DNA of 64,000 nucleotides from Bugula neritina. Lineage: Eukaryota; Animalia; Bryozoa. Positions within the stretch are counted from its first letter, which is position 1. Each line of letters opens with the position of its first letter. Positions 1 to 64,000 of the stretch are shown here, piece by piece. The position numbers were made by a program, and so were the translations under genes. The stretch lies in the NCBI GenBank assembly GCA_964035545.1, contig OZ037772.1, positions 7,176,889 to 7,240,888 of the forward strand, written 5' to 3'. The notes below the pieces were generated by a model. The model worked only from the letters and a program-made list of their open reading frames with translations, was not told the DNA's origin and made no database searches.

Positions 1-559
1 GACTTAGAGCTCCGTAGTCGCCAGCTGACACAAGTGCGTGCTCTCACTCTAAAAGTTACACTTGAAAAGGGCGCTCCACTTGGTGAGAGTGATCATGCAA
101 TAATCCCTCGGCCAGTAAGCTGGCTCCGCCTCACTGTGTTCCCAATTGGAAGAGTTTCCGATATTCCGGCTTGGAAACGCACTCTTAATTGTTGGTCTCA
201 GATTTCTATTGCAACGACTTTCCACAGACAGAATAACATGTCTGTCTACCAAGTCACAAAAGAAATATTTAAAATAAGATGGAAGAGCCATAGTATATGT
301 TGACTACGTTCCAACATTACTGGGAGAGCTGTTGCACCTGGTTAATCCACAACTATGAGTGGTGTCTCTGATGTGGGGAGTTCCGCCAGTGCGGGTGGGT
401 CCTTGACAGCTCCATTACCCTCATTATTTAAAGAAGTATCGGTCTGATTTGGGACTGCAGGTGCGTCGGCCAGCTCTACTGGCGGTGCGGCTGGTTACGG
501 TCGGTCCGGCAGCTTGCGGCCGCCTCTTCCAGTCTCTGTACTAAAACCTCCAACTCCCT

Positions 560-2005
560 GTCGGCCCTAGCCCTCTCTTTCAAGTTGGGACGTCACATAA
601 GTTCCAAAAGTAGAGGAACCTGCCCTGCTGCATCAGTGCTCGTCAGATATGGAATCAGGCGGGCCTTGTTCTCGATCAACACTTGACCTGAAAGTTCCAA
701 CTTAAATGTGTAATTGGGCATCACCTCCGTTACGCAATAAGGATTCACAAACTTTAGCTGTAATTTAGCTGCTGCACGGAGTAGAACTTCCCTACTAACA
801 AACCAGGCAACAACTCCACCGGCTCCGTGAAGAGGTTCACGCATTCTATCAGAAACTCTCCATGCTCGTCAAGCCGGTTCAGGCTGTTTGCAATCTGAAC
901 TCTTTTAACTGCTTCTTCCGCCACTCCTCAGTCAGAGATTTTCTTACAGTTCACTTTGCAGCGAACTGTAGTGTAGGAGCGTCCAGAAAAAGTGAGGCGC
1001 CGCACCACCTGCACTTCTCTCACCAAGGGCCTGTGAAACTTATTAATTCAAGGAAGCTCACACCCAGCCAACATCACTGCCAACTTGTTACAGTCAATGT
1101 GGCAATTGTGTCTCTTTAGGAACGGCATCCCTAAGATGGCATCTTTCTTCAGCTGACTGACGATGAACGTTTCACCGATCACCAGATTGCAGACTCGTCC
1201 TGTCAGCTCACTCACTCTATAGAATGGAATGCACGACCCGTCCGCTAATGCGCTGTGCTCCTCTTTGTATGGTTCCAGGTTAGCCCCGTCTCATGTACCT
1301 ATTGGGTCAAAATTACGCCGGCTCAGGCGATTGGTAGTACACCTGATGTCCAACAGGAATGTTGCAGCTTTGCCGGCAAGCTTGCTTGGCAGGAGACAAC
1401 TGCTTTCAAAAGTCTGGGTGCTCACTAAGCGGATTGTCTTTGGAGACGACACTTCATATGCATAGAGTTTGGGATGCACCTGTGATTTCCTGTTGCGAGG
1501 TTTCTGAGGTCTCGTAGGCAACTAACGGAAATCTTGGCCCTGCCGTCACTCTTCGTACACTCCTTCCTCTTGCAATCCTTCAAAGCGATTTTTGAGTGGC
1601 CAAACCAGGGGTTTCGCAAACCTTGCGATCTGCTAACTTTCCGTGGGTCTTGCCACTCCGGCGAAGGCAGTCTTCTTACCCTGTTGAACTTGGGCCTTGG
1701 CCTTAATCCCGGAAGATTAAACCAAAACCAATGATTGGCGGATTATAGCGTGGGCCATATAAGTTCAACGGTTTCCTTCCACCAAGAAGACAGCTTCGAA
1801 GAAAATATCCTCCACTACCACACCCCCAACAAGTAGGGGTGCGTCTCCCAGCGGCATCTGTCAGCAACCTAGCAGGTCGCTCCACTTTTGATTGTTGCCG
1901 CAGACGCCTTATTTTGGCTGGCTATAAGCGACTTGCACCAGCCATTCAACTATCGTTGCGTGTTCTCGCAAAGGTGTCTTAGGAGCCCGCCTAAGCCCTT
2001 GAATT
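560..2005 (-). mobile_element. Decayed Ty3/Gypsy LTR retrotransposon fragment A (gag end, zinc knuckle, protease region)
   Basis: The minus strand encodes a CWGCGSGGYF zinc-knuckle remnant (ORF 1703-1885) and protease-region sequence colinear with copies B, C and D. It is full of stops and frameshifts and is truncated within gag next to the LTR of element B. Boundaries are approximate. Confidence 0.8.
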
Positions 2006-2018
2006 GTGTTTAACATAT

Positions 2019-2399
2019 TGTTGAGTTTCTACATTTTCATATATCAAACAGACAACTCCAGACATTCTCTTCTGGTATTCCTAGTACTCTTAGAGGATGT
2101 ACATCCAGCCTAGTATGGCGCCCACTAACTCTCAGACAATAGACAGTAGCTTACGACATACAGGAGGCTGGCTAATTAGAGTTGATTAACAGCGGGCTTG
2201 GATAAGCGCAGTTGAATTGTAACGTTGAATTGGATAAGTCGTAATCTGCTAACATTTTTTTTGTAATGTTTTTCTTACTTGTGTAATAATTAGGTACTTG
2301 TGTATTTTTTGTGTAAATAAACTATTTCTTGTTCTAAACTTGGCAACATTGCATTAGTTCTAAATAACCTGTAATTAGTGAATGCGTAAATTTACAACA
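2019..2399 (+). repeat. 5' LTR of Gypsy element B
   Basis: Starts TGTTG and ends CAACA (inverted termini), contains AATAAA at about 2317, and is followed immediately by a PBS. Confidence 0.7.
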
Positions 2400-2400
2400 G

Positions 2401-2419
2401 CGGTGGCAGCAGTGGGATT
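2401..2419 (+). promoter_or_regulatory. Primer binding site complementary to tRNA-Leu 3' end
   Basis: CGGTGGCAGCAGTGGGATT closely matches TGGTGGCAGCGGTGGGAT, the complement of the tRNA-Leu 3' end, and lies directly after the LTR-terminal CA. Confidence 0.75.
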
Positions 2420-5400
2420 AGTTTAGAGCCAATGCTCCTGGCCAAGGAGTAGAACAGTATGGCCGATGAAGGAGACGTTCCCTGTCTAGAGCAAATCTAA
2501 CCGGCAGCTCTAGAGGATGTCATAGGTGGCCCAGTGCTGCCTATGGACAGGTATCATTTGCGGGCTCCCACCTTCTCAGGAGAAGAAGATGTGAAACAAT
2601 TTATCGCTGAGTTCAGCGAAGTGGCATTCATCTGTCGATGGCCTGCTCGGGTTACTCTGATCCAGCTGCGGTTCTGCCTGACGGGATCGGCCAAACCTTA
2701 TGGTGTTGGTCAGGATGTCGGCAACATCTTCGATGCGTTGAGAGCCCAGTTTGGGCTCACCGCTCAAGATTTGCGTGTGCAACTCTTAGGGCTTAGGAGA
2801 GATCTTAAGACTTCTTTGAGAAAACACGCGACCATGATAGAACGGCTGGCACAAGTTGCTTATAGCAACTTCCCTGCAGAAGGGCGACAGAGTTTGGCAC
2901 TAGATGCCCTCCTACAGTCTATTAACAACATGGGTTTTAAAAGGCATTTGCTAGTAGCCGAAGTTGAGACAATGGAGAGAGCTCTTTGGCTTGCGAATGC
3001 ATATTTTCAAGCCACCAATACATGCTGGCATGAAGCAGCTGTACAGCAAATAGAAGCCGACGACAGTGTGTCGCCGTTGTCAGCTGTATTGGCTGTACAA
3101 GTGGCTATGGCGGCAGCCGACAAGCCGGTCGGCTTAACCACAAGCCTGGTTCAAGAGCTGCTGGCCGAAATCAGGCATCTCCACTGACAGTCGGCAGTTG
3201 AGCGACCAGCAAGGTTGCCGACAACTGCCGTTGGCAGGCGAATCTCTGTGTGTTGGGGTTGTAGTACTGGCGGGCACCTCCTGAGGTGGGAAGAAACAGC
3301 TAAACGACAATGGCCCACGGTAGATTCCGCCAACCGTAGGCCTTGGTTTAACCCTCCGAGGCCAAGGCAAAAGCCCAAGCCCATTCGGGTGATGAGGTCA
3401 CCTTCGTCATTGTGGTAAGTCTCACAGAGTGTTAGTAGATTGCAAGGTTTGCCAAAACCTCCGGCCTGGCTACTCAAAAACTGCTTTGAAGGGTTGTCTG
3501 TTTACGGGGCGTACGAAGAGTGGGAGCAAGACCGAAATTTTCCTTAGCCGTCCATGTGCGAGCAAGGCCGAGATGTTACTCGGCTGTCCACTGAACGTCG
3601 CCGACTCCCTTGCAACCAGAAAGCGTGGGTGCATCCCTAGCTCCATGCACATGAGGTGTCACCTCCAGAGACAAGCCGCTCAGTGAGCGCTCAGCCGTAT
3701 GGAAGCAACTATTTATTGCCCGGTAAATTGGCCGGCAAAACTGCAACATTCCTGTCCAAATCTTCTGAGCTGGCTTCTTTTTGACACACTCAATGCTAGA
3801 GATAAGGCGAACCTGGAGCCATATGAAGAGAAATAAGGCACGTTGGCGAACGGGTCGTGTATTCCATTCTATGGAGTGATAGAGCTGACTGGTAGAGTCT
3901 GTGTTCAGGTGATCAGCGACACCTTCATCGTCAATCAGCTCAAGGAGGATGCCATCTTGGGAATGTCATTCTTGCAGCGACACAAGTGCCACATTGACTT
4001 TAGTAAGTAGGCGGTGATGTTGGCCGAGCGTGAGCTTGCTTGTGTGAATAGGTTTGGTAGACTGTTGGTGAAGGGAGTGCAAGTGGTGCAAGTGGTGCAA
4101 GGTGCAGAATTCAAGTATTTCTGCGATTGCTGGGACTTCCTCCAGTTCAATGATGATGGGCTGTTAACGATAAATTTGGCAACTGCTGCGAATCACCAGT
4201 AGTAGGAGAGGGTAGTCTGTCCATATGCTTTTTGCCAGGAGCTGATCAGGAAAACTCATAAGCAAGCTCATGCTGAAGCTGGGCGGGTGACTAGGTATCT
4301 TCAGTTTCGAGGGTACTGGCCCGGTATGACTCGGGTTGTCCAACTGCGGGTGCGGAAGTGTGAGATGTGCCAGTTGCCGGTTGTCCTTGGCAGATAGTTG
4401 CCGTAGATCTGGTGGGCCCCACGTCTGTAAAAGGTAATAACTTGATACTTGTATTAACTGACCACTTTACGCTGTGGGCTGATGCTTTGGCAATCTCAGA
4501 TCCGTCAACTCCCACGGTGGCCAGGGCCTTGGATCAGAACATGTTCTGTTATTTTGGTTTGCCAAAACAACTACATTCCGACTAGGGCGCCAAGTTTTAG
4601 TCGCAACTTATCAGCAATCTCTGTAAGACGTAGGGGGTTAACCAGAGTCAGACGACCCCATATAATCTGCAGGGGAATGGGATGTCGAGCGGAGCAACCA
4701 TATGTTAGGCGACTCTCTAAAAAGTCTTCTACTGGGTAAGAGTCAGGAAGAGTGGGACTTGGTGCTGCGACAAATCATGCGAGCATATTGTGGTACCCCT
4801 CACTTTAACACACTGGAGACCGCAAACTTTCTCTAACCTAAATCTAAAGTGGTCTGCAAGTAAATAATAATTTTAAGAGAACTGAACGCGGATAATCATG
4901 TTGTGAGTTATTTTTGTCATATAAGTGGACTAGTGATTAAAACAATGCTGATATGCATTTGGCAATAAAATTTTCATTGGACTCGTGTTATCATTGCTAT
5001 AATCTAAGCTTTTTTTATACTTTTTAATGTGATAGCATGCCTTGGTAACCCTTAGCTTAAATGTGATCGGTCTGTAATAATCAACCTGCTCAGACTAAGG
5101 ATGATACCCAATGTTAGTTTTTCTAGTTTACTCAGCTAGTCTAAATTCTAGAACAGCTTGTCTTAATTTTTTAGTAAAAGATTAGTTTCTTTTGTGGCAC
5201 ATGCCGCACATTATAAAGTACTTGTTCCTAATTTTTGAATAAGGTACCACCAGATATTTTTTTCTATAATGGGTGGCTTAAACATAATTTTATATTATTA
5301 TATTAAAATATATATTATAAATAAATTTTCAATTATAGCAATGCTTTAGGGTATTTCTTTTATAAATATAACTAAGCTAAGTAAATTTTGAATCAAAATT

Positions 5401-6202
5401 CATCCTTAACATTGTATAAAAACTATGTACTTTAACCTACAACATTGTTTTAAAAACATTGCTTTTATAATAGTTCAATTTAAGTTTGTTTGTAAGGCTC
5501 AATTGTACAAATCTAAAATATCCTCGAGAGTCCAGAATAACCTGCCCATGTTTCTCATTACTTTTTTGCAAAATTATTTACAATATTTAAAATCATTGGC
5601 TGCAATGATTTCAAGATATTTAATCAATTTATACAAAATGAGAAGAAAACAACTCCTTGGAAAGTTTGAAAGGCTTTTGTGACTAACTGGGTGGACAAAA
5701 CAGTCTAGAGCTTTTACAGCAAAGGAGGAAACACATTTATGATCATCTGCAAACTTTTTTTACGTATATATAAACTGATCAGTTTTAAGGATTCCAAGAG
5801 ATTTAACTGACTTAAACAAAAGTTAGGAACAGACAACCCCTAATTCATTTCAAAATTTTGCAAATACTTTGTGGCTAACTGGGTGCATAAAACAGTCAAA
5901 AATTTTCACAAAATAATTAGGCGCCTTAAAACTCTCAATTTCTAAAAAAAAAAGTGTGACCCCCCCACCCCCTCGAGTGTAATAAGTAAAAAATAATTGA
6001 AGAGTAATTCTAGACTACCTATTTGTGAAATCTTTAATCTTAAATTGCATATCGGTGATTTATTAGTTTTCCAAGAGTTCATTTTCCAATTGACACTCTG
6101 TGAACTGTCGTGCTACCGAATGCGATTTTACACAAAAAATGCCACTTCATGCTATTCTAGATTGGCAGCTATAACGCATCTGCTTCAAAAAGAATTTTAT
6201 TT

Positions 6203-8251
6203 TTATTTGACATCACATGTCCACCTACTTTGATCAGCAACACCTTTCTCGGTCGCATGCTTCTGTTCTCCAACCTCTTTGTCAATCTCATCTTCTCGAG
6301 AGAACTTCAAGAGATTTGCAAGACGGGAATTGGCAGCCGACCACAGAGAGTGCTGTTCGCTGCAAAAGAACTAGTTATTTGATTTAATTTTAATGAATAT
6401 ATACTTTTCAATTCTATAATAATTATTGATTATTTAAGGTTGTAATGTCCGATGAAGAAACAAAATCCCATTTAGCATGTTTAATGAGCAAAATGCATAC
6501 TCTACACATGTAGCACTGTATGCGGATGCCTATTGTGTTTTAGTGTTTGAGGTTATTTGAGTTCAAAATTTTATCACAGAAGGTACCACAGTATGCCTAA
6601 TAATCTCATAAATGGTTATGATTAAAATATTTTTTTAACATCTTATACATAGCTTTCCCATAAACTTAGTCTTGAGTTTGCAACAAACAAAAAAATATGT
6701 TGTTTGTGATATGAAGAAATCTACTTCAGAAGTATTGGAACTGTAAAGTCTATATAGTTGTTTACCTTGCAAGAGAATTTACTTCCTTGAATTTAGAGGC
6801 ACTTCCTTCTTTGCAGCTCTTAATTAACCTGAAATTCATAAATGTGACAATACACCATGCAAACAGGCATCTACACCAAAGAGGCATGACTAATAATAAA
6901 CTCAAGCAAAAGTATGCAACAAAATGAAATCACTTGAAACATGCAACTCTGTTCGTTGCAGTTTAACAACTGACAAAATTTGATATTTGATTTCAAAATT
7001 ATTAACTGAAGACGTGTTATTATTTGAAATTTTGCTACAATTTTAAGACATAATAAAAAGGTTGAAGCAAACAATGAAGATAGCAACACAACTACACAAT
7101 TAAGCTTACACATCGTAAACATTCAACATGCATCTCAACTCTTCTGCAGTTGGTCTCAGCTCCAAAAGCATTTCCCCGGCCTAAAACATGCCAAAAATAG
7201 CCATTACAAAATGATGGGCAAAGAGTATGGCGTAAATATAAAGTGTCCCTTAAGTTTAAAATAGAAAGAAACTAAAAAGAAAAATTGACTAACTCACCTT
7301 GTGCTTTGGTCGAAGAGGGAAACAGTCAAAATTTTCAACAAAGAACTTGACACAAGCTGTGTATCTGTCAGTAAATTCACTCAGTTGTCGTGGATCTGTA
7401 AACCGGTGACCATCTCTATTTAGTACGTCTTCCTTGAGTCTGTAGATCTTGTTGAGACTTTCAACAACTATCTCTGGAGAGAAATGTGCAACTTCTGAGA
7501 CCAAGTCTTGGAGCAGAAACTCTTCATTCTGTATGATGTTCAGCACTAGACCAGAAATGACTCCTTCAATTCCTTTGAGTATGTCAGCTTTTTTTAAAGA
7601 AACCAACTTTTCACGAGCTTGTTCAGTGACTTCAAAGACATCTAGAGTTGGGAAAGCAACGATTACATCATCGAAGAGCAGACTGATAGCAGATGACAAT
7701 GTTTTCAATTTATCTTCTCCAATATTTTTTATGACGATTCTTCCTGTCTGGGGAAGATGAAGGAATGTTTGACTCTTTTCTTCCTATTCAATAGCTTGAT
7801 CTTGGACAGTATGCTGCTTGGTATGCAAGGCTGTTATGATTTTGACCAAAGTTCCAATTTTCTTTAAAATCTTCCCTCCATTTAGCTTCTGTGCAAGTGT
7901 CTGAATGGTCTCCACCAGTTCTGTGACACTGTATCCAGACTCCCTTACTGTGTTCACAGCTATGGTCTGCTTGAGGAGAGCTTCTAGTCTAATTGTGATA
8001 ACTGTGCAGGTTGGAATATCTGTAGACATCTTCACAGGGACTTCCGTTTTAGCTGTAATTTGACATGTAAGAATGAGCATCTATATGAGCCAGTAAAAGC
8101 AGCTAGTGATATTAACTTTGGAAAACAAAAACAAACAATATGACACTGGCTCAAGACAGATAGAGGTTAACCTCTACTCACAGATGTTTCTTTCTTCATT
8201 TTCATTATCAATCTTGGAATCAAAACCCTGTTTACCACTTGGCTTTGCCAT
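6203..8251 (-). pseudogene. Unidentified 5-exon gene (371 codons) with one in-frame TAG at codon 113
   Basis: Exons 8251-8182, 8052-7298, 7180-7110, 6828-6766 and 6359-6203 have GT-AG boundaries and consistent phases (1,0,2,2), 1116 nt in total. The stop TAA is followed by AATAAA. ORFs 7784-8080 and 7289-7708 share a frame and are separated only by TAG at 7784-7786. No recognisable domain. Confidence 0.7.
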
Positions 8252-9149
8252 CAGAAGCTTTGTGCAAGTTTACTCATGTGTTGAATAAGATGGTCACTTC
8301 TTCTCTAAAACATGAGGCTCAATTGAGGTACTACAAGAATGATTTAGGAGGCTTTTGAGATGCATAGCAAGACTTTTTTAAACTTTTGATTTAACATTCA
8401 GTCAAATAAAATAGCTATTAATCTTCTGAACAATAAACCTCGCATCTACCTGTTGCTAGTAATGACAGTGATCAGAATTAATTTAGATAGACTGAAGTAC
8501 ACTGAGCTACTATCATTATAATTTCGCTCTATAAAAACTCTGAAATTGGCAATTTCACTTTGCTCCCTATCTTACATTAGATGTCTTTTATTTCAGTAGA
8601 GTATGAATGCCAATTTAAAAATGAGTGTTCTTATTACAAAATTTAGCACATATCAAAGAGCAAACTGTCTCAAGAACTGTGCTGTTGTTGAGACAAAACC
8701 TGTCCATTAGTACACAACTGTTAAGATTTTCAGGGCATTCATACGCACTATCACACTGAGGCTAAGCATCGCTACGCTATCCATTCACACTATCATTATA
8801 CGCTTTGGTGCCTCCTACAAATTTATTCGTTGCGGATCACCTGACTGTATACGCTACTCTACATCAGCACGAAGGCTGCGCATATATAAAATAACAATCT
8901 TGCTTCAGCCCCATGTTGTCTAGCAGTGGAGCCGGCTTAGTCTAGGAAATTTCACTCTTATACTTTTCTTTACTCCTGTAACAATTTTTACTCCTGTAAT
9001 TTTTGGCACTTCATTGGTTATTCAGCATGCAAAAAATATTGGATTGCATCAGACTCAAACTGTTGCCTTGGATGAATAAATTAAAATCACTTGCACCATA
9101 CCATCTTATGCTCTAATACTGGAAGACTTGTTAGGAGTGTCGTAGTGAA

Positions 9150-12100
9150 AAACATCTCTGTAAGAGCTATCCCCACGCCAGGAGGACGTCGTTAAACCTT
9201 GACAGCCCACGGTAGAATCTGCCGGTTGTGGGCTTTGGTTAACACCTCTGAGACCAAGGCAGAGGCCTGAACCTTTCTGGGCGAGGAGGCCCCCTTCATC
9301 GGAGTGGCAAGCCCCCAGGAGAGTTAGCAAACCCCGAAGTTTGCCGAAACCTCTGGCTTAGCCGTTCACAAATTGCTTGGAAGGGATTACAGAAAGAATG
9401 TGTTTATGAGGAGTGGGAATAGGACTGATATTTTCCTCAGCTGCCCATGAGACCTTGGACCCCTCTCGCAATCGGAAAACGCAGGTGCATCCCAAATTCA
9501 ATGCACAAGAGGTGTTGCCTTCAGAGACTAGCTGCTCAAAAAGCACCCAGTCATATGGAAGTTAGAACTGCAACATCCCTGTTGGACACTTGGTGTACTA
9601 CCAACTTTCTGAACAGGCATCTCTTTGATACGTTGAGTGCACGAGACAGGACTAATCTGCAGCCATATGAAGGGGAACACGGTATGTTGGCGGGCGGATA
9701 GTGTATTCCATTCTATGGCATAAGTGAGCTGGCAAGACAAGTTCATGATCAGGTGATCAGCAAGACCTTCATTGTCAGTTAGGTCGAGCAGAATGCTAAC
9801 CTAGAGAAGCCACTCTTACAGAAACACAAATGCCGCATCGACTTCAAAAATTCTGCGTTGATAAAGGCTGGGCGCATGCTTGCTTTTATTGATAAGTTCG
9901 GCAGGCCTTTGGTGGGAGGAGTGCAGGTGGTACATCGCTGTACTATTCCTGGGCGTTCCCAGGCAGCAGTTTACTGCAGAGTGAACTGCAAAAAAGTATC
10001 CAAGCTAGGAGTGATGGAAGGGTATTTGAGGGCATCCAGCACGCGAACAGCCTGAATCGACTGGAGGAGCGTGGTGAGTTCCTGGTACAGTGTGTCAACC
10101 CTTTCACAGAGCCGAGGCAGTTGCTAGCTGGTTCGTTAGTGAGGAAGTTCCACTCTGTGCAAGAAGAGTATGTAGGGCCCACCCTAGAGTCAGCGGAAAA
10201 AGCCTGAGAAGTACCCACTATGAATGGCAGGGGCCGGTACCTGAACACTTGGCAGATTTGTACGGGATTGCCTGTGATAGCTTTGAGAGTAACAGGGAGC
10301 GCTTGGTAGTCGCTAAATTACTCCGTGGGTACAAGCATGTGTTCAGTTGCGGTGACTATGAGATATTCCTGGCAGCGTGGACAGCGCCTATCTGGCAGCT
10401 GACCCGAGAGTTAGATCCTGAGACCGTGACCATCTAGGACGCTCACCCTCTTTTGAAGATTAATGAGTCGCTGGATGCCTTAGCCAGTAGCAAGTTTTTC
10501 AGTATGTTAGACTTGCTGAGCAGGTGCTGGCAAGTGCTCCTGAGTCCTGATGCACAGAAGAAAGCTGCTTTTATGATGTGGGGTGGGCTCTGGAAGTGGA
10601 AGCTGCTGACTTTCAGACTTACGTCCGCTCCGGCTATTTTCAAGCGACTCATGGAGCAGATTCTCAGTGGGTTACACTGGAAGACCCTGCTCATCTACCT
10701 GATGATGTCGTCACCATCTCCCCCGACTTTGACTCTTATGTCAGTCGTCTCAGGGGGGGGGTGCTCGATAGACTCTGAAAAACTGGTTTGAAGCTTAAAC
10801 CCTCCAAATGCACTTTACTTTAGTCGTACGTAAAATACCTAGGTCACCTAGTTGACCGGGACAGGTATGAGCAGTGCCGTGCAGTGGCCATGCCGCTGGA
10901 CCTCCCTTAATTGCAGGCATTGCTGGGGATGGTAGGGTACTACAGGCAGTATATACCCGACTCTGCAGGAATTGCACAGCTTTCAAACAGGCAGACAGCA
11001 AAAGGGGTCTGTTGGCAGTGGATGTATGCAGAGCAGCAGGCATTCGACTACCTCAAAGATCGCCTTATGGAGGCACCGATTTTGACGTACCATGATTCGG
11101 CAAAGCAGTACATCCTGGATACTGATGCTAGCAGTTACAATGTGAGAGCTGTGCTGTCTACGGTCTAGGATGATCATGAGGTGGTGGTGGCTTATTACAG
11201 CAAGGCTATGTCAGCCCCTGTAAAGAACTACTGTACCACCCGAAAGGAGCTTCTGGCAGTAGTTATGGCGGTCAAGCACTTCAGGCCAAATCTGTATGAA
11301 CGGACATTCAGGCTGCGAACGGATCACGCATCCTTGGTATGGCTGTGAAGGCGAGCTGAGTTTTATAGTCAGGTCGTGCAATGGTTTGAGATCCTGGCTA
11401 AGTTTTCATACCGGATTGAACACCAATCCGGAGAGAAACACGGCAATGCCAATGGATTGAGCCGAAGACCTGGGGAGGCAAGGTAAGCAATGCGTGAGTA
11501 TTGAACAGAGAGACGGTGGATCCCCCGCTCGGACGTGGAAAAACAGTTAGGGAAAATAGCTGCATACAGTTGGGAAGAAGGCCAATTCTGTTCTGATCCC
11601 TCCTCTAGTGCTGCCAACACCCTTCATCCAAACACTACGCTGTTCCGGAATGTCAGGAGCTTTGTAAGCTCTAGGGGACGCTACCGGCCTCGGTAGCTAA
11701 CCTAATTTGAGGCCGAGCAACAGGTAAAGTGTGCTGAGTGTAAGTAATTCTGTGACCGTTAAGACTCCCTCAAGTTCAAAGGTGATGGGCTGCTGACAAT
11801 GACGTTAGCGGCTGGTACACATCACCGGGAACGTGAGAGGGTAGTCTATCCATTTGCCCTGCGCCGGGAGCTGATCTGGGACACCCAACAGCAAACTCAT
11901 GCTGGAGTTGAGCGGTTGACCAGCTCTGGTGGTATTGGCCCAAAATGACTCGCGACGTCCGATTCCAAGTGTGGAAGTGCGAGGTGTGCCAGGCTATTAA
12001 GCATGCCTGCTCCATTGAAACTATGGGAAGGGGACGCTTTCACGCCGGTTGGCCGTGGCAGATAGTTACTATAGATCTGGTGGGCCCCATGCCCACGTTC

Positions 12101-12335
12101 GAAAGAGGTAACAACTAGATACTGGTGTTGACTGACCATTTCACGTGATAGATTGATGCTCTGGCTCTTCCTAATGCGCCAGCCCCCACGGTGGCTAGAG
12201 TCAGGGATCAAAACGTATCTTGTTACTTTGGCTTGCTAAAGCAGATACACACTGACCAGGGTGTCCAGCTCTAGTCGCAGCTGATGGGCTACCTCTGTAG
12301 GGTTTGAGGGGTGAACCAGAGCCGGACCACTCAAT
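9150..12335 (+). mobile_element. Decayed Ty3/Gypsy element C (protease-RT-RNase H-integrase)
   Basis: RT motifs (ESLDALASSKFFSMLDL, frameshifted LIYL/DDV at about 10690), RNase H (YILDTDASSY, NYCTTRKELLAV) and integrase (WQIVTIDLVGP, IHTDQG) occur in Gypsy domain order, with many stops. Confidence 0.9.
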
Positions 12336-14139
12336 ATTTACCAAAAGAGCAGGAATTTATAGCTCTACCTTTCATACCCTGGGAGGAAACATCCACCGAT
12401 GGGTTGGGGCTCTTATTCAACTTACATTTTTCGTTGCCATCAACTGAACAGCCACCACCTGGTGTTCATGCCGTACAAGCTCCGACCACTATGGGCCACT
12501 TTGAATTACCTCAAGTACTGTTAAATAAATTGGCATGGATTACTCTACACACCATCGGCCCGATCAAAATAGTCAGTTTACCGAATGTCGGCGGACCTTC
12601 TCCACTATGAAAAAACTGAAAGTACACATTCCACAGCATTTCACAATTACATTTTGCCCCTGTGGTGTTTGAAGTTTTTATCGTGACTACGTTCTGAAGC
12701 ACCAGCGCACGACTGGATGTTATGTATCTATGAGTACACTTATCTCGAGTTCCGGGATCTTATTCTTTCCCACGTTCCATTGTCATCTCAGAGAGAATTT
12801 CTTCTTTGAGGCTTCCCCATTACTCGGCCAACCGTAGAAATTGGCTCTGACGATATAAATGCATCCCAGGATCCAGTCGGCTCTCCTCCATCCGTCACAG
12901 AGACTCATCCCTGTTATGTAGTAGCTGCTTGTCCCGACCAGAAAGCCTGCAACGTAACCATCAACGTGCCCCTTTCTTCTTCTTCTCCTTCCGTTCCTTC
13001 TTGTAAGAAGAGAGGAAAGACAGAAGCTACTCCTAATCCTATTAAAATTCAAGCTCAAATGGAGAAGTTACAACGATGCTTCCCGTTTTTGCAAGGAAAT
13101 ATGCCAAACAGCTTCAGAGCTTACCCGCCTACAGGAATTACTACGTAGTAGGCAGTCCGTCACTTAAAAAATTAATACTTACAATATATGATCGTACAGG
13201 GATGTCTTCTCCTCACTCCTGGCACAGTTAGTTTAAGGTCATTACTTTCCAGATTCAGGCACTGCTTTATGTTATATATAAACGGTTTCCAGGGGATAGC
13301 TCGAACAGTTTTTGTCTCACATTAATATTTTTACATGAAAAGATAGCTCTTGCATTCCTCTTTCATATACTTTTTTAATTTTTCAATAAAAAATTTTCTG
13401 AGAAAGTTGTTGCATAATAAGTAAAATTTTACACCCTCCATGTTCCACTGCTGTAGCACAGGGGATTCATTTTATAAAGTCTAAAAGTTAAACTTGACAT
13501 TCCTTGATATTTTTTCTCTAATATACTTTCTTTGTTTTTTGAAATTCTGTTCATGTTCTTCACAATTTGGTAAAAACATACACCATTTTTCAAGTTTCAC
13601 TGCAATTTTCTAAATTCTTCATATGGTGGTTCTAGCTACGCTCCTGTGACTAATTATAACATTCCTAGTACGTTTGCCGCTCTGCGCGCTATCACAATAA
13701 CATATAGTACCCTCTCGCACAAATTGGCAATCTATTGGATTTCTGCCAATATAATGTTCTCTTTTTTACATTAGCACTTAGCTGAATCATCTCACTATGT
13801 TACAATAATATATTGAAAATGCCTCAGCACAACATAATTCTTTGTTTGTTTGGCAGAGTTAATTTCAGCTAAATCACTTCACTTTACAGTCTTGTCAGTA
13901 AAGGTCTGTCTATAGTGCAGCAGGTGTACTTTCAGTTTCTCTAATTCACATATGATTATTTTAAGTACATTCTATTCTATAAGATCAATTTAAGGTTTAG
14001 CCCAGTGTTCAGTATCTAATTATTATGCATGTATGTTGTCTTACTGTTGAACAAAAGTTAAAAAGAACTTTACAATTATAGCCATATTTATTATACATAC
14101 GTAGGATTTGCATAATATGTTGACAAAAAAATTGCAACA

Positions 14140-14206
14140 TACTAGGATTGAACCATGACCAACCAACTCCTTGCCGAGGCCCTTAACCTCTGGACCACGC
14201 AGTCAT
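14140..14206 (-). mobile_element. Degenerate tRNA-like (SINE head) fragment
   Basis: Minus strand GCGTGGTCCAGAGGTTAAGG (A-box-like) ... GGTTCAATCC (B-box), with no intact cloverleaf. Confidence 0.45.
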
Positions 14207-15819
14207 CGTTAAAAAATAGCCAACTATATGAGTAACTATCAATACATAAATATTTTGCGCGCAAATGGGTTATTCCTTATAATTATTAGGCTGTCAATTC
14301 ATGTTGATTAGCAGTGAACTGTTGATAGCCCCTGGTTACTAGCAAAGCTAATGGTTTTGAACAAATAACCCAAAAGTTTAAAAATAAGTAGCTTGCGTAT
14401 TACTAGCTACAAAGACAGGTCTGAAATAGACTGGTAAAGCAAGTTCTTATTGTAGAGTTTGCAGATGTGCTCTAAAATAAAACTTAAACTGTATGCTATT
14501 ACATAAGTATTTGTATGCGAGGGATAAATCGACAATACTGAGTTTCTGGAAAACAACATACTTGAAGTTAACTTTGACAATGGTGTGTTATTTTCATCAT
14601 ACACTAGCACAGGTAGGGCCTATAGCATAAATATCTAATCATATGAATCTTTATGAAGCCCACAGCTCATGTAAGGGTGGCAAATGTAATTTGAAACTAA
14701 AAATTATGTTGCTGCATTGTGTCTAAGGTATATTAGAGAGCAGAATTTAATTTTACTAGCCTACCCCAACGGCATTCTACAATGCAGGTTATATGCTGGC
14801 AGTTGTAATAAGTACTGTCAATAGCAAGGTTACTATCACTGCTAGCTCTGTGCAGTATGTAACCTCTTGAATGATTGCGCCAATTTTAAACTCTTGGAAG
14901 TTGGCCAAGTTATCATATCGCAGCCAGCCACCGGAGACAAAGCATCAGAGCTATTCATATAATATTATACTGATGCACTTGGTAGCAGAGTGGCTAATCT
15001 AATATAGTTCATAGTTCAACACCCTTTACTTTGGGAATACAGCCTCTTTTTTTAGGTTTACCTAACAAAGCATGAAAATATCTAAACTGATATTCTGATA
15101 ATTTAGAGGTAAATTTTGAAAACTAGGTTAATTGCACTTGTTTGCACAACAACAATAATAAAATATATATTATGCAGTATAATAAAAACACACATAACAC
15201 TATATAATATATTATAATGATAATAATATAATATTATAAGTACCATTACTGCATTTTATAACTAGGATGGTTGCCAAAAAAATGTTTCACAAATTCTGTA
15301 ATTATACATCAAAAATAGAACTAGCTAGGCAGCAGGTTGGAATAGAGTCGATTCCTAAAACATGAAATTTTGATTTGACAATTGTTTTATTTAGGCCAAC
15401 CAACCTAGGAATACAAGATTGGGTTTTAGCTGGCAGTTTATAACATTTAGCTTTTGAGCCAGCAGCACTTGCACTTGTGAAGTATAAGCAAAGTTAGTGA
15501 AGCGAAACTAACAAGCACTGAACTACATTATATCGAGATACAATACTAATCAGGAGCGTATAAATTATGAAAAAAAATGTGGAAGGGAGACTATTTTTCA
15601 ACAAGCGATAACATATACATGAATTAGCTTTTGAAAAAATTAAAAAAGTATATTGGAGAACATAAGTTTCTTTATCTTTTCATATTTTTTTGTTCCTGCG
15701 ACATTCAGCCTGTTCAAGCTATCAGTGGAACATTGTTCATATAGAACGTAAAACAGCTGGCAAAGAGCCAGAAACTGAAAAACATAAGCTTTAACTAACT
15801 GTGTACTGCACCCACATTG

Positions 15820-18797
15820 TAATCGCTGGCGTCAGTTTCCAGGATGTATTTTTTAGCAAAATCAGGGTATGCAAAGATAGGTGTTTTTACCAGGCAATTA
15901 CCCTTGGGTCCACTGCCAGTGGGCCCCCATTGTGGTTAGCCAATTTAAGGGCTGCGCTATCTCCACGGGGTCTAGTATGTACTGCCGGTGGTACCTACTA
16001 GCCCCAGGAAAAGATGTAGTCCTGTGAGATACTGAGGGGTAGCCCAGTTTTCCACTGCCCGCACCTTATCGCAGTCGGGAGCTACACTGTCCCGGCCAAC
16101 AACGTAGCCCAGTTATTTCACCTCCAGCTGTAACAGAGCGCACTTGGAAAGTTTCAGTTTCAGACCGGCTCCTCGAAGCCTCTCGGAAACTTCTCACAAA
16201 TTGCTGAAGTTAGTCGTAAAGTCTGGGGAGATCATGATGATGTCATCAAGGTAGATGAGCAAGGTTTCTCAGTGCAGCTCACTGAGAACCTACTCCATGA
16301 GTCTTTAAAACACTGCCAGAGCTGAGGTGAACCCAAATGGTAACAGCTTCCATTTCCAGAGCCCATCACTGGTGATGAACTCGGCCTTGTCCTGAGCATC
16401 AGGACTGAGAGGCACCTGCACGTGCCCGCTCAGCAATTCTAGCGTACTGAAGTACTTGCTACCGGCCAGAGTGTCTAGCGACTCATCAATACAGGAAGGA
16501 ACATGTGTCCTGTATGGTAACGCTGTTCAACTTGTGGTAATCCACACAAAATTGCCAGCTCCCATGTGTCTTCCGTGGGCAGGCTCTATCAGGTCACGGT
16601 CGGGAAGGTTGTGGACTTACCGGCTCACCTCCTTCTCTCTCTCCCAGCCCAACCCGCAGCTAGCTTGCTGGATTGGGACCATTTTTGCAGCCAGAGGAAT
16701 TTCATGATGGATAGTCTTGGTCAAGCTCATGTCATGGTGCCCCCTGTTGAACACGTCTTTGTCCTCACTAAGTAACTGCAACATTATCAGGCGTTCCCTG
16801 TTATTCCCGCATTCCTCTCAAGGATAGCGTCTTCCTTGAGCTGGCTGACGATAAATGCCTTACTAATTGCCTAATATCGGATTCTACCAGCAAGCTTATT
16901 GATGCCAAAAAAAAATCAATGACCTGTCCGCCAACATGCCATAATTCCCAGGCCGCCTGGTCTTTTATGCTGAGTGTGTCAAAGAGTCGGCGTCTCAAAA
17001 GGTTCGTAGTACATCCTGAATTCAGCAAGATGGTAGCAGCTCTGCCCGCTATTTTGTCTAGCAAGAAATGGCTGCTGCCATAGAGTTGTATTTTAATTCT
17101 CTAAGCGCTCTCGACCTTTACATGTAACACTTCTGGAGCCTTGAGTTTGGGCGAGGCCTGCGTCCAACGGCTACGAGATGGTCTCAGAGGTTGCAGAGGC
17201 ACATTTGCAAACTTAGGAATCTGCCTTACCTCTTTATCAGACCACTTTTTTGCAGCCCGTTAATATGTTTCTGACGTGGCCAGGTTGAGTGGAGCAACAG
17301 GCCTGTCATACGGCTTGCCAGTCCTTTTTGGCACCTGCCATTTGATTGGGGGCGCTCTTGACATCCTTGGGGATTTTAAATAGCTTTCCCTTAACCAGTG
17401 ATTTACCTTTGGCCCGCGACTGGCAAATGAGGCTTTGGGCTGAGGTGGCTTAACTCCTGTTGCAAGAGTTACAGACACTCCCTGCGAAGACGTCTGCAAC
17501 TACCGCATTCTCAACATGCAGTACCTCATTTGATGGCAAAGTCTGCTTCGATCTCTTAAGTCTCTGAGCGGGCCAGCTTTTTAGAACTGTGCCAGTGCTA
17601 CCACTAAGTATTTTGATACCTCCAAAATGTAAGCTGGTTCAGCGGCTAAAGAAGGGCTTGCAGTGACGGCTATTTCAGTGGTCAGTTCAGACTCGGGTGG
17701 GTCCCGTAACTTCGTCCCAATCTGTTGAGAGCTCAAACGTCTCCTGTGTAACTGTTTACCTTGCAAATTAGCCTCACTTTGTTTTGCCTGTTTTTACCAG
17801 GAAATGGTGGTAGAATTTTAGGTCACCCAATGATTGCACAGTGACATCGTAGGTGTAACACTCCCGGTTTGTCGGTGACAATTCGCTATGTGCGGTTTGT
17901 GCCAACAGTTTGACTGTGGCTGCCTGCTCTTGCAAGGGTGTGCACGATTTGCGTCACAACCCTTGACAGCGAACCCTCGTGTCAATAGCTGATAGGCCAA
18001 ATTGGGCTCATAGGGCAGCAAAAATGCTTTGGACATCGATTCTCAACCACAGTTGCAAGAGTACAGCCCCAGGTGGCCACTTAAAGACAGTCACCAAGTA
18101 GCTAAACTCTTGAAGAAATTGTTCAAAATCTTCATTAACATTAGAGACGGGGCTTTCATAAAGTGTCTGTCACCAGATATTTTGCTGTCTGCCTCCTCAC
18201 CCGCAGTATCGGATTATTCTTACTCTCAAGAATTTTGGGCTCACCTTCAAAAGGGTTTGCAGCCTTTGTCGGTTTTGCGGGCTTCGACAGTTGTTCCGTT
18301 TCTTCACTGACAGCTTCTCTTTTGGCACTTTACTGTCCAGCTTTAGCCATCTATAATCCTTTTTCCAACCAGAGTAGTAGCAGTTGTATCTGCACACAAT
18401 TATCTCACCGCTGCTACCACTTTTCTAGTTTTGCAGAGCACTACCACTGTGGGTTATATTCGGTGTTTGCACTGCTAGAGCATAACCTTTATTCGAGGTT
18501 TGCTGGAGAGAACCGAGTAGTTGTTATGGTTGAAGGAATAGATATATTTGAAACACTAATTATAAAAGACTACATCAATGTGAAGAAATATATAAGACAG
18601 AGATTCAATATAGTAGTGAGCTCTATAACACGTCTAAAAACGTTTAATGAGTCAGGGCGTTTGTGAGGCCCGCCTTATAAGGGAAGTCTGTCTTTGGATT
18701 GGCTGGTATGTTCCGACGATGGGAACCCTGTGCACCTACTGCAGAGAGTGCGGTATTTTACAACGTTAGCCCGAGCATTACAAAGGGAATGTTATAA
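15820..18797 (-). mobile_element. Decayed Ty3/Gypsy element D (LTR-PBS-gag-protease-RT)
   Basis: Minus-strand RT motif LIYLDDIII at about 16235-16260, protease region 16820-17080 (AATILLNSGCTTNLL), PBS at 18402-18419, and probable LTR at about 18448-18797 with TATA and CCAAT motifs. LTR ends are approximate. Confidence 0.85.
18402..18419 (-). promoter_or_regulatory. tRNA-Leu primer binding site of element D
   Basis: The minus strand reads TGGTAGCAGCGGTGAGAT, matching the PBS of element B. Confidence 0.7.
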
Positions 18798-19301
18798 TAC
18801 CTATATGACTATAATTTACACTTAAGCTTTGCGTGTAAGTGTTTATGTGTCTGATGAATGAAGAGGCATACATGTCCTATGCCATTACAATACTAGAGTT
18901 ATGGGAAGTAGTCATGTGCTGCTGTAGTTAGGATATAGTTATACTAGCAGAGTAGCAAGTAGAGCAGTAAACAGAATGAAGTTTCATTTCATTCTCCCAA
19001 TCATTTTATGGCCTTTGTATTATGTAACGTGATTATATTACAATGCACTCTGACATTAAAATAGGTCGAACTTGTATATATACAGAAACTACATTACTGT
19101 TGACCTTACAATATTGGCAGTGGATAGGGTCACCAGTTTTTCAAACACTGCTTTTTAGTATCTATAACTAATTTCCCCGGATCTTAGTTATAATACTTGT
19201 TTCGTTGCAAAAAAACAACTAAGTTAAACATATTAACTGGTTAACAATATATCTAAATCTCTCTGAGTGTAAGCTGCAGAATATGGTATGAGAAAGAGAA
19301 T

Positions 19302-19474
<173 letters not shown>

Positions 19475-19905
19475 ATACAGAGAGATAGGGAGAAAGAAGC
19501 CACATGTGTACATGTTAGCACAGACAGACACACAGTGACTATTTTCAAACTGTATATAGACTCCAGAGTAAGCTATTGACACTGTGAATAAAATATGGTT
19601 TCTACTCACCTTTGTATGCAATGATGCAGTAGCTATAGTAGGTGGTTATACTGGAACAGTAAGTGGTGGACTGATGCAGTGGGTAGTTAGTAGTTGGTTA
19701 TAATATTGCGGTAAGCAGTTAAGTGAGCGGAGGGCAGGGGGAGTAACAGGAAGTTTCATTTTGTCAGTTTTATAGCCTTTGTTCTTATCATAATTATGTA
19801 ATAACAGTGTGCTACAACATAACCTCTGATTACAAAGGAATTTCAAGTGTGGGAGTTCCTTAGGTTAAACATGCATCTAAACTGAGTATGCATAAAATAA
19901 TATTA

Positions 19906-20850
<945 letters not shown>

Positions 20851-20889
20851 CTTTATACTGAACCCATTGCAAATGATAGCAGAAGAAGT

Positions 20890-23500
20890 TACCTATAGTC
20901 ACCAGTTTTATGACATAGTATTTACTTACTTTGCTCTAGCAACACTGATTAACCTCCGTATCATTATTGTAATCTGGTAGAATTACTGCCTTAAGTTGGA
21001 GATGAGAAAATCATGTTGTTCAACTGCTTAGCACTAAAACTCAGGCGATGCTAAGCAATACTACAGAATGTTTTATTATCAATAATATAAAGAGGATGCA
21101 AATATGGCTACAACAAACAAAGGGAACTAGGGCTATACTTTAAAACTATAATTATAGTAAAATTACACAAACGACTGGGTGAAAAGAACAAATTAAAGCC
21201 AGTTACTGAATGCGAGTTGAAACTATTACAAACTAACACGACAGTGTAGATACTACTCTCTAATAAAAAGTGGTTAGAAATATGTCTCTATTATTTAAGT
21301 TGCCTTTATACCTTCACGATTTCAGTCAGAAATACAATTTGGCCGAGTTGAAATTTCTCAGAGTTGCATTGCATTGTAAAAGCCACTCGTAAAATTTTTG
21401 TACTGTGATAATGTAATCGGTCATTTTCAGAATAATACTCAAAAGGAGTAATAACCTTTTGTAAACGTTGTTATTTATTTGTGACTTTGGCAATATGATG
21501 ACATACTCATATGTTAATAATTATATTGCCTACGCTTTCTCAGGTATTGCTTTTATGCTGTCAACTTCCCCAATTCACAATGTTTACAAAGGGCATCAAA
21601 TAGCGATTAGCCGAGTTAGATCTCAATTTTAGAAAGTGTGCATCCGCATGGATATGATTTTAATGATTTCCAGTTTGACTATAAAGGGGTACCAGGACAA
21701 ACATTATTAATTGAAACTTAGCACTTTTTTTCAGCAGAGGTATATAAACGCAACTTTACACATTCTGAAATCTTCTAGTGATTTCGACGCAAACGTGACA
21801 GCCATATAGTAAAATTCATGTATTGCAAAAACATGAAATGATAAGCAAATTTCAGGAAAGACTAACCTCCAGGCTTGAGTCCTAACAAGAGTGCTTGTTA
21901 TGCAATAAAACATTTTAGAGCACACTCAAAACCAATTACCTTATCTTCAAAGATCTAGATAACAAGACACTATAGAATTTCTGCAAAAGCAAATAGTTCA
22001 CCACAAATTCATTTCAACTCAGCATTACTTTGAGTAGCCCTTATACTTGCTATATCTAGAAAATCATCTCAAAGTGGGTGTCAGAGAATTGACCAATCCT
22101 GGTGCTTGTAGCATAAGTAAACCAATTGTACAAGTTCATAAGATTCTATACTAGGTATAATTGCTGCGCATTAGATTTAGAGCATGTGCTACAAATGCTA
22201 TTTATAGCAGTCTTTCATAGTTTCTGCATTGTATTTAGTTATAGCTGAGTGTTTTATTTCAATCCCAAAATGAAAAGGTTGTTTTACTAATGACTGCAAG
22301 AAAGTTGCTTTGAAATTTTTGAAAAACACGGCATAAAGTTCTTGGTACATGATAGTAGGTCATACAGAGTTGTTTATGAAATGTAGGGAAGATATTGTTA
22401 ACAAAATTAGAACATTTCTACACTTTATATCATATTTTTGCTGAAGTTTTGCCAACCCCGAAAAATACTCATGCAAAATTATGGCAGTCTTCGTACCCTT
22501 TTTTTTACAGAAAGTTGGTATAAAATGTTTTGTGGAACATATTTCCAATAACTTTTTTATTTATAGGAGACAAAAATGGCGTTGTCTAGATATATTTTTT
22601 ATGAAATTAGTGTTCAAATAATTAAATGAATTGAATAGATTTTTAGCAAACAACATAACAATATTATCCGTTTACTAATATTTATCACAATCAAATTTTG
22701 AATGTTTGTACATCTTTCTAGGACATAAGGAAAACTCATTTGGGTTTAGGAGAGTCTAATTAAAACAGAGGAAAACAATTCTGATAGCAGAATAAATTGT
22801 CCATAATCAAAAATTGTATGATATATAGTATTTACTTTGGTATAGCAATACTGTTTAACACTGTATCAGTATGCTAATATGAAATGACAAAATTAGCAAA
22901 TTTACAGTTTCAGAGTACAAAAACAGGTTACTTTATAACTGTTTGGTGCTAGATCCTATAGGGATATTTAGCAATACTCTGTCATGTTTAGTCATCAATA
23001 TAATAAATATTATATACTATGGCTACACTGAACAATTTTAGCAAGAACTGTATATATGTTAAAATAACTTTCATGTTAAAACCACAGAAAAGACTGTATG
23101 GGTAAGAGTAACTAAATAAAACAAGTTACTGCATATGCATATGTTGCAGCCATAACATTTTAGCATTGCAAATATATTATGATAAGTAAATTCCAGAGCA
23201 CAGTTACTTTTATGCTCAAGTACGTATGAGTGTGCTTGATGGGTAATAAAACATTTTAGAGCATCCTAGTAACCAATTATCTTATCTTCAAAGCGCTACG
23301 TGACAATGCAGTGTTTCATTCTAACAAAGACAATAATTTCACTATACATTCATTTCAACTTAGCCTTACTTTGAGTAGCCATTACTTGCTACATCCAGGA
23401 AAGCATCTCAATGTAGGTGTCAAAGGACTGACTAATCCTGGTGTATAATTGTACTGCAAGCCATTACATTTTCAAGTTCATAAGATTGTATACTGGATTG
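20890..23500 (-). pseudogene. Decayed partial duplicate of the PLPP6-like 3' end (3' UTR, last exon, intron 4)
   Basis: 21018-21139 aligns by eye with 43927-44041 (e.g. ATGGCTACAACAAACAA-GGGAAC-A-GGCTATA), and 20892-20955 with 43808-43866. Segments 21903-22160 and 23244-23497 are mutual copies that also match about 44430-44530. The pseudo-exon is frameshifted. Confidence 0.7.
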
Positions 23501-24589
23501 TGGTGCATTACAAGTGTATTACAGCAAACTTCTGTTCTTCTGGAAAGTTGTAAGCTGAGTGTCCACTTTTAATCTCAAAAATGGTTGTTAGATTACTGAC
23601 AGCAGAGAAATATCTTAACTGTGTTTGAGAGACGTTTATGTTGTCAATAGTAGCTACATTAGAATTTTTTTGTTTAGTCTTGAATATTACTTGGATAAAT
23701 ATTTTAAAATTTATATTTGAAATATCATATAAAACTTTATCTGTAGTGCTATAACTGCTTTTTATAGTTTATTTTTGTAATATTTGCTCATAGTTTTTGA
23801 ACCATGACATCATTAAACCACACAAAATAATAAATTTCAATATTCATATTATACCACATTGATTAGAAAACAATATATCTGCCAACATTGTCAGCTGAGA
23901 GGTGAAAATAGATGATTTAATAACACTGGTTTACAAATTTTTTTTTCTAAATCTTGCATACATTTCATGCTATATCATATAGCAACAGTCCTACAGAGTT
24001 GTTGACAAAATGATGGAACAACTTTGTTGGCAACGTTTCTAAAAACATTGTTTGATATCTATAACATATTATGTCTACACTTTATAGTATATTGATGTTG
24101 GCTCATAACAATTTATACCGGCAGCACTACACACTTATGCAGCATTATGCAAATATTTATTTTTTGTGCTTAAATAATGTTGGTAGGACATTTTATAAAA
24201 CATCAATTTTCAAATATTGGGGAGACAATATGATGGCGTCTGTAATTGAATACTGCAGCTACGTTAGTGTCAACAACTATGAAGCAATATTTAAACATGT
24301 CCTCTATGTTTTTCTTCAATTCTTTTTACAATACTTAAGTTATAAAAATGCATTTTGCATCACTATTAGCAAACTTTAATCAATATCAAAAAACATTTTA
24401 ATGTTTATAATTTTCCAGTCTTTTAAAAATTGTAAATGGGTCATTTTACTTAATTTAGTACACACTCAAAATTTCCAGTTTTAGCTATTTTCCCAATTTA
24501 GCTGCTAATATATATGAGTTTTCGCTTAAAACTAAAAGCATATCAATAAATACATTTAAACAGTCAAGGTTATTTTTTCGTAACGGTCG

Positions 24590-24707
24590 AGTTAGATATT
24601 CTTATTTCTAAACAAGAAGACACTTTCCAACTTTCTGGTAACCTTGGATACTGCAAATCATGCATGGCCCATATCACCCGGGTGGTTCATATCACCCAGG
24701 TTTCCCC
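24590..24707 (-). mobile_element. End of a second copy of the GGGGAAACC-TIR MITE family, abutting (TA)n
   Basis: Reverse complement of 34009-34128. Ends ...CATATCACCCAGGTTTCCCC|TA and is followed by the TA tract 24718-24785. Confidence 0.8.
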
Positions 24708-24715
24708 TACATATA

Positions 24716-24788
<73 letters not shown>

Positions 24789-24974
24789 AAATGAGTGTTT
24801 ATAAAACGTTACTAGAGTGCTCTATAGAAATAAATCTAGAGCATAAACATTAGAAGAAATAAAATGAGATTTGATTAATATAATGGCATTTATTACTAGT
24901 AGTTTCGTACACAAAAACAATCTGCACTCGTCAGATAAATTTGCCACTATGATTGCTTACAACTATAAAATCAT

Positions 24975-25450
24975 GTTTGTTTGTTTGTTTGTTTGGTTTA
25001 TTTCATCAAAGGTATTTAATAACACAAGGACATTAGAAAATGCCAAGGAGGCGATGATGAGGCCCATTGCGCTATAGCCTAGCTAGTCATGCGCGGGCCA
25101 ACACGAGCTGACAGCGACTCTATCCAGAAAAATACAAAAAAAATACAACTATTCTAACAGATAAAGCCTCAACTTCCTCCCAAATTCATTAGGGTTGCTA
25201 ATTGACCGTAAAGGGATTGGCAGTTCATTCCATAGTGCCACCTCCTGATAACAGTTTCTTCTGTGACCTGCTGCTGTTTGAGAGTGAGGAAGGGGGAGAT
25301 TTATGAATGATTGACGTGTATTGATAGAGTGAGTGGGAAAAAAATTGTCAGAGTAGAAAAAAGAATGAGCTTTCTTTAACACTTTAAAACGGTAAATCTG
25401 GTATATTGAGAGAACTTTATGCTTAGTAAATATGCTGTATAAGCTATTGA
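24975..25450 (-). mobile_element. 5'-truncated L2/CR1-type LINE 3' end
   Basis: ORF2 C-terminal signature ...LWNELPIPLRSISNPNEFGRKLRLYL* (ORF 25149-25382), then a 3' UTR, AATAAA and an (AAAC)n tail at about 24975-24996. Confidence 0.75.
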
Positions 25451-28400
25451 AACTTTTTGTGGGCCAGAAATGCAGCAGTTACACTACAAATTACTCTTTA
25501 ATTGCAATAGCTTCAAAAGAAATATATTAGCAAGCTTCTGAATGTGCCTCGATTTTTTTTCAATCTTCAGCAGTAACTTTTATAGATTTAATGTTAACAA
25601 TTAGTGGTATAATATACAAGCTTCTTCAAAACTGCTCCCATCTCTTAGCAATTGGGCATTTTGTTTGCATGAGCAGACGTTTCAGAACTCGTCTCTGTTA
25701 CCGCTTTTACGTACTTTTTATTTAATCTTGTACTGGTAAACTACATTTTCTTACTGGCCTTACCTGGCATAAATATATTGACAATTCAAATATTCGCAAT
25801 CAACAATTTGTAAGCTAAGATAGCAGTTTATGCACAATCGCATTATAATTATATGCAACTGGTTTATCTCTCTTTTTGTCCTAATGCTAGAGAGACAAAT
25901 TTAACATAATATTTATGACAAGCACCAGATTTTTTCCTATTTTTTTTTGTTTGGGTATCAGTCTACTACTAGCATTACGACATAGCCTTGTAAACTAAGA
26001 CAAGTAGACAACTTTCCTTCTACAATGTGTAAGTCATCTTCCATTGAAATACAGAATGTTTAATGCATGCTTTATAAACATCAGCAAGACTTTCCTGGTA
26101 CTTTATAGTAATATATTATTAAACTTTTCTTTCAATTATTTTCCAAAACTATTGTGTGTAACACAATGCTACTTTAAATCTTAATTAAACAACTTGGCTA
26201 TATAATTACAGGTTATTAACTAAAGCTTGCCAATTTTCACAAAAGCTAAACTTCAGAATAAGCAATTTTGGCTTGCTTTGTTGATAGCCTACCATGATAG
26301 AGAGCAATCTAGTAAGTTGAGTATTGGGTAAATGTTTCAATTTGTTTTAAGTTTCATCAACAGCTCTTTCAGTAGCTCTTTTCACAAATTGATAGAACAA
26401 AATAATGCAAAATATTGAGGTAGAGATACAAACTGAACAACAATGTATGGTGCTACCATTAAACACGTTTTTACTTTGAGAATATTTTAAAATTGATTTA
26501 TCTTGTAAGAGCAAAATGTAACAGGTATCTAGTCATAAAAAGCAATTTGAATCCTCTGTCTGCAAGCCAGAGTATGGCAAGTAAAGCACCCTGGACTATC
26601 AATAGGTTACAAGTGCTAGATGGTGCTAGATAGTGCTATGCTAGTTCTTCATTTTTAAAGCCTAGGGCCTAGGCCCTAGAGTAAATAGAACAGCCTACAA
26701 ACTAATAAATAATTAAGTAACTGACTGAATGGATAGAACAAACACTGCTACACTGCAGAAAAGCTTCAAGTGAAACTATTAGAAACAATATAACAGTTGT
26801 TCTTTCCACAACTGAAATGTTAATTTAACTAAAGAAAACTTTTTTTGATATAAAATACAAAATTATACAACTTTTCATGATTTATTCTGTACTTTATGAT
26901 TAGTTTTACAAAATAAATGGCTTGCTCTATGTTTTCTTATTCAGCCAGAGCTGCACGGCAACATCGAACAGTTTTACAAAATGCAATTTATCTTCGTTAA
27001 AAAGATTTCTTGCTGGTATGGAGTTTCAGCAAGTTGAAAAAATGTGTTTAAAGTTTACATTAGTTAGGTATAATATTAATTCTTTGGGTAATTGCCAGCA
27101 AAATTGCTTCAAACTTCATGTCCTATGTTATACTTATTGTAGTTGTTGTTGTCTTTATGTAGCCCTTTGTGTATCTCTATAAGGTTGGAGCCTGTTATTA
27201 GCTTTATAATGAACGCCATTACCTCTAAAATTACTTAGACCATGTAAAAGTCAGCCAATCAGCAAAGTGTACCAGGTCAACACCCCACTATTATAGCTTA
27301 TATAAAATTCTGCAAGTTCAGTTGCAAAATGCATGCTTCTAGAAAGCAGTTGTGCAACTTTTTTCAAGTGCATTACTTTATTTCATATCTTAAATTTATG
27401 ACACTCTGATGTATCTTCAAAACATCTAAAGTAAGTGTGTATAGAATGCAATTAAAAATTGTATGTCTAAATGACTTGGTACACTTTTGCAGCTGAAGGC
27501 CAGTTGTTACATAACTCTTAGCTTTATTTGTTCTCTATTATACTAGTATGAACTCTTGTTCTCCAATATACCAGCTTTTGGTAAAATAATGCAGCTAGAA
27601 AAAGTATTGTTAGCGCAATGGGTGAATATCAAAATCTAAACTTCTTGCTAGTCATATAATTTGACTACCAACAAAAAGAGTAAGACTGTATAAATAGTTT
27701 TCAATAATATGTGTTAACAACTTTGAATTCATCATCTCTACTGATTCCCATTAGATTTATTGTGAATGAAACTTGGTGTAGGGCCTATCGTATATTCTAC
27801 AGGGTCTAATATTTAGTAGCAAAGGTAAGCTGCAAGCATTTCTTAATATTTCCTATTATAAAAGTTCGTGTTGTAGTGACAGCAGACAAGATTTCAGCTA
27901 TTATGCTCGCAGTCAGTTGAAAAAGGTCTCTCATAGAGGCTATAAACTCTGCGTGTACTGAGATAACACAAAACCAAGAAAAATAGAACAGCTAGCTTGA
28001 AATTTTTTCTTTATTGTACAGTATTTGAGGGTAAACTTCTTCAAAAGAATTTATAAATATGAGAGTGCTTTTGAAGTTGCAGCCAAATAGGCTAATTATA
28101 GGATTTCTGTAAAAGGTTCAAACTAAGGTACCCCTCTTGGCAGCCAATTTTAGTAAATTAAATACTTCTAAGCTTACCTAAGTTTCCTGATTAAAATTAT
28201 TATGAAGATGAAAAGAAACTAGGCCCAAAACTACAGGGGGTCTATTATCTTTTGCATAATTGTAGGGATGCGTCTCCCTCTATAGACCTTAGTAGAAGTA
28301 ATTGCAGGAACAGATAATTTTCTCTGTTACTAGCAGTATATGTATATGAGAAATTTTGTCAAAGCTGCTATTCTGACACTGGAAAGTTACATTTCAGCTA

Positions 28401-28694
28401 GTTAAAGTTTGCTGGGAAACCATATAGTACTTTTAAACACTATAACTAAATTGTTAGAAAAAATGCCTGTTTTTACCAGAAGCAAAATAAAAATTTGAAC
28501 AGCAAATTGGAGACAGCAAAAGGTATGTATCTTCTTAGGTTGATAATTTTTTAATTTGAAAACGTGCTGCATATAACAAAAAAAACTTTTAAAGCTGAAA
28601 GTCATAATTGCAGAGAAAGGCATCAAATTAAAAATATGCAAATTATTAAACCTACTATGATACACATCAGACGCTGTGGACTATGCTTGCTGAT

Positions 28695-31000
28695 ATAGGG
28701 CACACATAGTATACATCAACTCATATGGGGCAGATATAGTATACACAGGCTTATGGGGATCGCATATACATGCAGCATATATGAGCTCATAAGGGGCACA
28801 TATAACATATCTAGGCTCATAGCGGCACATAAATAGTATATGAGCTCAAAGATGGCACATAAAATATATACAAGTTCATAGGGGGCAGATACAAAATATA
28901 TAAGTTCATAGGGGGCAGATATAGAATATATAAGTTCATAGGGGGCAGATATAGAATATATAAGTTCATAGGGGGCAGATATAGAATATATAAGTTCATA
29001 GGGGGCAGATATAGAATATATAAGTTCATAGGGGGCAGATATAGAATATATAAGCTTATAGGGGGCAGGTATAGAATATATAGGCTCATAGGGGGCAGAT
29101 ATAATATATTATATAAGCTCATAGGGGGCAGATATATAATATATATATATAAGTTCATAGGGGGCAGATATATAATATATATATAAGTTCATAGGGGGCA
29201 GATATAATATATATATATATATATATATGTTCATAGGGGGCAGATATAGAATATATATGTTCATAGGGGGCAGATATAGAATATATAGGCTCATAGGGGG
29301 CAGATATAATATATTATATAAGCCCATAGGGGGCAGATATAATATATATATATAAGTTCATAGGGGGCAGATATAATATATATATATATATATAAGTTCA
29401 TAGGGGGCAGATATAATATATATATAGGTTCATAGGGGCAGATATAGAATATATAGGCTCATAGGGGGCAGATATAATATATATATATATATAAGTTCAT
29501 AGGGGGCAGATATACTATATATAGGCTCATAGGGGGCAGATGTACCATATATAAGCTCACAACAACTCAAATATAATTTTTTAACGGAGATGCAGGCCAG
29601 ATTTCTATACAAGTTCTACCTCAAGCCCTGGCACAATTATAGCAACTGAAATTATATTATTATCACTGTAATTAAGTGTTTCCAACAGTGAAAGGGGCAC
29701 ATAAAATATATATAAGTTCATAGGGGGCAGATATGGAATATATAGGCTCATAGGGGGCAGATATAGAATATATAGGCTTATAGGGGGCAGATATGGTATA
29801 TATAGGCTCATAGGGGGCAGATATAGAATATATAGGCTCATAGGGGGCAGATATGGTATATATAGGCTCATAGGGGGCAGATATAATATATTATATAAGC
29901 TCATAGGGGGCAGATATATAATATATATATATATAAGTTCATAGGGGGCAGATATAATATATATATATATATATAAGTTCATAGGGGGCAGATATAATAT
30001 ATATATATATATATATAGGTTTATAGGGGGCAGATATAGAATATATATATATATATATTTGTATAGGTTCATAGGGGGCAGATATGGTATATATAGGCTC
30101 ATAGGGGGCAGACATAGAATATATAGGCTCATAGGGGGCAGATATAAAATATATAGGCTTATAGGTGCAGGTATAGAATATATAGGCTCATAGGGGGCAG
30201 ATATAATATATTATATAAGCTCATAGGGGACAGATTTATAATATATATATATATATAAGTTCATAGGGGGCAGATATATAATATATATATATATGTTCAT
30301 AGGGGGCAAATATAATATATATATATATATAAGTTCATAGGGGGCAGATATAATATATATATATATATATATATGTTCATAGGGGGCAGATATAGAATAT
30401 ATAGGCTCATAGGGGGCAGATATAATACATTATATAAGCTCATAGGGGGCAGATATAATATATATATAAGCTCATAGGGGGCAGATATAATATATATATA
30501 TATAAGTTCATAGGGGGCAGATATAATATATATATATAAGTTCATAGGGGGCAGATATAATATATATATATATAGGTTCATAGGGGGCAGATAGAATATA
30601 TAGGCTCATAGGGGGCAGATATAATATATATAAGTTCATAGGGGGCAGATATACTATATATAGGCTCATAGGGGGCAGATATAGAATATATAAGTTCATT
30701 GGGGGCAGATATGGTATACATAGGCTCATAGGGGGCAGATATAGAATACATAGGCTCATAGGGGGCAGATATAGAATATATAGGCTCATAGGGGGCAGAT
30801 ATAGAATATATAAGCTCATAGGGGGCAGATATAGAATATATAGGCTCATAGGGGGCAGATATAGAATATATAGGCTCATAAGGGGCAGGTATAGAATATA
30901 TAAGCTCATAGAGGGCAGATGTAGAATATATAAGCTCATAGGGGGCATATATAGAATATGTAGGCTCATAGGGGGCAGATATACTATATATAAGCTCACA
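28695..31000. repeat. About 30-bp minisatellite (ATAGAATATATA(A/G)G(C/T)TCATAGGGGGCAGAT)n in two higher-order blocks
   Basis: Dozens of CATAGGGGGCAGAT cores with variable TA spacers. A 140-bp unique segment is duplicated at 29553-29693 and 30993-31135. Confidence 0.95.
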
Positions 31001-31423
31001 ACAATTACTCAAATATAACTTTTTAACGGAGATGCAGGCCAGATTTCTATACAAGTTCTACCTTAAGCCTTGGCACAATTATAGCAACTGAAATTATATT
31101 ATTATCAATGTAATTAAGTGTTTCCAACAGTGAAAAAAGCTTTACATTAGTTTTTGGGAAGACAACTCCTTAATTTGATATTGTACAATACCATAGGGGG
31201 CTTTTTGTATATATATACAGAGCCCCCTCTGGTATTGGAAAATATCAAATTGTCCTTCTGTGAGCCTATTTTTAAAATAGTGTCTATATACCATAACAGA
31301 CTGTTCTGAGTAATTTAAAACACTCAAACATGGTGCCCCCTATGAGCAGCCCCCTATGGGCACAGAGCCCCCTATGGATGTTATACATACCAAATTGACC
31401 ACCTATGAACCCAAATATGAATC

Positions 31424-34008
<2,585 letters not shown>

Positions 34009-34952
34009 GGGGAAACCTGGGTGATATGAACCAACCGGGTGATATGGGCCATTCATGTTTTGCAGTATCTAAGGTTACCAAAAAGTTGAAAAGTGTCTTC
34101 TTGTTTAGAAATAGGAATATCTAACTCCCTGTCTCTTTGTATTAGAAAATAAAAACACATTTTCTCTTTTTGCTCGTTTTCTTATATAACTTTTCACAAC
34201 TTTTGTGGATATATTTTCATTGAAAAGAATTATCTGAAGTAAGGAGCCTGTATCTACAAATAATGTGTGGAGGGTATGTATAAATACCCAAATAGTATAT
34301 ATAATACTTGTCCACTCTCCGTCTGTAGGAATTCAAAATTTTTGGTGACATGATTTTTGGGTGATATGGACCGCCACTTGGGGGTGATATGGACCATGGA
34401 CCATATCACTCAGCAAATTGAATTTTTCTTTTTATATACTTTTTTGGAAAAAAATAATACTATATATTTCTCAAATATTTCAAACAATGCTAAAACATTA
34501 AACCCCTAAATATTGATTAAACAACATTATAACCAATTGCTGTAGAATATGTGTACTTGAAATATTCATACTCCTGCAATGTATTTTAGATGCCAAGATA
34601 TTCTTTCAAAAATATTTGAAATACTTGGGGTTAGGAGACACTAAAAAAAGCTGTTACACACTTATTTCCGATCTATTGTTTTAGGTTACTTTTTAATATA
34701 GCAAAATGCATTTTCAACACAAAAAGCTGACTTTATGTGACGGAGTCTGTGGTGGCCCATATCACCGAAAATTTCAAAAAATCTCCGCGTGATATGGTCC
34801 ACCAATTTTCAATCATAGCTCAGTCAAACATCAATATAGGAGCTTCAAATTATGTTTGTATATTAGTAGAGATAGCACCCACACTAATTTTCAATCAACC
34901 ATAGTCAGTATGGGCTGTGGGCTTAAGTAGCCCATATCACCCAGGTTTCCCC
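34009..34952. mobile_element. Non-autonomous DNA transposon (MITE), 944 bp, 20-bp TIR GGGGAAACCTGGGTGATATG, TA target
   Basis: Perfect 20-bp TIRs with TA on both sides, internal repeats of the GGTGATATGG motif in both orientations (34038, 34359, 34383, 34401, 34757, 34789), and no ORF. Confidence 0.88.
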
Positions 34953-36738
34953 TATGTATATATATTTTTTGTTTTTTCTATAATCTTTCTTGACGTGCAA
35001 CACCTTGGTTCCTAATATCGTTCACAGTCTTTTTAATTTTAAAGAATTAAAAATTTCAAAGTGTACTTTAACCAGAGCTAAATAAAATAAAGTCTACTTA
35101 TAAAATTTTTCAAACTTTAAATAAAAAACAGCAATGTATTTTGTAAAAAACAACATAAATTAGAAGGTGAATTTTCTAGATTAACCATATGTTACACATT
35201 TGGATAAAATAGCTAGCTATAATGGCTACATATTTTTAACCAACATAAATTATGCTATTGTTATAAATGTATGGGACTAGCTTTCTATACCAAAAGCAAG
35301 AGCATTGAAACAGTCACTATTGTACTTGAACGTTAAAAAAATAGGCTTTTATAGCCAATATAGCCAATATAGCCAATAGCTGGGATTAATAATAATATTG
35401 TATATCAAATAAGCATGTGGTGATAAATATAGAACATCATGTTTCAACAACTTTGTTATATATTATTCTTTGCTTAATGTTCATCACTTTAATAATGGTT
35501 GAACACTTTCATGTATATACACATACTGTACACTGTATTTTTTCCATAAAAATTTATTAACTTGGTATAGACTGTGTGAAAAAAGACCTAATCAACAATA
35601 ACGTCTCACAATGTGTTATAAGAATTGTCTAGGTTTTGTATTAGCAAAATCCTATAGCACTATTGAATACACGTAGGTCAACTAGTTTGAATGTCGTTAG
35701 TGATATATAACCTCCAAAGTTATAGCAGTTATGCTCTCATGTTATAATTATACAGTTATTGAGATCTAGGAAATTATAAAGGTAATTGTATATAACATAA
35801 TGATAATTACTGAGTGTTTTTTGTGTGTGATATGTTATAAATAGCATCACAAATTTTCACTCCGTATTATGCAATCGCATATATTATTATAGATTGTAAA
35901 ACGGTTAGTATTGGATGTTTAAACAGTGTGTATAGAAAAGCTACATTACTTTATAAATATCTTTTATAAATTTGAATAAAAAACATTTACATGCAGCAAT
36001 AAACAGTTGCAAACATTATATAAGTTAAAACAAGAACTATTTGCAAACACATACTATAATCTTAGCTAGCTCACTGAAAATGATTAATGGCCACATAACT
36101 AGCTTTAAACTTTTGTGTTTTATCCCTTTTTAAATTTCATTAGGTGTTAAAACAGCTTTTTGTAAAAAAGCTTTGACTTCAGTTGAAAAGTAAATAATTA
36201 TAACAAATATACTGTTATATAGTATAATAGAGTGCTATATAATATAATTTTTATTATTAATATAATATAATATGTGTACATGCTTTGATGTTATGCTATA
36301 AACAGGCAACTTCCCAATATTAGTTTAATATAGTTATATAACATAATATATATGCAAAAATTATATATTAGAGTAATAATTATTCTGGTAACCAACTCTG
36401 AATAAGCTCAACCTAAATATACTTTAAAGCAATCTCACAAACACAATTACCTAAATAGTATTGAGTATGGGTTTATCAAGATTTGTACTATGGGTAAGAA
36501 TCATACTGAAAATGGTTTCTGTGGCTGCTGCATAGTTTATGAAATCACATTCATTACATGGGTTGTTTAGAAAAGTGTTGTCAGACTTGCGAAAAGTCAA
36601 TTCGTTTAGAATATATTATAGTTATATAGAAACAAAATATTATCCCATTAAATCCAAATGTTGAACAATAGAATGGAAATGTAAAATGTAGAACATATAT
36701 TACCAACCAAGTTCAACATATAAGGCTTAGCGCATCAC

Positions 36739-39700
36739 TTAGGTTTCTATTTTAAAAAGATCCAATTTCTTGTCTTTCCAACCAGGTACAGCCAGTATTC
36801 CATCTCTGATACTCGGTACTCCAGCGAAATCAGTTGGTAACTTATCATGAGTCAGTGTCTTGAGAATAACACCTGTTGAATATTTAAAAATATACACTGC
36901 AATGGGAACAAAGTAAACTAGAAGGTTTATAAAAACATATTAAAATGCACTTAATTTACTCCATAATTAATAGACAAGTTTGTGAATTATGCAAAAAAAT
37001 GTGAGGATGCGCAAACTTAGATTTCAGCAATGTGACTATATTACGGAGACAGTAATTTGATGCAGCAGCTATAAAACAGTATTTCAAAAACTTTCATTAT
37101 ATGCTTTGCTAACATTTTTCAACATTTCTAACACTTTTGATGAACTCTAAAATTATATTCGGAGTTTTCTACTCGCAACATACACATGCTTAAGCAACCG
37201 TACCTGATGGAGAAATGAGGTAAAGCAACTTCAAGTTTTGTCCAGAAACATAGATAAGACCATTAGAATCTGTGCAGATACTGTATCCACCTGTTACACC
37301 ATCACATGTCCAGACTGTAGTCAGCATTCCATTCTCTACTTTATACTTTATCAGTTTATCTCCACCAACTCCTAGCAGATGACCATCTGGTAGAAAGTGT
37401 AGACCAAATGGATACACAAGAGGATGAATAGTCTCTGTCTGTTTAGTGATGAAGTCATAGATGATCAGCTGTTTAGTATCTGGATGATCCACCACAACAT
37501 ATCTGTCAGAGACTGCCACTACTGCTGCACCATTACCTGCTCTATCGAACTGAAGCAGTTGTTCTCTCTTTGTGATGTCACCAGCTAAACACATATCTAC
37601 TTTATCTATTTCACCTTCTCTGTGTAGAATGAAGGCATTGTGAAGAGTCTCAATCACTCCTGATACGGCCTTCTCACTTGTACTGTATTCACTCAGCTCA
37701 TTACCATCTCTACTCAGTAACTGTATTCCATCCTGAGTACCTATGAGTATGTCACCATCTTCTCTGTGATTGGCTGAGTAACACCACCCACTTGTCTCAT
37801 GTTCAGATATGAATGTCAGTGAAGAAGGAACTGTTACTAGACTGATGTTTAGTAGTTTACTTGTGTCCTCACCTTCAATATATGATGTAAAACTGGTCAT
37901 GTGTGTATGTATGCTTCTGACAAGTCATTCTTATGCAAAATCATTTTACAAGCTTATTATAAATTTATTTATTAAACTAGCAACTTTTGCAAATAATAGT
38001 TTAACTTAGTTTTTACAGCGTGCTTTTAGAAATTATTGTGCAAATTGAAAGCCGCCTACAGTTTTAGCATTCTATTGACATCTATCGAAAACTGAAAACA
38101 TCACTGTGTTATTGTTATATTATAGTATAATTATTGTTGTTTTGTATTATCATTGTCATATAGCAGTAACTCAGTTAAATGTTTATTAATCTGCATCTGT
38201 TTTTGCTGACATTGACAAAGAAGTTGGTTCATAAAAAATATTGTCCATGTTTATTTTTGTCACAATTTTTTCTAGTTTGTTTAGGAAATTATTGTCCACA
38301 TATCAACCAGAATATGGAGGGGGAGAAATAAAATATAATTCACAAACAATATACTTCATAACATTATGACTAGATTAAAACATTTTGAAACGAAGCAGAT
38401 TTGCCGGGCATACATGCATCCTCATATTAGTTTTTGGAGAAAAACAATCTTTATATTATACCTCAGAATGGCATAGCATATGCATCCTCCCATTAAAAAT
38501 TAAAAAAACAACCTATATAGCACAGAATGGTAAAATAATAGTTTTCTGTGTTGACAGCTTACTTTTCTGTATCAGTGTTCAAGTTAGAACTCTGATTTCA
38601 TATGTGTACTGATAAAGCGATGCAATACATAAATCTCATGAATTGAAGACAGCTTACCTGTGTGTATCAGAGTTGGTGGATCAGCAAGTTCACAATCATC
38701 CAGTTTATCTGCCTCATGTTTGTCCAGCTCTTCTGCTATTCTCTTTTTCTGCCTGATCTGCTCAGTTACATGACCATCTTTTAGAAGTCGAGTTAACTCA
38801 GTCTGTGTTTTTTTCAACCCATCTTCTTTTGTCATCAGCTTGGTGTGAAAGCCTTCAACCTTGGCCGTCATTTTTTCTTTGTGGTCTCTAACTTTGTCTA
38901 TCATTCCTTGACTCTCCAGCCTTATTTTCTGTATCTGCATAAAATATATAACCAGTTTTTTACCATTTCTAATTGTCAACTGATTTCCAGAACACTGAGC
39001 AAAGAATTCATTGTTGAAAATAGCCATTATATTATTGTCTCTCGAATATACAAAGCATAAAACTTCATATAGAGATTTGTAAATAGTGAATGCAACCATC
39101 TCTAAAATGTCATGCAATCTAGCTAACTTTCTGGCATGTTTTTTTGAATGCTTGTTTAGTATAGATTTCAACATTGCCTAAACTCTTGAATGTTTTATTG
39201 CTTTGAGAAGGCTAATAATCTTATCATAATTTGATTTGACATTAGGTAATTTTTGTTATTAAAAGAACATTTATTTTATATTAAAATACTTCCAGAAAAT
39301 AATTCCATAGAATGACTGTACCCACCATCTCATCTCTAACTTTTTCTATCTCTGCTGCCATGGCTCCACATTGTTCTTCCTGAACATCCAAATCTCTCCA
39401 CGCCTTCTTGTCCAGAGAATACAATTCATCTATCTTCTGTGATACTGTATCCAGCTTACCTCTGAGATATTCATTTACTTCAACTTTCAGGGATGTGAGA
39501 GACTTGAAGTCATGTTGACCTCCATCTAAAATGTACAACAATATTTTACCACAATGTTTTTATTAATGACTGTATATGAAAAACTATCATAATCTATTTG
39601 TGACCAAAGCACATATTATGGTACAAGTGTAATTTTGAGATTTTTGGCGCAGCTTGGATAATATACACAGTGTTCGAGTTTTGTATTGTACCTAAAACAC

Positions 39701-41574
39701 TGTAAATAGTAAAGTAATGTCTTGACTAGTATATATGGTGTAATCATGAAATAAGATTTTTGTTTTAGCCTGGATAATATGCACAGTTTTAGGGTTGTAT
39801 ATTGTACTTACAAGACTGTAAATAGTAAAGTAATGTCTTGACTGGACAAAATAAGCAAAACCACTGACTTTAAAACATGTTTTTTTCAACAACAAAGAAA
39901 AACACTAGAACAATGTTTTCATCTTTTTGAAATACTTATTTTTAACTTTAGCCATTTACAAAATAATAGAGAAAAAATATTCTTTAAACTCCTTATTTTC
40001 ATGAGGCCAAAACTAGTGCTACTCAGAAAGTGTGAAGCGTTATAATGATTATCTCTATTGTGTTATCCACAAAATATAAAATATGCCTCTATGGCACCAC
40101 TAAACATATAGCTTTCCTTTCCACGGTAATAATGACCAAAAGCCCTGACTGCTTTTAAAACTCTGGCAGAATTTGCTCATGCATCATAGGAGATTTCATA
40201 TGCTCTAAACACTTGGCTATTTTTTAAATACAGATCATTCAGAAATTTTTTATAATTCAACTGCTTTTTTTCAATTTCATATGATCTAAGTAAATACTTG
40301 ACTATTTTTTAAGTACTATAATACAGACATATCTTATATATAACTCAACTAGGTATTCTTGTCAACTTTTTAAAATTCATCATTATTTTATTAATATCCA
40401 ATGTGAAGTAGTTGAAGGAACTAATTTCTACATGTGTAATATTCAGCACAACAAAGACAGCTATTGATACTGTAAGAAGAACCCAATTGCACTTCAACTT
40501 CTGTGTTTATTTACAACTGCTTATTGACAGGTAATCTAGAATAATTAATTTTCTTAAATAGTTAGCAAGTTACTGCAATATTACCTGTGCAGTCATATCC
40601 GTCAATCTCACACTCAAAGCAGATCAGTTTATCACACTTTTGACAAGCTCTCACTAAAACCTCTTGATGATGTTTACATGTTGGTTTATCATAAGTAGCA
40701 GGTGATCTCTTGTAGACATCAATGTCCACTATCTTGTGAGAATCTCCATGAAGTTTGTTGTGTACCTACAGAAAAAAATTTTAAACTGTTATGCCTGCAT
40801 TATCCTAAACTGATTATAATGTTGTACGCGTACATGAGCTATTTTAGATTTGAAGTAGTAAGAATATACCTGCTGATGTTGAGTACAGAACATAACTTCA
40901 CACTTCACACAGTAACGTGTAGCTATTTGACCTTGACATTCATGAGCTGTACAGTACAGAGTACCAGAATCACCAGTTTCTATGGTAACCTTTGGTAAAC
41001 CTTCAATCTCCAGTGATGCATACACTTCACTGCAACATATTACTGAGTTAACTAGAATACAGATTTCAAACAGTTGTGTGTGCAGGTCGCTTCATATATA
41101 ATATTTCGAAACTAACAGCAATCCTATAATCACTTGTTGACTCTAATTGTTTGAAATGAGATTTTCTGACAAGGTACGTTATTTCAAATTACTCAATGTA
41201 ATTAAACAACTCACTCAGGGATATTTGGGTGTAGTAATTTCAAAAACTTTCAATAGAGCACAACTTTTTGTATTAAACTTTTATCAGAGACTTCTCTCGT
41301 TTTTTCAAATACTGCTCCTGTACCCCTCCATACAGGTGCTTGGAAGATTATAGTATAACTTGTAATATATGAGCTATATATAAAATGTGTAGGTTATACA
41401 TAGTACTCACCCACAAGTAGGGCAGGTCACAGTTTTATGTTTACTGTAATGTCCTTGAATACAACTCAAACAGAATACATGTTGACAAGGCAGCTCTCTT
41501 GGATCTCTCATGTCATCCCTCTTAGAGACACAATAACCACACTCATACCATTCTGGTAGTTGCTGGGCAGCCAT
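36739..41574 (-). CDS. Tripartite-motif (TRIM) E3 ligase: RING, B-box1, B-box2, coiled coil, NHL-like beta-propeller
   Basis: Exons: 41574-41411 (C3HC4 RING CGYC...LPCQHVFCLSC...CPTC), 41029-40870 (B-box), 40765-40585 (B-box CKHH...CQKCDKLICFEC), 39525-39326, 38934-38658 (coiled coil), about 37916-37204 (beta-propeller ORF) and 36872-36739. All junctions are phase-consistent except exon 5/6. Probable non-coding first exon with donor at 41843. Confidence 0.88.
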
Positions 41575-42976
41575 TTTTAATTGCTTTAAGAATGAACATG
41601 TTTGAGGGACTTTATAAGGTATAAAGACATTTAGTATTGAAATGTTATAGCAATACTTGTACAGAATACAGAGGCAACTGTGTGTATAACAAGTTGTAAA
41701 ATATGGATAAAAAGCAGTTTTAAAGCAACTAAATTTTTATCTTGAGACAATCAAGTTCAATAACTTTTATGCATTTTCTAAAAGTTATCATCAAGTTCTA
41801 AACATCAGCATTTGGTTTCATTCTACATACTTATAGCACTCACCTCTGTGCCTTTTGGTGGGTCTTGTTTGTAATCGAGTTTGAACACAAACCTTTGCAG
41901 TAGCCTAACTGTCTAGTAAGCATGCAGTTTCATTTTTCAGTATTTCTGTAGCCTCTCTTCCAAATATTATATAGCGCCTTTACATAATCATGTTATAGTC
42001 TTTCAAGGTGTTGTAAGAGTGGTTATATTAACTTTTTGTAATTGAGCTAAGTAGAGAATTTCTCTATTGTAAAAATTATTGTTCTTATTCAAACGCACAA
42101 TCAAGTCTATATTGTTATAATAAGCAAACCATGTTTATATTTATAAAACCAGAATAACATGCATATTCAATAGAGAAAATACCAGCCACTTTTGTCCTTT
42201 TTTGTAAAAGGAACAGTTTGAATAACAGTCTGCATAACTCTATAGATCTGTAGATAATATATATCAATAACTGAATATAACATATATTTAGTTCAACATT
42301 GCTCAACACTTAGTTACCCGATCAATAAGAATGTACACAAAGAGTTTTAGTTGTTAGCAATGTACCACGGGACCTTTTTGTATATGATTGAATAAAATAC
42401 TCTGCAAAACTTCCGTTTTAGGTGCGTTGTAGCTCTATTATAGTCATTTTAGTAAAAGTGCATCGTGGTTTTATGCTTTATAGCAAGCAAATTAGCATAT
42501 TGGCTGCTCTTGTGTCTATAATTTACCTGGCTAAGCTGAGTTTTCTGAAACTTAGGCTGACAAAGAAGCAGTACTTGAAACAGTATTGAATGAAGTTTTG
42601 CTATTTCTTGCTTTTGTTAACATGGAATTAAAAATTAAATGGCCCATTTGTTTCATATGTAATGTGTCCCAAAACATGAGAATTACTTTTTTAACCCACT
42701 ATAATTTACAACAAATATGTTGGTTTATATGTGCAAATTTCCCAGCCCATCAATCAATGAAAACAGTATTGACTTATTATAATATCACCTGACTATGTGA
42801 AACAAAATAGTATCCTGCTAATTAGCCTTTGTGTCTCATGCATATAATTAACATCCTGGATCAAAGTAAATTTGCTGAAAGTGCTTTATTTGAGAATTCC
42901 AAGGCTAAAGCAGAAATTGATGCACTTGTCTTATTCGAGGGTTTCAAATTTACAACCATTATAAGCTAAGTCTTTT

Positions 42977-43172
42977 AGCAGCCGTTGTCTAGGGGTTAAA
43001 GCATTCGCTTTGTGAAGTCGTAGGTTCGAACCCTGACAAAGGCCATTGGTGATGTTAGGAAGATTGCTCCTGTGCCTCATTTGAACAAGTCCTTAGGCCG
43101 ATTTAACAAAAACCCCTTCCATCAGGGGTTTCTCACAGGGATAGCGACTATAAACTTGTGTGAGCTTTTTTT
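42977..43172 (+). mobile_element. tRNA-derived SINE
   Basis: A-box-like GTCTAGGGGTTA, B-box GGTTCGAACCC (43023-43033) and a T-run end. Homologous copies lie at 50105 and 61150-61424. Confidence 0.85.
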
Positions 43173-43928
43173 ATAAGCCAACTCTTTTTTAATTATGTTA
43201 TAGTGAAATACCATTACAATAGTATCAGTTTATTTATTACTTAGTCTTTGTTTTATATTTCGCACTTCATAATGGGTGCCTCAATACATGTCCATTATTT
43301 AACTTTCACATCTCTACTCCAAATATTACATTTTAGTATAAGTTTTGTTTTCAGCAGGTGAATATGCAGATACAGTACTTGCTTATAGAAGTAAATCTGG
43401 AACGCAGTAAATCACTGTGGTGAGTGTAAGAGAACTGCATATGGTTTGTGACCAACTTTGAAGCAACACTTTAACCTTGAGATATGTGAATACAAATAAC
43501 TGAGTGAAGAAAACATACAACTTTTTAACAAAATGAGAGAAAGTTTTCTTAGTAAAAAAAATTGATAATTCAAAAATGGAGACACTAGAATGATATTTCA
43601 AATATTTAGATGAACACTTTTAACATAGCAGTACAGCAATTTTAAATGCTTAGTAAACTTTTTTAGCAATCAAAATATTTTTACATAAATTATTAATATA
43701 GGCGTTTATATAAGGAGTCTAACTAAAAGATTTGAAGAGGAAAAATTCCAACCTAAATTTCCATTTTACATGAAAACCGTTAGAATTGATAGTAGAAACC
43801 AATTACCTATAACCATAAGTTGTATGACATAATATTTGCGTTGCTATAGCAACGGGGTTTAACCTTTGTGTCCTTATGCAGTGATGTGAAAGGACCATTC
43901 TTAGCAGTTTAGAAGACAACTCTAACGT

Positions 43929-46900
43929 TCAACTCCTTGATAGTAAACTCTGGCAATGCTTAGCAATACTCTGACATGTCTCATCATCAATATGAAGATA
44001 ATGTACCATGGCTACAACAAACAATGGGAACAAAGGCTATAAGATCATGCCAAAATATATTGAACAAAAATAATAAATACAAAGACCTAAATAAAGCAAG
44101 TTATTAACTACAGGTTGAAACAATATTTTATACTGTAATTCTGTAATACTAAATGGTAACAAATATAGCCCTATAACACTATAGTACAACCTAACATTCT
44201 CTCCTCATTGCAATACAGGTAAATACCTTCAACTTACTACAGTTGAATTTTTTTAAAGCCAATCTTAGACTATTAATGGCTGATTATGTTAAGGTAAACA
44301 AGAAGCAAATTTATTGCAATAAAAAGTATAGTTAATAGAGCACATGAAGAAAATATGGCAAAGTGATGTTTGAGAATACAGAAGACAACATGGGAAAACA
44401 AATATCTCACTATCCAATCATATCAGAGCATTTATTTGAGTGATTATTACTTGATATATTCATGAAAGCTTCTCAATGTATGTATCAAAGAATTGACCAA
44501 TCCTAATCAGCGTAGTGTATAATAGACCAATCATAGTGCATGTATTGTAGCTCGGCCAAGACAATGCGACGGATATAGAAATAGACTTCATACAGCTTAC
44601 CATAAAACTGTAGAAAGCCAAATATTGAACCGGCTATTACGTCTGTTACATAGTGTCTCCCTACAAAACAAGAGAAGTTAATTCCTAGTAACTGGGTGAC
44701 ATTAGATTGACCTTGGAACACTGCAGCAAACTGTCATAGTAAGAACTTGGAACATGAAGACAATTGAGCCTGTGTTTTAGTAAACAGACTTATATTAAGG
44801 AGCTTTGGCTAGAGCAGATTTCATAAAACTAAGGCTTCAGTAGAAAACTTGATCTTCCATTCACTTTTCTACTGGAAAGTATAAAGAACTTTCCAGTAGA
44901 TAAAACCTTAATTAGCTAAAGTATATCAGCTACATCACAAGGTTGGCCTTACCATTTGATGAGAGCCTGCAGGTAACAAATATCTATGAAGAAAATATAC
45001 CATCAAAATAGTTAATAAAAGATGTTAAACTATTGATAATAACTCCAGCATCACAACAAGCAATAATCTATATTAGTGATTATTATCAACAAAAAGCACG
45101 GTTGATTCAAATCTTACAACCTCTGCTGGTAAAGAATTTACGAAGGCTAAAGACTGAGCTCTTTAACATACTGACAACATAGTTTGTGAAAATTGTTACA
45201 CATTATAGCAAGCTATGCGTATGCCCATGACTGACGGACCAAACCCGTAACCTATTACTAGCTATAGGTTAGCTCTCTAACTATTAAACTATGTCTGTCC
45301 TATGATAATCACTAATAAAGTGAGATGTTTACCTAGCATCACCCTAGACACTGCTGTAGATATGGACCACGTAAGAACAAGTATTTGTGAGGAGAGAGAC
45401 AACTCCAAACTGTGTAGAAGAAGACACCCACACATGATGGCTCTGGTTGTGTGACCTGAAACAGCATTAGTCATGAGAATTAAGTGATTTGCATGACAAT
45501 AAAGTGCCAGATACTACCCAATTAATGTTGAGGGATTTTCGTGAAATTTCCAGAGAGATTATTTCAAAAGCAAACTGCTTGTTAAAAGTCAGTGTGAGAC
45601 TAGAAAATAGGGTTAGTTTAAAAAAATACATATGTTCACATGATAAATAAATAAAATTAAAATGGCTCAGTGATGCTCTTTATACAAACCACTAAAAATA
45701 TTTAGTAAAGTCATTCAATAAGTAAAACTTATTCGAAAAGTTAAAAATCCATGATAATCAATCAAAAACAATCACAAACCTGAAGGAAAAGAAAATTTCT
45801 TGTCTATTTTAACTGAAACCAGAAAGTCTTTAGAGTGGTGGTAGGATGGGCGTGGCCGTCTCACTGTTACCTTCACCACTAAAGATACTAGCAGGTCCAG
45901 AATTAGGGCTGCAACAGAATTTCAGATCAGTTATTGAAATAATTCAGTCAGTTTGAAACATACAAAACCATTAACAAGTAAAACAAACTAAAGTAAAAAT
46001 AATATATGTAAGTATTAGAGAGATAAATGCTATCTTGTATAGTTTTTAAAGTTTACGAACATAAAAGCTAATTGATTCGTATCACTACTTATCTAACTTA
46101 TATGAAATAAAATAGATAAGTAGTAATACTGTTACTGGTCACCTTTGGTCACCTTTCACCGCGGGTAGCAGGTCTTTGCTTGATACCAAGCTTTACCAAG
46201 TTACTCTATTACTATACAGATTATTGTATTTACCAGTGCCAAATAAAACATTTATAAATGTCAAAGTCAAGTATAAATTATCATGATTATAGTCAAAATT
46301 AATAATAATATTCATCCTGTCAGTTCAATTAAATTGAATAGATTCTATCGCATTAGGAATATAAATAATATGTTGGCCCAACATGAAGAATAAATTGGGA
46401 ATTTCAGTGTGGTTATAAACATGACAATAGCCTAACTTTTAAAATATTTATAAATGTTAGTTTAAAGTTTAAAAAGATTGTGGGAATTGCAAGGTTTTTT
46501 ATGAAGAACACAGGCAATTTTACATTTCTCTGCTACTATACATACATGCAATTGGGAGTGCTGTTAAAGGTGAAGGTAAAACAGTGAGTTGGTTAGTAAT
46601 TTTACTTTCAAAACTATCATCTGTCAATTAATGCTACACTTCCAGAGTCAACAACTTCATTACTAAATGAGTGACAGAGCATGCGTGGCAGACGCATTGT
46701 GATTGTTTATGCAACTACAACCACAATGGCAGTACTGTGTATATTGTTCTTATGATAATGGTCAGTGTGATTGAACTAATACAACGGCAATAAAATTCAA
46801 AAATGAACAGGTTGACGTGAGACTAACAGCTAACTTTCAAATAATTTGCCATACTTAAAGTAAATGGTGAAATAAAAATATAATGGATATGGCTAAGCCT

Positions 46901-47355
46901 AAAGTAGGCCTAACAGACTAAATTAAACGCCACAATCATTATTAAAAATCAAAATTCATCAAAAACAAAATATTATATCAAGATATATTTTAAAACTAAC
47001 TGACAATTAAACTATAAACCATAAAGTGAGCTCTTGAACTTTAAGTTTAAACTAAAATTAATGAGTTAAACTTGAACTTGATGCTTATACTCAACTTATA
47101 GTTATAGTAAGTTATACTTATAGTTATAATATTTAAATTTTTGGTCTCACCTGCCAAGAGATTGACATGGTAACTAGTTCGTTCAGCTTCTACCATAAAA
47201 ATAGCTACTATTGCATATATCAACCATGGTATACCATGGAAAGACAGTTCTAGAAGCCTGAAGCAAAGTCGCAAATACTTCCAAGGTGTTGTTGGATCAG
47301 CGCAAATAGCTAACTGCCGAGAAATGAACTTATCTTGTTTTAGTAAATAATCCAT
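43929..47355 (-). CDS. PLPP6: PAP2-family phospholipid phosphatase 6-like (polyisoprenoid diphosphate phosphatase), 199 aa
   Basis: Exons 47355-47151, 45908-45780, 45455-45333, 44660-44601 and 44011-43929 (600 nt, all introns phase 1). Motifs: C1 KVTVRRPRP, C2 SFPSGH, C3 SRVMLGRHYVTD, plus the PLPP6/7-type LLELSFHGIPWL. Confidence 0.92.
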
Positions 47356-47499
47356 AAGAGCTACTTTGTAAAGTAACAAAGCAAACTGATAACATTCAAC
47401 TTGTAAAATATTATACGCACATAGCCATATTTTTACATAAACATTATGACTAATGAGCACTCAATAGTCAAACTCAATGCCAATGGTGAACTTAGGAAG

Positions 47500-48215
47500 G
47501 AGTGGTTAAACAGGAAACTTAGCTACGGAGGCAGCCATGTTTGTTATTACCACGTGATTAGCTATTTAACCAATTGAAAGTCGCAATCTATCGTGGTTTT
47601 ATGTTCAATTGCAATCACTGTGAAAGCGTTTCGAGTTTATTACTTTATAGTTATAATTATAGTAAATGTAATACTTGCACTAATACTAATAGTAATCTTA
47701 ATTATAATAGCTTGTTTCCTTGTACTTGTAAGGTATTAGGTATGATAATATTATAATTTTGTACAATTAAAGAATTTTCTTACTTTAACTGTTGTACTTT
47801 TCAGTTCGACTTTGAGTTTTACTTTGCTCAACTTGAATATTTAGATTTCGTCAATCAATCGGTATCACTATGAGTATGACTATCAGTATGAGTATGACTA
47901 TCAGTTACACTTATACTTACAGATACTGTTAGTGTTTTAAAACAGAAACACTTACACTCACTATGTTACGGTATCATTATCATACTCATACTGTAAATGT
48001 AAGTCACTAAGTGTGATACTGATACTGATATTCACATTGTCAATTGTGATTGACTGATTGAATCAATGTGAATGTAAATGTTTGTGTCACATTTACTGAT
48101 ACTTATACTGATAGTGATAGTCACGTCTGTGATTGGTTGTAATTAAATAAGCCACTGGCTTTCTCCCCTTAGCCCACTCTTTCAGGAAGATTGGGATTCA
48201 GGGAAATTCAGGTAA
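47500..48215. promoter_or_regulatory. Putative bidirectional promoter region between PLPP6-like and GPSM2-like genes
   Basis: The genes are head-to-head. YY1-like GCAGCCATGTTT (about 47531), E-box CACGTG (about 47551), CCAAT on the minus strand (about 48132), and a candidate plus-strand 5' UTR donor CAG|GTAAAT at about 48211. Confidence 0.45.
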
Positions 48216-48468
48216 ATACTCATAGTCACTGTCAGTGTCTTAGACAAGTGCGAAGGTTTTTTCAACGCGCACAGTGGACACCTTTGCTACTTGTGATTTC
48301 AATTTTCGCATGCGAAAATACGCACCGTGTGGCCCTAGGCTTACTGATACTGATAGTGATACTCATACTGATAGTGATATTTGTACTGATTACCGAGTAA
48401 AAATATCAGCATGACATTGTGACTTGCATGGCTATGACTGTCAGTATGACTATGACTATGAGCCATGA

Positions 48469-49143
48469 GGGTGCAAGTCGTTTCGTAGTACCCACTTTTT
48501 CAGGTCGTTTCGTACACATTAATATAATTGAACAAAAAGAAAAATACATATTTATGTATTAGTTTATTATTTGATGTATGATTTATGCAGTAGCCATAGG
48601 CCTACTGCTCAAAAATAACTTGCACATTTTATTTCACCACATACTTATTAATGTGTGATGTAGGTGTTAGATGGAAAGGGTTACTGTCGTTTTGTACATA
48701 GGTCGTTTCGTACACCAGTTGTTTCGTCTACAAACTGCTATCCATTCTGTATCCAAAATTAATAATGAATTAAGTCACTGGATAACTACTTGAAAGTCAA
48801 ATAATACTAGTTTACTTATTTATTGCATCCTTTGTCACCTATTGATCAAAGTTTTATATTAATCTATTATATATTAAAATTTATATTATGATAAAATTAA
48901 ATGCGTTAACATTTTTTTTTATATGATTATCCATCATTATATATATTGAACACACTGCTATGTTTTTGGTTTTATTTTGATCAATGCTAGCTTTTATTTT
49001 ATTCTATTATTGCTGTACTACTCATGCATCAAATAACAAATAAATATCAAAAAATATGTATTTCATTTAATTTATACTGATGTGTATGAAATGACCTGAA
49101 AAAGTGGGTACGAAACGACTTATGTACGAAATGACACGCACCT
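48469..49143. mobile_element. MITE with about 90-bp imperfect inverted termini (GTCGTTTCGTAC motif)
   Basis: The left end GGTGC..GTCGTTTCGTA..GTACCCACTTTTTCAGGTCGTTTCGTACACAT is mirrored by ATGTGTATGAAATGACCTGAAAAAGTGGGTACGAAACGAC...GCACC. Further motif copies lie at 48686-48730. Confidence 0.8.
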
Positions 49144-49294
49144 GATGAAAACTTTTCTCTTGGTTCATATATTGTTATCAGTAGATGGCAGCAACTAGTT
49201 TTTTTTTTAAATATGCTCGGGGAAAGAAATATATTATGCTGGCCCATTTATATCATGATTTATCGATAAATATTTTAATCAATAATAGTTAGTT

Positions 49295-49800
49295 CAGGGT
49301 TGGGGTAATTGTAATTTGTAATTGTAATTGGTTGTAATTAATTACATTTTTTTAAGTAATTGAATGTAATTTGTAATTGATGTATAAAAATGCAATTGTA
49401 ATTAATTACATTGCTAATGTAATTGAATTTCACAATTACTTTATAATATCATAACAATGACTTCAAATTTATAAATCTTATAAAATTCATATCTTTCCTG
49501 CTTTGCTTACTGTTTAATCAAAGTTCAGATTAATTTGATGTCGTATTTGTCACCATATTGGTTACTGTTGAGAACAAAGAAGGATTTCAGTTGTCAAAAT
49601 TACCCCTGGTAGTTGGACCCCAGAAGTGAGATTATATAACTTTTATTCGTCTCTTATGAAAACAAAAGTAATTTTAATGAATTACATTACCATGTAATTG
49701 TAATTAATTACATTTATTTCAACTGTAATTATAATTGTAATTGACAAATTCTCATGTAATTGTAATTAATTACATTCATATGTAATTGACCCCAACCCTG
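49295..49800. mobile_element. hAT-like MITE (TIR CAGGGTTGGGGT, GTAATT subterminal repeats)
   Basis: CAGGGTTGGGGTAATT ... AATTGACCCCAACCCTG with dense GTAATT/AATTAC repeats at both ends. No clean 8-bp TSD is visible. Confidence 0.8.
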
Positions 49801-50104
49801 GCCGTTAGTCATTGTTTTTCGATTGGTGTTCTAAAAATTGTTTATTTATTTACTTGTATACTGAGTCGTTTATGTTGCATCACTTAGCAATTTATTTTTG
49901 ATTTACCAATTTTGACTATCCACAGCTAATAAAAGTTGAATAAACTATACTATTCTATTAATATTATAAAATTGCACTCTACAGTCTACAAACAATTAAA
50001 AACAAATAAAGTGCTGTTTTGAGCAATATTGTTCTACGTAATCGTAACCATTTTTATCATTGTATGAAGGATCGAGGCTTGACCAATCTCGAGTATATAA
50101 TATG

Positions 50105-50320
50105 AAAAACTCACACAAGTTTATAGTCACTATCCCTGTGAGAAATCCCTGATTGAAAGGGTTTTTGTTAAATTGAGTTAAAGACTTATTCAGATGAAGC
50201 ACAGGAACAATTATTACTGAATGCTCTTCCTAACATCACCAATGGCCTTTGTCAGGGTTCACACCCATGACTTCTTGCTTACTAGGCAAATGCTCTAACC
50301 CCTGGACCGCGACTACTCCC
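50105..50320 (-). mobile_element. tRNA-derived SINE (same family as 42977)
   Basis: Reverse-complement match along the full length, including the tRNA-like head. Confidence 0.85.
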
Positions 50321-50503
50321 TCTATAGGATATAATGTATTAGTTCAATATTATATGCTATAAATTGTTCAAGTCCCAATTTTTCATATATTAGAAAAAAT
50401 TAGTTGCTCACATTTTTTCCACCCTACATGGTCTTTTGCCTCTTTAAATATACAAAAGCTGGATTCATAAATAGTATGGTTTTCTTTGTATGTTGTAAGG
50501 TGG

Positions 50504-53500
50504 ATGGAGGGGTCCTGCCTACAGCTCGCACTGGAAGGAGAAAGATTGTGTAAATCTGGCGACTGTATCAATGGTGTTCAGTTTTTTGAGGCTGCAGTCA
50601 AATCTGGTGAGAGATTCTACCAAATTTGAACTTTGAAGAGATTGAATTAGAGTTGACAATAATTCACTAATAACCCAGAAATTGCAAACCAAAAACTTTC
50701 AATTTTTTTAATTCCTAATTCTAACAGATGGGTTCTTTTCTTAACCCTTTAGCTGGATTTGAAAAATTATGCAATATTATGTTTGTCAGCGAAATCCAAC
50801 TAGTCAAACTAGTCAAACTATTCAAACTCAATATTCTCCGAAAGAAAGTTATTGGTCTCAATTTTCAGTTTTGTTAACATTTAAACTTATTAATATGTGA
50901 ATACTGAATCAGGTCTGACTGCCTGCATGTTCATGGTGGTGATATCTCTCAGACTATTATAAATCAGAGTCAAGTCTAGCTTCGGTATCCATGGTTTTGG
51001 TTCCATAGCAGTCATTATTTGTTTGGATTTTCAAGTATCGTTACACAAATTACCTGTATTTTGGCAAAGAGGGTTTTCAAAACTAGGTTGCTCAGTCTTG
51101 AAATATAGAGAGCTTTTTGAAATTAAGTTAACACAGTATCACAAGTTATACTGAAGATATGTCAAAAATATTAACAACATGGAAAGTGAAGCTGAAAATA
51201 CCAAACAGTGAATTTCGAAGTCTTTTCATATTGCCAACACCCAACCTAGCACTGCTACAAGGCCACTATTTACAAGGCCGCCGTACTGCAGGTTCTGTTG
51301 TAATATTTTTAGGAGTTACCCCATTATATCTGCTCATTGTTTTGTATTCACAAATTCCTCCTGTCTTGTCTTTATGTTGTCAAATTGAGTCTCCCAAATT
51401 GATAATGACTGCTCACTCCTATAGACAAGACTGCTGCTTGCAAATGTAATAGACAATATTATCTACAAGGTTCAAGTACATTGCCCTGCATCTAGAAGAT
51501 GGATCTCTTCAAGTTGAAACTATGTACCCAATCATTTAACATTTAGGAGCAGTAATGAAGAATTTGAGATAGCCTAAATTCTTTAGTTTAATTATTAGAT
51601 TTTGGTTTGGGACGCGGGTTAAACTAGCTTCTTATGCTAGATTTCTAATCACAGGATTTTCTCAAAATCTCCATTACTGCACCTACCTCTCATTTAGGGT
51701 ACTAATCGTACTGCCACAAGGTACTTTTTCAGTTGCGTACTTTTTCTGCTCTAGGTACTGACGATTTGAAGGTTCTCTCTGCCATATATAGTCAACTAGG
51801 AAATGCGTATTTCTACCTCCAGCAATATGAGAAAGCGTTTGAGTTTCATAAACATGACCTCACTCTTACTCGGTATGTAGTGCTAGTCTGACTCTGGGTG
51901 TAGTATCAGTCATACTCTGGGTGTACTACGACTCAGTAAGTGGTACTAGTCAGTAGTCATACGTTGTAATGTTTCAGTATGTAGTATCAGTGATATACTG
52001 ATTAATGACTGATGGTTTAGTACAACTAAGTATTTAGTACTACTGTACTAGTCATACTTAGTGATGACTAAGTGTGTAGTATCTCTGATACTTAGTAATA
52101 ACTTTATGATTTAATACAACTAAGTATGTAGTGTGAGTCATATTAGTATTTAGTATCAGTGATACTTAGTAATGACTCAGGGTGTAGTTTGAATTTTACT
52201 GGAAGACAATTCTAAAAATAGGTTCTTTCATGTCAAGTCTTTTATATTTTAGTCCGAAATAGTGTTGTTTATGGTTACTTTTTGGATTTTTATACTTTTT
52301 AAAAATATTTAATTTGAGTAAAAAAATTAATGATTCTCGAAAAGGGCCCATTAGTAAATCCTATCTTAAATAAAAGCCATTTTCAATTTATACTGGGTTA
52401 TAATTTCATGGCCAATTTGAAACTGTTCACCTTTCGCCCCTGTATCTGCTGATTGGTTGGCTGAAATGGTTGCACAATAATCACTTGGTGAGCATCATTT
52501 ACAGCTGTATCATTTTCTATGTTCACACTGAAACATCTACAGCACAGAATGTTGCATCTAAAAGATAAAGTGAATTTTATATAAGATATTGTGAGTGAAA
52601 ATTATATGCACAAGGTTGGTAGCCCAGCCAATAGCAAAGGCGATTTACAGGTTTCTTTTAAACTTTACAGTTAATTTGAATAAATTAACACAAAAGTTGG
52701 GATAAAATTGAATGGTTATGCATTTTCACTGCATTTGCACTTTATTTATAACATTGCAACTATACTGCATATAATATACTGCAGCTACAGTGCAAAGCTT
52801 CTTGGTTAGCAAGATACAATGTAAGCCAACACGTTTTTTCAAGTGCCCACTCTCTCTACATCCACAGTAACTGTTATTGATATTGTCTGGTTTATTTGAA
52901 GTCACAATAATGCAGAAAATATTATTGCAACACTTACTCTGTTTACCTCCGTTACCAGGTGATATAATTGTGTTATATATGTAATATTTGTTGTACTTCA
53001 TCACTCAAAGTAATCTGTATAATTAGCAATTATTGCACATGTTAGAATCAGCATTTCTACTACTTACAACGTATTGATTAGTGTGAAATGTTTTAGAGTT
53101 TAACGTACTCTTATCGGTCTGTATAATTGCATTTACTGCAAAGCAAAGTATACATTTGCTAATGGCCGCTAGGTTGCTTGTTTATTGACAGTAAACCTCA
53201 CTATTGGGACGTGAATCCCATTTGTTTTTACGGAGGAAAGTAATGCAATCCCAGCTGTGTATGTCACAGAAAAGTTTCCTTACTTTATAAGTTTCTAATC
53301 CATAATATAATTTTTTCGTGAACTAATGGAGTCTTCTAATTCCATTAATATTCTTGTAATTATTCCTTGCGTTGCATTAGTCCATACATTAGTTCTCTGT
53401 ACTTTGCTGGAGCAGCACTTCACGGTGTGTTTCATACATCTATAAGTGGTGAGTGTAAGCGTGCTAAACGGTGATAATTTTCACCCTTTGAGTCATGGGC

Positions 53501-54821
53501 TTTCAGTTTTTAACTAAATCAACTACTTTAGTTTGACGCCTGATCAGTTGAACATATATAAATCATTTCAATAGGAGTTTATTCGTTGCAAGTGACAGTA
53601 TTTTTGCACTTGCCGGCTTTAAACTTGTTTAAGAATATTTTACATCTTTTTATTTTTATGTAACTAATATTTTTACAGTTGCAAGGGCTAGATATGGGGT
53701 TTAGAAAGGAAAATCAATTGCTCATTACTTCTGCGGCAAATTAATTTCTGTTGTGTTTTTGTATATAAAAGTATTGTAGAAAGTAGCAATGTGAAACCGT
53801 TACATCATAAGTTATAAGTGTAGTTAAAAGTTGCAAGTGTAAAGATAAGTGAAAATGCTGGGTTTTTATACCAGTCAAAAAGGTTAGCTATTGCGTAGTA
53901 GCCATAATATTGCTGGCATAGCTGAGATGTTACATGAAAATCTATAATGAATTGGGGAAAAGCTTTCCCAGTCTATGTAAAGTCCCAACAATTTCTTTTT
54001 CAAAACCATTGAATCATGTATATGCCTCAGTTTGTATATTAATTTAGATATTTAATTATTCATTTAACTTATTGTTATAGCAATGGCAGGTGACATGTGC
54101 AGTATATTATACTTTTGTGTAAAGTAATAGCTTTTACATTGATTTTTGTTGACATTTAATAATTAAATGAAATTATAGCATTCCATTAAAATGCAGTCTT
54201 ACCTATAATAAATTATTTTCTAAGTTATTTCCTGTTTTGCTAGAAGGTTCCCACACACTTATTTTGTGTGCCGAGACTTTATAACTAGTATTTATATTCT
54301 TTAAATTACCTAAATTAAACTATTTTACAGTTTCAGCATTTTGCTGTCTAATGGCAGTTGAATTTTAGACAACTATATTCATCTTCTCCTGTATATATTA
54401 ACAACTTTCACCCTTAGATGGAATTACTTAACAACACAATGTAAATAAATAAACACAAAATAAAAACACATATTCGCCAGCAAGTAGTTTTCTATATGAA
54501 AGGCAAATGTTTTTTTTTAACAGCTCAGTGAATGTGTAAAAGATTTTTCATTTTCAGACATTTTAATATCTTATTCTCCTGCATATTGCTGCGTATTGTT
54601 ATTTTGTATTTCTCCTAGCAACTCTCAATAGTAGATAAAACTACTTATTTTATGAAAAACATAAATCAAAAAGAATAATTTTATGTTAGAGCTTCAGTGT
54701 CTCACCTTAGTTAAGTGTACATGATTGGTGAATTTTTATTTTATAATGTATATGCCTACCATGTAATATATATACCTACAGTGTAATATATATACCTACA
54801 GTTTAATATCTATACTTACAG

Positions 54822-54901
<80 letters not shown>

Positions 54902-57900
54902 TTACAATGTATTGTATGTAGGCCTACTTAGTACTTACAGTGTAATATATATAATACTTACAGTGTAACACATTATGTCCCTTCTGTTGACAGTACAATG
55001 GGAGATGTGCAGGGAGAAGCCAAAGCTTCTGGTAACCTTGGTAACACTCTGAAGGTGCTGGGCAGCTATGATGAGGCTATTGTATGCTGCCAAAGACACC
55101 TCACTCTGGCAGAGGGCATGGGAGATAAGGTCAGCTTTCTCACTGCTGGCAAGGCAGCTCTATTGTAGAGTTGTGAATTTCACTTTTGGTGTATTGATGC
55201 GACAGAGTAACTAGTGACAGTTATACTCACAGTAACTAGTGACAGTTATACTCACAGTAACTAGTGACAGTTATACTCACAGTAACTAGTGACAGTTATA
55301 CTCACAGTAACTAGTGACAGTTATATTCACAGTAACTAGTGACAGTTACACTCACGGTAACTAGTGACAGTTATACTCACAGTGACTAGTGACAGTTATA
55401 CTCACAGCTACTAGTGAAATGACACTCAATAGTATCCATGATTACCGGTGAAAGTAATAGTATTTAACTTAACACTTGCTTTAAGTGCCGAATAGCAACA
55501 CAAACCAAAAACTGGAGTTTACTTACAAAGCTGATGGCCGCCATCTTGTTTTACTTGTTCTAAAAATACTAAATTTTTTAGAGTTCCCATATTCTTCATT
55601 GATGCAGTTTTTACCCTTGTTAGAAATGTGTGAAGCCTTGCACTTTTAGTATAATCTCTCTTCTACTAGCCATGGTGATAGTCACAGTACAGTGACAATC
55701 TATTGCTATTCTAATCCATGACAGATAATCCTATGAAATATGTATGTCAAACTACTGAATGTGGCCGAGGTTTCTGCACTTACATGTTAAACTGCGGTCC
55801 AACTTTTTGTAGGTTAGCATAGCCAGAGCCCGCTACAATCTTGGCAATGTATATCACACTAAGGCTAAGCACATGGGAAACTTAGGTTAGTAATTTTAGC
55901 TGAATCTGTTCATTTTAACATTCGGTGATTTTTTTTCAAATATTAGTTTTTTATTTTATCCATCCTACTTCTGAAAGTTAAACTGTAAGTCCTTATAATT
56001 TAAAGTTAAAAAACTCTAGAATCACTGATTCTTATCCAAACTTTTAAAATGTCCTAAAGAGAGATCTCAAGGATTTTTATACTTATGTTCACATGTCCTT
56101 CCGTATTTCCTGTTAGGATCACATGTCCTTCTGTATTTCCTGTCAGGATCACATGACCTTCTGTATTTCCTGTTAGGATCACATGACCTTCTGTATTTCC
56201 TGTTAGGATCACATGACCTTCTGTATTTCCTGTTAGGATCACATGATCTTCTGTATTTCCTGTTAGGGTCACATGACCTTCTGTATTTCCTGTTAGGATC
56301 ACATGACCTTCTGTGTTTCCTGTTAGGATCACATGACCTTCTGTGTTTCCTGTTAGGATCACATGACCTTCTGTATTTCCTGTTAGGATCACATGATCTT
56401 CTGTATTTCCTGTTAGGATCACATGACCTTCTGTATTTCCTGTTAGGATCACATGACCTTCTGTATTTCCTGTTAAGATCACATGACCTTCTGTATTTCC
56501 TGTTAGGATCACATGACCTTCTGTGTTTCCTGTTAGGATCACATGACCTTCTGTATTTCCTGTTAGGATCACATGACCTTCTGTGTTTCCTGTTAGGATC
56601 ACATGACCTTCTGTGTTTCCTGTTAGGATCACATGACCTTCTGTATTTCCTGTTAGGATCACATGACCTTCTGTATTTCCTGTTAGGATCACATGACCCG
56701 GGAGAGTTCCCCGAGCAAGTAAGAGAGGCATTGATGAAGGCCGTGGAACACTACATAATCAACCTTGACATAGTAAGGGAGCTGGGAGACCGACCAGCCG
56801 AGGGAAGGGCCGCAGGTAACCTCGGAAACACTTTCTACCTGCTAGGAAACTTTGCTGAGGCTATAAACTACCACCAGCAGGTAACTGGAGTTGTCCTCCC
56901 ATTTATCTGGTAGTCAATAATATGATCTCATTGGAAATCTAATTAACAACTTAGTTGATAGGATATATGATTGGATTGCTAAGTTTATGTTATATGGTAA
57001 TGGTATTATTGAGCTATACGTTTGAATTGGGGTTAGTAACTTATCAAGTGTGTCTGTCTGTTTGTAAATGTAATGAAAATGGAAAGGTTTAGGCACAAGT
57101 TGATGCACTGCATTTCTTTGCTATTTTTCAAATTTGTTGTTTCTGTATCAAAGTATTTTTTCTAAATATTTTTCTTGCAAAAAATGCCTTTTTAAAAATG
57201 TATGGTCCCGTTGCAATTGTTATGGAGTTATAATTCCCTTACTTGTGAGGAGAGGAAGATTAGACTTTTTCTCCTTCTTTTCAATTACTTTTGAATATTG
57301 AAATGTTTGTATTTTACTTGCTTGTGGTTGTAATCAGCTTGAAGTGGACAATTCAATGTGCTTCCTTTACTGGCGATACTCTGACTTCTTGTTTACAGAG
57401 ACTGGCTATCGGCAAGGAATACGGAGATAAGCCGGCGGAGAGGCGGGCTTACAGTAACCTAGGCAACGCCCACATCTTCCTCGGGGAGTTTGAGATTGCC
57501 ATCGAGTATTATAAGTAAGTAACTTCGAGTTTGAATCTTGTTATTCACCACTCAGCTCTTGCACGTTGTCAGTAAACTCGCGTAGAAGTGTGTAAATCAA
57601 ATTGTTTATAAAAACTAAAGAAATTCCTCCGTTTACTAGTGAGCTGTGGCATATAATTGTTGTTGAAAAAAATATGAAGAAAATAATCGTTCACTTTCAA
57701 CTCAACATTTCTTGAGGATTAGTTGCGAATAAATTAACTCAAAATAAATTAATTTGAATCTTTTTATTCAGTCAGTAAAAAGTTGAATTTGATTCTTTGT
57801 AGATTTAATCTATTTAAATTTTGGTGTGGAAGAATTATTTATACAAACTTTTGTACAAATAATGTTTACCGGTTTTTTGCTGTGCCTAAGCAAAGAGGCA

Positions 57901-60900
57901 TATAGATTGCCAGCTGGAAGCTTCATTTAGCTACATCTGTTGAGACTGGCCATATCTACTGTGATACAATAGATAGCAAAAATATCTTTAAAGTTACTAA
58001 TTTGAGATTGGTCTATAACACCTCCCTACCCAACCACCATCTCCCTATTAAGAGTTGTGGCTACAAAACTAGCTTATGAATTATCATAAGCCAACATTCA
58101 CGTTTTCTAAACTCAATTTTAGAGTTGTGCTCACTTTGAGTTATGGAAAGGTAACTCGGAATACCTGTATATCTATTAACATGTTGTATGCTCTAGTCCT
58201 AGTTATGAGTGTATCTTGTACCATCTTTTGCTGTGAAATTGACTGCAAGAAATAAATTCAGCCAGAATTAGCCTGTATAACTCGAACCAACAAATTATTG
58301 TTCTACTAACCCTGATGTGGCCGTGCAGAAATTGTTATATAAGCAGCTCCCAGTTGGAGGTGATTGAGTGCAGTAGTTTGCAGTTCTATAATCTTGTGAA
58401 CAGGCGCTACTGCACTCATTCACCCCCAAACTCAGAGCTGCCTATAGAGCAATTCACTCTGGAGTGTTTTTCTTTTACATTCAGAGAAATCATAGCCCTA
58501 GTTCTCTTACAGGAAATCTCTGCAGCTCTCCAAACAGCTAGGAGACTTGGCGCTAGAAGCTCAGGCTTGCTATAGCCTGGGAAACACTTTCACTCTTCTG
58601 AGAGACTATCAGTCTGCCATACAGTATCACCAGAGACACCTGAGTATAGCACAGGAACTACAGGACAAATTGGGACAGGTTAGTTGGGACTCTTCAACCA
58701 CCCATCCGCTGTAACATTCATGATGGCTTCAGAATTTAGGCTAATTGAGGTACTCTGTAACGGGAAATGATAAGGTTTTGCTAAGCAGTTTTATTGCATA
58801 AGAATATCTGAAGTTCCCATTTACTCACTTTATTATGCTGTTAGCCTTATATCTAACATATTAACCTCTAAATTGTAGGGGCGGGCATACTGGAGTCTCA
58901 GCAACGCCCACACTGCTCTGGGAAATCACCAAAGAGCTATGCACTATGCTCAGCTACATCTCGACATATCTCGCGACATCGGAGACGAGGCGGGAAAGGC
59001 GGCAGCGTCGGCTAGCCTTAGAGACCTACAGATTGCGATAGGCATCACCAGCACCCCCAACTCAGGTGAGTAGCCTGTCACTAATACTAACATAGTAGAG
59101 CTGCGCTAGTACTCAATACTCAAGTAGAGCTGTGCCAGTTCAGCTGATGTAGAGCTGTACCAGTTCACGTAATGTAGAGCTGTGCCAGTTCAGGTAATGT
59201 AGAGCTGGGCCAATAATCAACTATTTAGATATGACTGTGTAAACTAGTGTAAGTACTGTAGATGTAGGTGTAAGTACTGTAGATGCAGGTGTAAGTACTG
59301 TAGAGGCAGGTGTAAGTACTGTAGATGCAGGTGTAAGTACTGTAGATGCAGGTGTAAGTACTGTAGATGCAGGTGTAAGTACTGTAGATGCAGGTGTAAG
59401 TACTGTAGATGCAGGTGTAAGTACTGTAGATGTAAGTGTAAGTAAAGATGTACACATACTGTTGCAGATCCACTCAGTAAAAAGAGGAACAGCATGGACA
59501 GATTGGACATCATACAGATGAGTCCCATCTCCTCTGAAAACAGGTGCTACTACATGTTCAATGTGTATAATACTTGTATATAACTGTAATGGGGCCAGTA
59601 GAGCGGGCCTGTATGGTGGCCCGGTAAAGGGGTTCAGTAACAGATCAGTTCATGGTGCAGGAAGAGAACTCAAAGTGCTGTTGGGTTTTCCAAGATATAA
59701 AAAGTGCGTCTGGAAATTCTGTTTTATAAAATTAGAATAAAAAAATCTTCAAAGATATGAAAAGTAATTATGAAGATTAAAATATTTAAATATCTTTTCT
59801 TGTATATATTTAATAACGCCATTATATTATATTTCATCGTATTGTGAGTTTGTTTTGGAGTTTTACTCCCCTTTGTTACTCTCCAGTGTCAATGGAGAAA
59901 GCCGACCAAATAGACTGGGAGGAGACAGTAAGAACACATCCAGGTCGAGCACGCCGTCTACCACCCCTTCCAACACTCCAGTCACACCTCTCAGAGCACT
60001 GCCCAACCACCTGCTCAACACCAGCAGGGTTGTCTCCCCCAACTCCAGCAACGATGAGGAGAATTTCTTTGACATGCTTTACAAGTTCCAGGGGAGACGA
60101 TTAGATGATCAGCGGACCTCAATGCGACTCACCAACGGAGCTGCTTCTCACAAGATAGGTCAGTTGACAGGTGTCAGTTCTTTAACAGGTGCCAGCAGGT
60201 GTGTGTTAGCTGCCAGGTGTCAGCATGTGTCTGTCAGTTGGCAGGTGTCAGTCATTTAGCAGGTGTATATCAGCCGGCAGGTGTCAGCAGATATGTGTCA
60301 GCTGACAAGTGACAACCAGTGTCAGTTGGCAGGTGTCAATCAATAGGCAAGTGTCAACAATCAGGTTTCCGTGTCTAAAGTTAAACAATAACTTGAAATA
60401 TAGTTGATTCAGGTCCTGCTACTCTAACAAGGCAGACCGGAGATAGTTATATCAGGTGTGGAAAGTTTTTTCTTTTACTGCAACAGATATTGTATCACAT
60501 CATTGGACCAGCATTGGCGGCTTTAAAGTTATTTTATGTCTTGTCAAGCAGATAAGGCTTCCATGTGATGCTTCCATCTACACCGTATAATGCATATGTA
60601 ATATATAGTGTGGTGCAACTAGATTTCAAAGTCATCAGGACATTGGTTCATCGTTTCGTTACCAAATTTTTGAATTCAAATATATCCAAATGAGTGATTG
60701 AGATTCATGTTTTCTGCTTTCGCGTTCAGTCGCAGTGCGGTATGACTTCCGTGTATAAGTGTATAGGTTATTGGTAGATTACGGGGAGCCAATATGGCCG
60801 ACTTCACACATCCTGTCGATAGTTTTTCATCTGTTGCTGACTTTGTGTTGCAGAAGACACGAAGAAGGAGCAGCTGATGGACATTGTCGCCGGAGTTCAG

Positions 60901-61050
60901 GGGTCAAGGATAAACGACCAGAGGGCAAACTTTCCCGGTCTCCGTGGCAACCAGAGAAACGTGATGAGTCAGCTGCTATCAGAAGGGACAGCGGGGCGGG
61001 GAGGGGACGTCCCCGATGATAATTTCTTTGATCAGCTGATGAGGTGTCAG
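50504..61050 (+). CDS. GPSM2: G-protein signalling modulator (LGN/AGS3/Pins; TPR repeats plus GoLoco motifs), 3' end beyond window
   Basis: Exons 50504-50606 (MEGSCLQLALEGERLCKSGD), 51755-51872, 54994-55129, 55813-55885, 56687-56880, 57399-57514, 58513-58678, 58879-59065, 59468-59543, 59887-60158 (GoLoco1 FFDMLYKFQGRRLDDQR) and 60854-61050 (GoLoco2 and start of GoLoco3). All phases are consistent. Likely co-ortholog of vertebrate GPSM1/GPSM2. Confidence 0.95.
54765..54965. repeat. About 20-bp degenerate repeat (TACAGTGTAATATATATACC) with (TA)n tract
   Basis: Visible just upstream of the GPSM2 exon 3 acceptor. Confidence 0.8.
55206..55417. repeat. 25-bp minisatellite (AGTAACTAGTGACAGTTATACTCAC) x about 8
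   Basis: Near-identical tandem copies in GPSM2 intron 3. Confidence 0.95.
56101..56700 (+). repeat. 30-bp tandem repeat x20 spanning the GPSM2 intron-4/exon-5 splice acceptor
   Basis: Unit CTGTATTTCCTGTTAG|GATCACATGACCTT. The last unit runs directly into exon 5 (GSHDPGEFPEQVREAL). Confidence 0.97.
59248..59445. repeat. 21-bp minisatellite (GTAAGTACTGTAGATGCAGGT) x about 9
   Basis: Tandem copies ending about 25 bp upstream of GPSM2 exon 9. Confidence 0.95.
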
Positions 61051-61149
61051 GTGAGGTCCCCCTTATTTGTATCTTGTTTTGTTGTAAGAACTTGGGCAAC
61101 GTAGACCTTCCTTTCTTTGAGTGCAGTCTGGGTGGATGATTAAGGAAAG

Positions 61150-61424
61150 AAAAACTCACGCAAGTTTATGGTCACTATCCCTGTGAGAAGCCCCTTATGG
61201 AAAAGGGCTTTTGTTAAATCGGGCTAAAGACTTATTCAGATGGGGCACAGGAGCAATTATGACTGGATGCCCTTCCTGACATTAACAATGACTTCGTCAG
61301 GTTCGAAAGGTCATTGGTGATGTTAGGAAGAGCATCTACCCATAATTGCTCTGTACCTCATCTGAAGAAGTCCTTAGCCCGATTTAACAAACAACTTTTC
61401 CCATCAGGGGTTTCTCACAGGGAT
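61150..61424. mobile_element. Head-to-head inverted pair of truncated SINE copies
   Basis: 61150-61308 is the SINE on the minus strand and 61308-61424 is the SINE body on the plus strand. Confidence 0.85.
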
Positions 61425-61874
61425 TTGTTCCTTTGAAATATTAATTTCCCCATTTTACTGGTGAAATTCACATACATAGACTAAAGGCTATACAATAATT
61501 ATCCAAATTCTGATTGCCACAGTGTCTTACAAAGTCAGTCCTTTAAAGTCTTTGAGTCAGCTATATCAAGTCGCCAAGTCACTCACTCGAGTGACCAAGT
61601 TACTGTCTCAAGTCACTCAGTTACACCACAGCTGCCTCATTACTCCCCATATTGTTATCCACTAAATGCTGTTTACAAGAATATAAGTGCTTGTTTTAAA
61701 GTGGCACATCAGTTCCTAGCAGTTTTAGATTGGATTGCGGGCGTGTGATCAGCTCCCCTTCCTTAGCCCTCGTTACACAGGCTATGACAAGTGTTTATTA
61801 TCTGATAGCAGGAGAATCAATACGTAATACACTTGTGATTACAACTCAATTATTTACACATGGCTGTCGTATAA

Positions 61875-62855
61875 TATACAATATAACTAGTATATAATAT
61901 ACAGTATATCTATGGTATATGATATACAGTATAACTATGGTATATGATATACAGTATAACTAGTATATACTATACAGTATAACTAGTATGTAATATACAG
62001 TATAACTGGCATATAATATACAGTATAACTGGTATATAATATACAGTATAACTAGTATGTAATATACAGTATAACTAGTATATGATATACTGTATAACTA
62101 GTGTATAATATACGGTATATCTAGTATATAATATACAGTATATCTAGTATATGATATACTGTATAACTAGTGTATAATATACAGTATAACTAGTATATGA
62201 TATACAGTATATCTATGGTATATGATATACAGTATAACTATGGTATATGATATACAGTATAACTAGTATATACTATACAGTATAACTAGTATATACTATA
62301 CAGTATAACTAGTATGTAATATACAGTATAACTGGCATATAATATACAGTATAACTGGTATATAATGTACAATAGTACTAGTATGTAATATACAGTATAA
62401 CTAGTATATGATATACTGTATAACTAGTGTATAATATACGGTATATCTAGTATATAATATACAGTATATCTAGTATATGATATACAGTATAACTAGTATA
62501 TGATATACAGTATAACTAGTATATAATATACAGTATAACTAGTATATAATATACAGTATAACTAGTATGTAATATACAGTATAACTAGTATATAATATAC
62601 AGTATAACTAGTATGTAATATACAGTATAACTAGTATATAATATACAGTATAACTAGTATATAATATACAGTATAACTAGTGTATAATATACAGTATAAC
62701 TAGTATATAATATACAGTATAACTAGTGTATAATATACAGTATAACTATAGTATATGATATACAGTATAACTAGTATATAATATACAGTATAACTAGTAT
62801 GTAATATACAGTATAACTAGTGTATAATATACAGTACAACTAATATATAATACAC
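61875..62855. repeat. 23-bp minisatellite (TATAACTAGTATATAATATACAG) x about 42
   Basis: About 1 kb tandem array in the GPSM2 intron after the GoLoco exon. Confidence 0.96.
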
Positions 62856-64000
62856 ACTGTTCATGTATGAAGTTCTGGTATGAACCATATTATTTGGTAA
62901 TAAACAAAGTTTGTGTGTTAAATTTAGCCACTAGAGTTGAAATACTGAGCCCAAATCAGTATTGAATCACTATACATATTTTTGTTAAGTAAAACAAAGC
63001 TTTATGGAATAGGAAAGACAATTCTATACAACTTTGAAAGGTCATTTATTGATTAGGTAATTCTCCATCAGCTGAAAGCTCATAAAACGTATTTATAATT
63101 GATAAGTAATTCCCTCCTATCACAAAGTCATCATTCAAATCAAACAAACATTCAACTAATACCAGCTCAATAAACTCTGCATCGCTAACCCTGCTTGAGA
63201 ATGCCAAGATGTGCAGCTATTGGGCTCTGTAATCAGTCTGCTTAGCCTCAGAGTGTTACCAGGTGTGAGGGGAGGTAGACAGCCTTTCCCAAAGCTGCCT
63301 CAATGCTAGCCTGAGGGCAGCTACGCTGTTTATTTATCAATAGGCATTCAGCTGCTAGCTATGGGCTAGGTTGTTGAGATGTGGCATTATAGTTGTTAGT
63401 ATACACACAGCCTACACTCTGGGGTATAGAACAACTGTGCACTCTGTAATAGAACAACAGCACGCCTATATCTGCACACAGCTTAGCTTTGGCTATTCCT
63501 TTACCACGTCTGTAAGTTTTACTGCTTTCGTTACAAAATAGTAATCTAAGCGGTGTTTAATTTTTAGGCATAATAAAAATTCCACCTCTCACCTGGTAAA
63601 TTAAATGGAAGAAGTAGTTGGTGTTTAATGGAGAAATCTGAAATTTTCTCGTCTTGAATTTGTTGATGTTGGTTTTTTTAGTCATGGAAGTATTTTTGGT
63701 AATCTTTTAATTTCTTGTAGACATAATGTTTTGTGTTGTTATTTTATTATTCATCGTTTTATTGTATTGGTTTGTTGCACATTTGAAATTTGCCTAAACT
63801 GCTAAAATACTGCTTCTGATACTATTTTATCTCACAGTTTATGGCTTGAATACATTGACAATGCCTGTCATAGCCTAAATTTCATAAACTTCATAGGTTA
63901 TGGGGTTGCTAGTCACTCTGCCCCAAGCTGATCTACAGTTAATGCTGTCTTTCAGTACATTTATAGATATTAAAGCCTTCTTTTGTTAGCCTCAGTATTT

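Follow-up and report, generated by a model that had tools for sequence, protein, structure and literature searches.

A mirage-type minisatellite of twenty acceptor units at the intron 4/exon 5 boundary of the LGN/Pins (GPSM2) orthologue of Bugula neritina, most likely harmless intron DNA

Minisatellites whose repeat unit spans an exon/intron boundary have been described in amphioxus, where these "mirage" minisatellites occur in the genes for Adh3, troponin C (TnC), the globins BflGb6 and BflGb9 and PGBD5 (PMC3087553, PMC3902484). The term goes back to Canestro et al. 2002, as cited in these two reports. In the amphioxus globin genes the copy number differs between alleles, the array of BflGb6 lies on the acceptor side, and RT-PCR shows that regular splicing is undisturbed (PMC3087553). 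Likewise, regular splicing was reported for the mirages of Adh, TnC and PGBD5 (PMC3902484). A second described system is the 37-bp VNTR in IVS7 of the human F7 gene, which carries 5-9 identical donor pseudo-sites that are functional yet silent (Borensztajn et al. 2006, PMC1557585), and in vivo the exon-adjacent site alone is used (PMC1557585). Early experiments with duplicated splice sites disagreed over acceptors (discussed in PMC1557585), and boundary repeats in genes of human segmental duplications sometimes alter splicing (PMC2812944). Tandem repeats straddling a boundary, as in these human genes (PMC2812944) or in intron gain by tandem duplication (PMC4974935), can relocate splice sites or leave intronic duplicates.

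Here we describe an acceptor-side array in the LGN/Pins (GPSM2) orthologue of the bryozoan Bugula neritina. It lies in a window of 64,000 nucleotides, which is the whole stretch of DNA that was analysed and to which all positions refer. The sequence was inspected over 55700-57100. Tandem Repeats Finder (TRF) reports a minisatellite at 56089-56698 with a period of 30, 20.3 copies, 96 % matches and zero indels. When registered on the acceptor, the array is composed of 20 units of 30 nt (Table 1), so that the tandem array proposed in the initial annotation of the window is real. Each unit comprises 18 nt of the 3' end of intron 4, i.e. the pyrimidine tract and TAG, and the initial 12 nt of exon 5; in the consensus the exon 5 part GATCACATGACC is followed by the intron 4 part TTCTGTATTTCCTGTTAG. 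The unit sequence thus bears out the earlier description of the repeat as a 3' splice site joined to the start of exon 5. The terminal AG is kept in 19 of the 20 units, and the decoy AGs follow each other at a spacing of 30 nt up to 56655-56656 with the exception of unit 13. This unit is the sole one in which AG is changed to AA (56475-56476), its AG being displaced 1 base rightward, and both the count of in-phase AGs and the one shifted unit agree with what had been noted before.

The greatest divergence is found in units 1 and 2 (3 and 2 mismatches), the interior units showing 0-1 mismatch; unit 1 starts with GTTCACATGTCC. Nine decoys possess an acceptor 23-mer (-20..+3) identical to that of the authentic site, all 12 bases from +1 to +12 are the same as at the authentic junction in 15/19 upstream junctions, and the 19 junction copies differ by ≤1 mismatch per 24 nt. 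In addition, every unit contains UnAy branch-point-like motifs at 20 and 25 nt 5' of the AG. A search of the 216-Mb assembly found the 30-mer repeat of the array confined to this one locus, and copies of a junction with ≤6 mismatches per 24 nt were found for the exon 5 acceptor but for no other junction of the gene. Taken by its anatomy, the array is with near certainty a mirage-type minisatellite: units of minisatellite size are arranged head to tail, the unit crosses an exon/intron boundary and contains a splice signal, and, as judged by homology, the terminal copy next to the exon is the authentic junction while the remaining copies are intronic.

Table 1 Features of the LGN/Pins locus and junction-anchored arrays in samples taken elsewhere in the genome (a slash marks the exon/intron junction within a unit; L015 and L016 are 10-kb samples)
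Feature	Position	Strand or side	Description and basis
Exons 1-4	50504-50606, 51755-51872, 54994-55129, 55813-55885	+	tblastn and splice signals
Exon 4, LGN/Pins orthologue	55813-55885	+	73 nt, phase 1 end, encodes ...YNLGNVYHTKAKHMGNL-G; tblastn with five relatives
Intron 4, non-repeated 5' part	55886-56086	+	AT-rich; donor GTTAGT at 55886; sequence reading
Mirage-type minisatellite, 20 x 30 nt	56087-56686	+	TRF, unit register, unitig depth
First in-phase decoy AG	56115-56116	+	sequence reading
Unit 13, AG mutated to AA	56447-56476	+	sequence reading
Inferred authentic acceptor AG, last of the series	56685-56686	+	orthologue alignment, loop length
Initial 12 nt of exon 5 (GATCACATGACC), copied in every unit	56687-56698	+	sequence reading
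Exon 5, 194 nt, TPR	56687-56880	+	donor GT at 56881-56882
Exons 5-8	56687-56880, 57399-57514, 58513-58678, 58879-59065	+	tblastn and splice signals
Junction array	L015 1784-1915	donor, minus-strand exon	35 nt x 3.8, unit ...GTAGAAG/GTGGGT...
Junction array	L015 3479-3591	donor, minus-strand exon	31 nt x 3.6, unit ...CTG/GTGAGT...
Junction array	L016 9241-9393	donor, minus-strand exon	22 nt, degenerate, unit G/GTAATATA

The resemblance to the amphioxus mirages is close. In both cases a boundary including a splice signal is duplicated in the manner of a minisatellite, the copies extend on the intron side, the repeat is private to its locus and the edge units are diverged. As in BflGb6, the acceptor-side array combines the 3' end of an intron with the 5' part of an exon, and the unit range reported for Adh3, 10-72 bp, takes in the 30 nt found here. 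However, the amphioxus globin arrays have 3-6 copies compared to 20 in LGN/Pins, and nine decoys identical to the real acceptor as well as a unit that is in frame and stop-free set the LGN/Pins array apart from the amphioxus mirages. For the amphioxus arrays splicing was demonstrated to be normal and length to be unstable, whereas regular splicing of the LGN/Pins array is a prediction. With F7 IVS7 it shares a terminal unit that crosses the exon-intron junction and thereby creates sequence-identical pseudo-sites, but these lie on the donor side in F7 and on the acceptor side in LGN/Pins. A 5' to 3' scanning in which the first site wins, as proposed for F7, would not by itself pick the last acceptor, so that in LGN/Pins one has to turn to exon definition or enhancers. 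The human segmental-duplication repeats are also boundary-straddling tandem repeats, which can relocate splice sites or leave duplicated ones in the intron; unlike the array described here they were detected by transcript differences between paralogues, whereas LGN/Pins is a single-copy gene that keeps the ancestral junction.

A further comparison concerns NAGNAG acceptors, in which two AGs 3 nt apart have one branch point and pyrimidine tract in common and both are commonly used. There, as in LGN/Pins, several in-frame AGs are in competition at the end of an intron, and the resulting products, which differ by entire codons, are not removed by nonsense-mediated decay (NMD). However, the candidate sites of the LGN/Pins array are spaced at 30 nt, each with a separate tract and branch-point-like motif, and the array was therefore not assigned to the NAGNAG-type tandem acceptors.

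The host gene was identified by several lines of evidence. Exons were mapped by tblastn with five LGN/Pins relatives and then refined to splice signals (Table 1). Joined through the distal AG, exons 1-8 give a single uninterrupted 364-aa TPR open reading frame (ORF), and the structures to which the TPR region is most similar are those of GPSM2 and Drosophila Pins, with E values from 4e-55 to 7e-52. In two downstream exons two GoLoco motifs (PF02188) score above the Pfam cut-off, and the gene thus shows the N-terminal TPR array and C-terminal GoLoco motifs of the GPSM2/LGN/Pins family. The earlier naming of the gene as GPSM2/LGN and of the exon 4/exon 5 junction is therefore correct; the one point to be corrected is the span of exon 5, which ends at 56880 (Table 1). 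In a second haplotype exon 5 differs at four sites, all of them third codon positions, and each change is synonymous (4/4), which confirms the frame of the exon. The gene is present as a single copy, and no paralogue or retrocopy preserving the spliced junction was found in the genome. The protein searches did not find a close relative for this LGN/Pins protein, the matches of a region-restricted search reaching ≤65 % identity. With ant Pins as query only insect matches were obtained, and a representative search was dominated by proteins with many TPRs.

As an independent check on the array itself, Logan unitigs of one public run were compared with the window over 55500-57300. This run, the single one obtained in a search for RNA runs over 54900-59100, is not on record as RNA. 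The intron depth in it equals the exon depth and no splice joints are seen, so that it is evidently a DNA run. In the flanks these unitigs resolve two haplotypes about 4 % apart. At the edges of the array the unitigs end, one of them for example beginning at 56669, and these breaks fall precisely where 31-mers stop being unique. The unitig depth is ~440-490 in the array versus ~43-75 in the flanks. The 31-mers of the array show ~6-11 times the flank depth and the commonest of them occur 8-10 times in the reference, while the depth bin with the unique AA variant of unit 13 is at the haploid level. The array depth is somewhat under twice the reference copy number, and the unitigs give no size for the array. 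The multi-copy unitig depth, together with the 8-10 reference copies of the 31-mers, shows that the multi-copy array is no invention of the assembly and supports the assembled size approximately, though not the exact copy number. An array that was wrongly collapsed or expanded, or is absent from the animal, would be in line with the facts that short-read unitigs do not span it and that the exact copy number is taken from the assembly. However, the position of the unitig breaks, the excess depth of the array 31-mers and the haploid level at unit 13 all speak against such an artefact, which we regard as scarcely credible.

It had been claimed that the array can be read in the exon frame without a stop. 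Translation confirms this: the frame is open from 56029 on, after a TGA at 56026, and reads as repeats of GSHDLLYFLL. However, 3/6 frames of the array are stop-free, and openness is therefore nothing special. For comparison, minisatellites with a period of at least 10 and at least 3 copies were counted in 264 kb, made up of the 64-kb window and twenty 10-kb samples. This census yielded 40 minisatellites, i.e. one per 6.6 kb and 4 % of the DNA. The period is divisible by 3 in 13/40 of them, the neutral third, and 39/78 frames of these 13 arrays are open. Similarly, a given frame is open 49.5 % of the time in random 30-mers drawn from LGN/Pins introns. As about one third of the periods are divisible by 3 and about one half of the frames are open, chance alone would keep roughly one sixth of junction arrays in frame and free of stops, and this property of the LGN/Pins array is at chance level.

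Likewise the unit variants, although small in number, give no sign of coding constraint: read in the exon frame, most of them change the amino acid (Y/C, D/V, L/P, L/S and G/R) and two are silent. A search with the 264-aa ORF of array plus exon 5 gave no match to a decapeptide-repeat protein in a collection of 5.8 billion proteins, of which those of 145-462 aa were covered; a full-length protein with the insert would escape a search restricted in this way. With no repeat-peptide match among proteins of 145-462 aa, no loop insertion in the relatives and no sign of constraint, the array does not have the properties of a translated tandem repeat (VNTR exon).

Which of the AGs is used can be addressed by collinearity with orthologues and by sequence context. 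Read from the last AG, exon 5 can be aligned over its whole length with residues 148-212 of human GPSM2, and the exon 4/5 junction is gap-free in the tblastn alignments to five relatives. Among 17 LGN/AGS3/Pins proteins from insects, crustaceans, mites, a flatworm and vertebrates, the length of the NVYH-DPGEF loop varies by just -3 to +4 residues, a difference of ≥10 being seen in none of them; the loop length given by the last AG is found exactly in 12 of the 17. In this family an insert of 10-190 hydrophobic residues would have no precedent. The statement of the initial annotation that only the last AG yields an LGN-like junction is upheld by these comparisons, and the junction predicted for the distal AG reads ...GGAAACTTAG/GATCACATGACCCGGG.

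The context of the authentic site is clearly different from that of the decoys. Positions +13..+72 after the authentic AG are 65 % purine, and exon 5 contains 14 GAR triplets in 194 nt with the donor at +195. Each decoy, in contrast, is followed by the pyrimidine-rich repeat with 37 % purine, and the 600 nt of the array hold 0 GAR triplets and 21 UCUU/CUCU/UUCU motifs. The content beyond +12 is the sole distinction between the real site and the nine identical decoys. Purine-rich exon context of this kind would serve exon definition and enhancer-dependent recruitment of U2AF. RNA structure masking the decoys found no support, the prediction giving a z of -2.2 and a nearly unpaired centroid. Being identical to the real site and equipped with their own branch-point-like motif and pyrimidine tract, the decoys look competent, and their silence, if real, would be contextual. 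Orthologue collinearity, context and published precedent together favour use of the distal AG among near-identical decoys, which was the second of two outcomes offered in the initial annotation, and on these comparisons it would quite probably be used nearly exclusively.

The reading that accounts best for these data is that of a neutral mirage, to which we give a probability of about 0.8: the junction was expanded in tandem, the copies are intronic, the distal AG is used and the mRNA is unchanged. Thus the array is most likely harmless intron DNA rather than a length dial for isoforms. We propose the following mode of origin. Tandem duplication would first have affected 30 nt that straddle the end of intron 4 and the start of exon 5; the seed was possibly the likeness of intron TTCACATGTCC to exon ATCACATGACC, which lie 30 nt apart, although it is just as likely that unit 1 is an old copy that has decayed. 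The number of copies may then have risen to 20 through replication slippage or unequal exchange, in a genome highly prone to minisatellites, and the edge units seem to have diverged since they escape homogenisation. All added copies lie upstream of the exon-adjacent one, so that intron 4 would have been lengthened, from ~230 to 801 nt (3.5-fold), and the main mRNA left unchanged. The spliceosome most likely picks the last AG by exon definition, because only this copy precedes the purine-rich exon body and a 5' splice site 194 nt further on. Several points can be held against the neutral reading. The nine decoys that match the real site from -20 to +12 look competent, and mRNAs spliced to an upstream AG would keep the frame without a stop and would therefore be spared by NMD. 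Classical experiments with duplicated sites conflict on which acceptor copy wins (in PMC1557585), tandem repeats at human exon-intron boundaries sometimes create alternative splicing (PMC2812944), and the precedents in the literature are from other species, most of them with longer units.

Some of these points would also fit a leaky use of decoys, in which the distal AG dominates and the nearest 1-3 decoys, 30-90 nt upstream, are used at a low level. These decoys are still within reach of the exon enhancers, and acceptor identity, branch-point-like motifs and the open frame would all permit their use; moreover, the alternative transcripts seen with human boundary repeats (PMC2812944) leave a small chance for it. 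The result would be LGN isoforms with +10, +20 or +30 residues, in frame and escaping NMD, as splicing noise without function. However, the amphioxus mirages and the F7 pseudo-sites were reported to be silent (PMC3087553, PMC3902484, PMC1557585), the protein collection at 145-462 aa contains no decapeptide-repeat protein and the loop length is tightly conserved, so leaky use appears unlikely. An appreciable use of decoys, giving a ladder of in-frame, NMD-immune isoforms whose TPR3-TPR4 loop is extended by 1-19 hydrophobic decapeptides, is very unlikely; it would make a hypervariable array length a heritable, fast-mutating modifier of a core spindle-orientation protein.

Going further, a functional length dial would imply substantial use of upstream AGs, with array length setting the number of decapeptides in the TPR3-TPR4 loop and heritably tuning spindle orientation. 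What can be cited for it, a 30-nt unit that is in frame and stop-free with 19 in-phase AGs, is permissive only and expected by chance in about one sixth of arrays, 3/6 frames being open. Against it stand the mostly non-synonymous unit variants, the narrow range of loop length in the family (-3 to +4), the lack of a back-up copy for this single-copy gene, and the occurrence of the same kind of array at unrelated genes with units of 22, 31 and 35 nt; such a dial is improbable in the extreme. A kinetic or regulatory role would mean that 20 pyrimidine tracts and AGs form a sink binding U2AF or PTB-type proteins, so that intron 4 would be removed more slowly or in a regulated way, or be retained more often, while the protein product is unchanged. 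The density of pyrimidine motifs in the 600 nt and the 3.5-fold lengthening of the intron would suit this idea, but nothing about it is specific to LGN/Pins, since the genome has many arrays of this sort, each private to its locus, and a stable RNA structure is not predicted. We therefore consider a sink highly improbable as well.

The locus represents a natural experiment on the choice of 3' splice sites, with 19 in-frame decoys whose use NMD would not hide, in a single-copy gene with a loop length conserved across animals. If, as expected, the last AG alone is used, the choice cannot be explained by the sequence of the site and has to come from exon context. The array would be a good substrate for minigenes. 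With it, an acceptor-side case that is well characterised joins the few amphioxus genes and human F7 from which the phenomenon is known. It is a notably clean example in a conserved polarity gene, of a kind already known, and does not by itself establish a fresh principle.

The frequency of such arrays in the genome is a more interesting fact than the LGN/Pins locus alone. Further junction arrays were sought in the twenty 10-kb samples (200 kb) taken elsewhere in the genome. A 24-nt array with a TAG-ending unit (sample L008) was rejected as it is not junction-anchored. Three more junction-anchored arrays are present in the 200 kb, all of them at donors of minus-strand cysteine-rich exons (Table 1), and this type of minisatellite thus recurs at unrelated genes. 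The initial annotation had regarded either outcome of splicing at the LGN/Pins array as unusual. This view cannot be maintained, as junction minisatellites are common in this genome and known in amphioxus and human F7. The unit lengths of the three sampled arrays (35, 31 and 22 nt) are not multiples of three.

Further repeats inside the LGN gene, the single-copy GPSM2/LGN/Pins orthologue of the window, lie on the donor as well as on the acceptor side of exons. The first GoLoco exon has its donor, ..AAGATAG/GTCAGT, at about 60158 (the slash marks the junction here and below). Right behind it comes an irregular intronic series (60159-60400) of 10 or more motifs similar to CAGGTGTCAG at a spacing of 14-28 nt, of which TRF called 60186-60251 as 28 nt x 2.4. 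The motifs are similar to this donor itself, and the series is possibly a donor-side mirage, old and degenerate, in the same gene; a mirage is a minisatellite built from tandem copies of a splice junction. Every unit of the 21-nt array behind exon 8 (see table) has a donor-like motif, CAG/GTGTAAGT or GTAAGT; no identifiable junction was found as its anchor. On the acceptor side, ..TTACAG/TGTAAT of the 20-nt units in intron 2 is similar to the exon 3 acceptor ..TGACAG/TACAAT (54993/54994), and no copy of the 24-nt junction of this acceptor with up to 6 mismatches was present among these units.

Tandem repeats in the window and in the 10-kb samples L015 (G000:C8:7420001-7430000) and L016 (G000:C8:7440001-7450000) of the same genome
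Location	Unit	Copies	Remarks
Window 28777-30998	30 nt, AT-rich	~69	2.2 kb, 75% matches
Window 54744-54990	20 nt, TAATATATATACCTACAGTG		with (TA)n run; final 250 nt of intron 2
Window 59247-59444	21 nt, GTGTAAGTACTGTAGATGCAG	9.4	~180 nt downstream of exon 8 donor (59066)
Window 61870-62856	23 nt, AT-rich	42.5	~1 kb
L015 1784-1915	35 nt with AAG/GTGGGT		donor-anchored
L015 3479-3591	31 nt with CTG/GTGAGT		donor-anchored
L016 9241-9393	22 nt with G/GTAATATA		donor-anchored

Donor-anchored arrays were found elsewhere in the genome, where they adjoin minus-strand exons coding for CPxGxYC cysteine-rich repeats with a weak match to Ephrin_rec_like; two or three of these arrays belong to one gene. Among the large AT-rich minisatellites, the 30-nt array has higher-order periods of 60 and 90 nt, and the 23-nt array is located within the 3' part of the LGN gene or just past its end.

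In the window and the twenty samples L007-L026, ACAGT or ACTGT occurs in 13 of the 40 minisatellite consensus units (1.9 expected) and CTGTA or TACAG in 12 (2.0 expected). The units sharing these pentamers are otherwise unrelated and locus-private; CTGTA is present in the 30-nt LGN unit, too. The recurring pentamers could represent a common instability core or the trace of an acceptor (yACAG) origin of many arrays.

The sequenced animal is very heterozygous, since a second haplotype in the public sequencing run X1 differs by about 4% in the introns (window 55618-57095), with 12 substitutions and one 5-nt insertion in 281 nt. Exon 4 is unchanged in this haplotype and exon 5 shows synonymous changes only. 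In sample L008 (800-900; G000:C8:7280800-7280900), some 40 kb past the downstream end of the window, an exon coding for an EGF-like, calcium-binding module was observed.
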